DNA of 20,000 nt from the IMG/VR virus record IMGVR_UViG_2690316030_000001; one strand, 5' to 3'. Below the pieces are notes generated by a model, which was given only the letters and a program-made list of their open reading frames with translations, made no database searches and was not told the DNA's origin. Source of the DNA: an uncultured virus (IMG/VR IMGVR_UViG_2690316030_000001). Taxonomy: Duplodnaviria; Heunggongvirae; Uroviricota; Caudoviricetes. This document shows positions 1-20,000 of this stretch, piece by piece (position 1 is the stretch's first letter; the number at the start of each line of letters is the position of its first letter). A program made the position numbers and the translations under genes.

Positions 1-1690
1 GCCCAAGAAGGGCGATGGAGATTCGAACGCTTACGTTGATCCCTCGCAGTTCCAGATCGGGGGTAACCCTTCATTCGCTACCCCGGGCGTTCCGGGGTTA
101 GCGCTGGGTCCGGCCGGTCCTGTTGATGCGCAACAAGTTTTCGATGCTGAGTCATCCCTTCTGCGCGCAAAGAACAACCTTGAACAGGACCGGCTCAAGG
201 TGATTCAGCTTGAGCAGAAGGGCAACGTGGACCAGCTGGAGCTGCTGCGCGCCAAGAATCAGGTTCAGGAAGACGAACGAGCCTACACCTCAGCGCAAAT
301 GAAGCTGGCCGAGGCGCAGCGCGGCACGGTGAAGAAGATGAAGGGCTTCACCGACGAGATGGGGGAGATTGGCGCCAAGCTGGATGCCGACTTCGGCGCC
401 TCCAAGGGCCTCGGTGGACTTGCCGAGAATCTAACGAAGTTCGTCGCGAATCTCGCGTTCGCGCCGATGCTTGGGCAGCTCAGCGCTATAAGCGCCGCCA
501 ACCCCTCCAAGGGCGGATACGGGATGATGGGCATCCTCGGGGCGCAGGGTGTATTCGGGCCGCAGTTCACGGGCATCGCCCAGGATTCTTCGTACGCGGC
601 ATCCGGCATGGGGCCTGCGGCAATCCGACCAGGAGGCGGATTCGGCAGTGATGCCGCGCTCCTAGCCAACGTTCCCTCTGGACGCTACGAGCAGACACAG
701 GCGGCGGACCTCACAAAGGGGCTTGGGGACTGCTCCAGCGCCGTCGAGGATCTGGTCAACATTATGGATGGACGCCCTACGGGTGGACGATCCATGGCCA
801 CAGGGAATGCCGCGGAATGGCTTACCGCGCACGGCTTCATGCCTGGAATGGGCGGGCTGGGCGATTTCCGTGTCGGATACAACAGCGGCCACATGCAGGC
901 CACCCTGCCTGGTGGCACTCCGTTCAACTGGGGTAGTGATGCCTCAGCGGCAAATCGAGGCATCGGGGGAACGGGCGCCGACGATCCAGCCTTCACCTCC
1001 CATTACTACCGGCCCATGGGATCCGGCGCGGGGATGACCGTGCCGTCGCCCCCTGCGCCGGGGTATGCACCCCTGGCGGGGAACGCGCTGACAAACCCTG
1101 GACTCACCAACCCGGCGCCTTCCCCCAATCCGTTCATGGGAATGGGCGGCGCGGGCGGCCCTACCGGGCCGGCACAAGGACTCAGCCCATCGGGACAGCA
1201 ATACGGCGGCGTGACACCAGCATCCGGTTCCGGCAAGGGCGGCGTTGGCATGACCCCGGGCGGAACGCTAGACACCGCTATCGGCATGGCCGCCAGCGGC
1301 CTTGACCTGCTGGCCCCAGGTGCCGGTCAAGCAGCTCAAACCGGAATCAAATTGGCCAACCGCGCAATCCAATACGGCGGGCAGGTCGCGGGGATCGGCG
1401 TCCAAGGATTGATGGACACATTTCTGCCCACGGGCGGTTCAGAGCTGGCCAACAAGTCTTGGATCACCAAGATCGTTGGCGGAATCGCAGGGGCCGCGCC
1501 GGCTCTGCCGAACATGGCGGGTAAATCGACCGCACCCCAGAACCAGAACCAGGAAGACCCGAACGCTCCAAAGAATCAGGGCGGCAACACCACGAACATC
1601 ACCGTGAACAACAACCGGGCCACCGAAGACGGAACCGGGCGCGACATCGCCTACCACCAGCAGGCGCAAAACCAGGCACCGGGAATGTAA
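1..1690 (+). CDS. Tape measure protein, C-terminal part (5'-truncated by the window), with an NlpC/P60-like peptidoglycan hydrolase domain
   Basis: The frame of ORF 200..1690 stays open back to position 2 (PKKGDGDSNAY...). The protein is Gly/Ala-rich with helical segments and ends in NTTNITVNN, and it lies directly upstream of minor tail genes. DCS (728-736) and GHM (887-895) resemble an NlpC/P60 Cys-His pair. Its TAA overlaps the next ATG (TAATG). Confidence 0.88.
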   Translation, partial: PKKGDGDSNAYVDPSQFQIGGNPSFATPGVPGLALGPAGPVDAQQVFDAESSLLRAKNNLEQDRLKVIQLEQKGNVDQLELLRAKNQVQEDERAYTSAQMKLAEAQRGTVKKMKGFTDEMGEIGAKLDADFGASKGLGGLAENLTKFVANLAFAPMLGQLSAISAANPSKGGYGMMGILGAQGVFGPQFTGIAQDSSYAASGMGPAAIRPGGGFGSDAALLANVPSGRYEQTQAADLTKGLGDCSSAVEDLVNIMDGRPTGGRSMATGNAAEWLTAHGFMPGMGGLGDFRVGYNSGHMQATLPGGTPFNWGSDASAANRGIGGTGADDPAFTSHYYRPMGSGAGMTVPSPPAPGYAPLAGNALTNPGLTNPAPSPNPFMGMGGAGGPTGPAQGLSPSGQQYGGVTPASGSGKGGVGMTPGGTLDTAIGMAASGLDLLAPGAGQAAQTGIKLANRAIQYGGQVAGIGVQGLMDTFLPTGGSELANKSWITKIVGGIAGAAPALPNMAGKSTAPQNQNQEDPNAPKNQGGNTTNITVNNNRATEDGTGRDIAYHQQAQNQAPGM

Positions 1691-3414
1691 TGACGATCCG
1701 CTATCCCGCAGGCCCCCTTGTGCCACATGGCTGGTACCACATCGTCAAGGGCAACCGCCCCATGATGCGGCTAACCGCATTCGACGGCTCCATTGAGTTC
1801 TACATCATGGGCGGCCACTCGATACCCGACCGGTTCAACTCACCTGAGTCTGTGCAGGTTCAACGGGACGGCATCACCGGCCTGATCCCTCCGTGGAAGC
1901 ACATCACCCAAAAAGGTGCCACCCAAGACGGTGTCACGCACATCGACGCCCTCCTGGACCCGGTGGAAGTACAGCTGACACTGGATTGCAGAGGTCGAGA
2001 CCCCAAACACACCCGAAAGGTCTACCGGGACCTCGTCGCCTCGATCGACGCAATCAAGCAATCCAAACTCGACTTCCTAGATCAAGACGCGGGCCACTGG
2101 TGGGCTGACGTGCGTTGGTTCCAGGGCGCTCCGAAGGATCCAATCACCGGGTCGCAAAAGAACACTCAGCGCATCACCCTACGCCTACAGGCCGACACGG
2201 GCTGCTGGAAAACCTATGACCACTCCGATGCGTTCGTTTTCCTGTATGAGGCGATGACTGACACCTTTAACGTCGATCACCGCTCCACCCAAGATTTGGG
2301 GGACATCCCACAGTGGTATGAAGGCGACGGGGGAGGGTACTGCACCTCCAACGGCGATCAGATGATCTGGGTTGATGACCCCGACGACCTGACCACCACC
2401 GAAGCGCGCCAGGTGATCAACGGGCCCTGGCCAGACTTCAACACCATCACCGATAACCAGGTCATCGCCCAAGTCCACGGGTCATTCCAGGAATGGTCCT
2501 TGCCGTACTCGGCCCGCAACATTCTTGGCGGCAGGATGGGCCGCAACCCTGACGGAAGCTGGGACGGCTCAGGGGTATTCGTGGAGTACGGGTTCGGTGT
2601 ACTGCGCCTGTACTACATGGTCGACTTCGTCGAAACCACGATGCGCAACCAGCCGTTCTCCATGCTCATCCCACCACTGCCTGGCGAGAAGATGACCCTA
2701 GTCTGCGGATATGAAGGCAACAAGCGCATGTTCAAAGTCTTGCGCAACGGCCTGGAAATCCTGTCCCACACCGAAGCCGGCACCGGCTCACCCATGGGTG
2801 CAGACAACCGCGGCATCGGAAACGGCATGTACGCCGGGGGAGCTCTATTGACACAGGCCACCCCCGCGGCGATCCGCAAGATCGCAGCCGGCGACAACTC
2901 CGAAGTCTCACAAGAGGGATTTTTGCAACGGGTGAACGTCGGTGATCAGCCGATGTACGATGACTACACCCTGTTTGGCCCAGGGATCTTCAAGATCTAC
3001 GACGGTCCCGGCTCAGATGAGTTCGTGGAGTTCGGGCCTCTGTTGCCGAACCAAATCGTGTTCCTGCGCACCGACCCCCGTGTCAACACCACCCTGGTGC
3101 AGGACCTGACTGCGGTCCCGCCAACCCCGCAAGAGCTGGACGTGTTCCAGGACGCTATCTCCAAGTTCCTGTCCTTTGCGGGCATGAACAACTCAGCGTT
3201 CGGTGATCAGATCAAGTCGTTCTTCGGCATCCGTCCACCGCAAGGGAATCTGTACAAGTACCTCAAGGGCCGGTTCTCCCAGAATGCGGCGATCCCACCG
3301 AAATCGCCCGGCGAGGACGCGAAGCCATACTTCGTCAAAGTTGCGATCGACAACGGCAACGCCGACTCGAAGATCATCGCGTCCGGCACTCCATTAAGGC
3401 GCTACCCGCTCTAA
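1690..3414 (+). CDS. Minor tail protein (probable distal tail/Dit-like)
   Basis: 574-aa ORF coupled to the tape measure stop codon. This is the position of Dit in siphoviruses, and the N-terminal composition fits mycobacteriophage minor tail proteins. Confidence 0.8.
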   Translation: MTIRYPAGPLVPHGWYHIVKGNRPMMRLTAFDGSIEFYIMGGHSIPDRFNSPESVQVQRDGITGLIPPWKHITQKGATQDGVTHIDALLDPVEVQLTLDCRGRDPKHTRKVYRDLVASIDAIKQSKLDFLDQDAGHWWADVRWFQGAPKDPITGSQKNTQRITLRLQADTGCWKTYDHSDAFVFLYEAMTDTFNVDHRSTQDLGDIPQWYEGDGGGYCTSNGDQMIWVDDPDDLTTTEARQVINGPWPDFNTITDNQVIAQVHGSFQEWSLPYSARNILGGRMGRNPDGSWDGSGVFVEYGFGVLRLYYMVDFVETTMRNQPFSMLIPPLPGEKMTLVCGYEGNKRMFKVLRNGLEILSHTEAGTGSPMGADNRGIGNGMYAGGALLTQATPAAIRKIAAGDNSEVSQEGFLQRVNVGDQPMYDDYTLFGPGIFKIYDGPGSDEFVEFGPLLPNQIVFLRTDPRVNTTLVQDLTAVPPTPQELDVFQDAISKFLSFAGMNNSAFGDQIKSFFGIRPPQGNLYKYLKGRFSQNAAIPPKSPGEDAKPYFVKVAIDNGNADSKIIASGTPLRRYPL

Positions 3415-3455
3415 TGGCAGTCACATTGCGCCCCTGCGAACCAGGGGCTAGCTAG
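3414..3455 (+). CDS. Putative 13-aa bridging mini-ORF (MAVTLRPCEPGAS)
   Basis: ATG overlaps the upstream TAA (TAATG); its TAG lies 2 nt before the next ATG at 3458. It contains a hairpin GCCCCTG/CAGGGGC (3430-3448). Confidence 0.3.
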   Translation: MAVTLRPCEPGAS

Positions 3456-3457
3456 TC

Positions 3458-5161
3458 ATGCCCGGAACAGACATGGACCGCTGGAAGGCGGCTATCCAGT
3501 CCGGTGATATCACCCGCATCGCCACGACAGCTCGTGCGTTGACGGAGAAGAAGTCGAAGGTAGACACCACCTTCCGTTTCACGGTCTGCGACAAGTTCTG
3601 GACACCCATGGGGTCAATCGGCAACGAACTCATGGAGGCGTCGGGGACCGATCCCCGTAATGACTGCCCTACCGCCCGGATCAAGCACAAGGGTGATAGC
3701 CCTCTCGTGCAGATGTTCATGGACTGCCGGAACACGATGGTGGGCATTGAGGTAGAGACCGCGGGGCTGCGGCAGAACTTCTACGTCAAAAAGCACGACT
3801 GGGAGTACCAAGACGGCGCTTGGACGGGAACTGTTGAGGCCCGGGGTATCTGGGACATACTCAACTATTACGTGATATGGCCGTCATGGTGGCTACCCAT
3901 ACAGGCCCAGCCGTTTTCGCACGCGATCTTCATTTGGGCGTTGCAGACCTGTGTGGAGAACATGGTCGCGGAGTGCGCGATTCGTCTCCAGTCGGGGTGG
4001 ATGGAAGCCATTAACAACGGGCTCTCGTTGAACCCCGACATCCGTGCATGGTTCGGCACCATCCTGCAAGCCCTGGACCGCGATGGCCTGTCGATTAAGA
4101 CCTTCGCGCGCATGCTACGCACGCCAACGTATGTCAAGCGAACCAACCCGTTCCTGGACACATCCCCGTTGTGTGCCAAGACCGTCCGCATGGAGACCGT
4201 TGGCTCGGTAATCAAGGATGTCACGCGAGCCTACGGTGTAGATACCCGTATGGATCTGTGGCGGCCCGGTGATGAGCAGCCCGATCAGTGGATCACCCTC
4301 GATCAACCCACATATGTCTTTTCGACTGTCGACCGCAGCCAAATCGAAGGCCCCACAAAAACTGTCCTTGATTCGGTCTTGCGGACGGTAGTGGACCTGG
4401 GTGGATCGCTCGGCGGGATCTTCAAGCCGGTCATGAAGCAAGTCCCCGGCATGGACGGGGTGTTCTACGCGCCGCTACTCGGTGTGAACTTCGAGCAACC
4501 CTACGCCTATCTTGTTGCGCCAGAATCCGGTGAGGACTCATCCATCACCTCGTGCCGGATCACCAACCATACCCCCGAGGGTTGGCAGCACATCATCGGT
4601 GGCCGTAGCCCTAAGTGGTTGAACGACTTGATGAATGCCACGTTCGCGTGGTTGATCGATTCGCTGATGATCGTGGTCGGGTTCTCCGGTATCCCATCAG
4701 ACCTGCTATCCGGCTTCCTGAACAACAGCTTCCTGGCCTTCCAGCTCATGCAGCACTACGACCGACGCGACGAAGTCGGCCCCTACCACCCAGCGGTCGA
4801 GCGCTTCTATCCCACCGCATCAGCCCCCTACAACATCGAAACAGTATTCGCGTTCATCAACGCCCTCTTTGATTCACAGGGCTACACCACCGCACAAGTC
4901 ACGTTCCGCAATGGTGACCAATACGCCTTGGGAAGAGACGTTTTCAAGGGCGGATTGATGTCGGTCGTCTACCACGGCCGAACCAAGATGGTCACCGACT
5001 ACATCGAGAACGTCATGTGGCGCATCACTCCAGATGAGCGAACCGTGGTGGCTCAACTCGGAGATGGCCGACGCGACGAAGCGCCATTGGGCAAATTCCA
5101 GCGCCTGATCACAGGGGCATTCGAAGCCATAAACGTTCTTACCCTCGCGCCACAGTCCTAA
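3458..5161 (+). CDS. Minor tail protein (probable baseplate hub/Tal, Gp37-like)
   Basis: 567-aa ORF, second gene after the tape measure. The PSWWLPIQAQP and C-terminal LGRDVFKGG/QLGDG motifs resemble mycobacteriophage hub proteins. Confidence 0.8.
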   Translation: MPGTDMDRWKAAIQSGDITRIATTARALTEKKSKVDTTFRFTVCDKFWTPMGSIGNELMEASGTDPRNDCPTARIKHKGDSPLVQMFMDCRNTMVGIEVETAGLRQNFYVKKHDWEYQDGAWTGTVEARGIWDILNYYVIWPSWWLPIQAQPFSHAIFIWALQTCVENMVAECAIRLQSGWMEAINNGLSLNPDIRAWFGTILQALDRDGLSIKTFARMLRTPTYVKRTNPFLDTSPLCAKTVRMETVGSVIKDVTRAYGVDTRMDLWRPGDEQPDQWITLDQPTYVFSTVDRSQIEGPTKTVLDSVLRTVVDLGGSLGGIFKPVMKQVPGMDGVFYAPLLGVNFEQPYAYLVAPESGEDSSITSCRITNHTPEGWQHIIGGRSPKWLNDLMNATFAWLIDSLMIVVGFSGIPSDLLSGFLNNSFLAFQLMQHYDRRDEVGPYHPAVERFYPTASAPYNIETVFAFINALFDSQGYTTAQVTFRNGDQYALGRDVFKGGLMSVVYHGRTKMVTDYIENVMWRITPDERTVVAQLGDGRRDEAPLGKFQRLITGAFEAINVLTLAPQS

Positions 5162-5215
5162 CTCCCGCCCGCTTCGCGCGGCGCCTCTCGTTTCCCAATC
5201 CCGATTGGAGACAAC

Positions 5216-6052
5216 ATGTCTTGGCCTACAACCCCGGATGGGCAGCGGTATCTCTTTGAAGGCATCATCGAGATGCCCGTCAGCCCCGAGACCGGCGCCG
5301 CGATGCTGCTGCTACGCCCGCAGGGCGGAATGGGTGTAGGTATCCCTGCCATCGCGCAGGGTGATCCCGGTGTCCACGCAGAGCTGGACACGGCAATCAA
5401 CTTCACCGCTCTTGAACCCGGTGACGCAACGCCAGATTCCGCATCGTTCACGCTGATCACACCGCCCACGACCAGCACCCCCGGTAAGTGGAAGCTGAAC
5501 CTGGCCCTACATAAGGGCGAGAAGGGTGACAACGGCGAAACGGTCTGGGATCCCACTGACCTGTCCGGCACTCCAGTGGCGGGACAGATTCCCGCGGTCA
5601 CATCGGCTGGCACCGGTTTTGAGCTGGTCGCGCAGAAGATCCCCGAGGCCTTCTATCCGGGCACAATCAATAACACCCCCTCGGGTAACCCGAACTACAC
5701 GCTGGCGCAGATTTCCATCCCCGCGCGCCCGTACGCGCGCAGGGTCCGTGCCGGGGGATTCACTGTGGTCACTGGTGAAGCCGCGGATGTGCGGGTCAAC
5801 CTCCTGGCACGCCTGAACGGCGAAAGTGGCGGCAACATCATTGGCCGCTGCGTTGGCATCGCACAGACAGAGCGGCTGCCCATGGATCCGGGGAAGCCGA
5901 TCGAATCGGGCACCGCATCAGATTCCTACAACCAGATCGCCGCTAACGCATCCGCCACGGTGTACATCCGGTGTGAACGCCAAGCCGGCACCAGCACCTA
6001 CACGACTTCAGCATCCAGTTCGCAGTTTTGGGCTGAGGTTCTGCCGCTGTGA
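5216..6052 (+). CDS. Minor tail protein
   Basis: 278-aa ORF with GGAG RBS at 5207-5210 and a short collagen-like GEKGDNG segment. It lies in the tail module and its stop overlaps the next start (GTGA). Confidence 0.78.
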   Translation: MSWPTTPDGQRYLFEGIIEMPVSPETGAAMLLLRPQGGMGVGIPAIAQGDPGVHAELDTAINFTALEPGDATPDSASFTLITPPTTSTPGKWKLNLALHKGEKGDNGETVWDPTDLSGTPVAGQIPAVTSAGTGFELVAQKIPEAFYPGTINNTPSGNPNYTLAQISIPARPYARRVRAGGFTVVTGEAADVRVNLLARLNGESGGNIIGRCVGIAQTERLPMDPGKPIESGTASDSYNQIAANASATVYIRCERQAGTSTYTTSASSSQFWAEVLPL

Positions 6053-9000
6053 CATCGGGGATTCCCGAATGGGCGCAGGCGATCCCGTCTGCCCCAGTCC
6101 ATCAGGAGCAGCCCAATGAGCTGACACGGCCGTTCACGGCGCAGCAGCTCATTGAGTTCGGTGAACAGCTCATTGAACAGTTCCTTCGGCGCGTGGTCCT
6201 GGCCGTGGTCGGCTCGTTCATTCCCGGTGAAGGTTCGTTCGAGCAGCTGGAGGAATGGGCTCACAGCATCCCGATCATCGGCGACATTATTGAGATCATC
6301 AAGGACTTCCTGAACGGAAACCTGTTCGGGCGTGACGGATTCATTCTTTCGAACCTGATCCCGGCGTTATCGTTCAGCTGGATCACTGATGAGCAGCCGA
6401 ACCTGTTGGTGGCGGGTAACTTCCAGGACGGCGCGAGCATCGCCGACAATCCTTATTGGACGTGGGAGTCCGGTGTCACGCATAGTGCGGACAGTTCGGG
6501 CAGTGTGAAGGTCACCGCGAATGGTGTCACGAAAGCGTTGCGGTCCAATGAGATTCTTGCCAATCCTGGCCAAACCATGTCGCTGGAGATGTGGGTTAAG
6601 TGGTCCGGGTACACGGGCACTAATTCGCCGATCAAGTTGCAGATGGTCGAGTTCTCCGGTCGCGGGGACAGCGCCGTGCAGGTTGGTGTTGAGGACGTTG
6701 CGACCCTGAACCCGAACACGTCAACGGGGGATTGGCGTCAAATGACCGGGAACTACACCGTTCCCGACGGTGTGCATGCGGTACGTGTGCGCATCCTAGT
6801 GACAAAGGATGCCACCTCGGGTGTCCTGAACTTCGATGACGGTGTTGGTAAGAAGACCAACAAGATTCAGCAGGGCTGGATCGACGGCCTGTCGAACACA
6901 TTCCAGGAAGTGCTGTCTCGGTGGCAGTTGATCATCGACACCGTCGTAAACGGGATCACAGGCTCCAACAACGCGTTCCACACTTTGGAAGATCTGTTCG
7001 AGGCTGTCACTCATATCCCGTTGTTCAAGATCCTCGGCTTCGGTGGCCCTGGGGACGCGAACACCACGTTCGAGGAGTTCCTTTCCCATCTTCTCGGGGG
7101 AATGTCGGGGTCGACTGACCCGAACGCAAACGGTGGTTTCGCTGACCTGTTCAATGTCGCGAAGCTTTTGCAGACCGCGGCGGCGATGGGGGAGAGCGCT
7201 TTTCAGATCCTCTCTATCCGCAACAACACCCCAGTCAATACGGGTCTGTTGCCGTCGGGCCGGTCGAACTACGGCCTAACCAGCGTCAACACCACACTTT
7301 CGGCCACTCAAAGTGCGTCGCTGATCGCGACAATGCGGGTGGAGCAAGACATCGCCTTGGGTGTGGTGTCATGGCTTGGCTGCGGCACCAGCGGCATCAC
7401 CGCGTTCTACGTCAACATCTGGAAACTCGACGGCGTTTCCGGGGACTGGTCGTTGGTGCACCACTCCCCGAACATCCTGTCCGAGCTGACCGCCGGTACT
7501 ACACCGAACTGGACGTTCTACCAGCTCGACACCCCAGTTGATCAGAAGGCGGGGGAAACCTACGCCTACGAACTCGTCCCCGTCGGCGGAACACACAGTG
7601 TCCGAGGGATTTCGACCACGGACGATATTCCTGATCACCCGTTCGCGCAGGTCGTCGGTTTGGCCGCGACACGGGATAACTCGTCGTCACCGAACACACC
7701 TCCCTCGACCATCGCCAAATCCAGTGTCGTCCGGTCCGGGAACATCCCGTGGATTGAAACAGCCATCGACACCGGCAACGGTGTGGGCTACTACGACCCC
7801 ATCTCGGTGTATGTCGTTGACGATGGCGATATTCCGATCCCGTCATGGTGCAACTTCGTAGACCCAGGATGTGTTGGTGCAGGCGGCGGCGGACAGATGG
7901 GTCTCACGCTCGGATTCCACGGCGAGCCCGGCACGCCAGGCCTATTCAAGGCCACAACGTGGCAGCGCGGAGTGCACTTCGGCGACAACGCAGTACTGCA
8001 CTTCACAAAGGGTATTGGTGGACTAGGTGGCCGTCCTGGTCACGATGATGGCGAGGACGGCACCGCTAGCGTCTGGTCTCTGCCCGACTACACCCTCACC
8101 GCAGAAGGTGGCATCGGCGGCACGGAACTACAACTTGGATCTAACCCCATCGGTCGTGGCCCGGGAACTTTTGAATACAAGGGCGAGAAGTACGTTTGGG
8201 GCGCGGACCAGAATGTTCCCGGCCGCGACGGCGTCTCAGCGGGCGGCGCCGGAAACGGCGGCAACGGACTAACGTTCCAGAACGGCGGTAAGGGAGCCGA
8301 CGGCGCCGGACGCGTGAGGTTCCGGCAGAACCCGCTTGAAGGTGAGTCCATCATCGGCGGCCCCGGCCAAGTCTTGGTCCCCAGTATCGAGTCCACCGCC
8401 TCACTGGGCACTCCCACCGTCTCGGGTGGGTTGTCCCTGCTGCCGCTGGAGGATCAGGCCGCTATCGACGCGATCGTGGCCGCGAACATGACCGCCCCGG
8501 GCGGGGTGTTGGCCATCCAGTCCCCAGATGGGTACTACACGAAGGCGTACGGCAAGGTCTCCACCGCCGCAGGTGCGCGGAACGTGATCCTGGAGGACCA
8601 CTTCCGTATCGGCTCCTGCACCAAGTCGTTCACCGCGACCATGATCTTGCAGGCAGTTGATCGTGGCTTGTTGTCGTTGGATGACCCGCTGGAGAAGTTC
8701 CTACCGGGCGTTCCTGGCGGCACCAAGATAACGGTCCGGCACATGATGTGCCTGCGGTCGGGTCTGTTCAACGAACAAACCGACCCCGGCATGATGATGC
8801 GCTACTTCCTGATGCCGACCTCTGACTGGACGGACGAAGAAACACTCGCGATCGTCAAACAGCACGAACCGTCCTTTGAACCTGGCCAAGGGTGGGCGTA
8901 CGTCAACTCCAACTACTTCCTGCTGGGAATGATCGTTTCGATCGTCAACGGCCGCCCCACACGTGATGTGCTGCAGACGGACATTCTTGATCCGTTGGGT

Positions 9001-10152
9001 TTGACGCAAACCAGTTGGCCTACAACCGCGAAGATGCCCGAACCGTACGCAAATGGGCACGCCTGGGCAACCGGTATTTTCGGTGGCGGGGCCTGGCAGG
9101 ACGCCACTGAAACCGGGCCGGGATATGCGAGCGCTGCTGGTGTCATGATTTCCACCGCCCACGATCTGCTGTTGTGGGCCAAGGAATTACGTGACGGAAC
9201 TCTGTTGAGTCCTGAGCTGCATGAGCTGAGAACTAAATGCTACTGGCCCGTTCCGTGGGGTAATGACGATCAACTGACCTACTTCGGCTACGGGCACGGC
9301 ATGTTCGAGCTCGGCCAGTGGCGCGGCCACGGCGGGTCGTGGCGAGGGTACGAAGTCTCGGTCTACTACTTGCCGAACGGCACCTTGTTCGCGATGTGTG
9401 AGAACGCCCAGACCCCGACCGTTGAGGTTGAGGTGTCGATGATGTTCAAAATTGGCAAGTACCTATACCCGGATTCTCTGACGGTCCCCGATTATCAGGC
9501 GAATCGTGTGTTCGGCATCCCGTCGAAAGCCTCGGTCGGTAAACCGATCGTCGGCAGTATCGATGTCAAGTTCGACAACAAGAGCACCGTCGGCACAAGT
9601 CAGGCGACGATCCCGGAATTCACGCTGGACCCCGAAGCGAACATCGTCTTCGCCTATATGGCAACGCAATCCGGAATAGACATGTCTGGGGTGACGGCGA
9701 AGATCGGTGGCGTCACCATGAACAAACTGCCGGTTGTCTCCAATGGATCTAACCGGTTGGTGGTGTGGTGGCTGCTCGACCCTCCCACTGGGGCAAGGTC
9801 GATCAACCTGATCGGCACACCGTATGGGTCGAACTACGCAACCGGTGCGGCGTCCTACAAACTCGCTGCACCCACCGGGATTGAAACACCCGTAGTCACT
9901 CAGGGCTACAGCGCATCCCCATCAGTCAGTGCTTCCACCAATAGCCACGGCAGGATCGTCAACGCCTTCCTGTACGGGGGTCAGACCAGCGCCTACAACC
10001 AAACCGAGCGTGGACATTTGGATACCGTGGCGTTCGGTGCGGGACTGATATTCGGTGACGCACCAGGGGGTTCGGTGACGTTCACCCAAACCCTCACAGC
10101 TGCCGCCCCATGGATCGGTATCGCGATCCCCATCGTCTCCAACGCGGAATAG
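6049..10152 (+). CDS. Large multidomain minor tail protein: carbohydrate-binding-like domain, Gly-rich domain, serine beta-lactamase/D-Ala-D-Ala carboxypeptidase-like domain, C-terminal beta-rich domain
   Basis: 1367 aa. NLLVAGNF...NFDD jelly-roll-like segment (~6400-6850) and GAGGGG-rich region (~7870-8320). Penicillin-binding fold motifs: SxxK (FRIGSCTK, 8614-8625), YxN (YVN, 8899-8907) and HGG (9328-9336). Confidence 0.88.
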   Translation: MTSGIPEWAQAIPSAPVHQEQPNELTRPFTAQQLIEFGEQLIEQFLRRVVLAVVGSFIPGEGSFEQLEEWAHSIPIIGDIIEIIKDFLNGNLFGRDGFILSNLIPALSFSWITDEQPNLLVAGNFQDGASIADNPYWTWESGVTHSADSSGSVKVTANGVTKALRSNEILANPGQTMSLEMWVKWSGYTGTNSPIKLQMVEFSGRGDSAVQVGVEDVATLNPNTSTGDWRQMTGNYTVPDGVHAVRVRILVTKDATSGVLNFDDGVGKKTNKIQQGWIDGLSNTFQEVLSRWQLIIDTVVNGITGSNNAFHTLEDLFEAVTHIPLFKILGFGGPGDANTTFEEFLSHLLGGMSGSTDPNANGGFADLFNVAKLLQTAAAMGESAFQILSIRNNTPVNTGLLPSGRSNYGLTSVNTTLSATQSASLIATMRVEQDIALGVVSWLGCGTSGITAFYVNIWKLDGVSGDWSLVHHSPNILSELTAGTTPNWTFYQLDTPVDQKAGETYAYELVPVGGTHSVRGISTTDDIPDHPFAQVVGLAATRDNSSSPNTPPSTIAKSSVVRSGNIPWIETAIDTGNGVGYYDPISVYVVDDGDIPIPSWCNFVDPGCVGAGGGGQMGLTLGFHGEPGTPGLFKATTWQRGVHFGDNAVLHFTKGIGGLGGRPGHDDGEDGTASVWSLPDYTLTAEGGIGGTELQLGSNPIGRGPGTFEYKGEKYVWGADQNVPGRDGVSAGGAGNGGNGLTFQNGGKGADGAGRVRFRQNPLEGESIIGGPGQVLVPSIESTASLGTPTVSGGLSLLPLEDQAAIDAIVAANMTAPGGVLAIQSPDGYYTKAYGKVSTAAGARNVILEDHFRIGSCTKSFTATMILQAVDRGLLSLDDPLEKFLPGVPGGTKITVRHMMCLRSGLFNEQTDPGMMMRYFLMPTSDWTDEETLAIVKQHEPSFEPGQGWAYVNSNYFLLGMIVSIVNGRPTRDVLQTDILDPLGLTQTSWPTTAKMPEPYANGHAWATGIFGGGAWQDATETGPGYASAAGVMISTAHDLLLWAKELRDGTLLSPELHELRTKCYWPVPWGNDDQLTYFGYGHGMFELGQWRGHGGSWRGYEVSVYYLPNGTLFAMCENAQTPTVEVEVSMMFKIGKYLYPDSLTVPDYQANRVFGIPSKASVGKPIVGSIDVKFDNKSTVGTSQATIPEFTLDPEANIVFAYMATQSGIDMSGVTAKIGGVTMNKLPVVSNGSNRLVVWWLLDPPTGARSINLIGTPYGSNYATGAASYKLAAPTGIETPVVTQGYSASPSVSASTNSHGRIVNAFLYGGQTSAYNQTERGHLDTVAFGAGLIFGDAPGGSVTFTQTLTAAAPWIGIAIPIVSNAE

Positions 10153-10163
10153 GGAGAACCTTA

Positions 10164-10562
10164 ATGGTAAACGCTTTGTACGATCACGCCCGAGAAGCAT
10201 TCCTTAAGGGCGACCTCGACTGGGAAGTGCACAACTTCAAAGTCTGCGGAGTGGACGCCACATACACTCCCAATATCGCCACCCATCAGTATCTTTCGCA
10301 TATCACGGGGGTTGTGTGCACATCCTCCAACCTGTCCAGTAAGTCATGGACAGCTGGCGTCGCCGATGCTGCTGATGTCGTGTTCCCGACTGTCACTGGT
10401 GCAACGATTGTGCGCTGGATCATCTACCAAGACACCGGCACCGCGGGGACATCGCAGCTTGTCGCGTTGTATGACACAGCATCCGGGTTGCCGGTGATTC
10501 CTGATGGCACGAACATTTCAGTGACCTGGGACAACGGGGCCAGTCGGATCTTCCGCATCTAA
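10164..10562 (+). CDS. Small tail/baseplate protein (putative fibre adaptor), 132 aa
   Basis: The start is better placed at ATG 10164 (GGGAG RBS just after the upstream stop) than at 10110. It is beta-rich and visibly similar to 11801..12238. Confidence 0.72.
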   Translation: MVNALYDHAREAFLKGDLDWEVHNFKVCGVDATYTPNIATHQYLSHITGVVCTSSNLSSKSWTAGVADAADVVFPTVTGATIVRWIIYQDTGTAGTSQLVALYDTASGLPVIPDGTNISVTWDNGASRIFRI

Positions 10563-10564
10563 CC

Positions 10565-11785
10565 ATGGCTGGTGTAACCGGCTGGTGGGCCGAAACATTC
10601 ATCGAGACTACGGGCGCAACACTCACACTGACTGGCGGGCGCCCACAGATCACTGCAACGCAAGACAACCACATCTCCCCAACTCCGGCAGTCATAACCG
10701 TGACCGGCGGGCGGCCAAGTGTGGACGGGCCACCCATTCAACCCACTCCAGCCCATCTCACAATTACCGGCGGAGAGCCGATAATCCGGGTAGGCAACGT
10801 CGTCGCTCCAACAGCCGCCGGTTTGACTATTACCGGCGGAACGCCATCGATTGTTCAGTCCCAGAACAACATAGTTTCCCCGGCTGGCGCGTCGGTGACC
10901 ATTACCGGTGGGCGGCCCGTGGTGACTGCGGGACCCATCGTGACACCTACCGCTGCGGCGGTGACCGTTACCGGGGGCACTCCGTCGCTCGCTGCACAGA
11001 TAGCCCCGACGCCCGCCACTGTGACTATTACAGGCGGACGCCCATCGATAGATGTTCGGTACCCTCCACCTGCCGCGTCTCTGACCATCACGGGTGGACG
11101 CCCGGTTATCGATACGCGGGTAGCGCCCGCAGGGGCCTCCGTGACCATTACGGGCGGAACGCCTGTGGTCACAACCATCCACACCGTGTCCTTTGTTGGC
11201 GCCAACGGAAATGCGAGCAGTTCGGTCACAATCCCCACGCATCAAGTTGGCGATCTGATCGTTCTGTTCGCGTACAACCCGTTCTCAACGTCTGCGCCCA
11301 CCAAGCCGTCGGCAGGTGGCACGGTACCGAACTACACCTACATCGACAATGCCAACAGTGGCAGCGGCTCGGGCTGCGCCACGGCGTATTTCAAAGCTAC
11401 TGCAACCAATACAACGTCTGGTTCATGGGGTAGTGCCTCCCACATGATCGCGGTGGTAATACGGGATCAGAACGCATCCTCGCCGATCGGCGGTCATGCC
11501 CAAGCCGCTGGAACCGGCGCCTCATCCACTGCGCCGTCGGTGACATTGACCCACACAGACGGATCCTCGGTGCTGCTGCATTTCCATGGGCACGCCAGCT
11601 TGGGTGCTAGCGGATGGGATGCCGCGCCAGCGGGATACACGCGCCAAGCGTCATCTGGTTCGGCGTTCGGTTCGGCCTCTGCCTTCAACACCAAGAACGT
11701 GACCACCACCGATGGATCTGTGGCTCAGACGGGTGGACAGTCCGGCCAGAACTACGCGGCAGCAACCGTCGAAATCATCAACTAA
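10565..11785 (+). CDS. Tail fibre/minor tail protein with nine tandem TxTGGxP repeats and a C-terminal beta-rich domain
   Basis: 406 aa. N-terminal GWWAE, repeats across aa ~13-202, and a Ser/Thr/Gly-rich C-terminal domain; located in the tail module. Confidence 0.8.
   Translation: MAGVTGWWAETFIETTGATLTLTGGRPQITATQDNHISPTPAVITVTGGRPSVDGPPIQPTPAHLTITGGEPIIRVGNVVAPTAAGLTITGGTPSIVQSQNNIVSPAGASVTITGGRPVVTAGPIVTPTAAAVTVTGGTPSLAAQIAPTPATVTITGGRPSIDVRYPPPAASLTITGGRPVIDTRVAPAGASVTITGGTPVVTTIHTVSFVGANGNASSSVTIPTHQVGDLIVLFAYNPFSTSAPTKPSAGGTVPNYTYIDNANSGSGSGCATAYFKATATNTTSGSWGSASHMIAVVIRDQNASSPIGGHAQAAGTGASSTAPSVTLTHTDGSSVLLHFHGHASLGASGWDAAPAGYTRQASSGSAFGSASAFNTKNVTTTDGSVAQTGGQSGQNYAAATVEIIN
10601..11170 (+). 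repeat. Nine degenerate coding repeats of 20-24 aa (consensus PxxAx[LVI]T[IV]TGG[RT]Px[IV])
   Basis: Nine TGGxP motifs were counted, spaced 24, 21, 22, 24, 22, 20, 20 and 20 aa apart. Confidence 0.92.
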
Positions 11786-11800
11786 CGAAAGGACACCCCA

Positions 11801-12238
11801 ATGACTGCAGGAACATGGACGTATCCGACTGCGGCGCGGAAGAACGTCATAGACGGCACGTTCGATGTGGACTCCGATACCTGGCGAGTTGCCCTGGTAA
11901 CCGCTTCATCCAATATCGGTGCATCAACCACCACATGGGCCGGTGTTACCAATGAGGTGGCGAACGGAAATGGTTACACCACAGGTGGTGTCGCTGTGTC
12001 GCTCACCATCGGTGGAACGACCAGCCCATCCGTAACCTTCGCCACCAACCCATCGTGGACTGCATCCGGCGGCAGTATCACCGCCCGGTACGCGGTGCTT
12101 TATGAGCTTGGCGGCAACGTGATGTGCTACGTGCTCTTAGATAACACCCCTGCCGATGTGGTGACTACCAACGGCAACTCACTCACGATTGATGGCGACG
12201 GAACTCCTTCGCCGATCTACACGGTGACATTCGCTTAG
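11801..12238 (+). CDS. Small tail protein (putative fibre adaptor), paralog-like to 10164..10562
   Basis: 145 aa with GAAAGGA RBS. It shares the pattern AR...G..D....V...(Y)...NG/DG...I[FY] with the 132-aa protein. It is the last gene before the terminator. Confidence 0.72.
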   Translation: MTAGTWTYPTAARKNVIDGTFDVDSDTWRVALVTASSNIGASTTTWAGVTNEVANGNGYTTGGVAVSLTIGGTTSPSVTFATNPSWTASGGSITARYAVLYELGGNVMCYVLLDNTPADVVTTNGNSLTIDGDGTPSPIYTVTFA

Positions 12239-12253
12239 CACGCATCTCCTAGT

Positions 12254-12280
12254 GGGCCTCGCTAGTGCGGGGTCTTTTTT
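12254..12280 (+). terminator. Intrinsic terminator at the end of the tail operon
   Basis: GGGCCTCGC-TAGT-GCGGGGTCT stem-loop (with G-U pairs) running into a T6 tract. Confidence 0.7.
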
Positions 12281-12299
12281 AATGCCCGAAAGAGGTCGC

Positions 12300-12440
12300 A
12301 TGTTCTCTCAACTGCTGCGTTACCCCGCCTTCTACGCCGTTATCGGGTTGGCGGGGTTCGGGTTCGGAGTGTGGTTCCGGCGCTCCCGCTGGGTGACAGC
12401 GGGTAGACCGGGCCTTGATCCCCGGATTGGAGGCATCTAG
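12300..12440 (+). CDS. Small membrane protein, 46 aa, upstream of the lysis genes
   Basis: GAAAGAGG RBS before ATG 12300. One hydrophobic segment (AFYAVIGLAGFGFGVWF) is followed by basic RRSR. Confidence 0.65.
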   Translation: MFSQLLRYPAFYAVIGLAGFGFGVWFRRSRWVTAGRPGLDPRIGGI

Positions 12441-12499
12441 TGAATTGGTTGCGCCGCAATATCAATGAGTGGCTGGCCGCTATCTGGTGGTCGTACTAA
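12440..12499 (+). CDS. Putative 19-aa Trp-rich peptide (MNWLRRNINEWLAAIWWSY)
   Basis: GGAGG at 12429-12433. Its GTG overlaps the previous TAG and its TAA overlaps the lysin A ATG (TAATG). Not in the ORF track. Confidence 0.55.
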   Translation: MNWLRRNINEWLAAIWWSY

Positions 12500-13896
12500 T
12501 GGCCGTCCTACGTACGAATGTTGAGTTCGCGAAGCGGATCTTCCAGGACCGTGTCGGCAACGACTACGTCTACGGCGGGAACTGGAACCCGTTCAACCTC
12601 AAGGTCGGGACGGACTGCTCCGGTCTGGTCATTGACATCTGTGATGCGGTGCGCAACGGGACCGCGATGGCCTGGACGCGGCATGGGATGTCCACCGAGA
12701 GCTGGCGTCCGATCGAGGTAGGTCAGACCGGAACGATCTTCAACACCATCTGCGTGGCGTCGCCGAATGACTTCCCAGCTGATGCTGCGGTGAAGATTGC
12801 CATCCATCACGGTCCCGGCGGTGGGGCGAACAGCCACATGTGGTGTGAGGTTGAAGGAATCCGTATGGAGTCCAACGGCTCCGATGGGTGTGTTACCGGC
12901 AATCAGGCGCGCTCTGTGTACGACACGAGCTATGCGAACGACTGGCACTATCTGCCAGGACCGATCACGGGCCAGGCGGGTGTCGATCCCGCAGGAGTGC
13001 TGGCACGCGCCACCGGGCTAAGTGTCCCAAGAGCCGCCGAGATTCTGCCCGCGGTGTCCGATGGGCTCAAGGCTAGCCAGTGCACGAACGTCAATCGGAT
13101 AGCGATGTGGCTGGCGCAGGTAGGGCACGAGTCAGCCGGCTTCAATGCCACCGAAGAGTACGCCTCTGGTGCCGCCTATGAAGGGCGTGCAGATCTGGGC
13201 AACACCCAGCCGGGGGATGGGGTGCGGTTTAAGGGCCGCAGCTGGATTCAGATCACCGGACGCAACAACTACGGGCTGTTCTCCCAGTGGGCGTACCGGC
13301 AGCGGTTGGTTCCAACACCGACCTACTTTGTCGACCACTCCACCGAGCTCGCCGACTTGAAGTGGGCCGGTATCGGTGCGGCCTGGTACTGGACGGTGGC
13401 CCGCTCGGACATCAACGCCCTGTCTGATCGGCAGGACTTGGAGACGGTCACGCGCCGAATCAATGGCGGCACCAACGGATTGGCCGATCGCCGCGACCGA
13501 TACAACCGCGCCCTACTGCAGGGTGACGCGCTGCTGCAACTTCTCAATCAGGAGGAAGACGACATGTTTACCGACGACGACCGCAACCTTCTGCGGCAGG
13601 TGGCCGGGGTGCGGCGCCCGTCGCTCTCGCCGCTACGTCACCTCGATGAAGGCGACGTGAACACGTGCGCCGGGTTCGCGTGGACAGCGGACGGCCTAAC
13701 CCACCCGCAGTTCGTGGCAATGGCCGCCAAGTACGGGCACATGGACAGCATCCGCCTCTTGGGTGAGGTGGCTGGAGCCGACCCCGTGAAGTACCCCGAC
13801 CGGCAGGAGGACGCAGCCCTAGCCAAGGCGATCCTCGCCGATGTCTACGCCGCCAACCCCGCCGCCCTCCAGCGGTTCGCTCAGAACGGAGCCTAG
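12499..13896 (+). CDS. lysA: Lysin A (endolysin): NlpC/P60-like peptidase + GH19-type glycoside hydrolase + C-terminal putative wall-binding domain
   Basis: YVYGG...DCSGLV...HMW in the N-terminal domain. LAQVGHES, GRSWIQITGRNNY and VTRRINGG are GH19 lysin motifs. The start was moved to the coupled ATG 12499. Confidence 0.93.
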   Translation: MAVLRTNVEFAKRIFQDRVGNDYVYGGNWNPFNLKVGTDCSGLVIDICDAVRNGTAMAWTRHGMSTESWRPIEVGQTGTIFNTICVASPNDFPADAAVKIAIHHGPGGGANSHMWCEVEGIRMESNGSDGCVTGNQARSVYDTSYANDWHYLPGPITGQAGVDPAGVLARATGLSVPRAAEILPAVSDGLKASQCTNVNRIAMWLAQVGHESAGFNATEEYASGAAYEGRADLGNTQPGDGVRFKGRSWIQITGRNNYGLFSQWAYRQRLVPTPTYFVDHSTELADLKWAGIGAAWYWTVARSDINALSDRQDLETVTRRINGGTNGLADRRDRYNRALLQGDALLQLLNQEEDDMFTDDDRNLLRQVAGVRRPSLSPLRHLDEGDVNTCAGFAWTADGLTHPQFVAMAAKYGHMDSIRLLGEVAGADPVKYPDRQEDAALAKAILADVYAANPAALQRFAQNGA

Positions 13897-13898
13897 AA

Positions 13899-14333
13899 AT
13901 GAAGTACACCCCGAACACCATCTTCCGTGCCGTAACCGCATTCGTGGTCGCATTCGGTGGCGCTGCCGCGACAGCCGCACAGGGCGGCGATTTGGCCGCC
14001 ATGGATATCGGTGGATGGTTGACCGCCATCGGCTCGGGACTCACCGCCGCGGGCGCGCTGTTTGTGCGCCCCTCAAAGGGCGGCGACCCCGTAGAGGCTG
14101 TCACCACAAGCCTGTCCGACGCGCTCGTTAAAGCCGATGAGGCCCGCAACCACATCGGATCCGTAATCGACGAAGCGCAGGGCAAGGTCAGCGATTTCGT
14201 CAGGACCACCACCGCGGCCATTGGGCAGGTTCAGCAGACAATCGGCGGTGTAGGCGCGGCCGGTGTAGGCGAGACCTTGCCTGACGACGCTGAAGCCATC
14301 ATCAACGGGGTTATCCGGCGAGCCCAGAAGTGA
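13899..14333 (+). CDS. Holin
   Basis: 144 aa with two N-terminal hydrophobic helices and a helical C-terminal region, located between lysA and lysB. Confidence 0.78.
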   Translation: MKYTPNTIFRAVTAFVVAFGGAAATAAQGGDLAAMDIGGWLTAIGSGLTAAGALFVRPSKGGDPVEAVTTSLSDALVKADEARNHIGSVIDEAQGKVSDFVRTTTAAIGQVQQTIGGVGAAGVGETLPDDAEAIINGVIRRAQK

Positions 14334-15298
14334 TCCTCACCCTCGGTTCCCATGGGGAGGTAGTAGCGAGGTGGCAGCGGGTCATGGTGGCCCGCTACGC
14401 CTCCTACGCCAAAGCCGCTGGCGGGGGACCGCTGAAGGTTGATTCGTACTTCGGGTACGACGACCAAGCCGTCCAGAAGGAATACCAGCGCAGAACCAAC
14501 CAACCCCAGACTGGAATCGTTTCAGCAGCCGATCTGGTGAAGCTGGGTTTGACGCCGCTGTTCTTCACGGTCGAGGGCCATCTGTCCGACATGTTTGTCG
14601 GGCCTTGCGCTTTCGTGGCTTCCACTTTGGAGCGTGAAGGGCGGGCGGTGTGGCGGCCCACCGGCTACGACAACGTACGGCTGCCGTTCAACAACCAGTC
14701 CGGTGTGGACGAACTGGTGAACCGGTTGGACACGAAGCTGTTCGATGATGGCACACCATTCCCGGAGGGAACCCCGTGGAATCTGGCGATCTTCAGTCAG
14801 GGTGCAATGGTCGGCTGCGAGGTCATGGAAAAGCACGTCCTACCGACTAATGGCAGGTTGCATTACCGGCTGAAGGATTTCCGCAAGGGCATAGCTTTGG
14901 GGAACCCCTACCGGCTGATCAACCAGTGTGCGCCTTGGGTTCCCGACCCGCCCCAGCCGAACACACAGGGAATCATGGACTGGCACTTTGATTTCCTGAA
15001 ATACCCCGAGCTGGCGGGGAAGTGGCAGGAACATGCCCGCACCCGCGATTGGTACGCCGAGAACCGGTTGGATGAGGCCGGTCAAAACATGACCGCGATA
15101 GCCCGCATAATCACCCAATCCTCCTGGACCGGTGGGGCTTCCTCGATAGTGGCCCGAATCATGGACCTCTTCATCAACCCATTCGACGGGTTGATCGACA
15201 TCGTATGGGCCATCGTCAGAACATTCCAAGGCATCGCGCATTTAGAGGCCCACGGCACCTACGACCTGAATCCAGTCCTCGACTGGTTCCGCTCTTAA
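14330..15298 (+). CDS. lysB: Lysin B (cutinase-like mycolylarabinogalactan esterase) with N-terminal peptidoglycan-binding-like domain
   Basis: N-terminal LTLGSHG..V..WQ / VDSYFG / TGIV wall-binding pattern. FSQG nucleophile elbow, GNP motif, DWY and a C-terminal His (HGTY). Confidence 0.9.
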   Translation: MILTLGSHGEVVARWQRVMVARYASYAKAAGGGPLKVDSYFGYDDQAVQKEYQRRTNQPQTGIVSAADLVKLGLTPLFFTVEGHLSDMFVGPCAFVASTLEREGRAVWRPTGYDNVRLPFNNQSGVDELVNRLDTKLFDDGTPFPEGTPWNLAIFSQGAMVGCEVMEKHVLPTNGRLHYRLKDFRKGIALGNPYRLINQCAPWVPDPPQPNTQGIMDWHFDFLKYPELAGKWQEHARTRDWYAENRLDEAGQNMTAIARIITQSSWTGGASSIVARIMDLFINPFDGLIDIVWAIVRTFQGIAHLEAHGTYDLNPVLDWFRS

Positions 15299-15346
15299 CA
15301 ACTGAATAGAGCCCTCGAAGCGCCCCATGAAAGGCGGTTCAAACAA

Positions 15347-15565
15347 ATGTCCATCCGAGATCTACTCACTGAGCGATCCAAGCCGAAGCCGAAGGTATGT
15401 ACCACATGCCAATGGTTCGCGACTCAGCCAGAAGATGAGCAGGCTGCAGCCAAAGAGTGGGCGGCGGCAGGCTTCTCCAGCGCGGAGTTGTGGCGCGGCA
15501 TAAGGGAGTTGGGATACCCATTGGCGGAGGCGGCATTACGCCGCCATTTCAAGGAATGTCGTTGA
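15347..15565 (+). CDS. Small Zn-binding/HTH-like protein, 72 aa
   Basis: GAAAGG RBS. CTTC ... HFKEC metal-ligand pattern flanks a helical core. The stop overlaps the next gene. Confidence 0.68.
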   Translation: MSIRDLLTERSKPKPKVCTTCQWFATQPEDEQAAAKEWAAAGFSSAELWRGIRELGYPLAEAALRRHFKECR

Positions 15566-16758
15566 GTATCCGCGATAGCCTGAACAAGCGACGTCCCGTG
15601 GCCGAGGAGTCGGCGCCGGAACAGGCGAAAATGCGCGCGGAGTGGGACGGCACCGCGGGATTCATTCAGACGGGTAAGGTCTCAGATGACTTCGACGAGC
15701 AGGACTTCGAAGGCATCCTCAACGAGTTCGCCGACGAACTGCACTACGACCCAGCCAAGGTGGAGATAGCAGGTAACCCTCAGGTTGTCGTGTGGGAGAC
15801 GGGCTTCCGCAACAAGGACGGGGAGTGGGAGAAGCACAAGCACCACTCCTGGCGCTATCACCTCGCCGTCCGGCGCTGGGCTGTTGATCTTCCCGCTTTG
15901 TATGCGGAGGTCCGCAGAACCAAGTCTGTGCAGCCGAAGAAACCTACGGGTGAATCAACGGTTGTGGTGTGCTGGGCCGATATTCAGACCGGGAAGGTCG
16001 ACCATCTCGGCGGGGTCAAAGAGCTACTGCTGCGCCTTCAGGAAAAGCGGGAAAACCTGAATGCCTACCTGAAACGTTCAAGGTTCGATCGCATCATCAT
16101 CGCGGACGTGGGTGACATCGTGGAGGGCTTCGACAATGTCACGGCCCAAACCCGCACCAACGGCCTATCTCTCATGGATCAGGTCGAGGTTGCCGCCACG
16201 GAGTTCTGGAAGACCATCACCCTGTGCGCCAAGCATGCCCCCGTGGATGTTCTGTCCATCCCTTCAAATCACGGGCAGTGGCGGCGTGGAAAGGATCTAG
16301 TCGGGAAACCCACTGATGACTGGGGATTGGCCATCTCAAAACGTCTCGAATGGCACAACAACCCCGACAATCAAGGGCCGAACCTGCCGGTGGAGTTCCA
16401 CCGGCCGCCTGAGTGGTGCGAGACGCTGCAGTTCGATGTACGCGGCACAAGGTTAGGGCTGGCGCACGGTCACCAAGCCTCCGGTGCCGACAGGGTTAAG
16501 ACGTGGTGGGAGAAGATGACCCACGGTGGCGTCATGGACTGCCACGTTCTGCTCACTGGCCATTTTCATTACGCCAGCCTTCGCCCCCATGGGCGGGATC
16601 AAGTCACAGGTAAGGCGCGCTGGCACATCCAAGCCTCAACCCTGGACAACGGTTCAGCGTGGGTGATGAACAAGATGGGCGAAGACGGCGACCCGGCACT
16701 GACGGTGTTCCAGATCAATAACGACGGCTTCGACGTACAGAGCTTTGCACTCCTTTGA
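15562..16758 (+). CDS. Calcineurin-like metallophosphoesterase (Mre11/SbcD-like nuclease)
   Basis: Motifs DIQ, GDIVEG, SNHG, HGH and GHFH occur in order. The likely start is TTG 15562 (AAGGA 6 nt upstream, TTGA overlap); ATG 15556 is the alternative. Confidence 0.85.
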   Translation: MSIRDSLNKRRPVAEESAPEQAKMRAEWDGTAGFIQTGKVSDDFDEQDFEGILNEFADELHYDPAKVEIAGNPQVVVWETGFRNKDGEWEKHKHHSWRYHLAVRRWAVDLPALYAEVRRTKSVQPKKPTGESTVVVCWADIQTGKVDHLGGVKELLLRLQEKRENLNAYLKRSRFDRIIIADVGDIVEGFDNVTAQTRTNGLSLMDQVEVAATEFWKTITLCAKHAPVDVLSIPSNHGQWRRGKDLVGKPTDDWGLAISKRLEWHNNPDNQGPNLPVEFHRPPEWCETLQFDVRGTRLGLAHGHQASGADRVKTWWEKMTHGGVMDCHVLLTGHFHYASLRPHGRDQVTGKARWHIQASTLDNGSAWVMNKMGEDGDPALTVFQINNDGFDVQSFALL

Positions 16759-16783
16759 TACCCGCTGATACTTGGGAGCCGCG

Positions 16784-17008
16784 ATGAGTGAACACCCTGA
16801 CGAACTCATACAGAAGTACGTCGAAGCGATGGATCAGGAACCCGGCTGGCGGGTATCAGATTTCGTGCTCATGGTCGGATTTGAGAGAGTCCAAGCGGAC
16901 GGCACCATAGAGCACACCTACGGCGTGTATGAAGGGGAGAACCAATCGCCCTGGGCTACACACGGTTTAGTCGCAAACGGTATAGAACACCTAGAACGAA
17001 CTGAGTAG
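16784..17008 (+). CDS. Hypothetical phage protein, 74 aa
   Basis: GGGAG RBS before ATG 16784. Its last 18 nt overlap the convergent ORF 16991..17218. Confidence 0.7.
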   Translation: MSEHPDELIQKYVEAMDQEPGWRVSDFVLMVGFERVQADGTIEHTYGVYEGENQSPWATHGLVANGIEHLERTE

Positions 17009-17218
17009 CGGCACTGGTACGTAGCCATCGGGCGAATCGTCGTAGCGCTCAACAAAGACCTGAAAGCGTGGGCCGATCATGGCTTGGATGATCGGGGCAT
17101 CAGCCTCAGCTTCACCCCGCGTCCGGTATGCCCCGAAGTACGGTATGGACTCGGGAGAGCGGGCTTGATTGTGTGCAACAAACCACTTCTCGCCCGCAGT
17201 GAAGAGATCCAGAATCAC
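16991..17218 (-). CDS. Hypothetical protein, 75 aa (cargo of cassette A)
   Basis: The GTG start lies 6 nt downstream of TAAAAT in the conserved 40-bp element. There is no RBS, so it is probably leaderless. Confidence 0.62.
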   Translation of the reverse strand: MILDLFTAGEKWFVAHNQARSPESIPYFGAYRTRGEAEADAPIIQAMIGPRFQVFVERYDDSPDGYVPVPLLSSF

Positions 17219-17220
17219 AT

Positions 17221-17260
17221 CTCAATTTTACGGCGCTACAGCAGTATCCACGGGGTCTAG
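17221..17260 (-). promoter_or_regulatory. Conserved 40-bp element, copy A, with -10 hexamer TAAAAT
   Basis: Minus strand CTAGACCCCGTGGATACTGCTGTAGCGCCGTAAAATTGAG. Ungapped hand count: 30/40 identical to copy B and 24/40 to copy C. Confidence 0.75.
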
Positions 17261-17263
17261 CGG

Positions 17264-17449
17264 CTATGTCCGAGGTTCATCCGACTTTCGGGTGAACAAA
17301 AACTGGCGTCCACAACCCTCAATCGGACAAACGGCAACATCGCCCCATGCATGACGTGACGGCGGAACTTCTGTGACACGGGCAAGACTGGGCCCGCACC
17401 GATCGATTTGCCCGGCCAGATCGCATGCCGCACATTCGGGGTTGGTCAT
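17264..17449 (-). CDS. Small Cys-rich putative Zn-binding protein, 61 aa (cargo of cassette B)
   Basis: CAAC...C...H...CPIEGC. The ATG lies 7 nt downstream of GATAAT in element copy B. Confidence 0.62.
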   Translation of the reverse strand: MTNPECAACDLAGQIDRCGPSLARVTEVPPSRHAWGDVAVCPIEGCGRQFLFTRKSDEPRT

Positions 17450-17452
17450 ACC

Positions 17453-17492
17453 CTCAATTATCCGGCGTTTCAGCCGAAGTCGCGGTGTCTAG
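17453..17492 (-). promoter_or_regulatory. Conserved 40-bp element, copy B, with -10-like GATAAT
   Basis: Minus strand CTAGACACCGCGACTTCGGCTGAAACGCCGGATAATTGAG. Confidence 0.72.
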
Positions 17493-17630
17493 GCCCCGCG
17501 CGAGGAGAGCGCGCAGGGAACTAGCTCACCGTACCGCGCCCATCTATTTGATGTATCCGGCGTCGCGGACAAAATAGCCCGCCGCCTGTGTGTTTCTAAC
17601 TTATCCACAACCTAATCGGGGAGGGTTCCC

Positions 17631-17873
17631 ATGGCTTTACATCCATCTGATTGGGCGTGGATCACTATGGCTGCCGGGATCGTCGCCTACGAGATCACCT
17701 GCCCGCCCGGAGAACTACTCAGTGACGCCACTACCCGCTACGGGCAGTCTCACATGTTCCTCAGCTCAGCCGTGATCGGGGTAGTCGCCGTGCATCTGCT
17801 GCGCACCACCGGACTGCTGCGGTTCATCCCCGAACAGCTCGACCTAATCCATTTGTTGGCTTCACTGAAATGA
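17631..17873 (+). CDS. Small membrane protein, 80 aa
   Basis: GGGGAGG RBS. Two hydrophobic segments (WAWITMAAGIVAY; FLSSAVIGVVAVHLL). Confidence 0.72.
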   Translation: MALHPSDWAWITMAAGIVAYEITCPPGELLSDATTRYGQSHMFLSSAVIGVVAVHLLRTTGLLRFIPEQLDLIHLLASLK

Positions 17874-17885
17874 GAGGACACCGCT

Positions 17886-17939
17886 ATGTGCAGAGTTGAG
17901 ACCTGGAAGTGTGAGCCGTCGGTGGAGACTTCGCGGTGA
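17886..17939 (+). CDS. Putative 17-aa mini-ORF (MCRVETWKCEPSVETSR)
   Basis: GAGAGGA RBS ends 7 nt before the ATG. The TGA overlaps the next GTG (GTGA). Not in the ORF track. Confidence 0.4.
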   Translation: MCRVETWKCEPSVETSR

Positions 17940-18283
17940 ACATGGCTGATTGGCAGCTGCCGCCACTTGCTCAAGACGGCTGGGGCCTAGCGACCTGGGT
18001 AGTAATAGCTTTCGTCGTCATGTGCTTCCTCGGCATCCTGTGGACGCTGCAACACTTCGACCTCAAAGCCATCCGGCACCAAACAGAGAACTCCCACGAC
18101 ACCAACCTGCGCGACGACATCGACGAGATACGCGAGATGGTCCGCGACGGAATGGCCGACATCCGCAGCGACATCTCCGGTATCCGAAAGGACATCGGAG
18201 GACTGCGCGGAGAGCTGCGCACCGAACGCGAAGAACGCATCGAATCCGACGCCCGCATATGGCGGGGACCCTGGAAGGCTTAG
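17936..18283 (+). CDS. Single-TM coiled-coil protein, DUF2746-like (possible lysis accessory)
   Basis: GGAG RBS at 17924-17927. An N-terminal TM helix is followed by the ENSHDTNLRDDID motif and a heptad coiled coil. Confidence 0.78.
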   Translation: MNMADWQLPPLAQDGWGLATWVVIAFVVMCFLGILWTLQHFDLKAIRHQTENSHDTNLRDDIDEIREMVRDGMADIRSDISGIRKDIGGLRGELRTEREERIESDARIWRGPWKA

Positions 18284-18319
18284 ACCCCGCCGCTAGCGCT
18301 TACCGCCAATAGAATTGGG
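18280..18319 (+). promoter_or_regulatory. Conserved 40-bp element, copy C, with -10 hexamer TAGAAT
   Basis: TTAGACCCCGCCGCTAGCGCTTACCGCCAATAGAATTGGG. TAGAAT (18310-18315) lies 6 nt before ATG 18322. Confidence 0.7.
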
Positions 18320-18321
18320 GT

Positions 18322-18648
18322 ATGTTCACCGTCGCTCAGCTGCGTAAGGCAATCAATGACTTGCCAGACGACATGCTTGTGATGACCGAAGACGGCGAAT
18401 CACCAATGAGTGATGCGAACCTATACATCGCCCCGGCATGCCGCCATCGGATCGGCAGCAACAGCTGGGTATCCGAGGGGCATGAGGACCCACCCGCCAC
18501 CGAATTGGCCCGCGAGGTATTCGGCGAATGCGAGAACACTCATGTTCTACTCGTCACGCGGTTCGGAAACGATGGCCAGGACATCACCCCGGAAGAGCCT
18601 GGCGTGATCGACGTTCAGGTAGAACAGACCGCAATCGAATCTGGTTAG
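18322..18648 (+). CDS. Hypothetical acidic protein, 108 aa (cargo of cassette C)
   Basis: The N-terminal TVAQLRKAINDLPDDMLV pattern is common in small phage proteins. Probably leaderless. Confidence 0.7.
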   Translation: MFTVAQLRKAINDLPDDMLVMTEDGESPMSDANLYIAPACRHRIGSNSWVSEGHEDPPATELAREVFGECENTHVLLVTRFGNDGQDITPEEPGVIDVQVEQTAIESG

Positions 18649-18666
18649 CCCCCTCGCTTCACAGCC

Positions 18667-18716
18667 GCCCCCGGCTCCCGTGCTTCCCCCCAGCATGGTT
18701 GAGCCGGGGGCTTTTT
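18667..18716 (+). terminator. Strong intrinsic terminator between the rightward genes and the convergent integrase
   Basis: Perfect 11-bp stem GCCCCCGGCTC/GAGCCGGGGGC with an inner CCGTGCT/AGCATGG stem, followed by TTTTT. Confidence 0.85.
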
Positions 18717-18740
18717 GTGTTTCCGGTGGTTGGTTTCGAA

Positions 18741-20000
18741 TCAGCTGCCTGGCACTAGCACTGCGAGGGCGTCCATCATCGTCGAGTTCCTTGCCTGATC
18801 GGCGTGTGCGTAGATCCTCGTGACTTCCGGGGAGTTGTGTCCCAGGATCTCCATGCGAGTCTGCTCGTCCGCGCCCGCGGCGCGCAGCACTGTGGCGGTG
18901 GTGTGGCGGGTGCTATGCAGCGGCATGGTCTCGCCCTCCCCGATGATCCCGGCATCCCGCAGGAGTTTGTGCCATGCCTGGTTATCGTCATTCGGAATGA
19001 CTGGTGCGCCGTCGGCGCGGTGGAACACAAGGTTATGTGGATTGGGTCCGCAATCCTTCTCGCGGAGCTGCGCCAGTGCCAGCCGCAGCGGCTCAATCAC
19101 AGGCACCCACCGCTTCCCCGCCTCTGATTTAGGTCGGGTTAGCGCCAGGGATGCATGTAGTGGTTCGTACTCAAACTTCACAGGCAAATCCCACTTCGGT
19201 TCGGTGCAGTGCCCACCATTCTTGCGGCCACACGGCCACTTCTCGTTGACCTTTTCACCGCAGCCATGCGCGCGCTTGAGCTGCTGGAGCTGCCAAGTGA
19301 TGTCCACCGCCCCGCCTTTGAGGTCCACTCGATCCCATGTCAGCCCAAGCGATTCACCTTGCCGAGTCCCCGTAAGGAAGAGGAATAACCACCGGGTGGC
19401 CTCCATCTGATTGCGGTGTTTGACCGCGTACGCGAGCAGCTTGTGCACGTCGCCGATAGATAGCGCCGTCCGATCACCCTTGGATACTTCGGGCGCATCC
19501 ACCGGGGCGGCGACGTTCCGTTTGATAAGACCCTCTGCGACCGCATCCTTGAGGGCCTTGTGCAACACCACGTGAGCCTTTTGGGTGCGCCGCGCACCCT
19601 TGCCGATGAGCGTGTGCATGCGCCGAACATCAGCCGGCGTCAGTTCGATCAGCTTCTTATGCCCTATGGCGCTGGCGATGTTGTTGATGGTGTGCCCGTA
19701 GTCGCGGTAGGTGGTGGGGCGGATACGTTCTCTATGGACGTTCGGAAGCCAGTAGTCGAGCCACTTGGCGACCGTCATAGTCCTGTCGAGGTTGAAGCCA
19801 TCTGACGATTCGGCTTTCAATTCATCCAATCGGGCTACGAGGGTGCGGTAGTCCTTGCTGTAGACACGCTTCTGGCGCCGCTTCCCGGTCTCGTCGGGGG
19901 GCGCCTCGATCGAACCGACCCACATTCCATCGGCCCGCTGGAAGATGCTGCCCTCACCCTTGGCACGCGGCGGTCGCTTCTTCTTGGATGTGAATACCAC
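18741..20000 (-). CDS. int: Tyrosine integrase (start at or beyond the window edge)
   Basis: N-terminal RAKGEGSIFQRADG arm-binding-like segment and a SAM-like core-binding domain. Catalytic residues: R (TGTRQGE), K (PKS), HSTRH, LGH and Y (RIYAH). Confidence 0.95.
   Translation of the reverse strand: MVFTSKKKRPPRAKGEGSIFQRADGMWVGSIEAPPDETGKRRQKRVYSKDYRTLVARLDELKAESSDGFNLDRTMTVAKWLDYWLPNVHRERIRPTTYRDYGHTINNIASAIGHKKLIELTPADVRRMHTLIGKGARRTQKAHVVLHKALKDAVAEGLIKRNVAAPVDAPEVSKGDRTALSIGDVHKLLAYAVKHRNQMEATRWLFLFLTGTRQGESLGLTWDRVDLKGGAVDITWQLQQLKRAHGCGEKVNEKWPCGRKNGGHCTEPKWDLPVKFEYEPLHASLALTRPKSEAGKRWVPVIEPLRLALAQLREKDCGPNPHNLVFHRADGAPVIPNDDNQAWHKLLRDAGIIGEGETMPLHSTRHTTATVLRAAGADEQTRMEILGHNSPEVTRIYAHADQARNSTMMDALAVLVPGS

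Follow-up and report, generated by a model that had tools for sequence, protein, structure and literature searches.

Among described systems, the closest to the locus reported here are the PeSLs of the T4-like phages RB49 and phi1, elements of about 100 bp that combine a sigma70 promoter having -35 and -10 sequences with a terminator stem-loop, are active in lytic infection and have been demonstrated to give rise to mini-circles (PMC2839356, PMC4122927). Morons are extra genes, expressed in the prophage from their own promoters, which lie between genes that are adjacent in relatives (PMC6316719). The SAS and ESAS repeats of cluster K mycobacteriophages consist of a 13-bp motif resembling a ribosome-binding site with optional 17-bp inverted repeats, and those who described them suggested that such repeats could serve as recombination targets (PMC3203893). 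PafBC-dependent promoters have a -10 hexamer without a -35 element and require a GTC triplet in their -26 element (PMC8635444), and the MPMEs are units of about 440 bp with terminal inverted repeats and a conserved 123-aa ORF (PMC4351075).

The repeat described here lies in a window of 20,000 nucleotides of DNA from an uncultured virus, of which positions 16700-18800 are 100% identical to prophiGD02-2, a prophage assigned to subcluster MabA2 (PMC8092301). This repeat serves MabA prophages of Mycobacterium abscessus as a small promoter, which begins a leaderless transcript on the first base of a small gene in the lysogen, and we consider it probable that homologous recombination between its copies inserts, deletes and swaps the genes behind it. 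Three copies of 40 bp are found at 17221-17260 (copy A, minus strand), 17453-17492 (copy B, minus strand) and 18280-18319 (copy C, plus strand), with ORFs of 75, 61 and 108 aa respectively beginning 2-3 nt past them. The preliminary description had reported these elements, and both their coordinates and their pairwise identities (A/B 30/40, A/C 24/40, B/C 23/40) were confirmed. Taken alone, the A/B pair is modestly above chance, this best pair of 40-mers having 30 matches, a number reached in 1 of 15 shuffles of the region. A profile built from 69 variants in relatives, which came from a pattern scan of IMG/VR yielding 169 loci, gives copies A, B and C 43-58 bits compared with at most 6.3 bits in five shuffled genomes. 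In the 65-kb genome the profile finds nine matches, all of 43-58 bits; because two of these sit in an assembly duplication ending at N we count eight distinct copies, three in the window, four in the early region and one near the left end. With five copies elsewhere in the genome and 92 families of cargo gene in relatives, the system is not restricted to the three genes first noticed. In genome G000, one 434-bp non-phage fragment occurs twice, at 4434-5132 and 28967-29401, and in both places it ends in N, with a duplication of 374 or 901 bp behind it; these are likely scaffolding artefacts or the ends of an insertion element. The two duplications were left out of the count since their ends are at runs of N and the repeat does not border them.

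The slot region that holds these genes has lysis genes on one side and the tyrosine integrase on the other. Neither cargo A (16991..17218, minus strand; 75 aa, GTG start) nor cargo B (17264..17449, minus strand; 61 aa) has a match in Pfam or PHROGs; cargo B is a Cys-rich ORF without annotation in the prophiGD02-2 GenBank record. Cargo C (18322..18648, plus strand; 108 aa, phrog_7217) matches only families of unknown function, and its relatives in cluster K4 phages belong to ordinary operons. The final 18 nt of cargo A overlap the 3' end of the DUF7213 gene (16784..17008, plus strand), which is the conserved right flank of slot A/B, and a GC-rich hairpin at 17494..17518 (no strand assigned) forms the fixed left flank of slot B, which is common to many alleles and is one of several unrelated left flanks. 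Slot C has the DUF2746 gene (17936..18283, plus strand) on its left, whose stop codon is the TAG of copy C (18281-18283), and on its right a hairpin with a T run (18667..18716, plus strand), recognised by eye as a likely terminator although a simple terminator scan did not call this long-loop structure. The latter hairpin is kept in all resolved alleles, empty ones included, and is thus a property of the slot and not of the cargo. We examined 51 relative loci, of which 45 were resolved on the left and 37 on the right. Cargo A is present in 3/45, cargo B in 6/45 and cargo C in 16/37, so that the units are accessory, in support of the preliminary description. The left slot holds zero, one or two copies in 7, 27 and 11 of its resolved loci and the right slot in 3, 32 and 2, and since empty alleles occur at both, the cargo sits between genes that are adjacent in relatives. 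At three loci (L011, L036 and L264) a copy lacks a cargo ORF and is followed directly by the right flank of the slot; these are empty promoters remaining after cargo loss.

In the repeat, the sequence TAGAC(A/C)CCGC forms a conserved box (about -41 to -32). It is followed by a variable spacer, in which there is a weak dyad, by a TANNNT-like -10 hexamer at -12 to -7, and by the start codon at +1. In copy A the box is TAGACCCCG and the hexamer is TAAAAT (17230-17225), giving a predicted start at 17218 with the geometry of the copies whose starts are mapped. The TAG of the box often doubles as the stop codon of the upstream gene, and a copy therefore fits between two genes without a spacer. A conserved hairpin or attC-like fold was considered and rejected, as the dyad is weak (mean -2.0 kcal/mol, versus -1.6 in column shuffles) and there is no end-to-end hairpin; the best anti-diagonal pairs positions 15-20 with 27-32 but is confounded by the relatedness of the copies, and comparison with Rfam gave 0 matches. 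Two further sets of loci were picked regardless of the repeat, 44 by means of the DUF7427 gene that separates slots B and C and 49, taken with 10-kb flanks, by means of a WhiB gene. With these included, the family amounts to 200 distinct contexts, 115 variants scoring at least 25 bits, 92 cargo families of 35-227 aa (median 80 aa) and 56 left-flank groups. In 191/200 contexts a start codon lies at +2 or +3 past the repeat, a count biased upward because the first pattern required a start codon, a demand dropped for the later loci.

Strong matches are confined to MabA-like phages. A scan of 185,579 GTDB genomes returned one match, unrelated and low-scoring; blastn against 50,697 phages gave matches over 80% of the query in 17 MabA records only; a plasmid scan gave none; every metagenome match was MabA-like; and the 55 non-MabA loci of a relaxed viral scan all scored 16 bits or less. 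No account of the repeat was found in the openly accessible literature that was searched. Searches by term found no mention of it in PMC8092301 or PMC9934374, nor any mention of phage in the main text of PMC4974804, although the 2016 table of that paper holds repeat sequences. The repeat is real and apparently undescribed in the literature found.

The repeat is a leaderless promoter whose transcript starts on the ATG of the cargo gene. Expected starts were computed beforehand from prophiGD17-2 coordinates and the offset of the prophage in ATCC 19977, a relative and not the strain of the window, and 6/6 proved to be primary starts with a leader of 0 (PMC4974804 Dataset S1). Two more copies agree with mapped starts, namely the slot C copy (MAB_1815) and one before an unannotated ORF at 1756936, so that a mapped start falls exactly on the cargo ATG at 8/8 copies located in ATCC 19977, seven of them from a scan of two prophage stretches and one seen only in the table. 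MAB_1812c and MAB_1815 occupy the same slots as copies B (predicted start 17449) and C respectively, and their starts are taken from the published table; for MAB_1812c only the coordinate counts, as its sequence cell is a placeholder. These starts bear out the earlier view that the units are self-expressing. In log phase, cargo expression exceeds that of upstream neighbours 3- to 50-fold, with RPKM values of 46 for MAB_1766 versus 0.9 for upstream MAB_1765, 36 for MAB_1812c versus 1.2 and 0.6 for its neighbours, 14 for MAB_1757 versus 2.1 for MAB_1756, and 9.1 for MAB_1815 versus 3.1 for its neighbour. As WhiB and lytic genes are near zero, this expression comes from the lysogen. Raw RNA reads on locus L236 show sense depth rising across one copy from 3.5, 3.2 and 8.8 to 273, 117 and 2929 in three of four runs, with fragment ends 10-23 nt past the ATG, whereas the other run has almost no cargo transcription; relative to a nearby toxin-antitoxin locus the cargo signal in the four runs is 0.01, 0.30, 0.37 and 1.6. 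In sputum medium MAB_1766 is up by log2 3.5 and MAB_1770 by log2 1.3 (two of the six genes searched), and these differences between runs and media indicate that the promoter is condition-dependent.

This geometry is of the leaderless type seen at PafBC-dependent promoters, and some variants carry tGTCgg-N10-tANNNT in exact register; however, the GTC triplet occurs in only 6/115 variants and the conserved box at -41 lies beyond the PafBC motif described in PMC8635444. Control of the whole repeat family by PafBC was accordingly rejected as a general rule. Like the SAS and ESAS repeats as reported in PMC3203893, the element is dispersed and stands just before the start codons of non-core genes, but it lies upstream of the mapped start, outside its own transcript, and its consensus is different. 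Two host genes of ATCC 19977 have strong promoters with the upstream box of the repeat: MAB_2162 (a putative AAA ATPase, start 2175950) in the same register, and MAB_4049c (phosphoglycerate mutase, start 4095875) 4 nt further upstream. The box common to these promoters and the repeat could reflect chance or a shared host factor. Separately, five loci (L192, L202, L217, L186 and L212) have, between the DUF7427 gene and slot A, a weakly matching form of the repeat that includes a complete PafBC-type motif (TGTCGG-N10-TANNNT), and behind it a short stretch that has no clear ORF and ends in a hairpin and T run; this is possibly a DNA-damage-inducible small RNA.

How the units end bears on how they move. 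It had been proposed that each starts and ends at YTAG and is inserted there by an enzyme acting in trans. The tetranucleotides are where they were reported to be (CTAG at 16991, 17257 and 17489; TTAG at 18280 and 18645), but the far-end YTAG is not a boundary. Unit B owes its far-end YTAG to element A, of which these are the opening four letters, tandem units appearing YTAG-bounded only because the next copy begins with YTAG; in units A and C the far-end YTAG comes from the TAG stop codon of the cargo. The conserved DUF7213 gene contains the CTAG at 16991, which is kept in 38/42 alleles without cargo A; relatives remain aligned past it to about 17006, and junctions at slot A/B cluster at the DUF7213 stop codon (about 17005-17010). 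In relatives, then, indel boundaries mostly do not fall at YTAG, the junction at slot A/B included. A YTAG is found between the stop and +15 in only 16/83 terminal cargo families, in 55/71 families the point at which downstream sequence becomes shared varies from -25 to +15 relative to the stop, and TAG stops are not enriched (25/91 cargo families versus 21/66 neighbouring genes). Right-end joins are slot-specific and ragged, falling at ribosome-binding sites, ATGA overlaps or terminators. As had been noted, there are no terminal inverted repeats around the units. Like MPMEs and integron cassettes, these are small single-ORF units present or absent between relatives, but they differ from the former in having no terminal inverted repeats and no conserved ORF. 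Integron cassettes have a palindromic attC with a fixed crossover and an IntI-type integrase; here there is no attC hairpin, the crossover is variable and the cargo brings its own promoter. No IntI-type integrase was found among the 45 early proteins, out of 115 annotated, that were scanned.

Genes and flanks are extensively reassorted. There are 134 combinations of flank and cargo, 28/92 cargo families stand behind more than one flank, and one flank is found with 13 cargos, these being counts of families in related genomes and not of events. Where the same cargo has different flanks identity falls to background at position -1, and where the same flank has different cargos it falls past the ATG. 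In its variable middle the repeat tracks both cargo (18.5 of 22 positions) and flank (17.3), far above a background of 11.8, so that exchange takes place at both sides. For 9/54 copy-to-copy intervals shorter than 900 bp there is an allele that lacks exactly the first unit, and 45/54 have none; one of the nine is doubtful because of divergence and one is uninformative because its copies are identical. Unit B itself (232 bp) is among these cases, being precisely missing from some relatives (L197 compared with L199). In the informative pairs the switch from one parent to the other falls at about positions 11-12, 13-14, 17-30 and after 25. Such alleles, with their chimeric copies, fit the second option of the preliminary description, that units are shuffled by recombination between repeats, and apparent crossovers at several places inside the repeat, like the ragged right ends, tell against insertion at YTAG by an enzyme in trans.

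The repeat works in a PeSL-like way and fits the moron idea, and it does not behave as an MPME, an integron cassette, a SAS element or a PafBC promoter. As with PeSLs, a repeated and active promoter lies directly before orphan genes in hypervariable regions (PMC2839356, PMC4122927), and units are gained or lost by recombination between copies that leaves one chimeric copy, the crossover falling inside the motif (PMC2839356). The repeat differs in being 40 bp long and leaderless, in having neither a consensus -35 nor a built-in stem-loop terminator (a simple scan called no terminator at the copies), and in that it works in lysogens, the phage being a temperate mycobacteriophage; circles are only hypothetical here. 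In the manner of morons, the cargo has its own promoter, prophage expression and a place between genes adjacent in relatives. Morons usually each carry their own unrelated promoter and terminator, whereas here a single promoter family heads 92 cargo families or more. It is the slot that supplies the terminator or next gene, as seen in the slot C hairpin and in early-region cargos, where transcription reads on into the next gene.

Our best reading is thus of a PeSL-like, moron-type promoter module that is shuffled by homologous recombination together with ordinary gene-boundary mosaicism. A new gene would come into a slot through a single crossover within the repeat on its left; on its right the join, made by short homology or illegitimately, would lie near its stop or the start of the next gene, as for any gene of this mosaic region. 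Between tandem copies, a crossover would drop or add a whole unit of repeat plus gene, possibly by way of a small circle. In one tandem array at slot A/B (L181), 19 bp of the DUF7213 end lie between the two units, which is what would be expected if a resident copy had taken up a circle that carried part of the right flank. No circle joints were found in RNA reads, as distinct from phage DNA reads, over a tandem array (L236). A dedicated recombinase would not be needed, and the search for a co-occurring recombinase or HUH gene found none among 45 early proteins scanned, nor was there a RecT, Sak, Erf or Rad52-like protein among them. Forty bp at 60-75% identity is short for RecA. We infer that the repeat has a causal role in the shuffling, and predict that the cargos are moron-type genes acting in the lysogen.

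The alternative that survives best, although we think it unlikely, is that the repeat is a shared promoter only, that genes turn over by regional mosaicism at gene boundaries, and that recombination within the repeat is incidental. Conserved ordinary gene starts in 29-36 genomes have up to 11-12 unrelated upstream neighbours with little carry-over and are just as sharp, so that sharp edges need no special enzyme. Moreover, repeat-headed genes are not significantly more variable than others (median 6/37 versus 9/37 genomes, p = 0.086), and the repeat is thus not shown to raise the rate of swapping; 9/53 cargo families also occur as ordinary operon genes, 33/183 occurrences of cargo homologues are without the repeat, and a relative of cargo C sits in an operon of phage Cheetobro with no repeat. 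A promoter alone does not readily account for whole units that are precisely gained or lost with chimeric copies, for tandem arrays in 13/82 resolved slot alleles, or for slots far apart that hold one and the same cargo behind an identical copy, as in family 17 (G000 and L216). It had also been allowed that the motif might be an ordinary promoter found before core genes; a promoter it is, but 0/9 repeat-headed reference genes are core (the most widespread is in 22/37 genomes), whereas 13/57 other genes are in at least 28.

Considerably less probable is a one-ended mobility site at the left edge of the repeat, nicked by a phage or host nuclease and joined to new targets with a ragged right end, somewhat as in rolling-circle transposition. 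It would account for 58 left-flank groups that abut the repeat with a carry-over of at most 12 nt (two homologous pairs excepted), for the loss of identity at -1 in same-cargo pairs, for one clean pair of empty and filled alleles at slot A without target loss (L192 and L003), and for shared suffixes of 3-7 nt, which are somewhat above shuffles. But ordinary gene starts are equally sharp, the TAG is an in-frame stop after at least 49 open codons in 29/54 flanks, the stop in empty alleles is at the codon used in filled ones or close to it, most empty alleles show replacements rather than clean insertions, 13/115 variants have drifted to TAA, TGA or other triplets at positions 2-4, and the 45 proteins scanned include no HUH protein. 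Least probable of all, and largely refuted by the unit ends described above, is the model of cassettes bounded by YTAG at both ends and moved by a site-specific enzyme in trans, notwithstanding that 79/115 variants begin with YTAG (36/115 start otherwise), that behind the terminal TTAG of cargo C comes C-rich sequence which in some alleles reproduces the repeat start exactly over 9 nt, and that the cargo stop is the TAG of the next copy in four families, since four informative pairs retain letters of the first parent well to the right of the YTAG and at slot C what distinguishes the empty alleles is a replacement of about 30-40 nt.

The promoter module is not a new transposition chemistry. If its exchange by homologous recombination is accepted, shuffling of the PeSL type, described in lytic T4-like phages, would also occur in a temperate mycobacteriophage, whose promoters are leaderless. 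More tentatively, the repeat may define a plug-in expression library of MabA prophages, in which one promoter class, served by an activator of the -41 box that perhaps also acts on the proteasome-ATPase-like MAB_2162, would give condition-specific lysogen expression of more than 90 rotating small-protein families, the repeat being a dock for circles of repeat plus gene that pass between slots and phages. The cargo would in that case be a ready screen for prophage defence and host-modifying proteins. More generally, the repeat flags those hypothetical prophage genes that the lysogen expresses, draws attention to an unexplained box at -41 in a promoter whose activity depends on conditions, and yields at least 92 small-protein families as candidates for tests of anti-phage or host effects. 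M. abscessus strains are unpredictable in their phage susceptibility, and prophages are suspected contributors (PMC8092301, PMC9934374).

Some further observations concern the regions around the slots. To the right of slot C, three loci (L003, L007 and L008) carry polymorphic toxin-immunity-WXG100 cassettes, already described in PMC8092301, in place of the integrase side. In the early region of L236, antisense transcription reaching a depth of 172 was seen at 3540-4301 in four of four runs, and these transcripts have sharp ends near 3893-3958. Finally, in the slot 4 group (L012, L023, L027, L075 and L079) a palindrome lies about 30 nt past the cargo stop, before the next gene, which we take to match the mycobacterial SOS box consensus.
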